The position numbers were made by a program, and so were the translations under genes. A stretch of 64,000 bases of DNA. Source: an uncultured Pseudomonadota bacterium (GTDB taxonomy: Bacteria > Oederibacteriota > Muellerivitia > Muellerivitales > Muellerivitaceae). Where the stretch lies: contig CAWJKT010000009.1 in the NCBI GenBank assembly GCA_963843375.1, positions 192,001 to 256,000 on the forward strand. The letters run 5' to 3'. Shown here piece after piece: positions 1-64,000 of the stretch. The notes under the pieces are model-generated. The model did not search any database. It had not been told where the DNA came from and was given only the letters and a program-made list of their open reading frames with translations. Within the stretch, counting starts at the first letter, position 1, and each line of letters begins with the position of its first letter.

Positions 1-1
1 T

Positions 2-625
2 GCCGAGATCGCCTCCCGACATCCGGGCCGAGTTTATCACACCGTGGGGGCCCATCCTTCGGATGTGGATCGTTTCGGTGAAATAGAACTTTCCGAAATC
101 GAACGATTGGCCCGGGAAACAAAGCCCAAGGCTATCGGGGAAATCGGACTGGATTATTACCACGACTCAAACCGCCAAAAACAGGTGGAAATATTTGAAC
201 GAATGATTAACCTGGCACGGAATATATCACTTCCCATTGTCATTCATGATCGGGAGGCTCATGAAGATATTCATCGAATCTTGAGGGAAAAGGCCAAGGA
301 AATGAAAATCATGATGCATTGCTATTCGGCGGGACCGAATTTCGTAGATCGTTTTATGGATTTGGGCTGTCTTTTTTCCATCGCAGGGCCCGTGACTTTC
401 AAGAACGGCAAGGATCACCGGGATGCCGTCGCAAAAATTCCACTCGATAAGCTTGTAGTGGAAACCGATTCTCCTTATTTAACGCCCCACCCTTTCCGGG
501 GCCAGCGCAACGAACCCGCTTACGTGAAACTGACCGCTGAGAAAGTCGCTGAAGTTAAAGGAATAAGCCTTGAGGAGTTAGCCCTCGCTACCACGAAAAA
601 CGCCAAAAAATTCTTTGGGATTTAA
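2..625 (+). CDS. tatD: TatD family hydrolase/DNase (5' end lies before the window)
   Basis: Motifs GxHP, AIGEIGLDYY, IVIHDREA, MHCYS and ETDSPYLTPHPFRGQRNEP. Confidence 0.92.
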   Translation, partial: AEIASRHPGRVYHTVGAHPSDVDRFGEIELSEIERLARETKPKAIGEIGLDYYHDSNRQKQVEIFERMINLARNISLPIVIHDREAHEDIHRILREKAKEMKIMMHCYSAGPNFVDRFMDLGCLFSIAGPVTFKNGKDHRDAVAKIPLDKLVVETDSPYLTPHPFRGQRNEPAYVKLTAEKVAEVKGISLEELALATTKNAKKFFGI

Positions 626-763
626 GTTTCGAGATTAAGCCCCTAAATCTCTAAAAAAGGGGCCGGATCGTTTTAAAACCCCGCAATTTAACTGAAGATT
701 TATTGTCCTCTCAAGGTGTTTGGGTTTTAAGACAAAAAGCCCAGGCAGTCCTCAACCCTGGAA

Positions 764-1195
764 TCAATTTCCCGTCAGCCGGTCGACGGACCTGACCAGC
801 CTTGGAAACTCGAACATATTCATCGGTTTGACCAGGTACTCCTCCGCTCCCAAGGCGTGAGCTCGCCATTTGTCCTTTTCGTTTTCGGAGGCAGTAACCA
901 CCAGCACCGGGATATGGCTCAAATGGGGGTCCTGCTTCATGTTCCCGAGCACATCCCACCCGTTTATATTCGGCAGGTTCAAATCAAGGAGGACCAAGTC
1001 AGGATCGGGCTCGCCGATGTAATGGCCTTCGTGTTGGAGGTAGGCTAAGGCCTTCGCACCGTTATAAACCACCGATAAGTGGACCGAATGTTTGCTTTGT
1101 TTGAGAACTCCTCGGATGAAAAAAACATCGGTGGGATTGTCCTCTACCAGCAGTATTTCAACGTGTTTAGATTTTTCTTCCTGGATCGCGGGCAT
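764..1195 (-). CDS. Single-domain CheY-like response regulator (Rcp1-like)
   Basis: ILLVEDN, PDLVLLDLNLP (phosphoacceptor Asp), VVTAS and YLVKP motifs. Confidence 0.9.
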   Translation of the reverse strand: MPAIQEEKSKHVEILLVEDNPTDVFFIRGVLKQSKHSVHLSVVYNGAKALAYLQHEGHYIGEPDPDLVLLDLNLPNINGWDVLGNMKQDPHLSHIPVLVVTASENEKDKWRAHALGAEEYLVKPMNMFEFPRLVRSVDRLTGN

Positions 1196-1555
1196 TTTGT
1201 CTCCTTATCAATCGTGAAGATTTTTTCTTTTGGATCCTTTGTTTGGCAGAGAGTTGTATGACTCAGATATATTCATCCGGCCATTTTGTTATTTCAACCC
1301 CCGAAACTTACAATCCAGGTTTTTCGATTACTCTAATCTGAAATTAAGGGGGATTTTTTCTTGAATCGGCAAGACAAAAATTTTGCCAAAATCAATTTGG
1401 TTTTGAAAACGCATTTTTAACAAGTTTTTTCTCAACCGGAAATCGGTTTTATGGATGCAATTTTCCTTGGAGGTTTTTACCGAGTCGGCCTTTCAATTTA
1501 TTCGGTTTTTTATCCATAATCCAAAACTCGAAATCACAAAAGGGGAGGTGCGGGC

Positions 1556-1882
1556 ATGGAAAGAATTCTTTCAAGGTCGCGGTTCAACATCAGCAGCCTG
1601 TTGGCGGTGGCTGGTTTTTCGATATTATGCGGTTTCACCACCACAGCATCCGCCGAGACGACCGGCCCCGATCCGATTAATTTCTCCATGGTTTTAGCCG
1701 TTCTTATGACCGTGGTTATGCTGGTTTTTGAGGTGTGGTTGTTCTGGAAGGCGTGGAAGAATCGGTTGCCGGAGGAGGAACTCAATCCCACGGCGGCAAT
1801 CCAATCCCCACGCCCCGTTATCGTTCGGGTACCTGTCCAAAGAAAAAGAACCTCGAGGCAGAGAGATAAGGTGTTGGTTTAA
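1556..1882 (+). CDS. Small hypothetical membrane protein
   Basis: GGGGAGG RBS upstream of ATG, signal-like N-terminus, one further TM segment and a basic tail. Confidence 0.55.
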   Translation: MERILSRSRFNISSLLAVAGFSILCGFTTTASAETTGPDPINFSMVLAVLMTVVMLVFEVWLFWKAWKNRLPEEELNPTAAIQSPRPVIVRVPVQRKRTSRQRDKVLV

Positions 1883-1994
1883 ATCCTTGGAGATGGTTTT
1901 AACGGTTTGTGAGTCAAAAAATACTTTCAAACCTCATGAACTGCCGATGACTGGTAAAACTACGGATGAAATTTCTTTTGCTTGGTCCCAAAGT

Positions 1995-3920
1995 TTATTG
2001 TGCTGAAAGGGACTTGACGATTTGAAGGGCAACGGGGTTTTGTGGTTGGTCCATTAAGACCCGTCGCATGCAAGTCAGGGCATCGTTGTACCGTTTTGTG
2101 TAGTAGTACAAACAGCCCAGATTATAGTAATAATCAAAATATCTTTCCTGAGACCTTTGGATTCCCTCCAGCAAACATGTTTCCGCAACATCTGGATGAT
2201 TCGTGTAAGTGGTGAAAATGCCTAAGTTCAAAAGTTCATTGGAATAAGCTGAAGGTTTATAAAAATCTCCCAAAAGGTGACTCCAGCCAGGTGGTGGAAT
2301 CGAAAGCAGGGAAGGAGCTTGGGAAATAATGGATTTGGAAAGTCCCCTTTCCTTCAAAAGTCGATCGTAATCCAAACCCGCAATTTGATCCGCGTAACCT
2401 TTGCGAACGTAAAGGGCTGTGCATTCATCCAGATAGACTAGTCTCCAATCGGGCATTTGGCTGAGATGAACCATCCATGGCATGGCGTAGAGCGGGTTGA
2501 AGAAAATAATATCGGGTCGGTATTTTTCGATCAGGGGTTCCAAGCCTCCTTCGGCAAGTGAGGCCGAATATTCCTTGAAAAAATCATTACCCATTACGTC
2601 TAACCGGCTATCCACGAAGGTTTTTTGCGGGCCTTTCCAATCCAGCCAATCTCCCGCGTCCAAGGTGTTGATGATCCTCCCATCTAAGTGGTTTTGGACC
2701 AAAAAATCGCAGGCCCGGTCCGGCATTGTCCCGGTGTCCAGTCCCAGGCCAAAACGATCCGAGAGACGGTTGGAAACATAATGGGCGTTGGTAACCACCC
2801 GGAGAGAGAATCCGATTAGAAACAGCGTCAAGGTCCAAGCGAAGAGTGGTTTAGCAATGAAGCGATCCTGAAACTTTTGAAGCCAGGTCCACCTCAAATC
2901 TTTCCAGCAATGGGCCGCAAGGGGAATACAAGCAATTATGAACAAAGGAATATTTCGAACTGCGGTGGCGGAAAGTCCAAAAAAAAACAAAACGAGAAGC
3001 CATTCGTGGATCTTCCGATGTCGAAAAGTGGCTACCAGCAAGACAAAAAGAAACAGGCTGAATGCCTTATAAATCAGCAGATAGGAGGGGGGTATCCAGG
3101 AAAAGGAATCGTGAATGGACCAAGGCGGCTGGAATTCTTTCGCGGCGTATTTGAAGATTTCCGATGAACCAAGGGTGCTAAGGAAAGAAAAAGGGAAAAG
3201 AAAGCCCCGAATAAAATGAGGATTCAATAAGCACAGCGCCACAGCCAGAGCCGAATATTTGATCAGCTTCTTATCGGCCTTGGCGGAACTAGCAAATCCG
3301 TAAAGCGCGTAAAATCCCATGATTCCCCAACCGATAAAGAAAAGGCCCTCGGTATTGACCCAAATCCATTGAATCCAGGGGAGTAAGAATAAGAGGTCTT
3401 TCTTTCCTGCTGCCCTCAATTCCAATATCCAAAGGGTCAGGCTTAAAAGGACCCAACTAAGTACCTCGGGTCTTACTCTTATGCGGGTTTCGGAAGCCAG
3501 GACAGCAGCGGCGAATAAAAGTACGCACATCCAAAGGGGCGCGTGGACTAGACGCAAACGAATCCAAACCAGGAAAAAAGCCATCAGGGCAAAACCTATA
3601 TGGGAAAGGGAAAGCCAAGTATACCCACCGACGCGGTAAAGCAGATAAAGAGGAACTTGATAAAAGCTTTCCATATCCAGATATTCGTGCCCGGAAACGG
3701 TATAAGTGAAGGTATCAATGGTTGGGAATTGGTGGTTCTGAAATATCCATTGCCCGGTTCGAAGGTGGAAACCCATATCCGAATCGTTAATCCGATGGGT
3801 TCCGAAAATAATCAGCAAAAGAAAACTACCGGAAAGAGGTAAAAGCCAGGGATTGAGGGATGAGAATAGGCTTGAACCGGTTGAGGAAATGGAGTTTTTA
3901 AGGGGGGGTGTTGAACTCAT
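1995..3920 (-). CDS. Polytopic membrane protein, putative GT-C-like glycosyltransferase, with C-terminal TPR
   Basis: Many TM segments, DMGFHLRTG loop motif, FVDSRLD motif and C-terminal YYNLGCLYY...ALTC TPR-like repeat. Confidence 0.6.
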   Translation of the reverse strand: MSSTPPLKNSISSTGSSLFSSLNPWLLPLSGSFLLLIIFGTHRINDSDMGFHLRTGQWIFQNHQFPTIDTFTYTVSGHEYLDMESFYQVPLYLLYRVGGYTWLSLSHIGFALMAFFLVWIRLRLVHAPLWMCVLLFAAAVLASETRIRVRPEVLSWVLLSLTLWILELRAAGKKDLLFLLPWIQWIWVNTEGLFFIGWGIMGFYALYGFASSAKADKKLIKYSALAVALCLLNPHFIRGFLFPFSFLSTLGSSEIFKYAAKEFQPPWSIHDSFSWIPPSYLLIYKAFSLFLFVLLVATFRHRKIHEWLLVLFFFGLSATAVRNIPLFIIACIPLAAHCWKDLRWTWLQKFQDRFIAKPLFAWTLTLFLIGFSLRVVTNAHYVSNRLSDRFGLGLDTGTMPDRACDFLVQNHLDGRIINTLDAGDWLDWKGPQKTFVDSRLDVMGNDFFKEYSASLAEGGLEPLIEKYRPDIIFFNPLYAMPWMVHLSQMPDWRLVYLDECTALYVRKGYADQIAGLDYDRLLKERGLSKSIISQAPSLLSIPPPGWSHLLGDFYKPSAYSNELLNLGIFTTYTNHPDVAETCLLEGIQRSQERYFDYYYNLGCLYYYTKRYNDALTCMRRVLMDQPQNPVALQIVKSLSAQ

Positions 3921-4086
3921 CGGCCAATTATAACAAAGGGAATTTTTAAGTTCGTTTCCGCGTGTCGTGTTTTAAAAGACTAGGATTGTGTTTGTGGCGT
4001 TTTTTGGCCTTTTTGCCATCCTTCTATTGGCTTTGAAGCCCTTCCGAGTAAAATAACCCTTCCCAATTACCCGGAAAGGTAAAGAC

Positions 4087-5115
4087 ATGATCCGCGAAGC
4101 CTTAATTAAACTATCGCAAAAGAATTCCTTGCTCGAAAAAGAAACCCACGAGTGCATGCTGGAGATATTGGAAGGCAAAGCCACCCCGGCGCAGATTGCC
4201 AGTTACCTTTCGTTTTTAAGCTATAAAGGTGAAACGGCGGATGAAGTTGTGGGCAGCGTTACGGCTATGCGGGAAAAAATGGGAAAGGTCAACGCCAATG
4301 GATTAAGCGCCATTGATGTTTGTGGGACCGGCGGTGACCATCGCGGAACCTTCAATATATCCACCTGCGCCGCATTGGTTTTGGCAGGCGGGGGTGTCGT
4401 GATAGCCAAACATGGAAACAGGGCCGCTTCCAGCCAGTGCGGTAGCGCCGAGGTATTGGATACCTTGGGGGTGAAGATTGATCCGACCACTTATGTAATC
4501 GAGAAATGTCTCCAAGAGGCCAAAATTGCCTTTCTTTTCGCCCCCCATTTCCATCCCGCAATGAAAAACGTGGGTCCACTCCGCAAAGAGATGGGCATCC
4601 GAACGCTTTTTAATTTTTTAGGACCAATGTCCAACCCAGCTTCGGTTAAGAGGCAAGTGATAGGGGTTTCGGATCCCTCCAAAACCAAAATAGTGGCTGA
4701 GGCCCTCACCCGGTCCGGAAGCGAAAGGGTCATTACGCTGACAAGTCTTGATGGTTTGGATGAGGTTTCATGCGCGGACATGACGGAAATAAACGAGTGG
4801 TATCCAAATCAAAATCCCAAAACTAATCAGGGCGAAACTTTTCGCATTTCTCCCGAGGATTTTGGCTTTCAACGGCACCCACTGAAGGAAATTATGGGCA
4901 GCGACGCCATTTCAAACGCCAAGATTGTCACGGAAATCTTGAACGGTGAAAAAGGACCTAGGCGAGAGGTGGTTGTCATGAATGCCTCCGTTGGTTTTTA
5001 TTTGGCTGGGAAATGCCCTTCGATTAAAGAAGGAAGGGCCTTGGCTGAGGAATCCCTTGATTCTCATAAGGCCCTGGATGTCCTGGAAATTTTGAAAAGG
5101 GTTTCCCACTCATGA
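4087..5115 (+). CDS. trpD: Anthranilate phosphoribosyltransferase
   Basis: DVCGTGGD, FNIST, KHGNRAASS and LFAPHFHPAM motifs. Confidence 0.97.
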   Translation: MIREALIKLSQKNSLLEKETHECMLEILEGKATPAQIASYLSFLSYKGETADEVVGSVTAMREKMGKVNANGLSAIDVCGTGGDHRGTFNISTCAALVLAGGGVVIAKHGNRAASSQCGSAEVLDTLGVKIDPTTYVIEKCLQEAKIAFLFAPHFHPAMKNVGPLRKEMGIRTLFNFLGPMSNPASVKRQVIGVSDPSKTKIVAEALTRSGSERVITLTSLDGLDEVSCADMTEINEWYPNQNPKTNQGETFRISPEDFGFQRHPLKEIMGSDAISNAKIVTEILNGEKGPRREVVVMNASVGFYLAGKCPSIKEGRALAEESLDSHKALDVLEILKRVSHS

Positions 5116-5895
5116 GTATCCTCCAGAAAATCGCTGAGACTAAAAGGGTGGAAGTTGCCCGAATTGATAAAAGAAAGGGGATTGTCGTCTCTGATCCAGG
5201 GCGCGAAGGCCCAAACGGCTCCGCTCGATTTTTTGAAGGCCGTTCACAGTCCTGGGAAGCTGTCGATTATTGGTGAACTAAAAAAGGCGAGTCCTTCCAA
5301 GGGAGTCTTGCGGCAGGATTTCCAAATCGAACCACTGGCAAGGGCTTATGCCAAGGCGGGGACCCAGGCCCTTTCGGTATTGACCGATGTCCAATATTTT
5401 CAGGGGAACTTTCTTACTTGAAAAAGGCCAAAGAAGCCTCGGGCTTGCCAGTCTTGACGGAAGGATTTTCTGATCGACGAACATCAAATTTACGAAGCTC
5501 GTGAAGCAGGCGCGGATGCCATCCTTTTGATCGTGGCCATGATGCCGCCCGCCAAATTAAAGGAACTCATGGCGATCGCCGATGAATTGAAGATGACGAC
5601 CTTAGTGGAAGTGCATGATGAAAGGGAATTGGAGGTTGCGCTTCGGGTCGGAACCCGGCTGATTGGGATCAATAACCGGAATTTGAATGATTTCACCGTA
5701 AGCCTTCAAACCACCCTTGATTTGATGAAGAAATGTCCCAAAGATTTGCCGGTGGTGAGTGAAAGCGGCATATTCACCCGCGAGGATTGCCTTCTTTTGA
5801 GAAAGGCGGGGGCTTCCACTGTCCTTGTCGGCGAGGCTTTTATGACATCGCCCGACGTGGAGGCAGCTGTGAAGGCGTTGATGCCCACAAAATAA
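5112..5895 (+). CDS. trpC: Indole-3-glycerol phosphate synthase (frameshifted in this sequence)
   Basis: MSILQKIAE start overlapping the trpD stop; ELKKASPSKG, SVLTD, KDF, GINNRNL and SESGI spread over several frames. Confidence 0.92.
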
Positions 5896-6000
5896 TTTCG
5901 ATTTAATTTTTATACCGAAGTTCCATTGTCGCGGTTGTTCGCTTGTTGGGCGGACCCTTCATGCAATGACGGCGGTTTAAATTAAGTATTGAGGATTTAA

Positions 6001-6637
6001 ATGTTTAGCGTCAAGATTTGCGGGGTTACCCGCCTGAGGATATTCGAATCGAATCGCAAAAGCCGGGCGGAGATGCCATAGGATTCCAAATGTCCATGGG
6101 CCCCCGTAAGATTACCCCATAGCAGGCCAAGCGCTTCGTCAAGCGGGTTCCCCCCCGGTTGCGCCGGTCGGCGTTTTCGTGAACGAAGCGCTTTCAAAGG
6201 TAAAAAGGTTGATTAAACTTTGCGGTTTCCAAGCAGTCCAATTGCATGGGGACGAAACCGTCATCCTATTGCGGGAAAATCAATATTCCGGTCATCAAGG
6301 TGATTCGGATGAAAAAACCACAGTTTACAACGGCTTCCAGGGCTTTCCGGTTGCGGCCTATTTATTGGACTCCTATAATAAAAGCATCCCCGGTGGAACC
6401 GGCCAAAATTTCCAATTCTCATGGGCCCGGAAAGCGGTTCAAAAGCTTCCAGCCCCGGTTTTAATTGCTGGTGGATTAACATCGGACAATGTCCAAAAGG
6501 CTATCCGGTCCTCCCACGCTTTTGGAGTGGATGTATCCAGTGGCGTGGAAATCCGGCCAGGCCTCAAAGATCCCCGCAAAGTTTCCCTTTTTATCCGTCG
6601 CGCGCAAAATGCCTTTCATACTCTTGAAGAAAATTGA
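6001..6637 (+). CDS. trpF: Phosphoribosylanthranilate isomerase (frameshifted)
   Basis: MFSVKICGVT at 6001, QLHGDE, GGTG, IAGGL and GVDVSSGVE motifs. Confidence 0.9.
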
Positions 6638-6643
6638 GGCTTC

Positions 6644-7224
6644 ATGGCCGACCAGAAATCGCTCACCATCAAATTGGCCCACATTTACTATCACACGGGA
6701 AGTTGGGATAAAGCCATCGTGGAGTACGAGAAGATCATTGGCATGGATCCCGATGATTTAACGTCCACGTGACCTTGGGGGAGTTGTATTTAAAAAAAGG
6801 GGATTTGGAAAGGGCCTTCAAGGAATTCGAACTTTCGGCCAATGGGTATATGAGGGAGAAAAACGTCAAGAAGGCCGCGGGTGCTTATCCGTGAAATGGC
6901 TAATTTGATCCAGAAAATGGTGGAGCCCCAGGATATTGAGAGGGCGATTGGTCTTTACAAAGATATTTTAAAAAATTGCCCGAGTCAACTGAAGCCATGA
7001 CCAATCTTCGTGACCTTTATCTACGACATAACCAAATTGCTGAAGCGATTTCCTATACCCTTTCCTTGGGCGATCTTTATAATCGCTTGGATTACGTGGA
7101 CAAGGCCGAGAATGAATATGTTAAGGCCGCCACCTTGGATCCGGCCCACGCGGGAGCCAAGGAGAAACTGGAACAATTGCGAAATGAAACTCAATACGAA
7201 ACAAGCCTCAAGGGGGTGGATGAG
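6644..7224 (+). CDS. TPR-repeat protein or domain inside the trp operon (frameshifted; reads in frame into trpB)
   Basis: [32 protein letters not shown]..., [10 protein letters not shown] and [29 protein letters not shown] patterns. Confidence 0.7.
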
Positions 7225-8434
7225 TTGTCTTCCCTTCCGAATACTCAAGGCTACTTTGGTCCCTATGGGGGCCAATATGTACCTGAAACCCTGATGGTGG
7301 CTTTAAGGGAATTGATCACGGCCTATGCCCAATCCCGAAGAGACCCCCGATTTAAAAAAGAAATCCAGTATTACCTTTCTGAATATGACGGACGGCCCAC
7401 CCCTCTGACTTTTGCCGCCAATTTGACCCGGTTGCTCAAGGGCGGGCGAATTTATCTAAAAAGGGAGGATCTGAATCATACCGGAGCGCATAAAATCAAC
7501 AATTGCCTGGGCCAAATTCTTTTGGCGCGGCGAATGGGGAAAAAGCGAATAATCGCGGAAACCGGCGCTGGCCAGCATGGCGTGGCCACCGCCACCGTTT
7601 GCGCCTTGTTTGGAATGCAATGTGAAGTCTATATGGGCGAGGAGGATGTCCATCGCCAGGCATTGAATGTTTTTCGCATGAAGCTGTTAGGAGCCCAGGT
7701 TCATGCTGTTTCTTCCGGTACCAAAACCCTCAAGGACGCCATGAGCGAGGCCATTCGGGACTGGGTGACAAATGTCAGGACAACCTATTACCTCATCGGC
7801 TCCACCGCCGGTCCCCATCCTTACCCCATGATTGTCCGTGATTTTCAAAAGGTGATCGGCGAGGAAGCCCGGCGCCAAATTTTAAAGCAGGAGGGAAAGC
7901 TTCCGGACACTTTGGTGGCTTGCGTCAATGGCGGCTCCAACGCCATCGGCTTGTTTTATCCTTTTATTCGGGACAGAAAAGTAAAAATGGTCGGGGTGGA
8001 AGCGGCTGGTGATGGGGTCCAAACCCGCCGCCATGCCGCCACCATGGCGAAAGGAAAACCCGGCGTCCTGCATGGCAGTTATAGCTACGTATTGCAAGAT
8101 CCGGATGGCCAGATCGCTGAGACCCATTCCATTTCAGCGGGGTTGGATTATCCCGGCGTGGGACCCGAACATGCTTGGTTGAAAGATACCAAGAGGGCGT
8201 CTTACGTTTCGGTGACAGACAAGCAAGCTTTGGAAGCTTTTCAAATACTTGGCCCGCAATGAAGGAATTCTTCCGGCCTTGGAAAGTGCCCATGCGGTTT
8301 TTCAGGCCATGAAATTAGCGCCCCGGATGAAAAAAACGTCTATCCTCATCGTGAATCTTTCGGGACGGGGAGATAAGGACGTTAATACCGTTTTGGAACG
8401 TCTGGGTTCCGGCTTTAAAGGCGCAAAGAAGTGA
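7225..8434 (+). CDS. trpB: Tryptophan synthase beta chain (frameshift near 8250)
   Basis: [24 protein letters not shown] (PLP Lys), [22 protein letters not shown] and NLSGRGDKD. Confidence 0.96.
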
Positions 8435-9243
8435 GCCGCCGCCTTCACCGTCTATTCCAGGAGGCAAGAGCCCAGCATAGGCCGCTCTTTTTACCTTATA
8501 TTTGCATGGGATATCCCGACCTATAAAGCATCCTTTAAAGCGGCGCAGAAGCGGCTTTGAAAGGCGGTGCCGCGGCATTGGAATTGGGCGTGCCATTTTC
8601 CGATCCCATCGCGGATGGGCCTACGCTTCAAAAAGCCACCCACCTTTCTCTTGAAAATGGAACCCGATTTGCCGATGTTTTCCGGATGATCAAGGATTTG
8701 AGAAAGAAGGGTTTTTCGCAGCCACTGTTGGTCATGACTTATTTGAACCTGGTGGAACAAATGGGCCGGGGAAAATTTGCGGAAGTTCTTTTGAACTCCG
8801 GGCGGTGATGGGGCCATCATTCCGGATTTGCCTTTGGAACAATTTCCACCTTTTCGTCATTTTGATGCGTCGAAAAAACCTGGCTTTAATCCCTTTTATT
8901 GCCCCGACTTCCAGCCAGCGAGAGGATCAAAAAGGCCGATGCCCAAGGGGCGCCTTTTTTGTATTATGTCTCGGTTACAGGAGTGACGGGAGCCCGCAAA
9001 AAACTGGCGCCTGGTCTTTTATCGACATTGGGACGTTTAAGGAAGCAATTGAAAACGCCATTGGTAGTGGGATTCGGCATCTCCACTCCCGCCCAGGCGG
9101 CCCAGGTTGGAAAAGCGGCGGATGGCGTGATTATCGCCAGCGCGTTGGTGCAATTGATTTCGAAAACAAAGGTTTCCGAAATCGGTAAAGCGGTCGAAGG
9201 ATTTTGCCGACAGGTCGTAAAACAACTTTCAGCAAGCAGGTGA
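8431..9243 (+). CDS. trpA: Tryptophan synthase alpha chain (frameshifted)
   Basis: [33 protein letters not shown] and ADGVIIAS motifs. Confidence 0.93.
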
Positions 9244-9277
9244 GGGGTTTTTTAACTAAAGTTTGAAGGAGCTCTTC

Positions 9278-10119
9278 GTGGTTTGGTACCAAAAACCAAA
9301 AAAAGAAATCACCAAAGTCCAAGGGAAAAAAGCAAGTCCAGGTTCCCCAGGGTCTCTACGCCAAATGCAAGGGCTGTTCGGCGATTCTCTATAACAAAGA
9401 CCTGGATAAGAACTACAAGGTTTGTCCCAAGTGCGGTTATCATTACCAGCTTTCCGCCCTGGAACGCCTTTATTTGACCTTGGATTCGGGCTCTTTCGAG
9501 GAATTCGACGAAAAAATGGTTTCGGAGAATCCTCTGGGTTTTCCGGAATACGATGACAAGCTCAAAAAGGGCCAGGAAAAGGCCAAAATGAACGACGCGG
9601 TCATCACTGGTTTGGGCAAAATCAACGGTCAACCGGCTTCTATCGCGATTATGGATTTTCAATTCATGGGCGGAAGCTTGGGCAGCGTGGTGGGGGAGAA
9701 AATCACCCGGGCCGTGGAACGCGCAATCGAGAAAAAGATTGGGGTCATCATCGTTTCCACTTCGGGCGGCGCCCGCATGCAGGAGGGGATTTTTTCCCTG
9801 ATGCAAATGGCGAAGACTTCGGCCGCTTTGGCGCGTTTGAGGTGAGGCGGGATTGCCTTATATCTCCGTTTTGACCGATCCCACCACGGGCGGAGTGGCG
9901 GCTTCCTTCAGCATGTTGGGCGACGTGAATCTGGCCGAACCGGGGGCCATGATTGGTTTCGCGGGACCAAGGGTGATCGAACAGACGATTCGGCAGAAAC
10001 TTCCAAAAGGGTTTCAACGCGCGGAATTCCTCGTCGATCACGGGTTTGTGGATGCCATCGTTCCCCGTAGTGAAATGAAGCAAATCCTTGGGAAGTATCT
10101 GAAGTTCTTCCGGTCTTGA
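9278..10119 (+). CDS. accD: Acetyl-CoA carboxylase carboxyltransferase beta subunit (frameshifted)
   Basis: Zn finger KCKGC...[28 protein letters not shown] and TTGGVAASF. Confidence 0.94.
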
Positions 10120-11416
10120 AACCGAAGCTCCAACTAGAATCCCTTGAGCAATTGGGCTGGCGGTTTGGACTTCAAACCATTCAGGCCCTATTGGGTGAGT
10201 TAGGCCATCCCGAATTTTCCCTCAAAGTCGTCCATGTGGCTGGTTCCAACGGCAAAGGCTCCACCTGCGCTTTCATGGCATCCTTTCTTCGGGGGCAGGG
10301 TTATAAAACAGGGCTTTACACCTCCCCCCATCTTTGCGATATCCGTGAAAGATTTCGAATCAACGGGACTTGGATTTCCGACAAAGGATTTCAAAGACAC
10401 ACTCCGAGATTGTTTTAAAAGCTTGCGAGCGGGTTGAAAAATGAAATCCGGCCATTTGCCCACTTATTTTGAGGCCTTGACCGCTATTGCATTTTCCTGG
10501 TTTCGAGGAACAAAAAGTGGATTGGCTGGTTCTCGAAGTGGGCTTGGGTGGGCGGCTTGATGCCACTAATGTGATTCCCCTGCCCCGGCTTTGCCTAATT
10601 ACCCCCATCGGGCTGGAACACCAAAATATCCTTGGAAAAACCATTCGAAAAATAGCCTGGGAAAAAGCAGGTATTCTGAAGCAAGGAAGCCTTGCGGCAA
10701 CGCTTCAATACCACCCCGAGGCGGCCAGAACCATCGAACAAACCTCCCGCGAAAAAGGAAGTAAGCTTTGGTTGTCAGGACGGGACTTTCACCATCGAAA
10801 AACCAAAGAAGGTTTTTACTGGGAGGGCCCGGGATTAAAGCACCATTTCAAATTACCTGACTTTCCGGATTACCAAGTGGACAATGCCGCCCTTGTGGTT
10901 GCGGGTATACAAGGTTTAAATCGGTTTGGGGTATTGGCGGCCCCGCAAAAAATCGAAAACGCGTTTCAAGCCATGCGCTGGCCGGGGCGGGCCGAAATGA
11001 TCCTCAAGAAACCGTTGGTTCTTCTGGACGGGGCCCATAATCCGGAAGCGGTCAAGGCGCTAAGTTCTTTTTTAAGAAGCCGTTACCCTCAAAAAAAATG
11101 GATCGTGGTTAATGGCTTTCTTAAGGACAAGGATTTCGGCGCTTGCGTGGATTTGTTAAGGCCCTTGGCCGCCTTGTCCATCGTTACTGAACCACAGAAC
11201 GGCCGGAAGAGGAACGCGGAAGAAGTTTTCGCCGCGTGGGAACGCGGGGGAGTCCACGCCCTTTTGGTGAAAGAGGCTTCCAAAGCCTTGTCGTTGGCTT
11301 TGGACAAATCTCGCACAATCGGGACGGGGATGGGCCTATTGGTTACGGGATCACTTTATTTAGTGGGAGAGTGCCGGAAATGTTTGGTGGGGTTAAAAGG
11401 GCTGACGACAATTTAA
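10116..11416 (+). CDS. folC: Folylpolyglutamate synthase/dihydrofolate synthase (frameshifted)
   Basis: [29 protein letters not shown] and LDGAHNP; classic trpA-accD-folC synteny. Confidence 0.94.
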
Positions 11417-11457
11417 AGTCACCCGGGGGTCGTTCCAATACCGCGCCCGGTCCATGG

Positions 11458-12894
11458 TTGGATTACACAATCCTCGTCTTCCTAATTGCGTTAATTGTGA
11501 TCTTCAATGACCTATGGATAAGCGAGGAAACCCGCCCGCCCCATTGGGACATGGGCTGGCATCTTTCCAACAGCCTCGCTTACCTGGACACGCTACATTT
11601 AAGGACCTTTTACAGGCTTTGGACAAATTACCTTTTTTACCCGCCATTTCGCTATTGGACCACTCTCCCTTTTTACCTGGTTTTCGGTAAGACTGTGCGG
11701 GTGGCTGTCGATTCCAACATACTTTTCATCACTCTTTTGGCCTTTTCGATTTACGGCATCGGACGGGAATTGTGGAACCGTTGGACGGGTCTTTTGGCCT
11801 CGGTTTTCATCCTGGCCTCCCCGTTTTATGTTTCACAGTTTAAGGAGTATCAATTGGACGCCCCCCTGGGGGCCATGGTGGCTTTCAGCCTTTATCTCCT
11901 CATTAAAACAAACGATTTCTCTAAAAAAAGAACCTCCCGGTTTTTGGGCCTCTCGCTCGGGCTGGGAATGCTGACGAAGTGGGTGTTCTTTATCTGCATG
12001 GCATTCCCCCTTTTAGATGTTTTTATCCGGATCTGGAGGGAAAAACAAAATTCAAAAAAACAAAACCTCTTAAATTTCAGGGATTCGGCCGTTATCGCTT
12101 CGGTGGTTTCGCTTTTTTTCTGGTACGCCCATCATCCGCCGAAATTGCTTTATGACATGTTTCACTTTAGGATCCAGGGTGATCCGCCCGTTTATTATTG
12201 GTACTCGATTTCATACTATTGGTATCAATTGAGAGGCCAGCTTTACCTGATCCCTTTTTGCCTTTTTATTCTGGGGCTTTTGATAACCCTTTTGTGGAAG
12301 GAAGCGCGGGTCCGGAACCGCCCATTGTTGCTTTTTATCATCGGGAATTATCTCCTTTTCACCCCGCTTCATAAGGATCCGCGTTACACGATGCCAATGC
12401 TTGTGGGCGTATCCTTGATCGCGGTTTTTCCATTAGGCCTTATTAAAAATGGGGCGCTGAAAATGGGGTCATCCCTTTTGCTTTTTTTTTATTGTGTATT
12501 CTCTTTCTATTTCATCAGTTTTGGGCAAGGGGACTTGGTTTTTAAAGGAATAACCATCATGTCCGCCCATGGCTATCTCATCGGCGCGCCTACTCATGAA
12601 AATTGGCACCAGGAAGAAATGGTACAGGCCATCGCCGATTATCCCCCCGGGGAGAGGGAAGTGGCTTTCCAGGGCCCTGAAACGATGTATTTTAACGGTT
12701 GTGGCTTGTCCTATTATTCAAAGAAATATGGTGTTCAAATCAAGTCGATCGAGGAAAGGCCGGCCTTCCTATTGCTGAGAACCACAACCGAACCTTCCGT
12801 ACCCGCGGGTTACCGTTTAATTCAAAGGGACGTTTTGCCCGATGGAAGCCTCGTGGAATTGTGCAAACTAAGCGTCTCTGCGGGTTTGCCATAG
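11458..12894 (+). CDS. ArnT/PMT-like GT-C membrane glycosyltransferase (start uncertain)
   Basis: Polytopic; PPHWD, YPP, LGMLTKW and KDPRY motifs typical of GT39/GT83-like proteins. Confidence 0.72.
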   Translation: MDYTILVFLIALIVIFNDLWISEETRPPHWDMGWHLSNSLAYLDTLHLRTFYRLWTNYLFYPPFRYWTTLPFYLVFGKTVRVAVDSNILFITLLAFSIYGIGRELWNRWTGLLASVFILASPFYVSQFKEYQLDAPLGAMVAFSLYLLIKTNDFSKKRTSRFLGLSLGLGMLTKWVFFICMAFPLLDVFIRIWREKQNSKKQNLLNFRDSAVIASVVSLFFWYAHHPPKLLYDMFHFRIQGDPPVYYWYSISYYWYQLRGQLYLIPFCLFILGLLITLLWKEARVRNRPLLLFIIGNYLLFTPLHKDPRYTMPMLVGVSLIAVFPLGLIKNGALKMGSSLLLFFYCVFSFYFISFGQGDLVFKGITIMSAHGYLIGAPTHENWHQEEMVQAIADYPPGEREVAFQGPETMYFNGCGLSYYSKKYGVQIKSIEERPAFLLLRTTTEPSVPAGYRLIQRDVLPDGSLVELCKLSVSAGLP

Positions 12895-14032
12895 ACAAGT
12901 CTGCAATCCCAAAAGGAAAAACTGAACATTCATGAATTGATGACTGAAGGTGTATTCGGTCAAGCCCCAAACCAGTACAGCGGAAAAGATGCATAAAAAG
13001 ACCCAGTTGAGGTCCTTCCCCTCGGTGCCGTCATATTGATATTTCAGCGCCGCCCGGTAATACCCCGCGATCCAAAAGAAATAGGCCGCCAATCCGATCC
13101 ATCCATTTTGCGCCAGGATTTGCAGAAAGTTGTTGTGGAGATGGGGAATAATCCATTCGGTGGAATTGGGATTACGGTATTTCGGAAAGACGTCTTCCAT
13201 ATTGCCCTGGCCAATTCCCCAGGGATAGTCCTTGATGATTTTAAACCCCGATGTCCAAATGAAAACCCGCTCGTTATTGGCGCTTTGGATTTGATGGTCT
13301 TTTCCGAAATGAATCCATAGATCGCCGATGCTTTTGATTCGGTCTTGGAGGCTTGAGGGCAAACAAAAGGGAAGAATTCCCAGGATGACCACCCCCGCCA
13401 GCAGCCATTTCTTATTGAAACGCCAAGCGCACAAAACAAATCCGACAATCAAGCCTAGCCAAGCGCCTCGGGTTTGGGTCAGGAGCAGGGCGGTTCCCAA
13501 AAGGGGGAACATAGCCCACCATTTGATGTTACGGGGATTATTTTTTAAGAAAAAAGCCAAAATAAGAAGAGAAACCATTAAAAGGCCGCCGAAAACCATT
13601 TTGTCTCCGGAAAAAGAATCGATCCTGTCTTGATGAAGAATAAAGTGTTTACCGATTCCAAAAATGGCACAAACGGAAGCGCCGTAAAGGAAGGCCGACA
13701 ATATCTTTTCCATTTCCTTGAAATCCAAGGCCATGGCCCCGACGGGAAAGATCATGAGAAAGGTCAGGTATTTATGGACGGTGTGGAAAGCTATTAGCGG
13801 GGTTTACGCCTAAAATGGCTCCAAGAAAAAAAGTGAACAGAAAAACCAACGTTGCGAAGGGAAAAAGTCCCTTGGGCCACTCGATTTTTTTTTTGTCCTT
13901 ATAGTGGATGAAAAGAAAAAAGGCTATCGCAATCCAAATGATATTTTGCAACGAGATCGAAGCGACCGAAGTGGCCGCGAAAGCTAGAAGCAGCCAAAAT
14001 AGAGGCCGGGTGTAGGAAAGTTGGTTTTCCAT
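12868..14032 (-). CDS. O-antigen ligase (WaaL/Wzy_C) family protein (frameshift near 13770)
   Basis: TQTRGAWLG, R..IW..G, GIGQGN and HLHNNFLQILAQNG motifs; N-terminus is in the upstream 94-aa ORF. Confidence 0.85.
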
Positions 14033-14098
14033 CGGTTTGATTATAAAACCCCACAACCTTCTTCGGTTAAAAAACCCATAAAATAGGCCGCTTGTTCG

Positions 14099-14127
14099 TT
14101 GACAGGCCTATCCTTCAATGTTTAAAT
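14099..14127 (+). promoter_or_regulatory. Putative sigma70 promoter upstream of the ABC ATPase
   Basis: TTGACA-17 bp-TTAAAT. Confidence 0.5.
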
Positions 14128-14287
14128 AACGGTGCTTTTGGTCGTCCGCCCCGCTGAAAACGGTTTTTTGCCGAAGCGGGATTCCCTCGGGGAGCGGTGG
14201 AAATAAGTGCCGGCGGCGAATTTGGTTCTGATCCGTTCCCGTGTTTTGCTTGAGACGGATCGGTTCCTGGTCATGGAGGATATTTAA

Positions 14288-15394
14288 ATGGCGAAAGTTG
14301 TCCTTAAAAGCGTGAATAAGGTTTACGCGAATAATGTCGTCGCGGTAAACAACGTAAATATCGAGATTGCCGATAAGGAATTTTTAGTTCTCGTGGGTCC
14401 CTCGGGTTGCGGGAAATCTACCACCCTTCGCATGGTCGCTGGCTTGGAAGAACTCTCCGGCGGTGAGATTCGTATTGACGATGTCCTAGTGAACGATGTC
14501 CCCCCCAAAGATCGCGATATCGCGATGGTCTTTCAAAATTACGCTTTGTATCCCCACATGACCGTGTTCGACAATATGGCTTTCGGGTTGAAACTTCGTA
14601 AGTATCCCAAGGAAGAAATCAAACAGCGGGTTTACGAGGCAGCCAATATTTTGGGCATTCAGGAATTGTTGAACCGCCGTCCCAAAGAACTCTCCGGCGG
14701 CCAAAGGCAGCGCGTGGCGGTTGGAAGGGCGATTGTCCGTAAACCTAAGGTTTTCCTTTTCGACGAGCCTCTTTCAAACCTGGACGCCAAGTTGCGGGTT
14801 CAGATGCGAGCCGAAATCTCCAAACTTCATACCCGCCTCCAGGCGACCATGATTTACGTTACGCACGACCAGTTGGAAGCCATGACCATGGGTGACCGGA
14901 TCGCAGTCATGAAGGACGGCTATGTCCAGCAAATTGCCGATCCCATCACTCTTTACGAAAAACCCGTCAATAAATTCGTGGCAGGTTTTATCGGAACTCC
15001 CGCCATGAATTTCATGGAAGGCACACTTAATAAGAAGCGAATGGGAATTTATTTCAACGAGGAAAACTTTGAAATTAAGCTTCCGGATAGTTTCGTCCCC
15101 TTAGTGGAGGGTCATGTCGGTCGGGAAGTCATCCTGGGGGTCCGACCGGAGGACATTCACGATAAGATGGACGCCGCCAACGCTTCTCCCGACAATACCA
15201 TCAGCGCCACGGTTGAGATTATCGAGCCTTTGGGCGCGGAAGCGTATCTCTACTTGACGACGGGCAAGAGTCCCTTTATCGCGAAGGTCGACAGTCATGA
15301 GCAAATTGAGATCAACCAGGATATTGAGTTGGTTTTCAATATGCAGAAGGCCCATATTTTCGATAAAGAAACGGAAAAGTGCCTCACTAATTGA
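14288..15394 (+). CDS. Sugar ABC transporter ATP-binding protein (MalK/UgpC/MsmX family)
   Basis: GPSGCGKST, VFQNYALYPHM, LSGGQRQRVA and DEPLSNLD motifs plus TOBE-like C-terminus. Confidence 0.95.
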   Translation: MAKVVLKSVNKVYANNVVAVNNVNIEIADKEFLVLVGPSGCGKSTTLRMVAGLEELSGGEIRIDDVLVNDVPPKDRDIAMVFQNYALYPHMTVFDNMAFGLKLRKYPKEEIKQRVYEAANILGIQELLNRRPKELSGGQRQRVAVGRAIVRKPKVFLFDEPLSNLDAKLRVQMRAEISKLHTRLQATMIYVTHDQLEAMTMGDRIAVMKDGYVQQIADPITLYEKPVNKFVAGFIGTPAMNFMEGTLNKKRMGIYFNEENFEIKLPDSFVPLVEGHVGREVILGVRPEDIHDKMDAANASPDNTISATVEIIEPLGAEAYLYLTTGKSPFIAKVDSHEQIEINQDIELVFNMQKAHIFDKETEKCLTN

Positions 15395-15423
15395 CGTCGT
15401 GATTTTTTCTGCGGGTTTATTCC

Positions 15424-15455
15424 AAAAACCGGGGCGGCATTCCGCTCCGGTTTTT
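15424..15455 (+). terminator. Rho-independent terminator-like hairpin
   Basis: AAAAACCGGGGCGG-catt-CCGCTCCGGTTTTT right after the ABC ATPase gene. Confidence 0.7.
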
Positions 15456-15505
15456 GAGTTTTATGATAAATTTGACCTCTCTGAGCGTCGCGCTAAGGAG
15501 TATTC

Positions 15506-16811
15506 ATGAAAATCGCGGTGGTTGGAACTGGCTACGTAGGATTGGTCACTGGGGCTTGTTTCGCGGACTTGGGCAACATCGTGACCTGCGTGGACGTGGA
15601 CCGGGAGAAAATCCAACGACTTAAAAAAGGTCATGTCCCGCTTTTCGAGCCCGGCCTTGAAGAGATCATCCAGCGCAATCGCGGAAAAAGGCTTTTTTTT
15701 ACCACTGATTTATCCAAGGCCGTCCAAACCTCGGACTTTATTTTCATCGCCGTCAGCACTCCTGCGGGAAAAAGCGGGGAAGCCGATATCTTTAATGTCA
15801 AGGCGGTGGCCCTAGGGATAGCCAAATCCATCCATAAATACAAAATCATCATCAATAAAAGCACCGTGCCCATCGGCATGGGAGATATCGTCACCCAAAT
15901 CATCATCAAGCATGGCCCAAAGGATGTTTCATTTGACGTTGTTTCCAATCCCGAGTTTCTCAGGGAAGGCTCGGCGGTGGCCGACCTCCTTCGGCCCGAA
16001 AGGGTTGTCATCGGCGCCACCCGGCGCACCGCGGCCCAAAAGGTGGCGGAGATTTACAAGCCGCTCCATTGCCCCATCCTGATCACGGATTTAAAGAGCG
16101 CGGAAATGATCAAATACGCTTCCAACGCTTTTCTCGCAACCAAAATTTCTTTTATTAACGAAATCGCCAATCTCTGCGACAAGGTGGGGGCGGATGTCCT
16201 GCAGGTTACTCGGGGCATGAGTTACGATTCCCGGATTGGAGGCCAGTTTTTTAATCCGGGTTTGGGATTCGGAGGAAGTTGTTTTCCCAAGGATGTGGCC
16301 GCTTTGATCCATATCGGCAAGTCAAACCGATACCCTTTTCGAATCCTTCCCGACGTTCTGGAGATCAATGAAAACCAGAGGGTTTTGTTCGTGCAAAAGA
16401 TCCAAAAGACTTTGGGGAATTTAAAGGGTAAGACCCTGGCGATTTGGGGACTCTCATTTAAACCCAATACGGACGATATGCGAGAGGCGCCTTCCCTCAC
16501 GATTCTTCCTTCTCTTGCCGCTAAAGGGGCCAAAATCCGGGCTTACGACCCGGTTTCCATGGGCAAGGCCCGGAAGCTGTTTAAAAAGGTGAAATTCTGC
16601 TGAGACTGCTTATGAGGCCGCCCAGGGCGCGGACGCCGTTCTGATCCTAACGGAATGGAATGAATTTAAGCAGATTGATTTCCAAAAATTAAAGATCATC
16701 GTCCAGCAGCCAATCATCATAGACGGACGGAATATGTATGAAGCGCAGGAGATGGCGGAGAAGGGTTTTACCTATCACGGTATGGGGCGGGGCGAGGTTT
16801 CGCAGTTTTGA
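15506..16811 (+). CDS. ugd: UDP-glucose 6-dehydrogenase (1-nt indel near 16601)
   Basis: GTGYVG, SNPEFLREG, KYASNAFLA and GFGGSCFPKD; C-terminus (ADAVLILTEW...DGRN) continues in a shifted frame to TGA at 16811. Confidence 0.92.
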
Positions 16812-16881
16812 ACCTTGAGTGTTTACGTTCGTCTATTGGCCGTCCGGCAGGTGCTAAGAGTTGGTTTGCGGGAGTTTCCAA

Positions 16882-17752
16882 GTGAAAATCGCTTTATTGG
16901 GTTCTACCGGGATGCTGGGTTCAAAGACCGCCGAATTTTTTAAAACTCGGGGTCATGAACTTTTGACCCCGAATCATTCCGACGCCGATTTGAGATATCC
17001 CCATACCCTTGAGAAATTTTTTCAAACCAATTCCTTCGAGGCGCTCATCAATTGCGCCGGATTCACCCGTGTGGACGCTTGCGAGGAGCCGTCCAAGTTT
17101 TCCATGGCCCTCAATACCAATGGGACTTCCGTTGGATGGCTGGCCCAATTTTGCAAAAAATCGAAAAGAATTCTTGTCCATTATTCCACGGATTATGTTT
17201 TCAACGGCTTGAAGGACAAGCCCTATGAGGAATCCGATCCCACCGACCCGCTCAATGTTTATGGGAAAACCAAACGGCAGGGTGAGAAGCTGATCGAAAT
17301 GGAAAAACCCGTTTTATTACCTTATCCGTTCTTCCTGGGTATTTGGGCCCCATGGGGATAATTTCGTCAATAAGATCGCGGGGCTTTTGAAAACACGACC
17401 TCGCTTGGAAGTGGTTTCCGACCAGGTAGGGGGGCCCACTTACACGGCTGATTTAGCTCAATTCACCCTTGAACTATTAGAAAAGAAGGCGGATCCCGGA
17501 CTTTACCATTTCGCCAACGATGGATATGTTTCCTGGTATGCCTTTGCCAAGGAAATTCAAAAACAGTTGGGGTTGTCCTCTTGTGAAATTGTTTCGGTTT
17601 TAAGTGAAAAGGTGTTCCGGCCTGCCGAGCGCCCCGCCAATTCCCGTTTCGACCTGAACAGGTCGGTCAAGGCCTTGGGACATCCCATCCGTTCATGGCA
17701 AGAAGCTTTAAGGGAATATTTGACGAAGGAATATAAAAGTGAAACGGCTTGA
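16882..17752 (+). CDS. rmlD: dTDP-4-dehydrorhamnose reductase (frameshifted)
   Basis: GSTGMLG, INCAGFTRVD, STDYVF, YGKTK, DQVGGPT and RPANS motifs. Confidence 0.9.
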
Positions 17753-18509
17753 ACTCTCGGTGGTCATCCCCGTCTATAACGAAGAATCCCGGGTGGGAGA
17801 AACCCTGGAATATTCCTTGGTCTACCTGAAAAAAAAGAAAATCCGGTCTGAAATCCTGGTGGTGGATGACGGCTCAAAGGATAAAACCCTCGAAGTGGTC
17901 AGAAAGTTTAAGACGTAAAGCCGGCGGAGGCATTGCCGTAAAAATTCTCAAGCACGAGATGAACCGGGGCAAGGGAGCCGCCGTTCAAACCGGGGCCCTG
18001 GCCGCCAAGGGCGAGACAATTCTTTTCATGGATGCGGACAACGCTACTCCTCTTTCCGAATTTGATAAATTTAGGCCTCTATTGAAAGAAGGGATCGAGG
18101 TGATCGTGGGAAGCCGGGCGGTCAACCGGAAAGAAGTTAAGATTCCCCAGCCCCTTTACCGCCAGGCTTTGGGAAGGCTGGCCAACTTGTTGATCCAGTT
18201 AATGGTGGTTCCGGGCATCTGGGACACCCAATGTGGTTTTAAGGCCTTTATCTCGAAATGCGTCCCGTCGCATATTTCCGCTTCAAACGATTAAACGTTT
18301 CGGTTTCGATTTTGAACTGCTTTTTCTCGCTCATAAGCTGGGTTTTTCCATGAGGGAAATCTCAGTGCAGTGGTTCAATTCTCCCAATTCCAAAGTGCAG
18401 GATGGGGGATTATGTCCTGACCTTCATCGAGCTTATTTCCATCCGCTGGAACGATCTCAAGGGACGCTACGAGCCCGAACTCTCCGGCGAAATAAGGACT
18501 ATCCCTTGA
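17739..18509 (+). CDS. GT2 dolichyl-phosphate glucosyltransferase-like protein (frameshifted)
   Basis: SVVIPVYNEE, VDDGS, NRGKGAAV, MDAD, DTQCGFK and FDFE motifs. Confidence 0.85.
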
Positions 18510-19951
18510 AGTCCACCCCGACCAGGCGGCGCTCGCCGGATAGCCCATAACACCTTTTTTCTAGGGCTTAGTGAGATCGCGGCCCGTTTTTCCACTTGGG
18601 CCCTCATCGCTTTTTTGGGACGCCATTGGGCGGTTTCCCTTTACGGCCAATACGCGGTGGCGGTCAATTGGGTGGCCATTTTCGCGGTGGCCGGCGAATT
18701 GGGTTTGAATGCACTCACGGTCCGGGAGGTGGCCCACCGAAGGGGTAAAGCCTCATTTTTCCTTCGGCACGTTCTGGTCCTTCGATCCTCATTCTCCCTT
18801 CTCTTCTGGGGGCTTCTCATCGGGATTTCCCTGATGCTTCATTATGAACCCCTTCTCATCATTGGCGATGGGGGTTATGGGATTGCGGCTCATCCTGGAT
18901 TCGATGGAAGGGGGTTATGTTTATCTTTTCCAAGCCCACCAAGAAATGGGGCCCTACGCCCTGGTGAACATCTTGGGCGCGGCCATCCGGCTGGTCGGGA
19001 TTATCCTGGTCGTGTCGGCGGGGGCGCAGATCGTCGGGGCTGGTTCAATATGGGTGCTGGCGAGCGCGGTAGCACTCCTGGTGATGATGTTCCTCGGTCA
19101 TAAAAGGGGATGGAAACCCGGTCTGAAAGAATACCGTTTAAACGATTCCTGGAATGTTCTGAAGATGGCTTTTCCCTTGGCCACCTTCGGCGCATTACAA
19201 ACTCTTTATTACCGGGTGGATTCGGTCATCCTGAAAAGCTTTTCGGGCAACGAAGCGGTCGGTTTTTACGACATGGCGACGAGGGTTTTATTGTTCGCCT
19301 TGGCTCTTTCCCAACTTTACTCCCAGGCGGTTTACCCGGTTTTTTCATCAGTTCAGGACAAACCCCGCGATTTCGGACGGTTGGCCTTTAAGTGTGTTAA
19401 GTTTCTTTTCTTCCTCGGCCTTCCAATGACCGTGGGTGGATACTTTTTGGCGGGCCCTCTTTTGGTCCTGATTGCGGGCCCGCAATATGTTCCCTCGGGC
19501 CCGGCTTTTGCCGTCCTGGCCCTATCCATTCTTCCTTTTTTCATCGCCAATATTTACGTGGATATCCTGGCGGTAAAGAACACGGCCCGCCTCAACTTCC
19601 AATTCATCCTTCTGTTCTTTCCTGAACGTGGTCCTGAATTTTATCCTTATCCCTCGTTGGCAATTCGTGGGGGCGGCTTGGGCAACGGTTATCTGCGAAT
19701 ATTTGGGTGTATTCCTGGGGTTTGCCCTGGCGGCGCCTTACCTGAGACAAATGGGGAAGGTTTCGTGGCGGAGACCTCTGTGGGGTTCTTTGGCGGCCAG
19801 TTTGGTCATGGGATTGGGGCCTTATTATTCACCCCATCTTTATTGGCTTGTCTTGGGACCGATTGTTTATGCTATAGGCCTCTATTTGTTCAAAGCTCTT
19901 GAGGCCGAGGATTGGGCGAGTTTAAGGTCGATCCTGCGAATTTCAAATTAA
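18506..19951 (+). CDS. Wzx-type polysaccharide flippase (frameshifted)
   Basis: Polytopic; LYYRVDSVIL, AVGFY and NFILIP..GAAWAT motifs across three frames. Confidence 0.85.
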
Positions 19952-19960
19952 GGAAATGGA

Positions 19961-21094
19961 ATGAAGCTCAAAGTTCTTTCGATCTTTGGAACCCGGCCCG
20001 AGGCCATCAAGATGGCTCCCGTCGTGGAGCGTCTTAAGACCGCAAAAGGCATCCAATCCTACGTTTGCGTGACTGCCCAGCACCGGCACATGCTGGATCA
20101 GGTTTTGGACCTCTTCAAAATCAAACCCGACTATGACCTGAACCTGATGAAACCCGGGCAAGACTTGACTGATATCACGACAGGGGTTTTGGTCGGTTTG
20201 AGGCCGGTTCTGAAAAAATTAAAGCCCGACCTGATCCTTGCCCAAGGGGACACCACGACGGTTTTCGCGGCTTCGTTGGCGGCCTTTTATGAAAAAATCC
20301 CAATGGGTCACGTGGAAGCCGGACTTCGCACTGGCAATGTCTTCTCGCCCTGGCCTGAGGAAATGAACCGCAAACTGGCCACCGCCATCGCCCGCCTTCA
20401 TTTCGCACCGACTCCAAAGGCCAAGGCCAATCTTTTGAGGGAAGGCGTTCCATCAAAAAACATTTTCGTGACAGGGAATACGGTCATTGACGCCCTTTTG
20501 GAAGTCGTGGCAAGGCTTAAGAAAAATCCAAATCTTCATAAGGTCCTCGCCAAGCGGTTTCCTTACCTGGATTCAAAACGCAAGCTCATCCTGGTCACCG
20601 GCCACCGGCGGGAGAACTTCGGGAAGGGTTTCGAGGATATCTGCCAGGCCCTTGGCGATTTGGCCCAAAGGAAGGATGTTCAGATCCTCTATCCGGTTCA
20701 TTTGAATCCTAACGTCCAGGCGCCGGTCAAACGTATCCTTTCCAACAACCCCCGTGTGCATCTTATTGAGCCCCAGGATTATTTACCCTTTGTGTTTTTA
20801 ATGAGCCGCGCCTATCTTATCCTCACCGACTCGGGCGGCGTGCAGGAAGAGGCGCCATCTCTGGGAAAACCCGTCCTGGTCATGCGGAATACCACCGAGC
20901 GACCCGAAGCCGTTGAAGCGGGGACCGTCCTGTTGGTAGGGACAGACCGAGGAAAAATCGTCAAGGAATCCCAAAGGCTACTGGACGAACCCAGGCGGTA
21001 CCAAAAGATGACCCGCGCCCACAATCCTTATGGTGATGGCCATGCTTCCGAAAGAATTGTGAAACATATCGTGAAATTCGGAGCTTTTCATTGA
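19961..21094 (+). CDS. wecB: UDP-N-acetylglucosamine 2-epimerase (non-hydrolysing)
   Basis: [28 protein letters not shown] and [10 protein letters not shown]. Confidence 0.96.
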
Positions 21095-22341
21095 AACTGG
21101 CCTTTAACAAGATATCGGTCATTGGTCTGGGCTACATCGGCCTGCCGACGGCGGCCACCCTGGCAAGCCGGGGGGCGGAGGTCACTGGCGTGGACGTGAA
21201 CCCCAAGGCAGTCGAAGCCATCAACCGGGGCCAAATCCATATCGTTGAACCGGACCTGGATGCTGTCGTACGCCAGGTTGTGGCGGCCGGCAAGCTAAAG
21301 GCCGTTTCCAAGCCCGAACCGGCGGAAGCTTTTATCATTGCGGTTCCGACTCCATTTAAGGGTCAACATGAACCGGATCTTTCCTATATTGAAGCGGCGG
21401 CCAATTCTATCGCCCCAGTGCTGGTCAAGGGTAACTTGGTCATCCTGGAATCCACTTCGCCGGTAGGGGCCACCGAAAAACTCTCCCTTTGGCTTTCCGA
21501 AGCACGAAAAGACCTATCCTTTCCCCATCAAAAGGGAGGTGACTCCGATATTCGTATTGCCTATTGTCCGGAAAGGGTCCTTCCAGGACACGTCTTGAAG
21601 GAAATCGTGGAAAATGATCGGGTCATCGGGGGATTGAGCGACTCCTGTTCCGAGAAGGCAAAGTCTCTTTATAAGATTTTCGTCCAGGGCGAATGTCTGG
21701 TGACCAACGCCCGAACCGCTGAGATGTGCAAGTTGACCGAAAACGCTTACCGGGACGTCAATATCGCCTTCGCCAATGAACTTTCCCTCATTTGTGAGAA
21801 GCTCAATATCAACGTGTGGGATTTGGTGCAATTGGCCAACCACCACCCCCGTGTCAAGATTCTCCAACCGGGCCCGGGCGTGGGCGGGCATTGCATCGCG
21901 GTGGATCCCTGGTTCATCGTGGATTCGGCGCCCGAACTGGCCCGGCTCATTAAGACTTCACGGGAAGTAAATGACGGGAAGCCACACCATGTGGTTGCCC
22001 TGGTGAAGGAAGCGGTCACGAATTTGAAGAACCCTACGATCGCCTGCCTGGGACTGGCCTTCAAAGCGGACATCGATGATCTGCGGGAATCGCCCGCGAT
22101 GGATATCACCCATCAACTGGCGCAGGAAAAGGTTGGAAAGCTTTTGGTGGTCGAACCCCACGTGGAGATCCTGCCTCCCTCCCTTTCCTCTTTCCCCAAC
22201 GTTCAACTGGTAGAACTGGATGAGGCTCTGAAACAATCCCAAGTAGTGCTGCTCCTTGTCAACCACCGGCCATTCTATGATGTGAGCCGCAAGGTATTGG
22301 AGGGCAAGAAAGTCATCGACACCCGGGGGGTCTGGCGGTGA
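21091..22341 (+). CDS. wecC: UDP-N-acetyl-D-mannosamine dehydrogenase
   Basis: [29 protein letters not shown] and DDLRESP; follows wecB. Confidence 0.94.
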
Positions 22342-24473
22342 AACAGGTCCTCATTCGACAGGGAAAAATAGTGGTTGAGGAAGTGCCGGCCCCCCTGGTG
22401 GAGCCGGGCCGAATTTTGGTCCGGGTTTCCCATTCCTGCGTTTCGGCGGGTACCGAAATGAGCAACGTCAAGGACAGCGGCCTGCCTATTTGGAAAAAAG
22501 CCCTCCGCCAGCCCGAGAAAGTCAAACAGGTCCTTAGGATGGTCCAGGAAGAAGGCCTTTGGTCCACCCAATCCCGAGTTCGTAAAAAACTCCAAACCGG
22601 CAAACCCATGGGTTATTCCGCTTCGGGGATTGTTGTGGAGAAGGGAAAGGGAATTACCGGGTTTTCGATAGGCGATCGTGTGGCTTGCGCAGGCGCTGAA
22701 ATCGCGAATCACGCCGAAATGATCCTAGTTCCCCAAAACCTGACCGTCCCAATTCCCAAAAGCCTTGAATTCCCTTCCGCCGCCACTGTTACCCTTGGCT
22801 CCATCGCCCTGCAGGGGGTCCGCCGGGCCCATCCCACCATGGGCGAAACCTTTGTGGTGATCGGTTTGGGACTTCTGGGCCAATTGACCGTTCAGATGTT
22901 GAAGGCCAACGGTTGCCGCGTCATCGGTACCGATTTGGACCGGGACCGCCTGAATTTGGCTGGAAAAATGGGTGTGGATTTTGCGATCGCCACCGACGGC
23001 CAAAACGTGGTGGAACAAATCTCACGGCTTACAGACGGGACGGGCGCGGATGGAGTGCTTATCACCGCGGCGACGCCCTCCAGCGAAGTGGTTTCCACCG
23101 CTTTCCAAATGTGCCGGCGCAAGGGACGCGTGGTTTTAGTGGGGGACGTGGGGCTGGACTTGAAACGGGCGGACTTTTATTCCAAGGAACTGGATTTTTT
23201 TATTTCCACTTCCTATGGTCCGGGCCGTTACGACCCGCTTTATGAGGAAAAGGGGATGGATTATCCCATTTCTTATGTCCGCTGGACTGAAAACCGGAAT
23301 ATGCGGGAATACTTGCGGCTTCTTGTCGACCAAAAAGTAAAGGTGGAGCCCCTCATCCACTCGGTTTTCCAAGTGGAAAAGGCTGCCCAGGCTTACCACG
23401 TTTTAAGTTCGGGAAAGCCACGCCCCATGATCGTGCTTTTGTCTTATCCCCAAACCAAGGGGAAGGGGGTCACCCGGGCAGTCCCAAATCCCATGGCTCA
23501 TGCTTACTCCGAAAAGAAAATCCGCCTTGCGGTTGTGGGGGCGGGTGGTTTTGCCAAGGGCATGCACCTGCCCAATCTTCAGGCACTTTCCCACCATTAC
23601 CATTTGAGGGCGATCATCAGCCGCACCGGCGCCAACGCCAATGCCACGGCCCGGCAATTCGGAGCCGATTACGCCTCCACAGATTTCGCAGAAGTCCTGA
23701 AGGACAGGGATACCGATGCAGTCTTGATTGCTACCCGCCACCAGACGCACGCTTCCATGACACTGGAAGCTCTGAAAGCGGGCAAGCATGTTCTGGTGGA
23801 AAAACCCCTGGCTTTGAATGAAAAGGAATTGTCATCGATTGAAAAATTTTACGAAAAGCCCGGGGGAAAACCGGTGCTTCTCACCGGGTTCAACAGGCGC
23901 TTTTCAAAATACGCCCGGGTCCTCCACGAGGCCGTCCAAAAGCGGACCAATCCCATGATCCTCAATTACCGCATGAATGCCGGTCATATCCCCCTGGACC
24001 ATTGGGTGCATGGGGAAGAGGGCGGCGGGCGAAATATTGGGGAAGCCTGCCACATTTACGATTTATTCACTTATCTTACGGGCGCCAGGGTGGTGAAGGT
24101 GGAAGCCCTGGCTCTCAAGCCCGCAACCGCCTATTACAGTGGCTCGGACAACTTCGTGGCTACCCTTTCCTTCGAAGACGGGTCGTTGGCGACATTGACC
24201 TATACGGCCCTGGGCTCCAAGGACCATCCTAAGGAAATGCTGGAAGTTTATCTGGACGGCAAGGTAATCGCCCTGAACGATTACAAGGAACTCGCGGCAT
24301 CCGGAGTTTCGGTCCCAAGGCTTTTGGGGAAGACTTCCGATAAGGGTCAAAAAGAAGAGTTGGAGGCCTTCGCCCGCACGATTCAAAAAGGCGGGGAATG
24401 GCCCATCGCCCTTTGGGAACAGTTGCAGGCAAGTCGAATAGCCCTTCGGGTTGAAGAGCTATTAATGGTTTGA
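22338..24473 (+). CDS. Bi-domain oxidoreductase (MDR/Zn-ADH-like + Gfo/Idh/MocA)
   Basis: N-terminal GYSASG, GLGLLG and SYGPGRYD; C-terminal GAGGFA, VEKP and GFNRRF. Confidence 0.9.
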   Translation: MKQVLIRQGKIVVEEVPAPLVEPGRILVRVSHSCVSAGTEMSNVKDSGLPIWKKALRQPEKVKQVLRMVQEEGLWSTQSRVRKKLQTGKPMGYSASGIVVEKGKGITGFSIGDRVACAGAEIANHAEMILVPQNLTVPIPKSLEFPSAATVTLGSIALQGVRRAHPTMGETFVVIGLGLLGQLTVQMLKANGCRVIGTDLDRDRLNLAGKMGVDFAIATDGQNVVEQISRLTDGTGADGVLITAATPSSEVVSTAFQMCRRKGRVVLVGDVGLDLKRADFYSKELDFFISTSYGPGRYDPLYEEKGMDYPISYVRWTENRNMREYLRLLVDQKVKVEPLIHSVFQVEKAAQAYHVLSSGKPRPMIVLLSYPQTKGKGVTRAVPNPMAHAYSEKKIRLAVVGAGGFAKGMHLPNLQALSHHYHLRAIISRTGANANATARQFGADYASTDFAEVLKDRDTDAVLIATRHQTHASMTLEALKAGKHVLVEKPLALNEKELSSIEKFYEKPGGKPVLLTGFNRRFSKYARVLHEAVQKRTNPMILNYRMNAGHIPLDHWVHGEEGGGRNIGEACHIYDLFTYLTGARVVKVEALALKPATAYYSGSDNFVATLSFEDGSLATLTYTALGSKDHPKEMLEVYLDGKVIALNDYKELAASGVSVPRLLGKTSDKGQKEELEAFARTIQKGGEWPIALWEQLQASRIALRVEELLMV

Positions 24474-24590
24474 TTCCAAGGGAAACAGGGCTTTTCTGAT
24501 ACATTCCGGCTTATTTTTTGAAAATTAAAAAATTTTTTGGGCCTTTTGTTTAAGATGGGTCCGATATCGAATCTAACCCTTTCGAAAAAA

Positions 24591-25364
24591 ATGAAAAACT
24601 TAAAACAAATCATCCATCAAAGCAAAAAAAGACTCCTCCAAATGCATTATGAGAACGGAGTGGGCCATATCGGGGGAAACCTTTCCTGTCTGGATATTCT
24701 GATGGTCCTCCACCACCAAGTCATGAAACCCGAAGATACCTTCGTTCTTTCCAAGGGCCACGCCGCGGGAGCTCTCTATATCACCCTTTGGTCCCTGAAA
24801 AAGATCACCGAGGAGGAACTCAAGCTTTTCCACAGGGAGCCCACCAAGTTGAGCGGCCACCCGGCCCCCCGTTGGAAAAAGGAGATCCCCTTTGCCACGG
24901 GAAGCCTGGGTCACGGTTTTTCCCTGGCCGCGGGATTGGCCCTAGCCAATCGTATTCAGGGCAAGACGGGCCAGGTTTATTGCCTGACCTCCGACGGCGA
25001 ATGGCAGGAGGGTTCCAATTGGGAAGCCCTTATATTCACCGTACACCAAAAATTATCGAACCTCACCCTCATCGTCGACTCCAACGGCCTTCAGGGTTTT
25101 GGAACAACGAAAGAGGTGGCCAGCCAGGATAATCTCATCGACCGTTTCAAATCCTTCGGTTTGCCGGTGGCCGAGGTCGACGGCCATGACGCGGAAGCGC
25201 TGGGAAAAATCCTCAATTCTTCCAAGCCGGGGCCTTGGGTGGTCATTGCCCATACCACCAAGGGCAAAAGCATTTCTTTCATGGAAAACAAGATGGAGTG
25301 GCATTACCTACCCCTGAAGGAAGACCAATATCGAAAAGCCCTGGAAGAACTGGGGGAAGCTTGA
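24591..25364 (+). CDS. Transketolase-like protein, N-terminal TPP-binding subunit
   Basis: GHIGG, SKGHAA, TGSLGHG and SDGEWQEG motifs. Confidence 0.9.
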   Translation: MKNLKQIIHQSKKRLLQMHYENGVGHIGGNLSCLDILMVLHHQVMKPEDTFVLSKGHAAGALYITLWSLKKITEEELKLFHREPTKLSGHPAPRWKKEIPFATGSLGHGFSLAAGLALANRIQGKTGQVYCLTSDGEWQEGSNWEALIFTVHQKLSNLTLIVDSNGLQGFGTTKEVASQDNLIDRFKSFGLPVAEVDGHDAEALGKILNSSKPGPWVVIAHTTKGKSISFMENKMEWHYLPLKEDQYRKALEELGEA

Positions 25365-26269
25365 GAAACGAATTCCGCGACGCCCTGATGAAGCGGGCCA
25401 CCCATCCGGACTTCATCTTTCTTACCGGGGACCTGGGTTTCATGGCGCTGGAGCCTCTTCAAAAGGTCGCGGGAAAGAGATTTATCAATGCCGGTTTGGC
25501 AGAGCAAAACATGGTGTCGGTGGCGGCGGGTCTGGCCAGCCAGGGTTTGCGGCCTTGGGCCTATAGCATAGCCCCTTTTATTTACGCCCGTCCCCTGGAA
25601 CAAATCCGAAACGATGTGTGTCTGCATGACTTCCCGGTGACTTTGGTGGGTAACGGAGGAGGTTACGGTTACGGCGTCATGGGAGGGTCCCATCACGCCA
25701 TCGAGGACTATGGCATACTGCTTTCACTCCAAAATATGAGGGTTTGGGTACCCGCCTTTGGGGCGGACGTGGAATCCGCCGTCGCGCGAATTCTTGAACA
25801 AGCCCATCCCGCCTACCTACGTTTGGGAAGGGATGAAAAACCCATTGAGTTCGATCCTGGAGCCTATGCTCCCTGGCGAAAGGTTCTTTCGGGCGGTGGT
25901 TCTGCTATGGTCGTGGTGGGTCCAATTGCGGGAGTTTTGATGAAAGATTTTGCAGGTCTGGAAAACTCCAAACGCCCGAATCTTTGGGTGCTGACCGAAC
26001 TGCCCTTAGAGGAGAAGACGGTTCCCGGTCAGTTCCTGAAAGATATTGAAACGAGCGGCCATTTGGCGGTGGTGGAGGAGCATGTGGCCCATGGGAGCGC
26101 GGGGGAAATGATCGCCCGTTTTCTCCTTCTTTCGGGCAGGCCACCCAAGAAATTCAGCCATTTCTGCGCCCAAGGTTATCTCTCGGGTTATTATGGGTCC
26201 CAAAGTTTTCACCACAAGGAATGTGGCATTACCTCGGAAAATATTTTGAAAGTGATCAGCGCCGAATGA
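25361..26269 (+). CDS. Transketolase-like protein, C-terminal subunit
   Basis: GDLG, NAGLAEQNM, EQIRND, HHAIED, YLRLG and VEEH motifs. Confidence 0.9.
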   Translation: MRNEFRDALMKRATHPDFIFLTGDLGFMALEPLQKVAGKRFINAGLAEQNMVSVAAGLASQGLRPWAYSIAPFIYARPLEQIRNDVCLHDFPVTLVGNGGGYGYGVMGGSHHAIEDYGILLSLQNMRVWVPAFGADVESAVARILEQAHPAYLRLGRDEKPIEFDPGAYAPWRKVLSGGGSAMVVVGPIAGVLMKDFAGLENSKRPNLWVLTELPLEEKTVPGQFLKDIETSGHLAVVEEHVAHGSAGEMIARFLLLSGRPPKKFSHFCAQGYLSGYYGSQSFHHKECGITSENILKVISAE

Positions 26270-28227
26270 AATTTCAAGATGAAGTTAAGCTTCTCCAGGG
26301 TCCAATCCTAATCCTCGGGGCCAGCGGTTTCATTGGGGCCGCGCTTTTGCGGACCTTATTGAAATACCGCGAGGACGTTTATGGGACTATGTTCCATACT
26401 CCCGCCTGGCGTTTGGAAGATTTGCCCGTGAAAAACATTATCCAAGCGGACCTGCTGGTGGACGCGAATCTCGACTACCTCCTCGTCCAAACCGATCCAA
26501 AGACCGTTTTCAATTGCGTGGCCTATGGGGCCTATTCCTTTGAGACCCAAAGCGACCTCATCTACCAGACCAATTTCAACCTCACGGTGAAAATCCTGGA
26601 GCGTTTGTCAAAAAGGGGGATTGCGGCCTATGTTCATGCCGGAAGCTCTTCTGAGTATGGGGACAAGGCTTCCGGACCAGGGGAAAGCCTTCTTCCCGAA
26701 CCCAACAGCGATTACGCGGTTTCAAAGGTGTCCAGCGCCAATTTCATCCACTATTACGGAAAAAAGAAACAACTTCCCTGCGCCAATTTGAGGCTTTATT
26801 CGGTTTATGGGCCCTATGAGGACTCTTCTCGTCTCATCCCCGCGTTGGTGAGGGCGGGGGTTGAAGGGAAATATCCGGAATTTGTTCATCCGGACATATC
26901 CCGGGATTTCATTTATATCGACGACGTCTGCGAAGCATTTGTGGAAACGGCCATTAACCTGCGACCGGCTCAATATGGGGATTCCTTCAATGTTGGAAGC
27001 GGTGTCAAGACCACCATCGCCGAGGTGGCCAGAGTTTCAGGTGAATTGTTTCAGATCAAAGGAAAACCGGATTTCCAATCCATGGAAAACAGGTCTTGGG
27101 ACCTAAAAGACTGGTTCGCCAATACTGGAAAAACCAAGGAGCTTTTAGGCTGGGAAGCCAGAACCTCTTTCAGCGAGGGACTCAAAGCCACCGCCCAATG
27201 GTATGGCGGCTTGGAAAGTAAGGAGAAGTATTATCAATCCTCCAAAAAATTTCAACTCGATACGAAACACAGTGTCTCCGCCATTATTGCTTGCTATAAG
27301 GACGCTCAGGCCATTCCCATCATGTATGAAAGGCTCAAGGCCACCTTTCAAAAGTTGAAGATCGACTATGAGATCATTTTCGTCAACGACAACAGCCCCG
27401 ACAACAGTGAGGAAATTATCACTGAACTCTCCAGTAAAGACCGACGCATCCTGGGGGTTTCCCACTCGAGGAATTTCGGTTCCCAATCGGCTTTCCGAAG
27501 CGGCATGGAGGTTTCCACCAAGAATTCCTGCGTGCTTCTGGACGGTGACCTTCAGGATCCGCCGGAACTCATCGAGCAATTCGTCGAAAAGTGGGCCGAG
27601 GGGTACGACGTGGTCTTTGGTCGCCGGGTGAAAAGGGAAGCACCCTTTTACATGCAAATGGCCTACAAGCTCTTTTATCGGATTTTCGATTATTTTTCCT
27701 ATTTGAACATTCCCCACGATGCGGGGGATTTTTCACTCCTTGACCGGCGGGTGGTGCGGGCTATCTTGGAATTTCCCGAAAGGGATTTCTTTTTAAGGGG
27801 TATCCGGGCTTATGTGGGGTTCAAGCAAATCGGGGTGGATTATCTCAGGCCGGAGCGGATGTTCGGCCGGTCCACCAACAATTTTGGAAAAAACCTGATT
27901 TGGGCGAAGAAGGGAATCCTCTCTTTCAGCAATACCCCGCTCACGATGCTGAGTTTCATGGGAACGGTGCTGTTTTTGATCAGCTTGTTGTTGGGCGCGG
28001 TTCAGTTCGTTTTAAGAATCCTGTTTCCTGACCTGGCTCCTAAAGGAATGGCCTCGGTCCTACTTTTGATTCTGTTCTTCGGTTCCATTAATTTGTTCGC
28101 CTTGGCCCTCATCGGCGAGTACATCGCTAAAATCTTCGAGGAAGTCAAGCAAAGGCCCCATTTCGTGCGGCGCGGCATCATAAAAGACGGGGAAGTCAGA
28201 CTCGCCTCGGAAACCCAAAAGAATTGA
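26266..28227 (+). CDS. Fusion of NAD-dependent epimerase/dehydratase and GT2 (GtrB/ArnC-like) glycosyltransferase
   Basis: GASGFIG and YAVSK in the N half; VNDNSPD, SRNFG, DGDLQDPPE, GDFSLLDR and two C-terminal TMs in the C half. Confidence 0.88.
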   Translation: MKFQDEVKLLQGPILILGASGFIGAALLRTLLKYREDVYGTMFHTPAWRLEDLPVKNIIQADLLVDANLDYLLVQTDPKTVFNCVAYGAYSFETQSDLIYQTNFNLTVKILERLSKRGIAAYVHAGSSSEYGDKASGPGESLLPEPNSDYAVSKVSSANFIHYYGKKKQLPCANLRLYSVYGPYEDSSRLIPALVRAGVEGKYPEFVHPDISRDFIYIDDVCEAFVETAINLRPAQYGDSFNVGSGVKTTIAEVARVSGELFQIKGKPDFQSMENRSWDLKDWFANTGKTKELLGWEARTSFSEGLKATAQWYGGLESKEKYYQSSKKFQLDTKHSVSAIIACYKDAQAIPIMYERLKATFQKLKIDYEIIFVNDNSPDNSEEIITELSSKDRRILGVSHSRNFGSQSAFRSGMEVSTKNSCVLLDGDLQDPPELIEQFVEKWAEGYDVVFGRRVKREAPFYMQMAYKLFYRIFDYFSYLNIPHDAGDFSLLDRRVVRAILEFPERDFFLRGIRAYVGFKQIGVDYLRPERMFGRSTNNFGKNLIWAKKGILSFSNTPLTMLSFMGTVLFLISLLLGAVQFVLRILFPDLAPKGMASVLLLILFFGSINLFALALIGEYIAKIFEEVKQRPHFVRRGIIKDGEVRLASETQKN

Positions 28228-28255
28228 ACTCAAAATAAAACAACAGGGGCTTCAG

Positions 28256-29080
28256 GTGGAAACGAAAACAAATCCTGCCGTCCAAAGGCGTAACCTACTG
28301 CAGGGCGGGAAGGAGCATTGGAAGCCCCCGGTTTATTCAAATCGTCCAGGCTTCGTTCAAAAAGTCAAAATCATCCTTTTTCGTTTTTTAGACCTACAGG
28401 CGGGAAGCATCTGGAGGGACTTGCGGGCCGAGCTTCCCCAAGTCAAGGGAACAGTTGTGGATGCCGGATGCGGCGTGCAGCCTTTTCGCGGTCTTTTTTC
28501 GGCAGGGACTCATTACATCGGCCTGGACTCGGTGGATTCCAAGAAACACTTCGGGTATGAAGCGCCGGATACCCTTTATTATTCGGGGGTGGTTTGGCCG
28601 CTTGCCGATGGCACGGCGGATTTCATACTTTGCACCGAAGCACTGGAACACATCCCCGAACCCGTCTTGTTCCTAGGGGAGGCTTTCCGTTGCTTGAAAC
28701 CCGGCGGACGCCTGTTATTGACCGTCCCTTTTGCGGCCCGCTGGCATTTCATTCCCCACGACTATTGGCGTTTTACGCCCTCAGGGTTGGAAATCCTTTT
28801 AGGGAAAGCAGGATTTTCCCCCGTGAGGATATTTGCTCGCGGCAATCAATTGACGGTAGCCTTTTACAAAGTCATGGCAATCATCTTTGCCCTTTTGTTT
28901 CCGGTCAGCCCCTTTTTCCCGATCCGTCTTTTATCCTTTCTCGCGGGTCTGCTAAGCCTTCCTCTTTTATTCGTGACGGCTGTCCTGGCCAATTTCACCC
29001 TTGGCTTCGACGGATGGGCGGATTGCCTCGGCTACACCGTTTGGGGCGAAAAACCCCGAAAGGACGATCCGGCAAAGTGA
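28256..29080 (+). CDS. Class I SAM-dependent methyltransferase
   Basis: VDAGCG, EALEH, LKPGG and PHDYWRFT motifs. Confidence 0.85.
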   Translation: METKTNPAVQRRNLLQGGKEHWKPPVYSNRPGFVQKVKIILFRFLDLQAGSIWRDLRAELPQVKGTVVDAGCGVQPFRGLFSAGTHYIGLDSVDSKKHFGYEAPDTLYYSGVVWPLADGTADFILCTEALEHIPEPVLFLGEAFRCLKPGGRLLLTVPFAARWHFIPHDYWRFTPSGLEILLGKAGFSPVRIFARGNQLTVAFYKVMAIIFALLFPVSPFFPIRLLSFLAGLLSLPLLFVTAVLANFTLGFDGWADCLGYTVWGEKPRKDDPAK

Positions 29081-29988
29081 AAACCAAAAAAGGATTTATC
29101 CGGCGTCCCTGCCCCGTTTGTTCCTCCCGGGACGAATCGAGGGTTTTCGCCGTGGAAAATTACGATCCCAGCCGACTGGACGAATTCGCCTTCGCCTCGC
29201 GCAAGATTCCCGAATACATGCATTACCGGCTGGTGGTGTGCCCCGACTGCGACCTGCTTTACGCCAATCCATTGCCCACGCTGAAGGCCCTTTCGGAAGC
29301 CTATCACGAGGCGGCTTTCGACAGCGTTGAGGAAGCGGGTTATGCGGCCCGGACCTACGGGTCTTTCCTGAAAGGAATCCTTTCAAACATCCCCGACAGG
29401 GTTGGAGCTCTCGACATCGGAACGGGCGATGGAGCCTTCCTGGAGGAGTTTTTAAAGCAGGGATTCTCCAAGGTGTCGGGGGTGGAACCTTCCAAGGCGC
29501 CTATTCAAGTCGCGAAAAAAGAAATTCGTCCCCTGATCATCCAGGGTTTATTTAAACCAAAAAAATTCAAGAAAAACAGTATGAGCCTCGTGACCTGTTT
29601 CCAAACCTTGGAACACCTTTATGCGCCCAAGGAAATTTGCCGGGATGTCATCCAAATCCTGAAACCCGGCGGAGCTTTCTTCGTGGTTTCCCACAACCGC
29701 CGGTCCCTTTCCGCCATGGTGCTGGGGCTCAAATCCCCGATCTTTGACGTGGAGCATCTTCAGCTTTTCTCGAATTCCAGCATTCAACGGATGTTCAGGG
29801 AAACGGGGTTTAAGCGGGTGAAGGTGAAAAGCATCCTCAACCTATACCCAGTCCACTATTGGCTGAAACTTTTGCCTTTTCCTAAAGCCCTCAAAAAGTT
29901 TATGATCCCCCTTCTTAAAAAAACTGGGTTAGGCTACATCCCTATCCCCTTGCCGGCAGGGAACATGGCGGTTATTGGATACAAATGA
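29077..29988 (+). CDS. SAM-dependent methyltransferase with N-terminal Zn-binding motif
   Basis: CPVC...CPDC, LDIGTGDG, GVEPS, LEH and LKPGG motifs. Confidence 0.85.
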   Translation: MKTKKGFIRRPCPVCSSRDESRVFAVENYDPSRLDEFAFASRKIPEYMHYRLVVCPDCDLLYANPLPTLKALSEAYHEAAFDSVEEAGYAARTYGSFLKGILSNIPDRVGALDIGTGDGAFLEEFLKQGFSKVSGVEPSKAPIQVAKKEIRPLIIQGLFKPKKFKKNSMSLVTCFQTLEHLYAPKEICRDVIQILKPGGAFFVVSHNRRSLSAMVLGLKSPIFDVEHLQLFSNSSIQRMFRETGFKRVKVKSILNLYPVHYWLKLLPFPKALKKFMIPLLKKTGLGYIPIPLPAGNMAVIGYK

Positions 29989-30820
29989 AACGTTTAAAAG
30001 GAAAAAAATGAGCCTGTCGGGAAGAAAAAAAGTCCGTCATTTTTTGCACGAACGCCGCCATCGCCGGATTCAAAAGATAAAACCCGTCGAGTCTGTGGCG
30101 GGCCTTGAAGGGGAAAAAGAGGCGGTTGAATTCGCCCCGATCAACTTCGACAAATATAAAGACCAATACCAAAAGGAAGTCCAGGATTCGATTTCTTTCA
30201 TCGGCCAAAAGCTGGATTTCTTCATTGAGAAGAAAGCCCAGCTTCTGCGCTCTCTCGCCCAAAAGCATGTTGGGGACCCGGCGAAACTGAAGGCCCTGGA
30301 TGTGGGATGCGGCATCGGGATCACGGATCAGTATTTAACCGCCCATTTCCATAAGGTTTATGGAGTGGACCTCGCCAAAGGGCTGGTCCAGAAGGCGGCT
30401 CAACTCAATCCCCGGGCCCTTTACAAAGCCTATAATGGACGAGTTTTGCCCTATCCGGACCATTCCATGGATTTGACTTTCGCCATCTGCGTCCTCCACC
30501 ATGTTCCGCCGGAAAATTGGAACGGCTTTGCACGGGAATTGGTAAGGGTCACCCGCAAGGGCGGGCTGGTGGTCATCATGGAACATAATCCATTGAATCC
30601 CCTGACGAACCGGGCGGTCAACCATTGTGAACTGGACAATGACGCGATCCTCCTTCGAATGGCCAAGACTAGCCGGCTTATTTCTCGAAGGAACATCCCG
30701 ATCGTTGAAAAACGATTCATCCTCTTCACCCCTTTTGAGGGGAGGTTCTTCGGATGGGTGGACAAGTCGCTGGGGTGGCTTCCCTTAGGGGCCCAATATT
30801 ATGTGGCGGGCAAAGTATGA
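29975..30820 (+). CDS. Class I SAM-dependent methyltransferase
   Basis: LDVGCGIG, VLHHVP and EHNPLNP motifs. Confidence 0.85.
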   Translation: MDTNETFKRKKMSLSGRKKVRHFLHERRHRRIQKIKPVESVAGLEGEKEAVEFAPINFDKYKDQYQKEVQDSISFIGQKLDFFIEKKAQLLRSLAQKHVGDPAKLKALDVGCGIGITDQYLTAHFHKVYGVDLAKGLVQKAAQLNPRALYKAYNGRVLPYPDHSMDLTFAICVLHHVPPENWNGFARELVRVTRKGGLVVIMEHNPLNPLTNRAVNHCELDNDAILLRMAKTSRLISRRNIPIVEKRFILFTPFEGRFFGWVDKSLGWLPLGAQYYVAGKV

Positions 30821-31968
30821 TCATCATGAGCGGGCGATTGAACACGCTCGTCCAAACCCTCGATGGACTGAATTCGACGGGGATTCCCCTGATCGCCAAG
30901 TCCGGGGATCGTCTTTTCGCGGCGGGTTTCACGGATGATCTTGGAATTTATTATTTTGTGCCCGAAATAGCCAAGGGGTTCGGAATCCCCCTCCAAACCG
31001 CCCTGAACCTGTTTCTTTTGGCTTTTATTCTTTTGGGATGGTTTTTGGGATGTTGCGGTTTTCTGAGGATTTTCAAAAATCCCACCGCCCGTCTTTTATC
31101 GGTGGCGGGCCTGTTTCTTCTGGCCTACCTGGCTTTCGCCAAGATATCCGACGTTTATGTGGTCATGATGTTCGCGGTGTCGGCTTTTGTCCCCAACTTC
31201 CTGGCGTTTTCTCGGACGGGTGAAGCGAATTGGAAAATATTGGGGCCTTGGTTTGCTTTGGGCGGATTGTTATTGGGTTATTGTAATTTCATCCGCAGCC
31301 AATCGGGCACGGGGTTGGTCCTGTTCCTTTTCGTTTGGCTTATCCTGAACGGCTTTATTTCCTGGAAGAACAAAGCCGTTTATTTTTTCGCCCTGTTGGT
31401 TTGTTTCCGAATTTCGGGCCTGCAATTCGAGACGCTGGAAAAAACCAGGGACGCCTATCTTGAAAAGGCCGTCCCCCAATACCAACCCCTGAACATCAGT
31501 CATCCCTTTTGGCACAGCGTCTACATCGGCCTGGGTTATCTTCCGAATCAATACGGGATCGAATACCGGGATGGGGTGGCAGCCGCCAAGGTGGCCTCGA
31601 TTGACCCGAAAGTGGCCTATTGCTCCCCCGAGTACGAAAAAATCCTAAAGGCTTCGACTCTGGAAATCGTCAAAACGAACCCCGTTTTTGTTTTGAAAAC
31701 GATCCTGATGAAAGCCCTCAAGCTATTCGGGTATTTTTTAATCTTCGCCAATTTCGGGATTCTTTTCCTTTTTTATGTCAGGCCTTCCTGGCGGGAAATC
31801 CTGCCCATGGCCGCTGGGGGCTTCTTCTATTCCTTGCCCGGCCTATTGGTTGTTCCCATGAAACCCTATGTTTTGGGCATGATCAGCATGTCGGTGGTTT
31901 TTGGCTGTTACTTGATTAGTTCGGGTCTAGAGAAAATCCTCCAGGGCCGGGAAACGCAAAAGGCATGA
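30817..31968 (+). CDS. Polytopic membrane protein (possible GT-C-type sugar transferase)
   Basis: Multiple TMs, early DD loop (FTDDLG) and HPFWHSVYIGLG extracytoplasmic loop. Confidence 0.55.
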   Translation: MIIMSGRLNTLVQTLDGLNSTGIPLIAKSGDRLFAAGFTDDLGIYYFVPEIAKGFGIPLQTALNLFLLAFILLGWFLGCCGFLRIFKNPTARLLSVAGLFLLAYLAFAKISDVYVVMMFAVSAFVPNFLAFSRTGEANWKILGPWFALGGLLLGYCNFIRSQSGTGLVLFLFVWLILNGFISWKNKAVYFFALLVCFRISGLQFETLEKTRDAYLEKAVPQYQPLNISHPFWHSVYIGLGYLPNQYGIEYRDGVAAAKVASIDPKVAYCSPEYEKILKASTLEIVKTNPVFVLKTILMKALKLFGYFLIFANFGILFLFYVRPSWREILPMAAGGFFYSLPGLLVVPMKPYVLGMISMSVVFGCYLISSGLEKILQGRETQKA

Positions 31969-32726
31969 AACTCAACGATCGGGTAAGGTCTTATTGGGAA
32001 AAGGAGCCCTGCGGGACGGCGGAAGAGATTATCGGCACCGCGAAACCGCTCAGCCGCAGGTGGTTTGAAAAGGTGGAGGAATACCGTTACCAGGTTGAGC
32101 CCTTTATTCCCGATCTGGTGGGTTTTAATCAATACAAGGGGAAAAAGGTGCTGGAAATTGGGGTGGGGACGGGGACCGACCATCTGCAATGGGCCAAGGC
32201 TGGCGCCCAATGTTATGGGGTGGATTTGACGGAAGCGGCTATTCGGACCACGAGAAAACACCTGGCTTATTACGGATTAAAGTCCAATTTAAGGCGGATT
32301 GACGCCCAGAAACTGCCTTTCAAGGATAAAACTTTTGACGTGGTTTATTCCTGGGGCGTCATCCACCACGCGGAAAAGCCGGAATCCATCATCCGTGAAA
32401 TCCAAAGGGTCTTGAAACCTGGCGGCGTTTTTATCGGGATGTTTTACGGGCGCTATTCGGTTTTGACTTTCAAGCGCTGGGTGAAATACGCCCTTTTGAA
32501 GGGAAAACCTTGGCGGACATTTTCAGACGTGATTTGGCACCACATGGAAAGCGTGGGGACTAAGGCCTATACGGTTGGGGAACTTCGGGGACTTTTTTCA
32601 GGCTTTGGAAATTTCGAGGGAAAACAAATTTTGACCTGGCATGACGTTAAAAAGTTGCCGGGGTTTGCTCGAATTTTTCTACCGGACAAATGGGGTTGGT
32701 TCATCGTGGTGAGGGCGGTCAAATAA
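31965..32726 (+). CDS. Class I SAM-dependent methyltransferase
   Basis: VLEIGVGTG, FDVVYSWGVIHH and LKPGG motifs. Confidence 0.88.
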   Translation: MKLNDRVRSYWEKEPCGTAEEIIGTAKPLSRRWFEKVEEYRYQVEPFIPDLVGFNQYKGKKVLEIGVGTGTDHLQWAKAGAQCYGVDLTEAAIRTTRKHLAYYGLKSNLRRIDAQKLPFKDKTFDVVYSWGVIHHAEKPESIIREIQRVLKPGGVFIGMFYGRYSVLTFKRWVKYALLKGKPWRTFSDVIWHHMESVGTKAYTVGELRGLFSGFGNFEGKQILTWHDVKKLPGFARIFLPDKWGWFIVVRAVK

Positions 32727-33082
32727 AATTGGTTTAGATTTCCATGTGGGCGGGAAAAAATTCTTTATTTGTGAAAGGGATAATTTAGCCCCCAAAGCTG
32801 ACCATGCAGGAATTATCGGCTTTTTTGGCTTCTGGATCATCGAAACTCATTTCGACAAAATAACAAAATAGCCGTCTTCGCTTTTCCCCTGGAAATCCCA
32901 CATGGATGATCAAAGCTTGAATTCTTTACCGCGAAAAACGTAATATTTCGGCGGTGATGGGTGTAAAATGGATTTGTAATCTTTCAACCGCCTATGGCTT
33001 GCCTGCCCGGGTTCTTTCGTCCAAACAAAACAATCAAACATCTTTTTCTTATCATTGATCTCAGACTCAGGAGGAAATCAAC

Positions 33083-34168
33083 ATGATTGATTTCGCGCGT
33101 GATAACAACATAAACCCTGTCAAACCCGTAAATGCCGGCGTCCACGAAACGCTGGCCAAGACCGCCTATTTCTTTCACCGTAAGGGGGACGCCCTTTTTA
33201 TTTCCAGCCGGTTCCAGGAAGCTGTGGCCGCCTTCCAAAAGAGTCTGGAGGCCTACCAAGCGGAAGGGGATTCCCAAGGCGCGGGGCTTTGCCTGACGCG
33301 GCTGGGGCGGTCGCTTGAAATCCTTGGTGAGTATGAACAGGCCCGCCAACGCTACGTGGAAAGTTTGAAAATTTTCCAGGAAACCAGAGACTCGCAGGGC
33401 ATAGCGCGAAGCAAGGCCCACCTGGGTAACGTGGGTTGGGCCACGGGCGATTACCAGGAGGCGTCCAACTTTTTACAGGAGGCTTTGGCGTTTTATAAAG
33501 AGGGGGAGGATAGGGCGGGGGAGGCTTGGGTCCATGATTTGATGGGCAACTTGAGGCTAGCCATGCGCGAGGACGGGAAGGCTGAAAGCCATTACCAGAC
33601 GGCCTACGCCCTGGCTCAAGAACTGGGCGACAACCTGCAGTTGGAGGCTTGGAATCATTACCACTTGGGGGCCGTGGCCCTTTTCCGGGGTCAAATTGTT
33701 GGAGCCCGGGAACGCTTCTCCAAAGCTCTCGAATATTTCGTGCGGCTGAACGACGACCTGGGGCAAGTGGCCACCTTGATCCATCTAGGTGAGATCGCTT
33801 GCGCGCAGAAAAACATGGAGGAAGCGGAGGAACATCTACTCAAGGCCGTTCAGATGGTTCTTCCCACCGAGTGCAAACCACTTTTGGCGGACGCCCTAAC
33901 CGGGTTGGCCCAAAACCTGAAGGCAAAGGGGGAGGGCCGCAAGGCCATCAGCCTTCTCATGGTGGCTCTTTCCCATCCCACTTGCCGGCGACAGACCAAG
34001 GACCGGATGGTCGACTTGGTCTTGCAATTGGAATCCAATTTTGTTCGCGAGGAAGTGAAGGACGGCTTCAAGTGGGCCAAAGCCGTGAGCCTTGAGGAAA
34101 TGGCTGCCGCTTGGATGTCCGCCGCGTTGAAAGAAAAGCCCAAAACCAAGAGGAAGAAGACCACCTAA
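33083..34168 (+). CDS. TPR-repeat protein
   Basis: Repeated ~40-aa MalT-like TPR units (LG....GDY.EA....EAL); AGGAGG RBS. Confidence 0.85.
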   Translation: MIDFARDNNINPVKPVNAGVHETLAKTAYFFHRKGDALFISSRFQEAVAAFQKSLEAYQAEGDSQGAGLCLTRLGRSLEILGEYEQARQRYVESLKIFQETRDSQGIARSKAHLGNVGWATGDYQEASNFLQEALAFYKEGEDRAGEAWVHDLMGNLRLAMREDGKAESHYQTAYALAQELGDNLQLEAWNHYHLGAVALFRGQIVGARERFSKALEYFVRLNDDLGQVATLIHLGEIACAQKNMEEAEEHLLKAVQMVLPTECKPLLADALTGLAQNLKAKGEGRKAISLLMVALSHPTCRRQTKDRMVDLVLQLESNFVREEVKDGFKWAKAVSLEEMAAAWMSAALKEKPKTKRKKTT

Positions 34169-34213
34169 AAGGGACTTATCTAATTAAATCCCCCAAGCTT
34201 CTGTATGAAAAAT

Positions 34214-34244
34214 TCCCCCCGTTTTTCAAACGGGGAGGTTTATT
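34214..34244 (+). terminator. Putative intrinsic terminator
   Basis: CCCCGTTT-ttc-AAACGGGG hairpin followed by a T-rich tract. Confidence 0.5.
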
Positions 34245-34402
34245 TCGACAACTTCAAATTTCACTTAGGTTCTTAACTTTATAATCGCAAAAAAGGCGTC
34301 TGACCAGCCTCCGCCCTTCGTTTTTGCCTGGCCCAAAAATCCCTGACTTATGCCCGGTTATGGCTATAATTGGCTTTTCCATTTTGACCCAAAGGAACGG
34401 CC

Positions 34403-36301
34403 ATGTGCGGGATTGTCGGGGCTTTCGGTTTTAAAAATTGCTCTTTCCCCATCACCGAACCTTATATCGCCAAGATGCGCGATACCATGGCGCACCGGGG
34501 GCCGGACGGGGTGGGAGCTTGGATTTCCAAGGACCAAAAGGTCGGGATGGGGCACCGGCGGCTTTCCATCATCGATCTTTCCACCATCGCCAACCAGCCC
34601 ATGGCCAACTCGGACGGAAGCCTGCAGGTGGTCTTCAACGGGGAAATTTACAACCACGCCGATATCCGCAAAGAACTCAACCAGATCGGGAAGTTCCAAT
34701 GGAAAACCGACCATTCGGACACCGAGGTCATTCTTCACGCCTTCGAACAATGGGGGATTGAGTGCCTCCACAAGTTTCGAGGGATGTTCGCCATCGGGCT
34801 TTGGGACGAAAAGAAACGGGAACTTTGGCTGGTCCGGGACCGGTTGGGCATTAAACCCCTTTACTATAGTCTTCATGATAACCGCATCACCTTCGCCTCT
34901 GAAATCAAGGCGCTTCTGCAGGACCCCGACCAAAAGCGGGCTGTGCATGAGGAAGCCCTATTCCATTATCTTTCTTTTCTCACGACGCCCGCTCCCCAAA
35001 CTCTTTTCGACGGCATTCTCAAGCTTCCGCCGGGAACTTGGCTGCGAATCCGTGAGGACGGCACGACCGAGGAAAAGCGCTATTGGGACATTTGGGACAA
35101 CGCCCATTCCCTGGAGGGGGTTTCAGAGGATGAGATTGCCAAGCGGCTTTTGGATGAATTGAAAACCGCGGTCAAGCTTCGCAAAGTCAGCGATGTTCCC
35201 GTGGGCGTGTTTTTATCCGGAGGAATCGATTCCTCCACCAATGCCGCCCTTTTCTCCCAAGGGGACAACCAGAAAGTCAAAACCTTCAGTATCGGGTACA
35301 AGGGGTCCTATCAGTCCTACCAGAATGAGCTTCACTACGCCAAACAAGTGGCCGATTATGTGGGGGCCGAATACCACGAACTGCTCCTGGATATCGACGA
35401 CTTGATGAATTTCCTGCCCAAAATGGTTCATTTGCAGGATGAACCCATCGCCGATCCGGTTTGCGTGCCGGTTTATTACGTTTCCAAACTGGCCCGGGAA
35501 AACGGGGTCATGGTCTGCCAGGTGGGTGAAGGGGCGGATGAACTCTTCTGGGGTTATAACGGCTGGAAAAAGGAACTGAAATACCAGCGCATCATGGACA
35601 AACCCATTCCCGCTTTCCTCAAAAAACTTGGGCTTCTTCCCCTGAAGCTGTTGGGCCGCCGTTATTCGGCCCATTATGAAAGATTGCGGCGCAGTTCTTT
35701 GGGCCAACCCATTTTCTGGGGCGGGGCCGAAGCCTTTACCCAAACGCAAAAGATGAAACTTTTATCGCCCCGCTTGAGGAAAAAATTCAAGAACTTCACT
35801 TCCTGGGAGGCTTTGAAGCCCATCCGGGAACGGTTCGAAAAAAATGCTTGGGAAAAAACGCCGCTTCAATGGATGAGCTACCTGGACCTGAACCTGAGGC
35901 TTCCCGAACTTTTGCTGATGCGGGTGGACAAGATGAGTATGGGCGTTTCGTTGGAAGGCAGGGTGCCTTTCCTGGACCACAAGTTCGTGGAACTTTCCAT
36001 GAGCATTCCCGAATCGATGAAGACCAAGAACGGGACCCTGAAATACATCCTTAAAAAAGCGGTGCGGGGGGTTATTCCCGACGAGATCATCGATCGGCCC
36101 AAGCAGGGTTTTGGGGTGCCGATTTACGAGTGGTTCTTCGACAAATTGGGGGAGAAAACCCGGCAGGAACTGGAGGAATTTTGCGCTAAGACCGACTTCC
36201 TCGATCGGGACGAGGTTTTCCGATATATTGAGAAAGGCGAGGGCCCCCAAGTCTGGTACCTGCTGAACTTCGCGCTTTGGTGGAAGGAATATGTCGCCTG
36301 A
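34403..36301 (+). CDS. asnB: Asparagine synthase-like glutamine amidotransferase (probable polysaccharide amidation)
   Basis: MCGI, HRGPD, RRLSIID, FNGEIYN, LSGGIDSS, GEGADE and RVPFLDH. Confidence 0.92.
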   Translation: MCGIVGAFGFKNCSFPITEPYIAKMRDTMAHRGPDGVGAWISKDQKVGMGHRRLSIIDLSTIANQPMANSDGSLQVVFNGEIYNHADIRKELNQIGKFQWKTDHSDTEVILHAFEQWGIECLHKFRGMFAIGLWDEKKRELWLVRDRLGIKPLYYSLHDNRITFASEIKALLQDPDQKRAVHEEALFHYLSFLTTPAPQTLFDGILKLPPGTWLRIREDGTTEEKRYWDIWDNAHSLEGVSEDEIAKRLLDELKTAVKLRKVSDVPVGVFLSGGIDSSTNAALFSQGDNQKVKTFSIGYKGSYQSYQNELHYAKQVADYVGAEYHELLLDIDDLMNFLPKMVHLQDEPIADPVCVPVYYVSKLARENGVMVCQVGEGADELFWGYNGWKKELKYQRIMDKPIPAFLKKLGLLPLKLLGRRYSAHYERLRRSSLGQPIFWGGAEAFTQTQKMKLLSPRLRKKFKNFTSWEALKPIRERFEKNAWEKTPLQWMSYLDLNLRLPELLLMRVDKMSMGVSLEGRVPFLDHKFVELSMSIPESMKTKNGTLKYILKKAVRGVIPDEIIDRPKQGFGVPIYEWFFDKLGEKTRQELEEFCAKTDFLDRDEVFRYIEKGEGPQVWYLLNFALWWKEYVA

Positions 36302-36306
36302 TCCAA

Positions 36307-37617
36307 ATGATTCGTCAATATATCGCTGACCACGGGGGAACCCCCGCCTCGGCCCTTCATTATTTTGGGAATCATTTATTCCATTCCAATTTCGTCCGGA
36401 AGGTCTTTCAAACCTACAGCAACCGGCTTTTGATGATTGCCTTTGGACTGGTCGGAAGCGTTCTGACGGCCCGGCTTTTAGGACCGGAAGGCCGCGGCTA
36501 TTTAGGGGTCTTTTGGGCTGTGGCGGGCGTGGGCGTGCAATTCATCAACCTAGGCCTCCAATCCTCCAATACTTTTTACATCTCCAAGGATAAATCCATC
36601 CTTCCCCAGACCATGGGCAATAGCCTGGCGGTCGGCTTGGGGTTGGGTGCCTCTACTGCACTCCTCGCGGGCCTCTTTTTTTGGATCTGGCCTCAGTTTT
36701 CACCACTTCCTTCCACCCTCCTGGTCCTGTCCTTGGCGACCATTCCCATTGGGTTGACCGGCATGTTCCTTCAAAACATTCTTTTGGGGCTGGGGGATGT
36801 GCGGTATTTCAACCTGATCGAACTTTGCGGGAAAATCCTGACCGTGATTGTTTTGGGGATCCTTTTATTGGGGCACTGGGTGGATGTCATTTCGGTTTCG
36901 GTTTTAAGCCTGGGCATATCCCTTTTTACTTTGGGATGGTATTGGGCGAAGTCGGCGGGGTATCTCAAGGGCCCCTTGAAGGTTTCGTGGGATATTTTCC
37001 GTGATCATTTGAGATACGGGTTTAAAGCTTATGTCGCCGCTTTTTTTGGTTTCCTGCTTTTGAGAGTGGACATCCTGATGGTGCAATATATTTCGGGGCC
37101 GAAAGACACGGGCTATTACTCCATGTCCTCGACCATGGCGGATTACTTGTATTTGCTTCCGATGACGGTAGGAACCATTTTGTTTCCCAACCTTTCCTCC
37201 CTGCCTTCCAAACTGGAGATGTGGCGAAGGACCCAAAAGGTTTGCGGGATATTGACCCTGGTTTTTATTCCGGTCGTTTTGCTTTCCATCCTCCTGGCCA
37301 AACCGATCGTCGTGTTGCTCTATGGAAAGGCTTTTGAGCCCGCCGTTTTCCCGTACCAAATCCTGGCTTGCGCCATGATCTTTTACGGCATCAACACCGT
37401 TCTTTCCAATTTCCTGGCGGCAACGGGTTTTCCCTGGTTCTCGGTTTACGTCTGGATCGCGGCCCTCATCGTGAATGTGGGGTTGAACTTGTTTCTCATA
37501 CCCAAATACGGGCCGGCAGGGGCGGCTTGGGCCTCGCTGGCGGGATACTTTTTGGTGTTTGTCCTTCAATACCAATTTATCATCGGCAAAGAAATGAAAG
37601 GGCAAGCCAAGGTATGA
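36307..37617 (+). CDS. Wzx-type flippase
   Basis: ARLLGPEGRG, LLRVD and NLFLIPKYGPAGAAWAS; many TMs. Confidence 0.88.
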   Translation: MIRQYIADHGGTPASALHYFGNHLFHSNFVRKVFQTYSNRLLMIAFGLVGSVLTARLLGPEGRGYLGVFWAVAGVGVQFINLGLQSSNTFYISKDKSILPQTMGNSLAVGLGLGASTALLAGLFFWIWPQFSPLPSTLLVLSLATIPIGLTGMFLQNILLGLGDVRYFNLIELCGKILTVIVLGILLLGHWVDVISVSVLSLGISLFTLGWYWAKSAGYLKGPLKVSWDIFRDHLRYGFKAYVAAFFGFLLLRVDILMVQYISGPKDTGYYSMSSTMADYLYLLPMTVGTILFPNLSSLPSKLEMWRRTQKVCGILTLVFIPVVLLSILLAKPIVVLLYGKAFEPAVFPYQILACAMIFYGINTVLSNFLAATGFPWFSVYVWIAALIVNVGLNLFLIPKYGPAGAAWASLAGYFLVFVLQYQFIIGKEMKGQAKV

Positions 37618-39227
37618 CGACTTCCAAAATCATCATTTACCGTTCTTCGCCCTATGTGGTGGAACCCGGCGCGCCGGCAGATGACGGGCAAAGGGTGGTT
37701 TCATTTGAGGAACTAAAGGAATGGCTGAAGAGCGGAAAGATATTACTGCATTTTTTCGGTTATGACGAAGCCATCCTGGTGACGGCGGATTTGAAACTGA
37801 TCGCTAAACCTTTCGTGACCGCCCTTTTGCTTTGGTCGTTGGCCAGGAAAAGAAGCGTGATGCGCGACGACCATGGCGCGGTCCAGGAGGTGCGGATCTC
37901 CTTTCTCGTGTCCCTTTTCCAAAAGTTCCTGAAGGATTTCATGGAGAAGAGGAGGTTCTTCAGGGATTTGGAACTTCAAGTGAAGGCCTTGTACGGGGAG
38001 GGAAAGGCCGGGGCGAATCACCCATTGGATTTGTCACTCCCGCCCGTTTACCTGCGCACGGACCTGGTTTTTGGTTTGAAATCCGGCGGGTCGGTAGGGC
38101 ATATCGCTGGAGTTTTGAACCATCTGGACCAATTCACGGGAAAGCCGATTTTCCTCACCACCGATACCATTCCCACCGTCCGGACTGATTTGGAAACCCA
38201 CCCGATTCTCCCCGGGGAGCAGTTCTGGGATTTCAGTGAAATGCCGGCGTTTCATTACAACCACGTGTTTTATGCCCAGGCCCTCAGGCAGTTGGGGGAC
38301 AGGAAAATTTCGTTCATTTACCAGCGTTACAGCCTGAATAACTTTTCCGGGCTTCAACTGGCCCGGCACTACCGGGTTCCCTTCGTGTTGGAATACAACG
38401 GATCGGAAATTTGGGTGGGGCGAAATTGGGGAAGCGTTTTGAAGTATGAGGCCATGTCCGAAAAAATCGAGGACCTTAATTTAAGAGAATGCGACATGGC
38501 GGTGGTGGTCAGCCGGCCCCTGAAAGATGAATTGGTCAAGAGGGGCGTTACTGAGGATAAAATCCTGGTCAACCCCAACGGGGTGGACGTTGATAAATAT
38601 TCACCCCAAGTGGACGGGTCGAAAGTCCGGCAGAAATACGGCCTGGAGGGCAAAAAGGTGCTGGGTTTCATCGGAACTTTTGGCCGCTGGCACGGGGCGG
38701 AAGTCTTGGCCCAGGCTTTCGGGGAATTGGTCAAATGTAATCCCGAGTACCGTGAACAGGCGAGGCTTTTGATGGTTGGGGATGGAATCACCCTGCCCCT
38801 GGTGAAGGACATTCTCGGGAAATTCGAGGTACTGGACCTTTGCGTGCTGACCGGAACTCTGCCCCAGGCCGAAGGCCCCGCCCATCTGGCTGCCTGCGAT
38901 ATATTGGCGGCGCCCACGGTGCCTAACCCCGATGGCACGCCTTTCTTCGGTTCCCCCACAAAGCTTTTTGAATATATGGCTATGGGAAAGGGAATCGTGG
39001 CCTCGGACTTGGATCAGATCGGCGAAATATTGAAGCATCAAGTAACAGCTTGGATGGTTAAGCCCGGGGATAAGGATTCCTTAAAAGAAGGCTTGAAAGT
39101 TTTGATCGAGGATAAAGCGCTGCGGGAAAGGCTGGGACGGGCAGCCCGGGAAGAGTGCTCGGCCAAGTACACCTGGAAAGAACACACCCGCAAGATCATC
39201 GAAAAGCTAAAAGCGAGACTCGGGTGA
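37614..39227 (+). CDS. GT4 glycosyltransferase with N-terminal extension
   Basis: NPNGVD, GFIGTFGRWHG and SPTKLFEYMAMGK motifs. Confidence 0.88.
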   Translation: MTTSKIIIYRSSPYVVEPGAPADDGQRVVSFEELKEWLKSGKILLHFFGYDEAILVTADLKLIAKPFVTALLLWSLARKRSVMRDDHGAVQEVRISFLVSLFQKFLKDFMEKRRFFRDLELQVKALYGEGKAGANHPLDLSLPPVYLRTDLVFGLKSGGSVGHIAGVLNHLDQFTGKPIFLTTDTIPTVRTDLETHPILPGEQFWDFSEMPAFHYNHVFYAQALRQLGDRKISFIYQRYSLNNFSGLQLARHYRVPFVLEYNGSEIWVGRNWGSVLKYEAMSEKIEDLNLRECDMAVVVSRPLKDELVKRGVTEDKILVNPNGVDVDKYSPQVDGSKVRQKYGLEGKKVLGFIGTFGRWHGAEVLAQAFGELVKCNPEYREQARLLMVGDGITLPLVKDILGKFEVLDLCVLTGTLPQAEGPAHLAACDILAAPTVPNPDGTPFFGSPTKLFEYMAMGKGIVASDLDQIGEILKHQVTAWMVKPGDKDSLKEGLKVLIEDKALRERLGRAAREECSAKYTWKEHTRKIIEKLKARLG

Positions 39228-41350
39228 AGAATTTTTTTTACTATCTCAAACGCGCGATTTCCATGCCGCCGCATATCGCGGTAGGGAAAGCCCTTGCGAA
39301 AGTTTCTAATCGATATAGGGATGCCCGGGAAAGAAAAATGGATACAACCTTTTCCACTTACAAGCCTATTGGTTTCACCAAGGGTTGGAAATTGGCTCCC
39401 CGCGAAATGGACCTGGCGAAAGCCCTGACGTTGGTACCGGTCAGTTCCGTTCATGAAAGAACCAACCGGATTTTAGCCCATGAGTTCAACCTTTTGGGTT
39501 CGGGCTGGGTCAAGGTCCGCCATGGCGTGGAATGCGCCGGTTTGGAGGGAAGTTCCTTCAAGGCGGGGGAAAAGGCGTCGGCGGATTCGGAAGGTCGCTG
39601 GCTTATCCCCCGCATCAACGAAAAGAATATCCCGGAGTCCCGGCGGATTTGGGGGCTGATTGAGCAAAACTACGAACCCATCGACTGGCAGTTGGATTTC
39701 AAGTCAGGGTACCGGTGGCGCGAAAATGCCCTGAGCCGCGATATCACCTATGGGGAATTGCGGGGTCAGGACGTGAAGGTACCCTGGGAATTGGCCCGCA
39801 TGCAGCACCTGCCAACCCTGGCCTGGGCCTTTGGGTTCGCGGTTCAAAAAACGAAAGTATTTGAGGCGCCCGAAATTTATTTAAATGAATTTCGGAATCA
39901 AATTCTTGATTTTATTGCAACCAACCCGCCCCGTTACGGGGTGAATTGGTCCTGCACCATGGACGTGGGCATCCGTGTGGCCAATTGGGTGTTGGCTTAT
40001 GACTTGTTCCGTTCACTGGGAGCGAAATTTGATTCGGAATTCGAGGAAACTTTTTCCAAAAGCATTTTTGAACATGCCGACCATATTTACCATCATCTCG
40101 AATGGGACCCCCTGCTGAGGTCGAACCATTATCTTGCCGATATCGCGGGGCTTCTTTGGGCCGTTTGGCCTATGGCGGGGTTTGGCCGCTCCGTCCAGGC
40201 CCGTTGTTGGGGGAAGTTTGCTGGAAAAGAATTTGATAAGGAGATTTTTTCCCAATTCCATGCGGAGGGGAGCAATTTTGAGGGCTCCACCAGCTATCAC
40301 CGCTTGAGCGCAGAAATGATCGCCTATACCACGGCCCTCAGGCTTGGAGGCGGGGAAGGTAAAGTTCAACCCCGAATGAAATTATCCCGGGATTATCTTA
40401 AAAGGCTGGAAGGTATGGCCCTATTCACTTTGAACCTGACGAAACCCGATGGGAATGTGGTTCAAATGGGTGACAACGACAGCGGGCGTTTCTTCAAACT
40501 TCTTCCTGTTGAAGACAATACCCTGGACCACCGGCACTTACTGGGGGCTTTTAATGGCTTATTCCATCGGAAGGAATGGGCGGAGGCGGCCCAGGGTTTT
40601 GAGGCTGAAACGGAATTGATCCGCCAGTTAACCGGCGGGGCGGAAATCAAACTGAACGAACCCGAATCCAAAGATTCCCCTAGGATATCCTATCCCGACT
40701 TCGGCCTTTACCGTATGACCCAAGGGCCCTGGTGGCTTTGCGTGCGCTGCGGACCGGTGGGCCAAAAAGGAAACGGCGGCCATGCCCATAACGACCAGCT
40801 TTCCTTCGAGCTTTGCGTGGACGGTCGTTCCTGCCTGGTGGACCCGGGGACCTTTGTTTACACCCCCTTGCCGGAAGAAAGAAACAAGTTCCGCTCCAGC
40901 GCCATGCACAATACCCTGTCCCTGAATGGTCAAGAACAAAACCCCTTTGGGCCCGAGTTGTTTAGGCTCAAAGACAAGGCCCAGGCTAAAGTGATGGATT
41001 TCCGGGAGGGGCACTTTGTGGGGGAACACAAAGGTTTTGGCGCGGCCCACCGTCGAACATTGAAGCTGGATGAAAGCGGTTTGAAAGGTCTGGACGAATG
41101 CGCGGGTGAAGGGACCAAGTTTATTTATTTTCATGCCGCCCCGGGTTGGGAAGCGGGCGTGGAAGATCCTCATCACGCTCATTTGACGGGAGGGACGAAG
41201 AAAATCAAACTTGAATCGGCGGACGGGGAATGGCTGGCGCAGGAAAGCAATTATTCCGGTGAATATGGCAAGAAGGAAACTTCTCGTGTTTTGATCTTGA
41301 AGTCCAACGCTGACAAAATCGCCTGGAAAATCTGGGCGGGGGAAAAATAA
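39224..41350 (+). CDS. Heparinase II/III-like protein
   Basis: DVKVPWELAR, SNHY, EGSTSYH, GHAHNDQLSF, VDPG and HNT motifs. Confidence 0.85.
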   Translation: MKNFFYYLKRAISMPPHIAVGKALAKVSNRYRDARERKMDTTFSTYKPIGFTKGWKLAPREMDLAKALTLVPVSSVHERTNRILAHEFNLLGSGWVKVRHGVECAGLEGSSFKAGEKASADSEGRWLIPRINEKNIPESRRIWGLIEQNYEPIDWQLDFKSGYRWRENALSRDITYGELRGQDVKVPWELARMQHLPTLAWAFGFAVQKTKVFEAPEIYLNEFRNQILDFIATNPPRYGVNWSCTMDVGIRVANWVLAYDLFRSLGAKFDSEFEETFSKSIFEHADHIYHHLEWDPLLRSNHYLADIAGLLWAVWPMAGFGRSVQARCWGKFAGKEFDKEIFSQFHAEGSNFEGSTSYHRLSAEMIAYTTALRLGGGEGKVQPRMKLSRDYLKRLEGMALFTLNLTKPDGNVVQMGDNDSGRFFKLLPVEDNTLDHRHLLGAFNGLFHRKEWAEAAQGFEAETELIRQLTGGAEIKLNEPESKDSPRISYPDFGLYRMTQGPWWLCVRCGPVGQKGNGGHAHNDQLSFELCVDGRSCLVDPGTFVYTPLPEERNKFRSSAMHNTLSLNGQEQNPFGPELFRLKDKAQAKVMDFREGHFVGEHKGFGAAHRRTLKLDESGLKGLDECAGEGTKFIYFHAAPGWEAGVEDPHHAHLTGGTKKIKLESADGEWLAQESNYSGEYGKKETSRVLILKSNADKIAWKIWAGEK

Positions 41351-42513
41351 TGCCTCCCAAAAAAATTCTTATGGCCTGCGCCAATTTCTGGACATCACCC
41401 TTCCAGGTGGGAAGCCATCACTTGGCCCGGGAGTTCGTCCGCCGGGGCTGGCAGGTCGCCTTTATTTCCGACCCCATTTCCCCTTTCCATCTGCTGGGTG
41501 GCAAGGGCGGGGAATTGCGGGAGAGGTTCCGGATTTACCGGCAGGGTGGGATGCAGGACCTGAACGGAAAACTTTGGGCATATGTTCCTTTCACCCTAGC
41601 CAGCCCCCACAACAAACCCTTCCTTCGGTCCGGATGGGTCCAGAATCATTGGCCCCAACTCTCAATACCCCATCTCGTATTCAAAATTGTCCAACAAGGA
41701 TTTGGTGAAGTTGACCTTCTCTATTTGGACAGCGTGGCTCAGGCTTTTTGGCTGAAATATATCAAGTCGAATAGGGCCTTCTTTCGGATAGCGGACAATA
41801 ACCAGGGGTTTGAAAGGTTCACCCAAGCGTCTCGGGAGGCCGAAAGGAAGTTGGCGCAAGGAGTTGATGCCGTCGTCTATTCCGCCGATAACTTGAAAAA
41901 AGTAATCGAGGTTTTAAAACCCCGGAAAATGTTCCATTTGCCCAATGGCGTGAACTTCACCCATTTTGATGGCCCCGAATCCCCTCAGCCGAAGGAATAC
42001 AAGAGGTTTCCAAAACCTATCGTGGTTTATGTGGGGGCGATCGAAGAATGGTTTAATTTCAAATGGCTTCGACGGGCGGCGGAAAGGTTAAACAAGGTTT
42101 CTTTTGTCCTGATCGGTTCCACCCGGGCCGCGGGGGAGTTCGCCGCGTTGAGTAATGTCCATTTCCTGGGACCCCGCCCTTATTCGGAAATTCCGGCCTA
42201 CTTAAAACATGCCCAAGTCGGGATCATTCCATTCGACTTGGAGGGACACTCTGATTTGGTGAACAGTATCCATCCCCTGAAACTTTATGAATACATGGCT
42301 TGCGGGTTGCCGGTGGTGGCCACCGCCTGGGGAGAGTTGGAGCACCTGAAAAGTCCCGCTATCTTGGCTCGCACCGAAGGTCAGTTTATCCAGGGACTCC
42401 AGAAAGCCATTGATCGCCCGGGAAGCAAAGCCTTTTACCGCCAATATGCCCGCAAACAGGATTGGTCCGGAAGGGTGGACAGTCTTTTGAAGTTTTTGGG
42501 GAAATTGAAATGA
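41350..42513 (+). CDS. GT-B (GT4-like) glycosyltransferase
   Basis: LPNGV and PLKLYEYMACGLPVV motifs. Confidence 0.85.
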   Translation: MPPKKILMACANFWTSPFQVGSHHLAREFVRRGWQVAFISDPISPFHLLGGKGGELRERFRIYRQGGMQDLNGKLWAYVPFTLASPHNKPFLRSGWVQNHWPQLSIPHLVFKIVQQGFGEVDLLYLDSVAQAFWLKYIKSNRAFFRIADNNQGFERFTQASREAERKLAQGVDAVVYSADNLKKVIEVLKPRKMFHLPNGVNFTHFDGPESPQPKEYKRFPKPIVVYVGAIEEWFNFKWLRRAAERLNKVSFVLIGSTRAAGEFAALSNVHFLGPRPYSEIPAYLKHAQVGIIPFDLEGHSDLVNSIHPLKLYEYMACGLPVVATAWGELEHLKSPAILARTEGQFIQGLQKAIDRPGSKAFYRQYARKQDWSGRVDSLLKFLGKLK

Positions 42514-43601
42514 AACCCACCATCACCGTGGATGCCCGGATGATCCAGTCGGCGGGGATCGGAACTTACCTGCAAAGCCTTCTCCCCCTGATCATTCGCC
42601 GCCGGCCGCAGTTTGGGTTTTGCCTTTTGGGAAAGGCTTCTGATCTTGAGGTTTTTACCTGGGCGAGACTGAAAAATACACGGATCATCCCCTGTGAATC
42701 GCCCATTTATGGGCTTCGGGAACAGGTCGAAATTCCGCGGAAGACGCCCCCTGAAACCGTCTTGTTCTGGTCGCCCCATTACAACATCCCGTTTGGCTGC
42801 TCCGCCAAACTCCTGGTAACGGTTCATGACGTGTTCCACTTGGCTATGCCTCAATTCACGGGGGGAATCCATAAGAGGATTTACGCCAGATATATGTTTT
42901 CATCCTTACGGAAAAAAGCGGCGGCCATACTGTCCGTTTCTCAATTCTCCAAAGATGAACTTTTAAAATACACCGGTCCGGCAGGGTGCCTGCCCCAAGT
43001 GGTTTATAACGGCGTAGACGAAAGCTGGATCCAGTTGAAAAAGAGAAAAAATCCTCATCCGGGTCCCTACATTTTGTTCGTCGGCAGTGTAAAACCGCAT
43101 AAAAACCTAATGAGGCTACTGGAAGCCTTTGAGAAGGTGAAGGACCAAATTCCTCAAGACCTGGTAATTGTGGGCAAAAAAGAAGGCTTTATCACGGGGG
43201 ATAGGAAGGTGATCCAAAGAGCTGAAAAACTGGGGAATCGGGTCTGCTTTACAGGGGACTTTCACTATGACGACCCTTTGTTCCGACAATATTACGCTTG
43301 GGCTGATTTTTTGGTTTTGCCTTCTTTATATGAGAGCTTCGGGCTTCCGGTCCTGGAGGCTATGGCCTGTGGCTGCCCGGCTTTGGTTTCTAACTTGGCG
43401 GCTTTCCCAGAAGTTTATGGGAATGCGGCGTTCTATTGCGATCCTTACAACGCGGAAGATATCTCGCTCAAACTCATGAAATTATCCAAGAATCGGAAGC
43501 TCCGCCAAGGGTTGATTCAAAGGGGTAGGGCGCGGGTAAAAAGATATAGTTGGGAAAAAAGCGCGGACAAAATCACGGGAATAATAGATGAGCTTCTTTA
43601 A
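42510..43601 (+). CDS. GT4 glycosyltransferase
   Basis: GIGTY, TVHD, KPHKN and ESFGLPVLEAMACG. Confidence 0.9.
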   Translation: MKPTITVDARMIQSAGIGTYLQSLLPLIIRRRPQFGFCLLGKASDLEVFTWARLKNTRIIPCESPIYGLREQVEIPRKTPPETVLFWSPHYNIPFGCSAKLLVTVHDVFHLAMPQFTGGIHKRIYARYMFSSLRKKAAAILSVSQFSKDELLKYTGPAGCLPQVVYNGVDESWIQLKKRKNPHPGPYILFVGSVKPHKNLMRLLEAFEKVKDQIPQDLVIVGKKEGFITGDRKVIQRAEKLGNRVCFTGDFHYDDPLFRQYYAWADFLVLPSLYESFGLPVLEAMACGCPALVSNLAAFPEVYGNAAFYCDPYNAEDISLKLMKLSKNRKLRQGLIQRGRARVKRYSWEKSADKITGIIDELL

Positions 43602-43611
43602 AAAGGTGCGG

Positions 43612-44976
43612 TTAAGATCCCTGGTTTTGATTCCCCTCAGGTTCAACCGGTTTAAATACCAATAAGCTTATGGAAAAGAAAAACAACAGCCAGTAATCCA
43701 GGCGAGGGAAAGTCGCCGTCAGGTTCAAGTTGACAATGAAGTGGATGGCCCAGCCCAGCCCCATGAACACGATAGCCCCGCTTTCGGCAGGGTAGAGGAT
43801 CGAAAATCGAATAATGGCAAGCATGGCGAACAAAAAGGCCAACAAGCCCAACAACCCCGATTCCATTGCGATCTCAAGCCAAGTATTCATGACGTCTGTT
43901 GTCAACCCGCCGTAATCCTTGACGGGCCGATAGCCTCTTCCCAGCCAAAAGTTTTCCATCCATTGTTTTAGCCCGCGATTAAAGCTGTCCACCCGATCCC
44001 CTTCGCTGGTATGCGAGACCGCGACTCGGGTTGTGATTCCCTTCAAACCCATGGTTCCCGAAAGGCGGCTTAAATAGTTTTTCCCATCCGGGGAAAGAAA
44101 CAAAAGGCCGACGCCCACGGCCATGATGAGAAGGCTTTGGACCACGGCCTTTCGGATGTTTCCTAAATCCTTGAAGAAGGAAAGGGCTAAAAGGAAACCT
44201 AGTGTTATGCCGCAACCCAGGATGGCGGTGCGTGAAGTGGTTAGAAAGGAAGCGGCCACCACTAATCCGGGGATAATACCAGGGAAGCGCACCCGCCCTT
44301 TTTCCATGAAGAAGACCAGGGGAAGGGCGAAGATGAAAGCGGACCCGGCGTATCCGGGTTCGTAATAGAAGGCACACGGCCTATAAAGGAAGATTCCGTA
44401 AAAACTGTATCCCACCTGGGCGATCCCCAGGGGAATATGCAAACCGAAAAGGGGGAGAATCAGGAGGATTTTGTCTTGATAGGGCTCAACTTTCGCAATC
44501 TTGAAAAAGTAAAGACAGAAGACCTGAACAATGATGAAGGCGGCGAGGGCCAAGATGCCCCACCGGAAACCCCGTCGCAGGGAGGGCGCCCAACGGCTGT
44601 TTAAAAGGACTAAAGCGGCTCCGCCGATATTGAAAGCGGCCCAACCCAGTTTGATAAACCCCAATGCCGGAAAAGCGGATATGGAAACCGCCAGACCGTA
44701 AACCAAGGCAAAGGGTACCCAGGCCAAGGCCGAGGTTTTAACCCTGTTCCAATCCTCGGGGAAAGAATTTCGGTTTTTGAGAAGATCAAGGAGGGAATAG
44801 GATGCCATCCCCAAGAGCAAAAGTTGGCCCCAGCGGAAATTAAAACCATGGATTCTGAAGGCGAATACCAGGTCCGCGCTTCCCAGAAAAAAGAAACAGG
44901 CCCAGAATAAAGCTGGAAGCAAACCTTTCCCTTGGGGATTGCGGTTTAAAGGATCGATCGACGGATGTGTGGACAA
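43612..44976 (-). CDS. Wzy/O-antigen ligase-like polytopic membrane protein
   Basis: Many TMs; YEPGY, TTSRTA, GRG and NTWLEIAMESGLLG motifs. Confidence 0.75.
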   Translation of the reverse strand: MSTHPSIDPLNRNPQGKGLLPALFWACFFFLGSADLVFAFRIHGFNFRWGQLLLLGMASYSLLDLLKNRNSFPEDWNRVKTSALAWVPFALVYGLAVSISAFPALGFIKLGWAAFNIGGAALVLLNSRWAPSLRRGFRWGILALAAFIIVQVFCLYFFKIAKVEPYQDKILLILPLFGLHIPLGIAQVGYSFYGIFLYRPCAFYYEPGYAGSAFIFALPLVFFMEKGRVRFPGIIPGLVVAASFLTTSRTAILGCGITLGFLLALSFFKDLGNIRKAVVQSLLIMAVGVGLLFLSPDGKNYLSRLSGTMGLKGITTRVAVSHTSEGDRVDSFNRGLKQWMENFWLGRGYRPVKDYGGLTTDVMNTWLEIAMESGLLGLLAFLFAMLAIIRFSILYPAESGAIVFMGLGWAIHFIVNLNLTATFPRLDYWLLFFFSISLLVFKPVEPEGNQNQGS

Positions 44977-45088
44977 AAAAGATAACCCCGATTTTGAATG
45001 TGTTTTATTATCAGTTCAAAACTCCGAAACCATCTGTATACTACAAAATGTTTCCCGGCCCAGTAAAAGATTTTTCGGAGCGAGCAAG

Positions 45089-46234
45089 GTGATCATTGGC
45101 ATTGACGGAACCTGCCTTCAAGGTGTTCGAACTGGAGTGGGATGGTACTTGACCCACCTTTTGGAAGCCCTGTCCCATGTGCTGGAGGAGGACAAGGTTT
45201 ACGTTTGGATGAACAGTCCCACCGCCGAGGAAAAGGCGAGGGTCTCCGAAAACCGTTTCATTGTTGTTAGCGTCACCCATTATCCCCTGGCGGCTTTGAA
45301 GTTGACCTGGAACACCCTGGGAACCCCCGCTATGGACAGCCTGATCGGCCGCCCCGCGGATGTTTATTTTTATCCCAACTACCTTGCCTTGCCTCAAAAA
45401 CAGGGTAAAAAAGTGATTTTTGTCCATGACCTGACCTTCCTGACAAACCCCGAATTGGCATCACCGGAATCCCTCAAGGTGCTGGGGTCTCAATTGGAAA
45501 AGCAGGAGGAGAAAGCCGACCTGATCCTAACCTGCTCGGAATATAACCGTCAGGAGATTCTCAAACATTTTCGCCACCTTTCTGAAACCAAGATCAGGGT
45601 GATTCCCCATGGTTTGGGGGAGTCCTTCCGGAAGCCCGCTGCCTCCGACAGGGTGAAGACGGTCAGGGAAAAACACCGGCTCTCCAAACCCTATTTTCTT
45701 TTCGTGGGGGAACTGGAACCGCGTAAAAATCTCCTACGGCTGGTCCACGCCTTTCTTCTTTTTAAGCAAAAGTCCAACCCTCCCCACGAACTGATCCTGG
45801 CCGGGCCCAAGGGCTGGATCGGTGAGGAGTTCATGAAATTTATCCTCTCTCCCCAACTGGCCGATAAGGTGCGCTGGCTGGATTACGTACCGGACGAGGA
45901 CATGCCTGGTCTTTATACCGGGGCGGACGCCTTTGTTTTCCCCTCGTTAAAGGAGGGTTTCGGGATACCGCTATTGGAGGCGATGGGTTGTGGGGTGCCG
46001 GTGCTTTGTTCCAACTCCGCCGCGATACCGGAGGTGGTGGGGGATGCGGCTTGGATGATGGACCCTTCCAACGTTAATGATTGGGCCTTGGCCATGCAAC
46101 GGATCGCGACCGAACCCCAGTTTAGTCAACTTTTGCGGGAAAAGGGAAAGACCCGAGTGAGCCTATTCCAGGTAGAAAACACAGCCAAACAGACCCTGGC
46201 CGCCTTGAAGATGGCCGTTCAAGCCCATGGCTAA
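45089..46234 (+). CDS. GT4 glycosyltransferase
   Basis: TGVGWY, VHDL, EPRKN and EGFGIPLLEAMGCG. Confidence 0.9.
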   Translation: MIIGIDGTCLQGVRTGVGWYLTHLLEALSHVLEEDKVYVWMNSPTAEEKARVSENRFIVVSVTHYPLAALKLTWNTLGTPAMDSLIGRPADVYFYPNYLALPQKQGKKVIFVHDLTFLTNPELASPESLKVLGSQLEKQEEKADLILTCSEYNRQEILKHFRHLSETKIRVIPHGLGESFRKPAASDRVKTVREKHRLSKPYFLFVGELEPRKNLLRLVHAFLLFKQKSNPPHELILAGPKGWIGEEFMKFILSPQLADKVRWLDYVPDEDMPGLYTGADAFVFPSLKEGFGIPLLEAMGCGVPVLCSNSAAIPEVVGDAAWMMDPSNVNDWALAMQRIATEPQFSQLLREKGKTRVSLFQVENTAKQTLAALKMAVQAHG

Positions 46235-47468
46235 GAAACGAAAAAAAGGCCGGCGAAAATCCCTTCACCCCATCCCGCGGATCAGATCCGCCAAGCGAGT
46301 CCGGGCCGCAAAGCCCCTGCGGATACGAAAAGCCAGCCGGATCTATCGGGCTTTTCCAATTGAAGTTCCTCCTAAACAAATCTTTGATCCTCCCCGCATT
46401 TCCGCCCTTCGCAAGATGGAAGAACAGTTTGAGATGGCTCTTACCCGGCCCAAGGTCTCGGTGGTCCTCGCCAACCGCAACGGAGTGGATTTTCTTTGGC
46501 ACTGCCTTTTCGCTCTCAAAACGCAAAACTATCCGCCCTTTGAGATCATTCTCGTGGACAACGCTTCCGAGGACGCCAGCGTTTCCTTCGTTAAAACCAA
46601 TTATCCCCAGGTTAAAATCCTGGAATGCCAGGAAAACTTCGGCTTGACCATGGGAGTGAACCTGGGCGCGAAAACGGCGGTGGGGGATTTAGTTGCGGTG
46701 GTTGGCACGGGGGTGGTGGTTCCCCCGAATTGGCTAAGCCATTTGGTGAAGGATTTTCAGAAAAGCTGGCCACGCGTCGGCGTGATGTCCTCTCCGCTCG
46801 ATGAAAAACAATCTGAGGGAAGCAAAGGAAAAAACTCGAACCAAACGCTTAATTTCATGGGCCTTCCAATCGAGGGCTTTTGGGCGGAACCCCAGGAGAC
46901 TTTTTATCCCGAAAGCGGAGGACTCATTTATCCGCGATTCCTCGCCCCTGATGGCCCCTTCGATTCGGATTATTCCCAATTTCAGGAGGATGTTTATTTG
47001 GGCTGGAAATTCAGGTTGGGCCGCCACCAGGCGGGAAAATCACTAGAGGCTAAAATTTTCCGCAAGTCCGACGAGGAGTTACCCGAGAGCCCAGGGTGGA
47101 AACCGTTCTTTTACCAAACTCGCAACCGGTGGCTGAATCTTCTTCTTTTTTACGAGTCAAGTACCTTAGTTAAAATCGCCCCTTGGATTTTGACGGAGGC
47201 CTTGATTCGATTGCTGATCAGTTTGGGGATCGGATTTGATTCTTTTTGGGGGAATCTTTCCGCCCTCTTTTGGGTTTGCTTCCATCCCTCACTGATCCTC
47301 AAAAAACGGGGGGAGATCCAGGCAAAACGCCGGGCGGGGGATGGGGAAATCCTCAAATATATCAGCGGGCGCGTGGTTCCCGACCGGGTGTTATTTTCCA
47401 GGGTCCTCAACTTTTTTTCGTTGCTGTATTGTCGTATAACCGGCTTGAGAGTGTTGGAATGGCAATAA
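46227..47468 (+). CDS. GT2-family protein with basic N-terminal extension, possibly catalytically degenerate
   Basis: KVSVVL, VDNASED, ENFG, EDV and RNR motifs; DxD region replaced by VVGTG. Confidence 0.75.
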   Translation: MAKKRKKGRRKSLHPIPRIRSAKRVRAAKPLRIRKASRIYRAFPIEVPPKQIFDPPRISALRKMEEQFEMALTRPKVSVVLANRNGVDFLWHCLFALKTQNYPPFEIILVDNASEDASVSFVKTNYPQVKILECQENFGLTMGVNLGAKTAVGDLVAVVGTGVVVPPNWLSHLVKDFQKSWPRVGVMSSPLDEKQSEGSKGKNSNQTLNFMGLPIEGFWAEPQETFYPESGGLIYPRFLAPDGPFDSDYSQFQEDVYLGWKFRLGRHQAGKSLEAKIFRKSDEELPESPGWKPFFYQTRNRWLNLLLFYESSTLVKIAPWILTEALIRLLISLGIGFDSFWGNLSALFWVCFHPSLILKKRGEIQAKRRAGDGEILKYISGRVVPDRVLFSRVLNFFSLLYCRITGLRVLEWQ

Positions 47469-47513
47469 AGACAATTTAAAACTTAAAATTGCTGTCCATT
47501 CAGGGTACACTCG

Positions 47514-47912
47514 GTGCTCCCCGGGGGCTTTAACAGGGCCCCGAATCCAGGGAAATCTTGGAGGCGCGGTTCCTTGTTGAAACTCAATAAAAAAGAATCC
47601 ACTTTAATCGATGATCCCCAGCGTTGCGAGGTTTGCAATACCACACTGACCCTTTATCCAAAGGATTTCAATCCTTGCCCCCATTGCCAACGGAAAATCT
47701 GCCGCCAGTGCTGGGGAGTTTCGTGGAGTACTAAAGCCTTCGCGGCGGAGAACTGCTCCCACGCCTCGGAGAATGATGGCCTTACATTGAATCCAGTGGA
47801 AGAGTCCAACCGGGGTTTTCGGATGGATTGGCCCCGTGTGATTTTCGCGCTGATTTTGGGCGTCTTGGCTATTGGGATTCTTTTATTCCTTTTAAACCTT
47901 TTCGTTTTTTAG
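47514..47912 (+). CDS. Small Cys-rich (putative Zn-binding) protein with C-terminal TM anchor (start uncertain)
   Basis: CEVC, CPHC and CRQC motifs plus a hydrophobic C-terminus. Confidence 0.6.
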   Translation: MLPGGFNRAPNPGKSWRRGSLLKLNKKESTLIDDPQRCEVCNTTLTLYPKDFNPCPHCQRKICRQCWGVSWSTKAFAAENCSHASENDGLTLNPVEESNRGFRMDWPRVIFALILGVLAIGILLFLLNLFVF

Positions 47913-47924
47913 TCCGGAAGACTC

Positions 47925-49037
47925 TTGCGCATCGCCCTGGTTCACGATTGGTTATCCGGCATGCGGGGCGGGGAAAAAGTCCTCTTGTCCCTGATGGAGT
48001 TGTTCCCGGGCGCTGATATTTTTACCCTGGTTTACCAGCCTGAAAAGTTCGGGGACCTTTTTGAGGGCCGGAAGGTCACCACCTCTTTTTTGCAGCGCCT
48101 GCCCTTTGGAAAAACCCGTTATCCCTATTACCTGCCCCTTTATTGGGAACTCATGAAAGGGTTCGACCTTTCCGAGTACGATTTGATTGTTTCCTCCAGT
48201 TCGGCCTGCGCCAAGTGGGTCCGCAACCCGAAGAAAGTCCTGCATGTCTGTTACTGCCATACCCCCATGCGTTACATTTGGGACCTTTTCGAGGATTATT
48301 TCGGGCCTCACGCCTCCGCCCCCGTGCGCTGGTCGGCCAAAGCATTCCGATCCTATCTTCAAAAATGCGACTTGAAGTCCAATGACGGTGTCACTCACTT
48401 TCTAGCCAATTCCACCGAGGTTCAGGGGCGGATCAAACGCATTTATGGAAGGGAATCCCAAGTTCTGCATCCGCCGGTAGAAGTGGACCGGTTCAAGTTG
48501 AAAAAGGGGAAGGGCGATTATTTTCTGGTAATCTCCGCGCTGGTACCCTACAAACGGGTCGATTTGGCGGTGAAGGTTTGTACTGAACACAACTGGCCTT
48601 TGGTGGTAGTAGGGAAGGGAAGCGAGGAAAAGTATCTGAAGGCGATGGCGGGACCATCGGTTTCGTTCAAAGGCTGGGCTTCCGACGAGCAGATGCCCTC
48701 ATATTATGAGAACGCCAAGGCGCTGCTTTTTCCAGGCAAAGAGGATTTCGGGATTGTCCCCGTTGAATCAATGGCTTCCGGGTGCCCGGTGATTGCTTTC
48801 GGGGAGGGCGGGGTATTGGATTCGGTGACCGACGGGGAGACCGGAGTTTTTATTGAGCAACAAACCCAGTCGTCCCTGGAAGAGGCTATCGAGCGGTTTG
48901 AGAAGATGAGTTTTGACCCCGAGTTGTTAAGGGCGAAGGCCAATCAATTCTCCAAAGCTCGCTTTTTGTTCCGGGCCCAAGTCTATTTCCGCCGTCTTTA
49001 CGGCATCAATGTCCAAGAAGAGAACCTTAAGCTCTGA
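47925..49037 (+). CDS. GT4 glycosyltransferase
   Basis: MRIALVHDWL..RGGEKV, CHTPMRY and EDFGIVPVESMASG. Confidence 0.92.
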   Translation: MRIALVHDWLSGMRGGEKVLLSLMELFPGADIFTLVYQPEKFGDLFEGRKVTTSFLQRLPFGKTRYPYYLPLYWELMKGFDLSEYDLIVSSSSACAKWVRNPKKVLHVCYCHTPMRYIWDLFEDYFGPHASAPVRWSAKAFRSYLQKCDLKSNDGVTHFLANSTEVQGRIKRIYGRESQVLHPPVEVDRFKLKKGKGDYFLVISALVPYKRVDLAVKVCTEHNWPLVVVGKGSEEKYLKAMAGPSVSFKGWASDEQMPSYYENAKALLFPGKEDFGIVPVESMASGCPVIAFGEGGVLDSVTDGETGVFIEQQTQSSLEEAIERFEKMSFDPELLRAKANQFSKARFLFRAQVYFRRLYGINVQEENLKL

Positions 49038-49113
49038 TGCTCCCATTCCCATTTGCCCCACCAGCGTCCAATGGTTAAACTATATTCGTTTTTCAATCCC
49101 CGGATCGGAACCT

Positions 49114-50502
49114 ATGAAAATCAGAATTCCTTCCATTTTTTCAGTTCTTAGTTTTGGGTTGGATGGTTTGTTGGTTGCCGTTTCTTTCGTATTTGCCAAT
49201 TGGATAAGGTTTTATTCGGGCTGGGTTCCGGAAGGGCCCGTTACTCATTACACCCATTACCGGTCTTTTGTTTTCTTTTTTGTTTCCGTGCATTGGATTG
49301 TTTTCAAGTACTTGGGGCTTTACCGGAAAAGGAGGGGAATTTCCGGGGTGGACGAATTGTCCAAGGTCATCCAAGGCGAATTGCTCGCAGCAATTCTTAT
49401 CTCCGCTTCGACTTTCCTGATTAAGTTTTTCGCTTTTTCACGCCTCGTTATCGGAATTTCGGCCGGATTGGTGATTGTTACCGTTTGGCTTGGCCGGACG
49501 ATTTTACGGAGAATCCAGATTATCCTTCGAAGAAAAGGAATAGGAGTCACCCGCATTTTGGTTGTCGGAACGGGGGAAACAGCCCGAGTATTGCTCCAGA
49601 GGCTTAAAAATAACCCCGGCTTGGGTTACCGGGTGGCAGGCATCGTTTCCGAAGGCAAGGGCTCAGGGGATGTGGAAGGTTTTAAGATTGTCGGAACCCT
49701 TCCCAAATTCACCATGCTTCTCCAAAAATATGCGCCCCATGAGGTTATTTTCGCACTGCCTGCGTCATCTCATGGGAAATTGCTTCCTATGCTGGTGACT
49801 CTTCAAGACACCCTGGTAAAATATAAGATAGTTTCGGACCTTTTTGGCCTCATCACCAATCCTCTTGAGAGCGATGTTTTGCTGGACCTGCCGGTTTTTG
49901 AGATGAAAGAAGCCCCCTTAAGCGCTTGGCACAATCAGACCATCAAAAGAGTCTTCGATTTCACTCTGGCCTTATTGGGAATCATTCTATTGAGTCCCGT
50001 TTGGATTTTGGTGGCAATCGGGATTAAGTTTTCTTCACCTGGTCCGGTTCTTTTCCACCAAAAGCGGGTGGGCCGGGACGGAAGAGTATTCCATATGCGG
50101 AAATTTCGTTCGATGACCGTAGGTTCGGAAACGGTTGCATTTACGAAAAAAGACGATCCCCGAGTAACGCCTTTTGGGGCATTCCTCCGCAAAACAAGCT
50201 TGGACGAATTGCCCCAGTTATTAAACGTGATAACGGGCCGCATGAGCCTAGTGGGGCCCAGGCCTGAGGTGCCAGGGTTGGTAGAGAAATTCGAGAAGGA
50301 AATCCCACGTTATTTCGAACGGCACCAGGTTAAGTCGGGCATCACCGGCTGGGCCCAGGTGAACGGATTCCGGGGAAATACGTCCCTTCATGAGAGAGTT
50401 AAATACGACATTTATTACATCGAAAACTGGAGTTTGCTTCTGGATATCAAGATCATTCTCAGGACTGTTTTGGACATTTTGGAACATGAGAATGCTTATT
50501 AA
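49114..50502 (+). CDS. Undecaprenyl-phosphate sugar-1-phosphate transferase (WcaJ/WbaP family)
   Basis: KRVFD, KFRSM, DDPRVT, SLDELPQL, SLVGPRPE, GITGWAQ and D.YYIENWS. Confidence 0.93.
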   Translation: MKIRIPSIFSVLSFGLDGLLVAVSFVFANWIRFYSGWVPEGPVTHYTHYRSFVFFFVSVHWIVFKYLGLYRKRRGISGVDELSKVIQGELLAAILISASTFLIKFFAFSRLVIGISAGLVIVTVWLGRTILRRIQIILRRKGIGVTRILVVGTGETARVLLQRLKNNPGLGYRVAGIVSEGKGSGDVEGFKIVGTLPKFTMLLQKYAPHEVIFALPASSHGKLLPMLVTLQDTLVKYKIVSDLFGLITNPLESDVLLDLPVFEMKEAPLSAWHNQTIKRVFDFTLALLGIILLSPVWILVAIGIKFSSPGPVLFHQKRVGRDGRVFHMRKFRSMTVGSETVAFTKKDDPRVTPFGAFLRKTSLDELPQLLNVITGRMSLVGPRPEVPGLVEKFEKEIPRYFERHQVKSGITGWAQVNGFRGNTSLHERVKYDIYYIENWSLLLDIKIILRTVLDILEHENAY

Positions 50503-50535
50503 AAATGGTGATATTAAATTTGGTTCTTCAGTTCG

Positions 50536-50563
50536 AATCCAACAAGAGGACCCTTAGTGGACA
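50536..50563 (+). repeat. 28-bp site A (degenerate left arm)
   Basis: AATCCAACAAG-AGGACC-CTTAGTGGACA; same spacing as the other six sites. Confidence 0.6.
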
Positions 50564-50584
50564 GCAATTTTAAAGGGATTTGCC

Positions 50585-51142
50585 ATGAAAAAACGTATCG
50601 TGTTCAGCTTGATGTTTATTTTCTTCTCAAGCCGGATTTGTCTTTCCGAATCTTCCTTGGATTCCGTAACATACCAAAAGGGTAAAAAAGCCGAGGACTC
50701 AAAGGATTTTATCCAAGCTTTAAAGTGGTATCAAAAAGCCGCATCAAATGGAAACGCAAGCGCGGAAAACGCCTTGGGTCATCTTTACTTACGAGGTGAG
50801 GGAGTTCCACAGGATTTACAAAAATCAATGGAATGGTATCGGAAAGCAGCCAAGCAGGGAGACCCTGAGGGGGAAACTAATGTTGGACACGGTTATGCCA
50901 TGGGATATGGGGTGACCCGGGATTACCATAAGGCACTGGAGTGGTACTTAAAAGCTGCCGCCCTTCAGAACGGCCGGGCCGAATTTTTTATCGGGGTAAT
51001 CTATACCAATGGTCTTAGAGTACCAAAGGATTACAAAAAAGCCATGGATTGGTTTCAAAAATCCGTCGCACATGGAAATAAAGAAGCCCCCTCTTGGTTG
51101 CCGATCCTTAAAAAACGTATAGCAAGTGGAGAAGTTAATTAA
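50585..51142 (+). CDS. Secreted Sel1-repeat protein
   Basis: Signal peptide and repeats of LG.LY..G.GV.QD..KA..WY.KAA.QG. Confidence 0.92.
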   Translation: MKKRIVFSLMFIFFSSRICLSESSLDSVTYQKGKKAEDSKDFIQALKWYQKAASNGNASAENALGHLYLRGEGVPQDLQKSMEWYRKAAKQGDPEGETNVGHGYAMGYGVTRDYHKALEWYLKAAALQNGRAEFFIGVIYTNGLRVPKDYKKAMDWFQKSVAHGNKEAPSWLPILKKRIASGEVN

Positions 51143-51187
51143 TTTCAAAATTATAAAGGCCCCCTCTGGAAATGAGTATCAAAAGGT

Positions 51188-51215
51188 TGTCCACGGCGGG
51201 GACCCAGCATGGACA
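51188..51215 (+). repeat. 28-bp site B
   Basis: TGTCCACGGCG-GGGACC-CAGCATGGACA. Confidence 0.85.
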
Positions 51216-51277
51216 GGGAAATGTGTGGACATCATCCGTACGTTCATGTATGCTTCTTTTGAGGGTAAGGGGGGGTT

Positions 51278-51553
51278 ATGGCTACAGTCACACAATCAAG
51301 GGAACAACGAATCGAAATTCGTATCCGACCGAAAGACAAGGCTATGCTGGAAAAGGCCGCCTCGATCTTTGGGCTGAGCCTCAGTGCCTTCATGCTATTC
51401 AATTCTTTGAAAGCGGCCCAAGAAGGGCTGACGGCTCAGAGCCGTATCACCCTTTCGGAAAACGAGTGGAATTCCTTCATGAAAGTCGTGGAGCACCCGC
51501 CCCGCCCTAATAAGGCCCTTCTGGCTCTCGCTAAGAAGCATAGCCGCGCTTGA
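51278..51553 (+). CDS. DUF1778/TacA-type RHH antitoxin
   Basis: RIEIRI...KAMLEKAA...LSLSAF and ITLS...F....PPRPNKAL; overlaps the GNAT start. Confidence 0.88.
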   Translation: MATVTQSREQRIEIRIRPKDKAMLEKAASIFGLSLSAFMLFNSLKAAQEGLTAQSRITLSENEWNSFMKVVEHPPRPNKALLALAKKHSRA

Positions 51554-52080
51554 GCCATTCTGAAAAACCTTTGGATATCGACGTTCTGCCAATCTCCCGC
51601 CATTTGGACTTGGGGTCTTTCGATAGCGGCGCACAGGCACTGAATGACTATCTCCAAAAATATGCCCGGCAAAATCACGATAGGAATATTAGCAAGACCT
51701 TTGTGGTCACGGAAAAAGAGGGAAATCGGAAGGTTTTGGGCTTTTACACGTTAGTTGCCTCCGAAATTGACGCCAAAACAATTCCTACAACCCATTCTAA
51801 ACACCTTCCCCGTTACCCAGTCCCTGCCGTAAGAATTGGAAGGCTTGCGGTAGACAAGCATCACCAGGGCCTAGGGATCGGTGAAGAACTTTTATGGGAT
51901 GCCCTTGGTAAAGCCAATCATTTATCCAACGAGGTCGGCATTTATGCCGTCGTGGTTGACGCTAAAGATGAAAAAGCTGCTCGCTTTTACCATAAATACG
52001 GGTTCGTTCCATTATCCAATAATCCTAAAACACTTTTTTTGCCTGTCGAAACGATAAAAGCTCTATTTACCAAAAAATAA
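51550..52080 (+). CDS. GNAT acetyltransferase toxin (TacT/AtaT-like)
   Basis: FDSG...LNDYL, PVPAVRIGRLAVD, QGLGIG and VVVDAKDEKAARFY. Confidence 0.9.
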   Translation: MSHSEKPLDIDVLPISRHLDLGSFDSGAQALNDYLQKYARQNHDRNISKTFVVTEKEGNRKVLGFYTLVASEIDAKTIPTTHSKHLPRYPVPAVRIGRLAVDKHHQGLGIGEELLWDALGKANHLSNEVGIYAVVVDAKDEKAARFYHKYGFVPLSNNPKTLFLPVETIKALFTKK

Positions 52081-52104
52081 AAGGATTATTGTCCTCGCAG
52101 AGGT

Positions 52105-52132
52105 TGTCCGCCACGGGGAGGTGTAATGGACA
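52105..52132 (+). repeat. 28-bp site C
   Basis: TGTCCGCCACG-GGGAGG-TGTAATGGACA. Confidence 0.85.
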
Positions 52133-52169
52133 AGCAAATTGGAAAATTTGTTCCTTTTTAACCTAGAAA

Positions 52170-52190
52170 GTATATACTATTCGTATATAC
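52170..52190. promoter_or_regulatory. Putative TA autoregulatory operator
   Basis: Two palindromic GTATATAC boxes separated by 5 bp, just upstream of the antitoxin RBS. Confidence 0.55.
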
Positions 52191-52207
52191 CATCAAAGGA
52201 GCACTAA

Positions 52208-52447
52208 GTGACTAAAGTCCTGTCCCTAAAAATTAAAGGTGAAATCTTCGAGGATGTGGAAGTCCTAACCAAACGGCTTCATATGCCCCGCAACACCTAC
52301 ATCAACGAGGCGCTGGATTTTTACAACGCTTTCAACAGGCGCAAAGGGCTTCGCCAAAAACTAAAAAAAGAATCCCTGCTCACGCGAAAGAATTCCATGG
52401 ACATTCTGAGCGAGATGGAAAAACTCGAAGAATCAACCGCTGAATGA
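52208..52447 (+). CDS. Putative RHH-type antitoxin
   Basis: LSLKI...RNTYINEAL; AAGGAG RBS; stop overlaps the MazF-like toxin start. Confidence 0.8.
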   Translation: MTKVLSLKIKGEIFEDVEVLTKRLHMPRNTYINEALDFYNAFNRRKGLRQKLKKESLLTRKNSMDILSEMEKLEESTAE

Positions 52448-52788
52448 AAATCAGGAAATTTAATATTTACCTGGCCGATCTAAGCCCGCGTTTCGGCACC
52501 GAGCCTGGAAAAACGAGGCCTGTCGTCGTTCTTCAAACAAACCTTTTGAACGATAGCCTGCATCCCAGCACGATCATCTGTCCCATCAGTACCAACGTCG
52601 TTCACGGGGCAGAGATACTTCGTGTCCGCCTTCCGAAGAAGGAAACGGGCCTTCGAAAAGATTCCGATATTTTGGTCGATCAAATACGGTCCATTGATAA
52701 CCGCCGATTCGTCAAGCATTTGGGGGAATTGGGCCCGATCGATAAGGCGAAGTTGATTGAAAACCTTAAAATTCTTTTATTTGAATAA
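52444..52788 (+). CDS. PemK/MazF family endoribonuclease toxin
   Basis: LADLSPRFGTEPGKTRPVVVLQ, ICPIS and DQIRSID motifs. Confidence 0.92.
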   Translation: MKIRKFNIYLADLSPRFGTEPGKTRPVVVLQTNLLNDSLHPSTIICPISTNVVHGAEILRVRLPKKETGLRKDSDILVDQIRSIDNRRFVKHLGELGPIDKAKLIENLKILLFE

Positions 52789-52800
52789 ACCAATCAGGGT

Positions 52801-52828
52801 TGTCCACGGCGGGGACCCGGATTGGACG
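52801..52828 (+). repeat. 28-bp site D
   Basis: TGTCCACGGCG-GGGACC-CGGATTGGACG. Confidence 0.85.
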
Positions 52829-52846
52829 ATGGGGAGGACAAATATC

Positions 52847-52945
52847 ATGGGCAAGACCACGGTCATCAGTTTTGTGACCCTCGATGGGGTCATTCCGGCG
52901 CCAGCTAGACCGGATGAAGATATACGCGGGGGGATCACGCGAGGT
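52847..52945 (+). pseudogene. 5' remnant of a dihydrofolate reductase/RibD C-terminal family gene
   Basis: GGAGG RBS then MGKTTVISFVTLDGVIPAPARPDEDIRGG, resembling the family N-terminus; similarity is lost after about 33 codons. Confidence 0.6.
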
Positions 52946-53006
52946 GATCGCGGGCTATTGACTGACACCAATATTCAAACTCGAGCTAAGACTTTGTCTG
53001 AAATAA

Positions 53007-54008
53007 TTGAACATTTGTCACTTCATCGGGAGGCTGGCCACAATATTCCCGATGATACCGTTGATGACTTCACCGGGGAAGCGGGAGTGGGCCGTGAAAC
53101 TTCCCGCTAAAGGCCAGGCGAAGCCCGGCCTAAAAATCCTCGTGACGGGGATCACCATCGATCCACCGGGAGCGACCTATGGGCCGCGTCTACAAAACCA
53201 CAATGAGTTCATCTGGCTGATGGAAGGAGAGGCGACCGCCACCTTCGATAAGCGGGTTATCCGGGCCGAGACTGGGACCGTTCTCCTTCGGCGCGCGGGC
53301 GTGAGGGATTACTATGAATGGTCCTCGAAGCGCCGCACCGTCCATGCCTATATCCAATTCGACCTGGACCCCGAATGGCGGGAAGCATTGAAGCCGTCGA
53401 TCCCTTCCTTCCGTGTTCTTCCCCCCAACGACATTATCCGCCCGCTTTTCGGTTACCTTTTGAACCTGGAACGACTGAAGGAGCCCCTTCGGAGCAAGTT
53501 GATGATCCCGTCACTGGAATTAATGCTTCAAAGTTATGTCACGGGTGAATGGGCGGTGAAGGCCCAGCCCGCCACCCATTTGCCGGTGGCGGTCGCGAGG
53601 GCAGTGGAGGCCATAAGGGAGAACACGATCCGAACCCCGCCGGGGCCGCTCCGCTTGAAAGACCTGGCCCTGGCTTCGCGCACGACGCCCGAAACCCTCT
53701 GCCGCCTCTTCAAGAAATCACTTAAACTGGGGCCGCTGGAATACGCCAAGCTTTCCCGCCTTGACCGCGCCACCAACCAACTGCGCCGAACATCCTTAAG
53801 CCTCAAAGAGATCGCCACAGCTACGGGCTTCTACGACGCCTACCACCTTTCCCGCAGTTTCAAACAGGTTTATGGTATATCCCCAAAAATATTCCGGGAA
53901 TCAGGCAATATCGAATGGATCTCCCAGAAAAACCCCATCATCCGGCTGCTCTACATGGGCAAGGCGGCGGATTCCAGGAAAGGCCCGCCGATTCCGCGAG
54001 GAAATTAG
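53007..54008 (+). CDS. AraC family transcriptional regulator (start uncertain)
   Basis: Cupin-like N-domain; LKDLA...PETLCRLFK and LKEIATATGFYDAYHLSRSFKQVYGISP double HTH. Confidence 0.9.
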   Translation: MNICHFIGRLATIFPMIPLMTSPGKREWAVKLPAKGQAKPGLKILVTGITIDPPGATYGPRLQNHNEFIWLMEGEATATFDKRVIRAETGTVLLRRAGVRDYYEWSSKRRTVHAYIQFDLDPEWREALKPSIPSFRVLPPNDIIRPLFGYLLNLERLKEPLRSKLMIPSLELMLQSYVTGEWAVKAQPATHLPVAVARAVEAIRENTIRTPPGPLRLKDLALASRTTPETLCRLFKKSLKLGPLEYAKLSRLDRATNQLRRTSLSLKEIATATGFYDAYHLSRSFKQVYGISPKIFRESGNIEWISQKNPIIRLLYMGKAADSRKGPPIPRGN

Positions 54009-54361
54009 AAAAAATTAATTTTCCCGGGATGGCCCTTCCCTGATCAAGCGGTCAATTCCATCCATCCTTTTGTCAATCCTGTCTATCCCGCTTTGAGGCT
54101 CCCCGGGGGTTTAATAGTTACAACGGGTATTGAAGTACCGTTGTTGGAAAACTCATTCGAGGGGAGACACCGTGCGTTTATTCCTCCTGAAATCGTTCCT
54201 GCCTTTTCCCCTGTTTTTTTCCCCTTCTTCCGCCTGGGCCTTTTCCGCCGGTTTGAACATTTTCCGATCCGACGAATTCAACCAGTCCGGCAACCGCACG
54301 CCGACTCCGCCGGCAGGTTTTATGAAAAGGAGTCGAATTGAAAAAAAGGGATGGAAGATTC

Positions 54362-57300
54362 ATGAAGCATAGGGCCGGTTGGATCCTTTTTTTAAAAAGG
54401 GCAGTAAAATCGTTTTGGGTTTTGCTCTTCATCGCCAACGCCCCAAAGGTTTTTGCTGATTACACCTGGGAAGGAGTGCCTTCCGGTTATGGGCTGGCCT
54501 GGAGCGACGAGTTCAATGGTTCGGTCGGAAGCGCCCCCAATTCCGCCAATTGGAGCTATGTCACAGGTACTGACTGTTGTGGAAATAACGAGTTGGAAAA
54601 TTATACGACCAGTACGGCCAATTCCCAGATCGTGGCCGATCCCAACGCGATAGGCGGCCAAGCCCTGGCCATCATCGCCTTGGATCCGGGCGGCAATAAC
54701 GATGCGGCCGGCGATTACACTTCCGCCCGGCTGGTCTCTTCCGTGGGTTCAACCCCGAACAATAATTGGCAATATGGTTACATGGAAGCCAGGGTCAAGA
54801 TGCCCTATGGGGACGGCATCTGGCCGGCCTTTTGGATGATGGGCAATAATATCAATTCGGGCACGGCCTGGCCCACCTGCGGCGAGATCGATATCATGGA
54901 AAACATCGGGAACGCCGCAACCTATAACGGCAACCCACCTGACCAGGCCAACAACCACGGGTCCCTTCACGAAGGGCCTTCTTCCTCCGACGTGGTTTCG
55001 GCCACCGATATTTTTACCCTGGCCGGGCCCCAGCTCTTTCACAACGCCTACCATACCTTCGCCGTCAATTGGCAGGCCAACGAGATCCAGTTCTACGTGG
55101 ATGGGAACCTTTATGAAACGGATACTTCCTCGTCCCTAACCGGCGCCACTTGGGCGTTCAACAACAGTTTTTTTTACCTGTTGAATTTGGCGGTTGGCGG
55201 CACTTGTCCGGGCAATCCGGATGTCTCGACTTCTTTCCCGCAAACCATGTTCGTCAATTATGTGCGGACCTACCAGACAGGCAAACCCACCCCCACACCG
55301 GTGGTCCAGTCCACCTGGCGGGTGCATTGCGGTGGGGACAATTACACCGACGGCGACGGCAACCTCTGGGTGGCGGACACGAATTTCACGGGGGGCTGGC
55401 CTTCCTACGGCAGTACGGCCGCCTCGGGTACGGTGCTTCCCACCTCCAGGCGACTCGTTGCTTTACCAGTACCAAAGGTATGGGAACACGACGGGCGGGG
55501 AAACGGTCACCTATACCTTCAACGTGCACGCCGGCTCCACTTACCAGGTGGACCTGAAATTCGACGAGACCAATTCGACCGGGCCCAATCAGCGGCAGTT
55601 CAACTACTCGATCAACGGCGCGACAGAGGCCACGAACTTCGACATTTATGCCACGGCCGGAGGCGCCAACAAGGCTTTGGATGAGGTTTACAATAATATC
55701 TCGCCGAACTCCAGCGGCCAAATCGTCATCCAGTTCACCCAAGGGGCCTATGGCAACCCGACAGTGGGAGCCATTCAAGTCATTCAGACTTCATCGACCT
55801 CTACGCCTACCCTAACATCCACGGCAACGTTCACTACGACCTCCACTCCTTCCAGGACAAGCACGCCCACCCTCACTTTTACCGGGACCTATACACACAC
55901 CTTCACCCCCACCAATACTCCCACGGACAGCCCCACTTTTACCGCCACAGTTACAAGAATGAATACGGCCACCAATACTGTGACCAATAGCCCCACCGCA
56001 ACGGCCACCTCAACCCCCACGGCCATCCCGACCAAAACGCCGACGAGCACGGCCACTTCTAGCGTCACCAGCACGGCCTCCGCCACACCCACGAACACTT
56101 TTGGCAATACGGCCACGAATACCCCTGCTTCAACCCCCTCGAGTACCGACACCGGTACTTCTACAGCTACCGACTCAAACACCGCCACCAAGACGACCAC
56201 TTCCACACCGACGAGCACGGCCACTTCCAGCCCCACAATTACCTCATCCTCAACGCCCACCAAAACGACGACGGCGACCCTCACGGATACCCTAGCCAAC
56301 ACGGTCACTCAAACCGCCACGGCAACCGATACTCCCACTTCCACCATCTCAAACACCCCGATCAAAACCACGACTTTGACTCCCACGCTCACTCCCACAG
56401 CCTCCACCACTGCCACGGCTACCAACAGCTCGACGGTTACCCCGATCTTCACGGCCACAAATACCCAGCCCCCCACAGCCTCTAATACTTCGTCCCTGAC
56501 GGCATCGAGCACCCCCACGGAAACCTCCACCTTCTCAGTCACCCTCAGCCCCACTACAACACCCACCAATACCGGGACCATTCCTCCCGCCAATTCGGCC
56601 ACCCCCACCCCCACCCTTACGCCCACCAGTAGCCCTACCACTATCCCCACCAACAGCCCGACCAATTCACCCACGTTCACGCCGACTTTCACGCCCACGG
56701 CCTCCAGCAGCCCCACCGGGACTCCCACAGGCACCTCCACCAACAGTCCCACTTCCACCACCACCCATTCCCCGTCCGTCACGCCCACCAATAGCTCATC
56801 GCCGACGCCTATGAATACACTCACTCCAACGCCAATTCTTACTGCCACTCTGACTCCGACGTTAAGCCCAACGAATACGGCTTTCACGGCGACTTTCTCG
56901 CCTACTGGAACGCAAACCAACAATGCAACGGGAACCCCCACGGCGACTCAGCTCACGAACACGCCCACCCCAACCCCCACGGTCACCTTCACCCCAACCT
57001 CCACCAATAGGAGTACCATGACATTTACGGTGTCAAATACTCCCACGAGCGCGACCACTTACAGCCCCACATACCCTTTAACGAATACCCTCACTCCAAC
57101 ACAAACTCTTACCGTCACCATGACTCCGACATTAAGCCTAACGATTGCGCCGACGTTCACTCCGACCCCCGCCATGACAGGAGTCGTGATTGGCCTCCCC
57201 TTTCCAAACCCCGTTTTCGGCGAAGGGCCCGTGTTTGTTCGGGTGCAGGCCGCTTCCGGCTCAAAGGTGGAATTAAGCATCTTTACGTCGGCCTTTCGCA

Positions 57301-57467
57301 AGGTCCTGGACATTCCCAGTCCCGTTCAGGGTGATAAAATGACACTTAATTGGGATCTGGATGATGCTTGGGGAAATCCCGTGGCAAATGGCCTTTACTA
57401 CCTGAGGGTTCAGGTTTCCGATCCGGTCATTACCTCCAAAATCCTGAAGGTCCTTGTCATTCGGTAA
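54362..57467 (+). CDS. Secreted GH16 (laminarinase-like) + malectin + Thr/Pro linker + C-terminal Ig-like sorting domain (frameshift near 55450)
   Basis: WSDEF, IWPAFWMMG and GEIDIMEN catalytic motif; malectin-like GG.NYTD..G..W.AD and LYQYQRYG; several hundred aa of TPT repeats; PNP...WD...G..VANGLYYLRV C-terminus. Confidence 0.82.
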
Positions 57468-57526
57468 GACAAGTTTCACTGAAACCAAAAATATTTTTCT
57501 AATAAAATAAAATTAAATCGAATTCT

Positions 57527-57554
57527 TGTCCACGGCGGGGAGGTATAGTAAACA
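57527..57554 (+). repeat. 28-bp site E
   Basis: TGTCCACGGCG-GGGAGG-TATAGTAAACA. Confidence 0.8.
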
Positions 57555-57719
57555 ATAATTTTTTCAATACCTTGGCTGCTTCTTCATCCTCATCCTGAAC
57601 AAAAAGCGCTATTTATTATCAATTTTATTGTTGCCTCCCCTCCCCCCCACTACTAAACTTCCTCATGCTAAATTCTTTTCAACACCTTTAACCGCCCAAT
57701 TCGAGTCAAAGATATTTCA

Positions 57720-58982
57720 ATGAAGATTCAAATCGTAGGGCTTTTTTCGCTTCTCGTTGGAGTCGGCTTTTTAACCCTCGGTTGTCCATCCAAAAGTAAC
57801 AGCCCTTCTAGCCCAGCTGCGCCGACTAATATTTCCACTCCAATCATTACCAATACGCCGACCAACACTAGCACCAACACCGCCACGGGAACGGCAACGG
57901 GGACACCAACCAAAACCGCCACACCTACCAGCAGCGGCACGCCTACCAATTCGCCAACGTCCACTCCCTCGGGCACCCCGACCAACAGCGCTACGAATAC
58001 CGCGACCGCGACGATCACTAACACGCCGACGATTACCCCCACATCCACCCAAACGGGTACACCAACGAACAGCGCTACTGTTACGCCGACCTTTACGATA
58101 ACGAGCACAGCGACCGTTACCGCCACCAGCACACCCACCAACTCGCTTAGCGCTTTCGCGACTATTGGCAGCGATGGTAAAACTTTATTTAACTATCCCA
58201 TGGGTATTCAATACCTAGGAGGTTATTTATGGATGGCGGATACAAATGGCCTTGGGTCCCCGAATTTTCAAGAATGGGTCACGAATGGAACCAGTCCCGT
58301 GACGAACATGACAATTTATAATGGATCGGCATCGTTTCAGGCTCCCTGGGGTGTGGGCATTGATTCCGCCACTGGAAATGTCTATGTGACGGATGAAGTT
58401 GCGGGTCAAATTGATGTTTTCAACTCCGCCGGGACTTACCTTACCAATTTTGGAAGCACCTATTTAGACAAGGGCTTCTTGGGCGTGGCCTTAAACTCGG
58501 CGGGGACGACGGTTTATGCTCTCACGTCAGATTCTATTATTTATATTGTTTCCGTTACCCCCGGTTCGATCCCCACTTATACCCTTCAAACAGGCTTTGG
58601 CCAATCGGGGTCTGTAGCATCGTATAAGCTTCTTTCCCCTCAAAATTTGAGAGTAGACGGAAATGGATATGTTTGGGTGGCGGATCAAGGAAACCATCGA
58701 GTGGCGGAATACACCGGAGCGGGGATTTATAACCTCACATCCTTTATTACGGTAACCAGCCTTGCCAATCCTTTTATGCCCTCGGATGTATTGGTGGACA
58801 GCTCTGGTAACGTCTACGCTACGGATAATGAAAATAATTATGTCGTGGAATTTAATTCATCCGGCACGCAAATAGGCCAATTTGGGGAGGGGATTTTATA
58901 TGGACCCAATGGCATTACCACGGATGGGGCTGGTAATTTTTACGTAACAGATTCAAGTCCTCAAATAGTGGGGTTTCATTAA
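57720..58982 (+). CDS. Lipoprotein with Thr/Pro linker and NHL-repeat beta-propeller
   Basis: Lipobox LTLG-C; repeats such as PWGVGID..GNVYVTD and [14 protein letters not shown]. Confidence 0.85.
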
Positions 58983-59007
58983 GAATTAACTCAGAAGAAA
59001 GTTGGTC

Positions 59008-60336
59008 ATGAAGTTATACCTCATAGGGCTTGTTTCGCTTCTCCTTGGGATAGGCTTTTTAACCCTCGGCTGTCCTGGCAAAAATAATCCCTCCAGCCCC
59101 TCTGCACCTGCTCCTGTGCAAGCTACGCCCACTTTTACACAAGCTTGCTGGGTGGGTACTTCCCCTACTTGTACTCCGTACGTTACTCCGATTGGTATAA
59201 CAACCCCAACCGGTTATTACGTGACCGGCACTGTTAACTATACCGGCTCTCGAGGATCGGTTAATTCAACGAATTATTTGTACGTGGCATTAGCGAATTC
59301 CAGTTTTAATTTCGTCTCGGGCGAAGATATTGCCATGAATGGCGGGACCTATCAAATTTACGCTTCTTCAGCAGGAACTTATTATCTAGGGGCATTTTAT
59401 ATTAACGTTAGTGAACCGCATATTTATTATCCCTCTACTTGTATAGAACCTGGGGCGGGAATCACCATAAATGGGGGGGTTGCAGGAATCGATTTGTCAT
59501 TTGGGGATAGTTGCACCTTTAGTACGCCATCTCCTACTCTTGGGTCGTCGACTTTGACCGCCACTCCTACCAACCAAACACCTGTCGCCACGCTGACCTT
59601 TACTCCGACGATCACGCCTACCTTCAACTACACTTGGACGGCATCCAACACGCCGACGAATACCTACCCGCCGGGAACGAATACTCCCACCCGTGTGCCC
59701 ACCAACACACCCACTCCAACACCTACCGGCACTTTAATCATTATTTATCCGACCGCTACACCGACGGAAACGGACACCCCCACCGAAACCGAAACTTCGA
59801 CCGTCACTGATACGCCGACGGATACCTGGCCGCCAGGAACGGACACGCCCACGGCCCAAGCCACGGATACTCCCACCGAAACGCCCACGGACACGGAATT
59901 TGAAGTCGACATACCGACCGGCACCCCTACAGATACTGAAACCGATACGGCTACCCACACGCCCACTGAAACTGTTACCCCTACTCCCACGGTCACCGAC
60001 ACATCCACGATTACCGATACCCCCACCAATACGCCGACTCCTGGCGCCACCTATAGTGTTTATTTCACGGCATCGGGAACTGCCGGTGTCGAATATGAAA
60101 TTGTTTACAGTTCTGTTATTTCCGGAGCGGTTACCGCCGTTGTTTATACAGGCACTTTAAACGGTGGGAATTGGACCTCCCCGACAGTCGATTTTCCTGG
60201 AGATACCGAAGTTGGTATTTCCGCCGGGGGTGTTACCAGCACAAATTCAATTACGGTAAACCTTTATGTCGACGATGTTTTGGAAGGGACAGGTACTAGC
60301 TCCAGCGGCGCACCCGTTTCCTATCTATTGCCTTAA
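59008..60336 (+). CDS. Thr/Pro-rich lipoprotein of unknown function
   Basis: Lipobox LTLG-C, two beta-rich domains and a TPTDT/TPTET linker. Confidence 0.75.
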
Positions 60337-60485
60337 AATTAAACCAAAACCCCAACTAGCTAAGCGGGGGAAGTTCGGCAAACTTCTGCCAAGGTAGGTG
60401 GGGAATACCCCCCCCCTTATGTCTGCTTTATTATGTAGGCTCAAGATTTTAAAATCTCTATCAACTAAAATATCTTGAATTTTAT

Positions 60486-60513
60486 TGTTCCATACGGGGA
60501 CCCGGATTGGACA
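60486..60513 (+). repeat. 28-bp site F (intron insertion site)
   Basis: TGTTCCATACG-GGGACC-CGGATTGGACA. Confidence 0.85.
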
Positions 60514-61296
60514 GCGTGCCAGGATCAAGGATGCAGCAGCCAGCAGGTGCGGTTCGATATGAACCAAGTCCTGACGGGGTAACCGCCCGAGGGCCCCGAA
60601 GTCAACCTCCGTGGCAAAGTCGAGAGGCCTTGTCCGAAACGAGGTCATAAACCTTCGAAAGGAAGGGAACAATACTACAGTCCGTAACATGAAGTGAATC
60701 CTGCCGCGTCGTGACGAGTCCGCCGAAAGGCTATAGGGGAGGCCGAGCCGCGTGTCCAACGGCGAAGGCAACAATCTCATCCTGAAACGGGATTGGGTGG
60801 GGTAAATCCTCCGGCGTATTGGGAGCGGAATGTTGGAAAGGCTGGTGCATCAACCTGGGAGATCCTACCCGTTAAAAGAGCGGCTCCTATAAGGGCGACC
60901 GAAAGGGAGACGTGACGGGAGGAAGTCGGAGGGGGAAATAGTACCGCTTAGAGGGGGAGGACAACAAAACCTCACCTGAGGGAAGGTCCCCTGCTTCAAC
61001 CATGTGCCTTCAAGAAGGGTGGCGCTGGAGAATGCCGGAAACGGCTAATAACTCTGAAGGTCAAAAGCGCGTAATCTTCAACAAGCACTATGCCGAACGG
61101 CCAAGGGAAGTAGAACCTGTAAAGCCGTCGGAGAAAAGGTTGTCGGAAAGCCGTATGATCGAAAAGGTCACGTACGGTTTGATGAGGGGGCGTTGGAAAC
61201 GAAGTGATGAGGGAACCTAGTTGGGGCACGGAACCGGAAACGGGGAAACAGATCAAGGGGCCCTCTGCACACAACCGCGCCAGCGCTCTACTCTAC
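60514..61296 (+). mobile_element. ORF-less group II intron (IIB-like), about 783 nt
   Basis: 5' GCGTG (GUGYG-like); EBS1-type hairpin GCCG-CGTGTCCAA-CGGC-GAAGGC at 60747-60769; domain V AAGCCGTATG...CACGTACGGTTT at 61148-61180 with AGC triad; 3' end ...CTCTACTCTAC; no RT ORF. Confidence 0.88.
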
Positions 61297-61415
61297 AACA
61301 AATAATGGGCCGAATCCTTTGGTGATCCTCATGGGCAATAGGGGGTTGATTCGATTACTCCCGCAGTTAAAAATAACCGCGAAAACGAAAACGTTTTTTT
61401 CCTAAGGAGAAAACC

Positions 61416-62186
61416 ATGAAACAACCCGTCGTTATTGTTACCGGAGCCAGTCAGGGCATTGGTCGTGCCACAGCCATAAGACTAGCCGCTGATTTTAAGG
61501 CCGTGGTTCTCGGGGCCCGGAACGAGGAGGGCCTCAACGAGACGGCCAAGTCGGTCCAATCCGCCGGAGCGGAGCCCCTGGTCCTGCCGCTGGATTTACG
61601 CCAGGGCGAAGCAGCCAAGACCCTCGTGGACAAAACTCTGGAAAATTTCGGCCGGATCGACGCTCTGGTAAACATAGCGGGGGCCGTGCCCCAAATCGAC
61701 CTTTTGGAAATGACGGACGCCCAATGGGACGATGGAATGGCGCTCAAACTTCACGGCGCCCGGCGAGTGACAATTCATGCGTGGGAAGCACTGAAAAAAT
61801 CCAAGGGTTCGGTGGTATTCACCTCGGGCAACTCGGCCCTGGCGCCCAAGTCGGCCTTTGCCGCCGTAGCCGTCACCAATGCGGCCATTGTGGCCTTGGC
61901 CAAAGCCTTCGCGGAACGGGGGATCAAGGATGGCGTTCAGGTAAATAGTGTCCTGCCCGGGCCTGTGTTCACCAATCGCCGAAAAACCTACATGGAAAAA
62001 TACGCCCCCCTGCACAACATGACAGTGGAAGAGGCGCTTGAAAAATTTCCCGCCGAGGCGGGCATTACCCGATACGGTCAGCCAGAGGACATCGCTAACT
62101 TGATGGCGTTTTTGGTTTCCGCGGAAGGGAAGTGGATGACCGGCTCGGCAGTTCGAATGGACGGCGGCGAGATCAAGGCGGTCTAG
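61416..62186 (+). CDS. Short-chain dehydrogenase/reductase (SDR)
   Basis: TGASQGIG, GRIDALVNIAG, VNSVLPG and TGSAVRMDGG. Confidence 0.92.
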   Translation: MKQPVVIVTGASQGIGRATAIRLAADFKAVVLGARNEEGLNETAKSVQSAGAEPLVLPLDLRQGEAAKTLVDKTLENFGRIDALVNIAGAVPQIDLLEMTDAQWDDGMALKLHGARRVTIHAWEALKKSKGSVVFTSGNSALAPKSAFAAVAVTNAAIVALAKAFAERGIKDGVQVNSVLPGPVFTNRRKTYMEKYAPLHNMTVEEALEKFPAEAGITRYGQPEDIANLMAFLVSAEGKWMTGSAVRMDGGEIKAV

Positions 62187-62232
62187 GGTAATCGCTTCAT
62201 TGAAGTATCGCTGTTAATAGCGGTTTTCGCAT

Positions 62233-62260
62233 TGTCCACAATGGGGACCCGTCGTGGACA
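62233..62260 (+). repeat. 28-bp site G
   Basis: TGTCCACAATG-GGGACC-CGTCGTGGACA. Confidence 0.85.
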
Positions 62261-62316
62261 AAGAAAAAGTATCGATTTGGATTTTTAAATGGGGGCAATT
62301 ATTGAAGTTGCAAATA

Positions 62317-64000
62317 ATGAAAAGTAATAAAAGAACGATTATCAAAATTATTTCGGGTTTAGTTTTAGCAGTTGGAATTTCTTGGGCTGCTGCTACCCCC
62401 ACTCCAAGTGGCCAAAACCAGGCCGAAATCCTTTGGGATAGTTGGGGCGTTCCCCACATCTATGCCACCAATGACACCAGCCTCTTCAAGGCTTTCGGGT
62501 GGGCTCAAATGCATAATCATTCAAAACTATTGCTCCATGACTATGCCTTGGCCCGGGGCAAGGGGGCCGAATTTTTCGGCCAAGATGATTTGGTTTCCGA
62601 TCGGTCCGTTCGATTGATGGGTCTATATCCAATCGCCCGTCAGTGGTACGCGCAACAAACCCCAAGGTTCCGCGCCGACTTGGATGCCTTTGCCGAAGGT
62701 ATCAACCTCTATGGGCGGAACCCCAAAAACGGTTTGGATGCTGCGTCCCTAAAAGTTTTGCCGGTTGATGGAGTGGATGTCATGGCTCATGCCATTCGGA
62801 TTATTTGGCATTTTCAGAGGGATCTGTCTCACATTAAATCAGGTTTGTCGAACGGAGAGTGGCTGGGCTCCAACGGTTGGGCCATCGCGCCCTCTCATTC
62901 TGCGGATGGTCACGCTATGTTATTAGCCAACCCCCATCTTCCCTGGAATGGGGAAAGAACCCTATTCGAGGCCGAGCTCAATTCCCCGGATTATCAGTGT
63001 TATGGCTCTGCCATAGTCGGAATCCCGATTCTTTCCATTGCGTTCAACGAGTCAATAGGATGGACCCATACGGTTAACACGATCAATCCCTGCTCCTTAT
63101 ACCAGCTTACTCCCGATGGAAAGGGCTATCGTTTTGACGGAAGCCACTTCAATTTTTCAGCCCATGTGGAAAAAATAAAGGTTCTCCAGGCGGATGGTTC
63201 CCTTAAGTCGGAGGATTTACTAGTCCGTAACGCAATCCAGGGCCCAGTGATCGAGGACAAAGGCCAACTCAAGGCCATTCGGGTAGCTGGCCTCCAATGC
63301 GGTTCTTACTCTGGAGCCATGGAACAATGGTGGAAAATGGGACAAGCCCGAAATCTAAGCGAGTTCCAATCCGCTTTGCGTTTAATGCAATTACCCATGT
63401 TCAATACAATTTACGCTGATTCCGATGGAAACATTTTTCTTTTCGACGGGGGATTGGTTCCTAAAAAGGGAAATGGAGATTTCTCCTTTTGGACTCGGCC
63501 TGTTTCGGGGGACACGAAAGAAACGGTTTGGGCGGATTTCATGGATTACGATTCACTGCCAATGGCTTTGAATCCAAAGGCGGGTTGGGTCCAAAACTCC
63601 AACAGCGACCCCTGGTACATGACCCAGCCAATCCTCGACGGCCATCTATATCCGCCCGATATGTCCGACATCCATGGATCTCCAAGTTTTCGTGAACAAA
63701 GGGGTATCCGGATGCTGACGGAAAGCGAAAAAATTTCTTACGATCAACTAATCGCCGATAAGTTCTCCACCCGAAGCGAAATGGCGGACCATCTGGTTGA
63801 CGATTTGGTGACCGCCGCTAAATCCCGTGGCGGGGAAACACTTCTTCGAGCCGCCGATGTTTTACGGAAATGGGACCGGTGTTTTGAAGATGATAGCCGG
63901 GGGGCGGTATTGTTTGAAGCCTGGAAAAATAGGGATTTTGTAAGCGGATGGCCCCTTTCGGTTCCTTTCGATTCAGCCCACTTTTTAGAGACACCACGAG
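62317..64000 (+). CDS. Penicillin/cephalosporin/AHL acylase family Ntn-hydrolase (runs off the window; absent from the ORF track)
   Basis: Signal peptide, WDSWGVPHIYA, in-frame G-SNGWAIAP (nucleophile Ser at 62869), LLANPHLPW and GWTHTVN. Confidence 0.9.
   Translation, partial: MKSNKRTIIKIISGLVLAVGISWAAATPTPSGQNQAEILWDSWGVPHIYATNDTSLFKAFGWAQMHNHSKLLLHDYALARGKGAEFFGQDDLVSDRSVRLMGLYPIARQWYAQQTPRFRADLDAFAEGINLYGRNPKNGLDAASLKVLPVDGVDVMAHAIRIIWHFQRDLSHIKSGLSNGEWLGSNGWAIAPSHSADGHAMLLANPHLPWNGERTLFEAELNSPDYQCYGSAIVGIPILSIAFNESIGWTHTVNTINPCSLYQLTPDGKGYRFDGSHFNFSAHVEKIKVLQADGSLKSEDLLVRNAIQGPVIEDKGQLKAIRVAGLQCGSYSGAMEQWWKMGQARNLSEFQSALRLMQLPMFNTIYADSDGNIFLFDGGLVPKKGNGDFSFWTRPVSGDTKETVWADFMDYDSLPMALNPKAGWVQNSNSDPWYMTQPILDGHLYPPDMSDIHGSPSFREQRGIRMLTESEKISYDQLIADKFSTRSEMADHLVDDLVTAAKSRGGETLLRAADVLRKWDRCFEDDSRGAVLFEAWKNRDFVSGWPLSVPFDSAHFLETPR

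Follow-up and report, generated by a model that had tools for sequence, protein, structure and literature searches.

Co-oriented 28-bp palindromes appear to bound swappable gene cassettes in an uncultured soil bacterium, with a short serine recombinase as the likely enzyme

A series of co-oriented 28-bp palindromes, lying shortly behind stop codons and separating unrelated genes, raises the question of whether these sites divide the DNA of an uncultured soil bacterium into movable cassettes and, if so, which enzyme moves them. The series lies in the window, the stretch of 64,000 nucleotides analysed here, for which a preliminary description had counted seven sites, none in the first 50 kb and each 12–150 bp 3' of a stop codon. 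A scan for its pattern with up to two mismatches returned matches at 51188, 52105, 52801, 57527, 60486 and 62233, all on the + strand (chance expectation 0.01; none of 100 shuffles gave eight matches), with two near-perfect palindromes scoring on the - strand too, and positions 1–50000 gave no match. Distances from stop codon to site are 33, 45, 24, 12, 59, 149 and 46 nt for sites 1–7, a range of 12–149 nt. Six of the seven sites thus stand, whereas the one at 50536 (AATCCAACAAGAGGACCCTTAGTGGACA) has eight mismatches to the family consensus and is canonical in its right half only, so that it is better read as a hybrid junction than as a full site. The features of this part of the window are:

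49009..50502, + strand: sugar transferase (Bac_transf, Pfam), last gene of an exopolysaccharide cluster and left chromosomal flank
50536..50563, + strand: site 1, hybrid junction of a pseudo-site left half AATCCAACAAGAGGA and a canonical right half CCCTTAGTGGACA
50585..51142, + strand: cassette 1, Sel1-repeat protein (Pfam)
51188..51215, + strand: site 2, no mismatch to the preliminary pattern
51278..52080, + strand: cassette 2, TacA-like antitoxin and GNAT toxin pair (Pfam)
52105..52132, + strand: site 3, variant with GGGGAGG centre (pattern match)
52208..52788, + strand: cassette 3, small upstream ORF with no Pfam match and MazF/PemK toxin (Pfam)
52801..52828, + strand: site 4 (pattern match)
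52829..57467, + strand: cassette 4, short ORF of no Pfam family, AraC regulator, GH16 glycosidase and malectin-domain ORFs, in overlapping frames (Pfam)
57527..57554, + strand: site 5, degenerate right outer arm GTAAACA, two mismatches
57720..60336, + strand: cassette 5, NHL-repeat protein and a 444-aa protein of no known family (Pfam)
60486..60513, + strand: site 6, two mismatches to the pattern
60514..61297, + strand: ORF-less group II intron directly behind site 6, GTGCC start at 60516 (Rfam RF02003, RF00029)
61416..62186, + strand: cassette 6, short-chain dehydrogenase (Pfam)
62233..62260, + strand: site 7, no mismatch to the pattern
62254..64000, + strand: cassette 7, penicillin-amidase family gene continuing past the window end (Pfam)

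Pfam bears out the earlier labels Sel1, DUF1778 (TacA)-GNAT, MazF, AraC, GH16, SDR and acylase (penicillin amidase) and adds malectin beside GH16 in cassette 4 and the NHL protein in cassette 5, while the 'DHFR remnant' (52829–53107) and the 'RHH' protein (52208–52444) found no Pfam confirmation. The group II intron is confirmed by both Rfam models; its 3' end at 61297 was taken from other intron copies in three runs, and copies in relatives likewise follow a site. Cassette 4 shows indels relative to the window in contigs of three runs. A further site follows cassette 7 at G000:C9:256536 (G000 being this genome), and the array extends past 62260 to G000:C9:271853, 17.9 kb beyond the window end, giving 29.6 kb and about 22 sites. 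The array described initially is real, but it runs three times longer and is one of about seven in the genome.

The family consensus is TGTCCACGACGGG-GA-CCCGTCGTGGACA, a 13-2-13 layout in which inverted half-sites flank an asymmetric GA, as in the crossover sites of serine recombinases. Each 13-bp half-site consists of an outer TGTCCA, four loosely constrained bases and an inner GGG. The left and right arms are one consensus in inverted repeat, with asymmetry confined to the central GA, which 131 of the 140 sites carry; apart from it, five copies in the genome are perfectly palindromic. Among these 140 sites we found no covariation between the arms, the Watson-Crick fractions at the four variable arm pairs being 0.54–0.64 against 0.56–0.65 after shuffling, and in many sites the outer 6 bp are all that pairs. 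This independent variation of the arms fits half-sites that are read by sequence rather than as a hairpin.

To follow the sites beyond the window, this genome was scanned for the family consensus with up to seven mismatches, the reversed consensus serving as control. It holds 71 copies (against one for the control), and they are not scattered in both orientations: 63 of the 71 have a neighbour within 5 kb and 50 of 52 adjacent pairs are co-oriented, with a lone inverted site inside the window's array at C9:261806. A same-strand ORF stop precedes most sites (56/71) by no more than 150 nt, with a median of 27 nt, and a convergent gene occupies the right-arm side of 12. The near-complete genome G054, of the same genus, has about ten arrays on four contigs. 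The pattern occurs in 27 of 30 family genomes and in the one sister-family genome, and in none of 67 genomes from the phylum's other 21 families (reversed control 0), so that the sites appear restricted to a single family of candidate phylum FCPU426; their sequence is identical across 16 genera. Two other origins were considered and set aside. A peak in cumulative GC skew near 51 kb had suggested Xer-dependent elements stacked at dif, an idea dropped because of the many arrays here and in G054. The left-flank motif resembles a tRNA T-loop, but the 46 tRNA genes do not account for the 28-bp sites.

Comparison with relatives supports the earlier claim that the sites delimit independently assorting cassettes. 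The MazF cassette recurs in at least 12 family genomes with homology confined to the site-to-site interval and unrelated flanks, and the TacA-GNAT cassette does so in G044:C60 at 83% identity, again between unrelated flanks. At least eight cassettes are common to this genome and G054 but sit in other arrays there. A 12.2-kb stretch is 98.5–99.9% identical to G054, against about 80% for the backbone, and this identity stops at position 19 of a site; G054 also carries one cassette, 100% identical, in two of its own arrays. Public contigs change neighbours where a site begins or ends and, in one case, in mid-site: they diverge from the window sequence at 51202 and 51215 (site 2), and contigs of four runs go to other neighbours at 52797 and 52827 (site 4). 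Four contig joints (51207>52798, 52824>60484, 52827>62232 and 55387>56972) were discounted as evidence of excision, since their short sides measure 21–30 letters and the first three coincide with the repeated site. In G054, at array ends and in public contigs, junctions are bracketed only to the site interior. Half-site ownership was compared in 29 pairs, which are non-independent and include one duplicated locus; the right arm of the upstream site agreed in 7 (background 0.14) and the left arm of the downstream site in 15 (background 0.37), a weak trend that would fit a central crossover, although copies of a cassette do not clearly keep half-site variants of their own. A conserved palindrome precedes the MazF pair, an example showing that some cassettes, at least, carry their own regulatory regions. 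Breakpoints with relatives thus lie at or in sites, a gene order conserved without such breakpoints was not seen, and the palindromes appear to be real boundaries of swappable gene packets.

The left end of the array illustrates how such an array may arise. In G054 the flanks of the same locus are 705 bp apart, compared with 29.6 kb here, the array is absent, and homology extends through window position 50542, base 7 of site 1. Array-less relatives have GTTCGAGTCCAAAGCGGGGAGCC at the site-1 position, a pseudo-site motif conserved at the insertion locus. The Bac_transf gene has an ortholog in 27 of 30 family genomes, and 17 of 18 stretches downstream of it, from 16 relatives, contain no site. 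Hybrid half-sites occur at both ends of the window's array and also at a solo cassette in G070. The array is a 29.6-kb insertion whose left junction falls inside site 1, at a natural pseudo-site; it would have begun between two polysaccharide genes and later grown. The sites, arrays, insertion and reassortment, and the recombinase adjacency described below, are established by comparison, with all comparative evidence drawn from metagenome-assembled genomes and our own genome 80% complete.

A recombinase had been expected outside the window, and a candidate gene was found there. It encodes a serine recombinase of 274–281 aa with Resolvase and Recombinase domains, corresponding to the N-terminal half of a large serine recombinase: a catalytic domain with the conserved motif YVRVSS (YxRVSS), helix E and the 'recombinase' DNA-binding domain. 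It is 47–60% identical to full-length homologs across its catalytic and recombinase domains. In an alignment with nine long homologs, the short form stops about 20 residues past the recombinase domain, where these start CGHCGC...YYHCTG, and it lacks the zinc ribbon and coiled coil that mark the C-terminus of large serine recombinases. All ten ORFs are intact, and dN/dS is 0.05–0.16 (27 of 45 pairs computable). The stop codon lies 9–37 nt from a convergent terminal site in nine of ten loci with room (G000, where the site is split by an intron, G054, G048, G067, G052 and four metagenome loci); at metagenome locus L098 the site is 111 nt from the gene and of opposite polarity. A metagenome scan allowing up to six mismatches found sites at 5 of 7 short-form loci and at 0 of 73 long-form loci, and no other recombinase gene consistently abuts a site. 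According to the available text of PMC3783163, the recombinase domain of A118-type integrase covers half-site positions 1–12 with a helix reading positions 9–11, and the central dinucleotide sets polarity, contacts that would fit a 13-2-13 site whose outer hexamer is conserved. From gene position and site architecture, this protein is the likely cassette enzyme, rather than one of integron or Xer type.

We propose, at a probability of roughly 0.6, that the seven sites are members of a lineage-specific family of 28-bp sites at which double-stranded DNA recombines, and that cassettes are shuffled between them with the short serine recombinase as the most likely enzyme. Accessory DNA would thereby be parcelled into cassettes, each holding one to a few genes (toxin-antitoxin pairs, regulators, enzymes); a unit would begin with the right half of a site, continue through its genes and close with the left half of the following site, and excision and re-insertion would proceed by recombination within the site. 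Since asymmetry resides only in the central GA, productive exchange should require parallel sites, which would keep arrays co-oriented; and a single kind of site throughout should make the reaction reversible. The enzyme, whose gene stands at an array end, once per genome and convergent with the cassettes, would cut at GA and move cassettes. For a broader proposition we see the odds as even: a large serine integrase trimmed to its catalytic and recombinase domains would have become a host-resident cassette recombinase, which captures, stores and shuffles genes through uniform 28-bp sites with crossover at GA and seeds new arrays at chromosomal pseudo-sites, leaving recombinase-less arrays behind. 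It would be the serine-recombinase counterpart of an integron without integron homology, and because the likely enzyme is of neither integron nor Xer type, it looks as though the integron idea was arrived at independently. The literature searched, covering few subscription journals and no supplements, yielded no description of such a system, in agreement with the earlier suggestion that it may be undescribed.

A different assignment, which we consider unlikely, accepts the cassette sites but attributes them to a housekeeping Xer-like tyrosine recombinase acting on an 11-6-11 layout, as in the dif modules of Acinetobacter, or to another protein, the serine recombinase being the integrase of a mobile element that inserts at the sites as group II introns do. 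The Xer/dif-type tyrosine-recombinase reading of the preliminary description finds no support. Although the dif geometry also amounts to 28 bp, the arms here share one consensus, leaving no distinct XerC and XerD arm. Toxin-antitoxin and Sel1 genes occur in dif modules too, but those modules must alternate in orientation (both points from the available text of PMC13141974), whereas adjacent sites here are overwhelmingly co-oriented. Xer-like genes are present in all five genomes checked, yet they score below the curated cut-off and lie about 38–42 kb from the nearest site. None of the tyrosine recombinases borders an array; the remaining ones adjoin tRNA genes, whose locations account for their positions. 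Most site-bearing genomes are without the serine recombinase: it is intact in only 5 of 28 in the family (G000, G054, G048, G052 and G067), occurs as fragments in G070 and G072, and is absent at E ≤ 1e-5 from the site-rich, nearly complete G066 (98%), G050 (99%), G047 and G044. Its upstream neighbours (ArdC-like, RadC, DUF2958 and PRiA4_ORF3) are typical of transferable elements, so that it could be the integrase of a separate element merely targeting the sites; such an element, however, shows no second site or boundary on the 5' side of the gene, where about 60 nt are conserved and three genomes share a small ORF, and the 28-bp site suits the length of the short form.

Less probable still are REP-like or terminator-like structural palindromes, with the cassette pattern produced by homologous recombination between repeats and by island gene flow. 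Perfect or near-perfect palindromes close behind stop codons on the gene strand, with group II introns of the terminator-seeking kind inserted directly behind them, would suit this explanation, but the arm covariation that a hairpin needs is absent, the sites are clustered rather than dispersed, and a RAYT/Y1 transposase (PF01797) had no match in our 80% complete genome. REPs are generally species-specific, whereas these sites are shared between genera; the hybrid half-sites at array ends and at the solo insertion point to breakage and joining inside the site, and a recombinase gene abuts a site in nearly all informative loci. A classical integron array without integrase (CALIN) with unusually short attC sites is very improbable: the shared orientation of the cassettes, their many toxin-antitoxin pairs and a group II intron that seeks the sites do recall sedentary chromosomal integrons, but the integron-integrase model (TIGR02249) gave a best own-genome match of 47.5 bits against a cut-off of 265 (genome 80% complete), junctions fall mid-site rather than at one site end, and attC sites are imperfect hairpins of 57–141 bp with RYYYAAC/GTTRRRY boxes whose structure rather than sequence is conserved across the hairpin, whereas the sites here are sequence-conserved and, as first described, without such boxes, and they have no extrahelical bases.

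The proposed system nevertheless shares much with integrons: small cassettes of unrelated content, rich in toxin-antitoxin pairs, that stand in co-oriented arrays with a single site 3' of the genes of each, one array that has a recombinase gene at its end and further arrays that have none, cassettes common to several genomes in differing order, and group II introns that home to sites. It differs in its candidate enzyme, a serine rather than a tyrosine recombinase, in the convergent gene at the 3' end rather than a divergent one at the 5' end, in junctions inside the site and in cassettes of which at least some carry their own regulatory regions. SCC elements (staphylococcal SCC and the enterococcal cassette chromosome) depend on the large serine recombinases Ccr and stand in tandem, in direct orientation, with short repeats between them, and recombinase-less elements can be moved in trans. 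They resemble the arrays here in enzyme family and tandem direct orientation; however, they measure tens of kb at one chromosomal gene end, have distinct attB and attSCC sites and use full-length enzymes with zinc ribbon and coiled coil, whereas here units of 0.3–5 kb occupy many arrays with one uniform palindromic site and a truncated enzyme. In Acinetobacter, 28-bp pdif sites bound small accessory modules, toxin-antitoxin and Sel1 modules among them as here, that shuffle between replicons, with distinct XerC/XerD arms and alternating orientation (available text of PMC13141974); the arrays here are chromosomal and much longer, have like arms and carry no linked Xer gene. The phage serine integrases A118, phiC31 and Bxb1 share the YxRVSS motif and a central asymmetric dinucleotide in the site, but the zinc ribbon and coiled coil that give them attP/attB selectivity and directionality (PMC3783163, in the text available) are missing here. 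The group IIC-attC introns of integrons, as far as the available text of PMC3001079 describes them, are a lineage specific to cassette recombination sites; the intron here is similarly placed at cassette sites, but in the same orientation as the cassette genes and 0–2 nt behind the palindrome.

Two kinds of site-specific cassette array are known, integrons, with a tyrosine integrase and folded single-strand attC sites, and, on plasmids, Xer-dependent dif modules. If the proposal is correct, the arrays would represent a third, unrelated solution, meaning that gene-cassette storage evolved more than once, and would add a little-studied soil phylum to the groups that have it. The candidate enzyme also has practical interest: a natural serine recombinase about 280 residues long, it seems to require no more than a 28-bp palindrome whose polarity two bases determine. 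It would be a very compact tool and would test what the zinc-ribbon and coiled-coil domains contribute in large serine integrases. The arrays themselves would form an inventory of mobile accessory genes, toxin-antitoxin genes among them, that pass from species to species, of which the 12-kb stretch more than 98% identical between genomes about 80% alike is an example.

The preliminary description placed seven co-oriented 28-bp sites in the window, each 12-150 bp behind a stop codon and none in the first 50 kb. At up to two mismatches (chance expectation, 0.01), its pattern recovers six of them (51188, 52105, 52801, 57527, 60486 and 62233), all on the + strand; the first 50 kb is free of matches, and the distances behind stop codons measure 12-149 nt. 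The seventh, at 50536 (AATCCAACAAGAGGACCCTTAGTGGACA), has a canonical right half but a non-canonical left half. Pfam supports the cassette gene labels Sel1, TacA-GNAT, MazF, AraC, GH16/malectin, NHL protein, SDR and penicillin amidase, but not 'DHFR remnant' or 'RHH', and an Rfam match at about 60514-61297 bears out the proposed group II intron. The GH16 and malectin ORFs (window 54338-57467) overlap out of frame in a stretch of extreme GC skew (-0.41 at 56-58 kb). Since contigs of three public runs carry single-base indels relative to the window at 54306, 55223, 55226 and 55446, the natural gene may be unbroken and its frameshifts a product of assembly or strain differences.

Across the genome under study (G000; 4.05 Mb, 32 contigs, 80% complete; the window spans C9:192001-256000), the sites are uniform and polar and their arrays co-oriented. 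The whole-assembly consensus, TGTCCACGACGGG-GA-CCCGTCGTGGACA, is a 13-2-13 palindrome with 71 copies at up to seven mismatches, compared with one for the reversed consensus. The copies are grouped in about seven arrays:

C9 93-134 kb, array
C9 242.5-271.9 kb, the window's array
C6 7-18 kb, array
C6 45-64 kb, array
C6 254-271 kb, array
C18 48-60 kb, array
C10 142-145 kb, array

Genome-wide scatter in both orientations, which would speak against a cassette system, is not what we see: 63 of the 71 copies have a neighbour within 5 kb and 50 of 52 adjacent pairs share an orientation. A same-strand ORF stops within 150 nt ahead of the site in 56 of 71 cases (median 27 nt). One perfect-consensus site of inverted polarity lies inside an otherwise co-oriented array (G000:C9:261806-261833), within a 292-aa ORF and beside a minus-strand gene block (DoxX, ArsR, TetR). 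In 140 sites pooled from G000 and its congener, conservation falls on the outer TGTCCA, inner GGG and central GA (131/140), and variation on positions 7-10 and 19-22, more so in the right arm than in the left. No covariation between the arms was found in this set, with Watson-Crick fractions of 0.54-0.64 versus 0.56-0.65 in shuffles. Such conservation without arm covariation is the mark of two duplex half-sites recognised by a protein, and not of a hairpin under selection.

Of 30 other genomes in the family of G000, 27 carry the pattern (up to two mismatches), each with between 1 and about 120 matches. The single genome scanned from a sister family carries it too, whereas 67 genomes spread over the phylum's remaining 21 families do not; the reversed control pattern gave no match in any genome scanned. 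When one genome per prokaryotic species was searched, the exact pattern was found in at least 168 stretches. Among the 80 matches listed, most titles name candidate division FCPU426, the others being uncultured proteobacterium, Proteobacteria bacterium, uncultured bacterium and one Candidatus Firestonebacteria.

The window's array has inserted at a pseudo-site, leaving hybrid ends. It is flanked by the sugar transferase and epimerase genes of a polysaccharide locus, which lie 705 bp apart in the same-genus genome G054 (99% complete, 5 contigs) versus 29.6 kb in G000. On the left, homology to G054 (83% identity) extends to window 50542, the seventh base of site 1, and stops there. Downstream of the sugar transferase ortholog, 17 of 18 stretches from 16 relatives have no site, and many of these hold a short motif, GTTCGAGTCCAAAGCGGGGAGCC, resembling the left half-site plus centre. 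Site 1 is the counterpart of this pseudo-site motif (pseudo-site sequence, AGTCCAAAGCGGGGAGCC) fused to a canonical right half, and at the far array end (C9:271826) a canonical left half is fused to non-canonical sequence. Both hybrid types also flank a solo MazEF cassette in a relative (G070). Because hybrid half-sites occur at the array ends and around this solo cassette, breakage and joining lie between the site arms. Behind the sugar transferase gene, at window 50503-50550 and at the corresponding positions in relatives, lies a conserved motif, GGTTCGAGTCCAAAGCGGGGAGCC(A), which resembles a tRNA T-loop and 3' end without being a tRNA gene; it is the insertion point of the array and may be a relic attachment site.

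Cassettes have been reassorted with the sites as boundaries, and some have been transferred recently. When window 50536-64000 was searched against DNA of the family, the MazF cassette was found in at least 12 genomes and the TacA-GNAT cassette in one (G044, 83% identity), with matches spanning site to site. In a 15-sequence alignment, homology begins just past the upstream site and stops just short of the downstream site, and the flanks are unrelated. At least eight cassettes of G000 arrays recur in G054, in other arrays and in a different order, and one 1217-bp cassette is present in two G054 arrays at 100% identity from site start to site end. Moreover, 12.2 kb of one G000 array (C9:114033-126248) is 98.5-99.9% identical to G054:C1:382841-395056, compared with about 80% for the backbone; this identity ends on the right at position 19 of a site, and on the left where no site can be recognised. 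Such near-identity indicates recent transfer between species. Public contigs from four runs in three studies (soil for three of the runs, a lake for the fourth) track the window's cassettes and then diverge at site edges 51215, 52797 and 52827; in one case the contig departs at the site centre (51202) and continues into another right half. With the site itself repeated, the alignments locate the crossover less precisely than to a single base.

Neither an integron integrase nor a RAYT was found in the G000 assembly. The Xer-type tyrosine recombinase suggested by the preliminary description is likewise not supported, as the 14 tyrosine recombinases mostly adjoin tRNA genes, as is usual for island integrases, and the Xer-like genes lie about 40 kb from any site. 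A tandem trio of tyrosine recombinase genes at G000:C8:95486-98251 is unrelated to the 28-bp sites. A recombinase had been expected beyond the window, and the candidate is a serine recombinase gene adjoining an array:

G000:C9:137160-138005, short serine recombinase, 281 aa

This conserved, selected enzyme adjoins a terminal site. The short form (274-281 aa, Pfam Resolvase and Recombinase domains) is 45-58% identical to nine full-length large serine recombinases and stops about 20 residues past the recombinase domain, exactly where these long homologs start a CxxC zinc ribbon and coiled coil. Its ORF is intact in 10 of 10 cases, with dN/dS of 0.05-0.16 across the 27 unsaturated pairs out of 45. 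The gene and an array converge, and in nine of ten loci with room for a site, one lies behind the stop codon:

Distance from recombinase stop codon to site
G054, 35 nt
G048, 15 nt
G067, 15 nt
G052, 9 nt
Four metagenome loci, 10-37 nt
G000, 36 nt, to the right half of an intron-split site (TGTCCACGACG / intron / AGGAGCCATCGTGGACA)

In one locus (L098) the site is 111 nt away with opposite polarity, and an eleventh locus ends 22 nt past the stop, inside an apparent site. Among the best 80 metagenome loci encoding relatives, sites (up to six mismatches) accompany five of seven short-form versus none of 73 long-form loci. The recombinase-proximal half of the terminal site is non-canonical in G054, G048, G067 and a metagenome locus, L100 (for example AAAAGGAACA), recalling an attI-type half. 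The unusual right half (A/C)AAAGGAACA or AGAAGGAACA, which elsewhere marks the recombinase-proximal terminal site, also occurs inside recombinase-less arrays, at sites that may be relics of former array ends:

G000:C9:267172
G000:C18:52965
G000:C6:48654
G054:C1:399376

Immediately ahead of the short recombinase gene, G048, G067 and G052 share a small ORF that is conserved at the DNA level (L043:5439-5687, L044:5569-5826 and L047:687-966, in locus coordinates); it has no Pfam match and could encode an accessory or directionality factor. In the A118-type integrase, as PMC3783163 describes it, the recombinase domain spans half-site positions 1-12, its recognition helix reading 9-11, the zinc ribbon reads positions 16-24, and exchange proceeds only with the central dinucleotides in parallel alignment. 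By these footprints, loss of the zinc ribbon should reduce the requirement to about 13 bp in each half-site, and 13 bp are seen.

The short serine recombinase may nevertheless not be the cassette enzyme. Its intact form (at least 70% identity) is present in only five genomes (G000, G054, G048, G052 and G067), with fragments in G070 and G072, and was not found in the site-rich G066 (98% complete), G050 (99%), G047 and G044. The genes upstream of it (an ArdC-like gene in three genomes, RadC, DUF2958 and PRiA4_ORF3) suggest a transferable element; no second site bounds such an element. All five genomes with the short form are among the 12 richest in sites. In the site-rich genomes where it was not found, the gene may have been missed because it is unassembled, or arrays may persist without it, much as CALINs do without IntI.

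Group II introns are associated with the same sites. The ORF-less intron at window 60514-61297 lies 0-2 nt behind site 6, an identical 104-nt piece of its 5' end stands after the site at G000:C18:59734, and at C6:12684-12777 a remnant sits behind a shortened palindrome. G067 and G048 carry at least seven copies, and three in G048 each begin at the same 60-nt offset past a site. This intron looks like a site-specific parasite of cassette sites; group IIC-attC introns of integrons likewise seek cassette recombination sites. A second group II intron, encoding an RT/maturase (G000:C9:135166-137097; L041:5166-7097), interrupts the recombinase-proximal site between bases 11 and 12, 27 nt downstream of a canonical terminator hairpin; Pfam detects no endonuclease domain in its 458-aa ORF.

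Our literature search found no description of such a system. It resembles integrons and dif modules in function, yet lacks the defining features of either, and the candidate enzyme is related to canonical large serine recombinases but falls outside that class. Among serine enzymes, the closest parallel in function comes from SCC-type elements, which accrete in tandem. We propose that a recombinase dimer would bind each site, that two sites would synapse with all four strands cut at GA, and that the halves would be exchanged by subunit rotation. Lacking the coiled coil, the enzyme would have no directionality of the attP/attB type. Recombination between direct sites would release a one-site circle, and the reverse reaction would insert that circle at any site or pseudo-site.

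Follow-up and report, generated by a model that had tools for sequence, protein, structure and literature searches.

A group II intron that has lost most of its RT gene, very probably settled by retrohoming on a palindromic repeat of an uncultured soil bacterium

Introduction

Bacterial group II introns are described, in the available part of a 2015 review (PMC4424553), as inserting at long and unique homing sites, at terminator hairpins or at integron attC sites, the last two habits being ascribed there to class IIC only. The intron described here lies in a 64-kb stretch of DNA, which was analyzed as a whole and is called the window below. Its lineage resembles class IIC and IIC-attC introns, as portrayed in the same part of that review, in an apparently endonuclease-less RT and a compact ribozyme, and in its choice of the base of a DNA hairpin, of intergenic positions and of repeated cassette-boundary sites for insertion. 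It differs from them in a 7-bp EBS1, a covarying EBS2 in sister lineages, an AGC triad and the presence of copies at targets that lack a hairpin. Also, the window intron is sense to the genes, whereas IIC-attC introns are antisense according to the accessible text of Sonbol and Siam (PMC7923331).

The latter authors described UHB.I2 (Sonbol and Siam, 2021; PMC7923331). As far as the accessible text goes, UHB.I2 is, like the window intron, a non-IIC intron with an AGC triad, lies directly after a cassette-boundary hairpin site and in sense to the cassette genes, and has toxin-antitoxin genes among these cassettes. Its ends are non-consensus (5'-UUGCG..GU-3'), as are those of many relatives of the window intron (5'-UCGUG..GC-3'). 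UHB.I2 is a single intron with a model-detected attC site and a class CL1 protein, whereas here the target is a 30-nt palindrome of the perfect type, no integron integrase was found in 31 genomes, the RT, when compared with solved structures, is closer to IIC RTs than to an RT of CL type, and the case for targeting draws on tens of copies and on covariation. Truncated copies of a class E intron in an integrase-less array have also been reported in print, in a source available to us in part.

For Thermosynechococcus elongatus, the available part of Mohr et al. (2010; PMC2882425) describes ORF-less introns, derived by one deletion, that were moved by the RTs of relatives. These TeI3 introns resemble those studied here in several respects: the RT gene is mostly deleted with remnants kept, nearly the same breakpoints recur across diverged subtypes, many copies imply the use of relatives' RTs, target specificity diverges, and introns occur within introns (here in a copy from genome G027). 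They belong to another host phylum and apparently to a different RT lineage (the cyanobacterial IIB RT scores below IIC RTs), and they occupy diverse sites, whereas most copies here share one short repeated host target. Group II introns beside REP palindromes, a further likeness, were described in Pseudomonas putida KT2440 (Tobes and Pareja, 2006; PMC1525189), where 2 of 9 copies were REP-associated; in the part of that article available, no fixed insertion base or EBS matching is described.

We report here an analysis of positions 60514-61296 (plus strand) of the window. We conclude, with a high degree of confidence, that this segment is a non-autonomous group II intron, that its lineage is non-IIC and IIB-like, and that the intron arrived by retrohoming.

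Results

Boundaries and ribozyme parts

The ORF-less intron measures 783 nt (60514-61296, plus strand) and runs from 5' GCGUG to CUCUAC 3'. At the 5' junction, TTGGACA (60507-60513) is followed by GCGTG from 60514 on, the letters at 60484-60523 reading ...ATTGTTCCATACGGGGACCCGGATTGGACA up to the junction and GCGTGCCAGG... beyond it. At the 3' junction, ...GCTCTACTCTAC is followed by AACAAATAATGG, so that CTCTAC ends the intron at 61296 and AACAAAT comes next. An earlier sequence-only reading of this DNA had noticed the GCGTG start right after TTGGACA and the restoration of TGGACA joined to AAC on removal of the intron, and the letters are as it stated. The span that it gave, 60486-61296, does hold the intron, but its start takes in part of the insertion site. 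Compared with the group II boundary consensus 5'-GUGYG ... AY-3', quoted in the available part of PMC7923331, the 5' end GCGUG shows one departure and the 3' AC fits.

The Rfam models, run on the 64-kb window at gathering thresholds, gave exactly two matches, in agreement with the group II assignment first made by eye. The model group-II-D1D4-4 recognized a part of domain 1 at 60556-60692 (plus strand; 61.6 bits, cut-off 49, E 4.2e-11), and Intron_gpII (RF00029; domains 5/6) matched 61146-61296 (45.1 bits, cut-off 40). Domain 5 (61148-61180, plus strand) has 13 pairs, a 2-nt bulge and an AGC triad at 61149-61151, a triad present in the window intron and in every relative compared. It is followed by an extended domain 6 of about 110 nt (61184-61293, plus strand) with the branch-point A61290 bulged, 7 nt from the 3' end. 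Folded alone, 61146-61296 reached -55.6 kcal/mol (z -3.45) with domains 5 and 6 both formed, and the basal helix of domain 6 was the same in relatives with a short and with a long domain 6. The RNAalifold consensus of 15 aligned introns comprised 114 pairs, and compensatory changes were present at 59 of these. The open-reading-frame list contained no RT-sized ORF inside 60514-61296.

The relatives start with GUGUG, GCGUG or UCGUG, in one register, and end in ..CUCUAC or ..CUCUGC. Their first and penultimate bases covary: among 30 rows, 24 carry U...G and 5 carry G...A, the single discordant row being a nested copy. Together with the register of EBS1 (see below), this covariation fixes both splice sites, and the 5' splice site thus stays where it had first been placed. 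Two identical 1988-nt introns that start with GCGUG occupy two places in genome G024 (L052 and L053), and this 5' end is therefore compatible with mobility.

Pairing between the guide loops and the target

The loop CGTGTCCAA (60751-60759) contains TGTCCAA (60753-60759), the complement of TTGGACA, just as the sequence-only reading had noted when it proposed EBS1 at this place. In the transcript, the EBS1 hairpin loop reads CGUGUCCAA (60751-60759, plus strand; EBS1 proper 60753-60759) and is closed by the stem GCCG/CGGC, in which 60747-60750 pair with 60760-60763. In the RNAalifold consensus, 60751-60759 form a hairpin loop with homologous counterparts in the 15 aligned introns, and the closing stem corresponds to alignment columns 353-356/366-369, with compensatory changes at 356/366. 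IBS1 is formed by the last 7 nt of the 5' exon (TTGGACA, 60507-60513, plus strand), complementary to 60753-60759, and the window EBS1 UGUCCAA pairs with it at 7 of 7 positions.

By simple arithmetic, the chance of an exact 7-mer complement anywhere in 783 nt is about 5%. The match goes beyond chance because it sits in a homologous loop and changes together with the target. Indeed, the last seven bases of the loop track the last seven exon bases in seven intron/target combinations. Besides UGUCCAA with TTGGACA in the window, UGUCCAC or UGUCUAC is found with GTGGACA in most relatives, and UGUCUAC with GTGGGCA and UGUCUAU with ATGGGCA in others. At targets other than the palindromic site, UGUCUUA goes with TATGACA in G024 (6/7 pairs) and UUCAUGC with GCATGGG in genome G011; in a second intron lineage, CGUCGUG goes with CACGACG. 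The proposed position of EBS1 is thus upheld both by the consensus fold, as a hairpin loop, and by covariation with the exon.

In sister lineages, EBS2 lies about 30 nt 5' of EBS1, directly before a GAAA-capped hairpin, and its 5-mers change in step with exon bases -13 to -9 in four lineages. The EBS2/exon pairs are AUGGG/CCCAT, AAGGG/CCCTT, ACACC/GGTGT, GAGAG/CTCTC and, with 4/5 pairs, ACGGA/CCCGT. In the sub-lineage of the window intron this register does not pair, and we tentatively propose a shifted one, in which GAGUCC (60716-60721, plus strand; the 5' strand of an internal loop, before the GAAA-capped hairpin) would face GGACCC (60498-60503, plus strand; exon -16 to -11) with 5/6 pairs. 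The relative L052 is changed on both sides of this pairing (GUGUCC with TGACAC). We thus take EBS2 as established for the lineage and as tentative for the window copy.

The first base of the 3' exon, A61297 (plus strand), is the presumed IBS3 and corresponds to base 30 of the site. It is an A in 29 of 29 readable junctions, which places the insertion point between site bases 29 and 30. EBS3 was not located; the +1 base being always A, no covariation was usable.

The palindromic site

The consensus of the site is a near-perfect palindrome of 30 nt, TTGTCCACGACGGGGACCCGTCGTGGACAA. The host is an uncultured soil bacterium, and the palindrome follows many of its genes. Site F, the copy that holds the intron, has its first 29 nt at 60485-60513 (plus strand; entered in the site scan as C9:252485-252514) and its 30th base at A61297. 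Its left arm is weak (TTGTTCCAT...), its right arm reads ...GGATTGGACA, and this variant makes a poor hairpin. The intron sits between its bases 29 and 30, on the same strand as the flanking genes.

A scan of the source genome (G000) allowing at most 9 mismatches found 83 copies of the site, about 2.5 kb of 4.05 Mb, and none in shuffled copies of six of its contigs. The sites form runs of a single orientation, with a spacing of 0.5-4 kb, on contigs C6, C9, C10 and C18. According to crude ORF calls, a co-oriented ORF lies upstream of 57 of the 63 best sites; 36 of the 63 are at most 60 nt past the stop of the upstream ORF, and the median distance is 35 nt for the 57. Between the sites of the window are found genes for a GNAT acetyltransferase, a MazF-type toxin preceded by a small ORF, an AraC regulator and a short-chain dehydrogenase. 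The site was present in 26 of 31 genomes of the taxonomic family, with no match for a reversed-pattern control. These counts agree with the earlier suggestion that the sites are a conserved multi-copy target.

Two known identities were considered for the site and rejected. An integron-integrase model reached its cut-off in 0 of the 31 family genomes and the site measures 30 nt; it was not retained as an integron attC site. No Y1 transposase was found in the 80%-complete assembly of the source genome, and an identity as REP/RAYT element was set aside as well.

The exact 16-nt target of the intron occurs four times in the source genome, twice unoccupied. An unoccupied site of the window (52800-52829, plus strand) has a right half, ..GGATTGGACG, that departs from this target at the last exon base only. 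The two occupied sites of the source genome share the left arm ATTGTTC, which is absent from all 12 other near-targets, and this is unexplained by pure EBS/IBS targeting.

Copies and insertion points

BLAST of the intron against the source genome gave three places. The copy at C18:59762-59865 is 100% identical to the window intron over its first 104 nt; beyond them the contig is made up of poly-T and of foreign sequence rich in GC, for which misassembly is the simplest explanation. In public contigs, this second copy extends over the whole length of the intron and has flanks of its own, and it is identical to the window intron over the parts seen. The third copy is a diverged fragment on contig C6 that ends after about 150 nt. 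All three start directly after ...GGACA of a site. No intron-skipping joint was present in the contigs of four DNA runs. Within the family, intron matches were found in 12 of the 31 genomes, the source genome included.

We then surveyed 39 distinct 5' junctions from 8 genomes by a strict full-site test and by eye. At 32 of them the intron begins at the same base of a recognizable site. The strict test was passed by 24 junctions, and at two others the intron follows the right-hand portion of a site whose middle was already occupied by a second intron. Eight were scored as "right half only" by the strict test; six of these (L003, L048, L067 on the minus strand, L075, L080 and L081) have a left arm that an indel has displaced, that has degenerated or that is truncated by the end of a contig. 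Two junctions (L051 and L055) follow a look-alike of the right half without left arm, four lie at two other, non-palindromic targets with matching changes in both EBS1 and EBS2, and one, that of a nested copy (L032), was left out of these groups. The sequence-only reading had proposed an intron lineage specialized on this repeat family, to be checked by the position of other copies after TGGACA. Other copies do occur at the same base of the same repeat in the source genome and seven sister genomes, and the predominance of recognizable sites among the junctions bears out the specialization.

The link between intron and site could in principle have arisen otherwise than by targeting, if both had been duplicated jointly as DNA or if the palindrome were carried or created by the intron. 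The two occupied sites of the source genome do share 27 of 30 bases, including the unusual left arm, and their intron copies are identical. Nevertheless, in each copy compared the flanks diverge from the outer limit of the site onward and beyond +1, more than 30 different flanks were counted in 8 genomes, and genomes G001, G004 and G010 have tens of site matches and no intron match. An origin of this kind is thus highly improbable, and targeting of the site is retained.

Class of the intron lineage

The RTs of the relatives have about 430 aa, with RVT_1 and GIIM domains (read in the second lineage). Since this length is close to that of the matched IIC RTs, which are endonuclease-less, we take them to have no endonuclease domain. 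The solved structures that the RT matched best were GsI-IIC (1.8e-69) and a second IIC RT (2e-63), ahead of a cyanobacterial IIB RT (1.7e-50) and LtrA (1.5e-42), and a repeat run gave the same order. The score against the best IIC RT (238 bits) is about that between two of the local intron lineages (236 bits, 36% identity). The D1D4-4 model had no match in 14 control genomes, and thus gives no hint of class.

Introns of class IIC carry the domain 5 triad CGC. The triad AGC and the long domain 6, from which the sequence-only reading had called the intron IIB-like, are both real, but they are insufficient alone for this assignment, and the 7-bp EBS1 together with the EBS2 of the sister lineages is the better argument. 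As EBS2 covaries with the exon in these lineages, the lineage targets by base pairing, unlike class IIC. Taken together, the 7-bp EBS1, EBS2, the hairpin-less targets and the AGC triad argue against membership of class IIC.

A homing of the IIC type, in which the shape of the DNA hairpin would be the main cue and base pairing a minor one, deserves consideration here, as the insertion point is the 3' foot of a 14-bp palindrome and the RT, read as endonuclease-less, finds its best solved-structure matches among IIC RTs. The review cited in the Introduction, in its available part, confines targeting by structural motif to class C (PMC4424553). However, the EBS1 pairing is 7 bp and not short, both EBS1 and EBS2 covary with the target, and IBS1 lies inside the stem, so that the hairpin must open for pairing. 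Moreover, the copies L051 and L055 follow right halves without left arm, four copies have re-matched EBS1 and EBS2 at targets that are not palindromic, site F itself is a poor hairpin, and the triad of domain 5 is AGC. We therefore hold recognition chiefly by hairpin shape to be quite unlikely, and favor base pairing as the basis of target choice.

Loss of the RT gene and mobility in trans

A full-length, RT-encoding relative had been called for, and one was found in the 1988-nt intron L052 of genome G024. Nucleotides 1-597 of the window intron align with its nucleotides 1-595, and 608-783 with 1814-1988; the gap (nt 596-1813 of L052) indicates that about 1.2 kb of the RT gene has been lost. 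What is left of domain 4 (60943-61145, plus strand) contains the start of the RT gene, with its ATG at 61032 (MPETANNSEGQKR), and a deletion junction near 61110-61121; the first 13 RT codons are kept, from 61032 on. By this alignment, the window intron reads as a deletion derivative of a 1988-nt RT-encoding relative. In genome G024, an ORF-less form of 800 nt has nearly the same breakpoints with respect to its own full-length relative, and it is present as 10 near-identical copies at different places, which implies mobility in trans. This genome holds both ORF-less and RT-encoding forms. A copy from G027 that had been taken for an ORF-containing parent turned out to be an ORF-less copy invaded by another intron, and was discarded as such.

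No cognate RT gene was found in the 80%-complete assembly of the source genome, where the sole intron RT belongs to the second lineage and is 39% identical to the cognate type. Thus, the window copy may be stranded. It might even be a dead relic, which came by retrohoming and is now unable to splice or to move in this host: besides the absence of a cognate RT from the assembly, exact targets are unoccupied and the third copy is truncated. Against this, two copies of the source genome show 100% identity over the parts seen, domain 5 does not differ from that of multi-copy relatives, and the window intron keeps every column that is invariant among the 15 aligned introns. Also, the assembly is only 80% complete, introns as repeats assemble badly, and the second copy falls at a chimeric contig junction. 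Inactivity of the window copy is therefore rather unlikely in our opinion, though it should be kept in mind; its arrival by retrohoming is common to both readings.

Other intron lineages on the same palindrome

The second lineage is represented in the source genome by an RT-encoding intron of 1941 nt at C9:135166-137106, 57 kb upstream of the window, which splits a site into TTGTCCACGACG on its 5' side and AGGAGCCATCGTGGACA on its 3' side. Relatives of this intron were found in 8 of the 31 genomes, and 15 of their 19 junction rows follow TTGTCCACGA(C/T)G, that is, lie between bases 12 and 13. Several sites of G024 hold both window-type and second-lineage introns. A third lineage, an ORF-less type of 712 nt in genome G008, is inserted between site bases 20 and 21. 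As EBS1 of this type, the 6-nt complement CGGGUC was considered, but it may lie in a stem and was dropped.

Discussion

From these data, the following course of insertion may be proposed. The excised lariat RNA would associate with an RT that a full-length relative provides in trans, and would reverse-splice into the top strand of the site. The target would be chosen by EBS1-IBS1 pairing, probably by EBS2-IBS2 pairing, and by a single-base pairing with the A at +1. As the RT appears to be without endonuclease domain, cDNA synthesis would be primed at the replication fork, where the site would be single-stranded. The front of domain 4 that has been kept, with the RT start codon, is a likely binding site for the trans-acting RT. 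In the window copy, EBS1 appears tuned to the site sub-variant TTGGACA rather than to the common GTGGACA. Lying in sense within a non-coding repeat, the intron could be spliced from read-through transcripts, at presumably little cost to the host.

In the open-access literature, to the extent that its text was available, sense-strand homing of non-IIC introns to cassette sites has one printed precedent. The features that are new here are a target that is a 30-nt palindrome belonging to a non-integron array in candidate phylum FCPU426, the comparative depth, and the use of several bases of the site by several lineages.

It is possible, although we consider it doubtful, that the palindrome serves for recombination, or as a boundary, in a non-integron cassette system spread through one family of candidate phylum FCPU426, and that each of at least three intron lineages has adapted its guide loops to its own fixed position on it (between bases 12 and 13, 20 and 21, and 29 and 30). 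The introns would then be dedicated parasites of a novel type of cassette site and might join or shuffle cassettes, either via reverse transcription or by recombination between intron copies, on the model of the cassette-formation role proposed for IIC-attC introns. Some sites are doubly occupied, and one intron contains another.

The present data describe a non-IIC lineage that uses ordinary base pairing to occupy a short palindrome, which is repeated in the host and is distinct from attC sites. The matched variants of guide and target constitute a natural series for studying how intron specificity changes, and the covariation of G..A versus U..G is clean comparative evidence for a coupling between the first and the penultimate base of the intron. 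The lineage also provides an example of a non-autonomous intron spreading on a multi-copy neutral target. Finally, the introns independently mark the palindrome as conserved, accessible and probably prone to be single-stranded, a marking which is useful for understanding the cassette arrays of FCPU426.

Group II introns at the palindromic site

The 30-nt palindrome that houses the ORF-less intron of the window was also found to be interrupted at other positions by other introns. Outside the window, on the same contig (C9:135166-137106; L007:1667-3607 in the fetched locus), a palindrome copy is interrupted between bases 12 and 13 by a full-length group II intron, which encodes an intact RT/maturase of 458 aa and whose 5' exon is matched by its own EBS1 loop. 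A serine recombinase gene lies directly downstream of this intron, on the opposite strand. In genome G008 of the same family, locus L160 (contig C7) carries two ORF-less derivatives of this second lineage in head to tail order, the 3' end of one adjoining the 5' end of the next.

A third intron type, ORF-less and 712 nt long, splits the palindrome after its base 20 and before base 21 (L036 and L044 in G008, L042 in G011). At its junctions, the 5' exon ends in ..GGGGACCCG, the intron begins with GCGCGCC and finishes with CUCUAC, and the 3' exon resumes with TCGTGGACA.

One intron was also found within another. In G027 (contig C42, loci L021/L032), a relative with 91% identity to the window intron is split by another group II intron, forming a twintron, at the point equivalent to window position 60942/60943; the inner intron has its own domain 5, and its RT gene is in two ORFs of 212 aa and 211 aa.

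Within the source genome, both sites occupied by the window intron and its second copy share the left arm ATTGTTC (window 60485-60491 and L002:1472-1478), which is absent from all 12 other near-targets, where GTTGTCC or a similar sequence is found. This common arm could reflect co-conversion, a position recognised by protein or a weakened hairpin.

On contig C18, the second intron copy breaks off after 104 nt, and from about 59866 onward (L002:1605-3104) it gives way to a poly-T run of about 29 nt and then to high-GC sequence that does not resemble the remainder. A chimeric assembly at a repeat is the probable cause of this change within the intron. In run X5, a single public contig instead links the C18 5' flank to the window 3' flank across the intron.

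Other features of the window

A pair of 34-nt inverted repeats (47483-47516 and 50540-50573; 82% complementary), containing the half-site-like TGTCCA..GGGT, flanks 3 kb of DNA that carry two sugar-transferase genes, and the whole lies immediately before the array's first full site. Three neighbouring genes for exported proteins (55194-60336) contain long Thr/Pro-rich repeats with a 6-base periodicity, ACNCCN; the signal-peptide starts of two of them (57720 and 59008) are 80% identical, and a malectin domain occurs in one protein and NHL repeats in one. A MazF/PemK-type toxin gene and a small upstream ORF (52208-52788) together form one inter-site unit, an arrangement that is common in cassette arrays.
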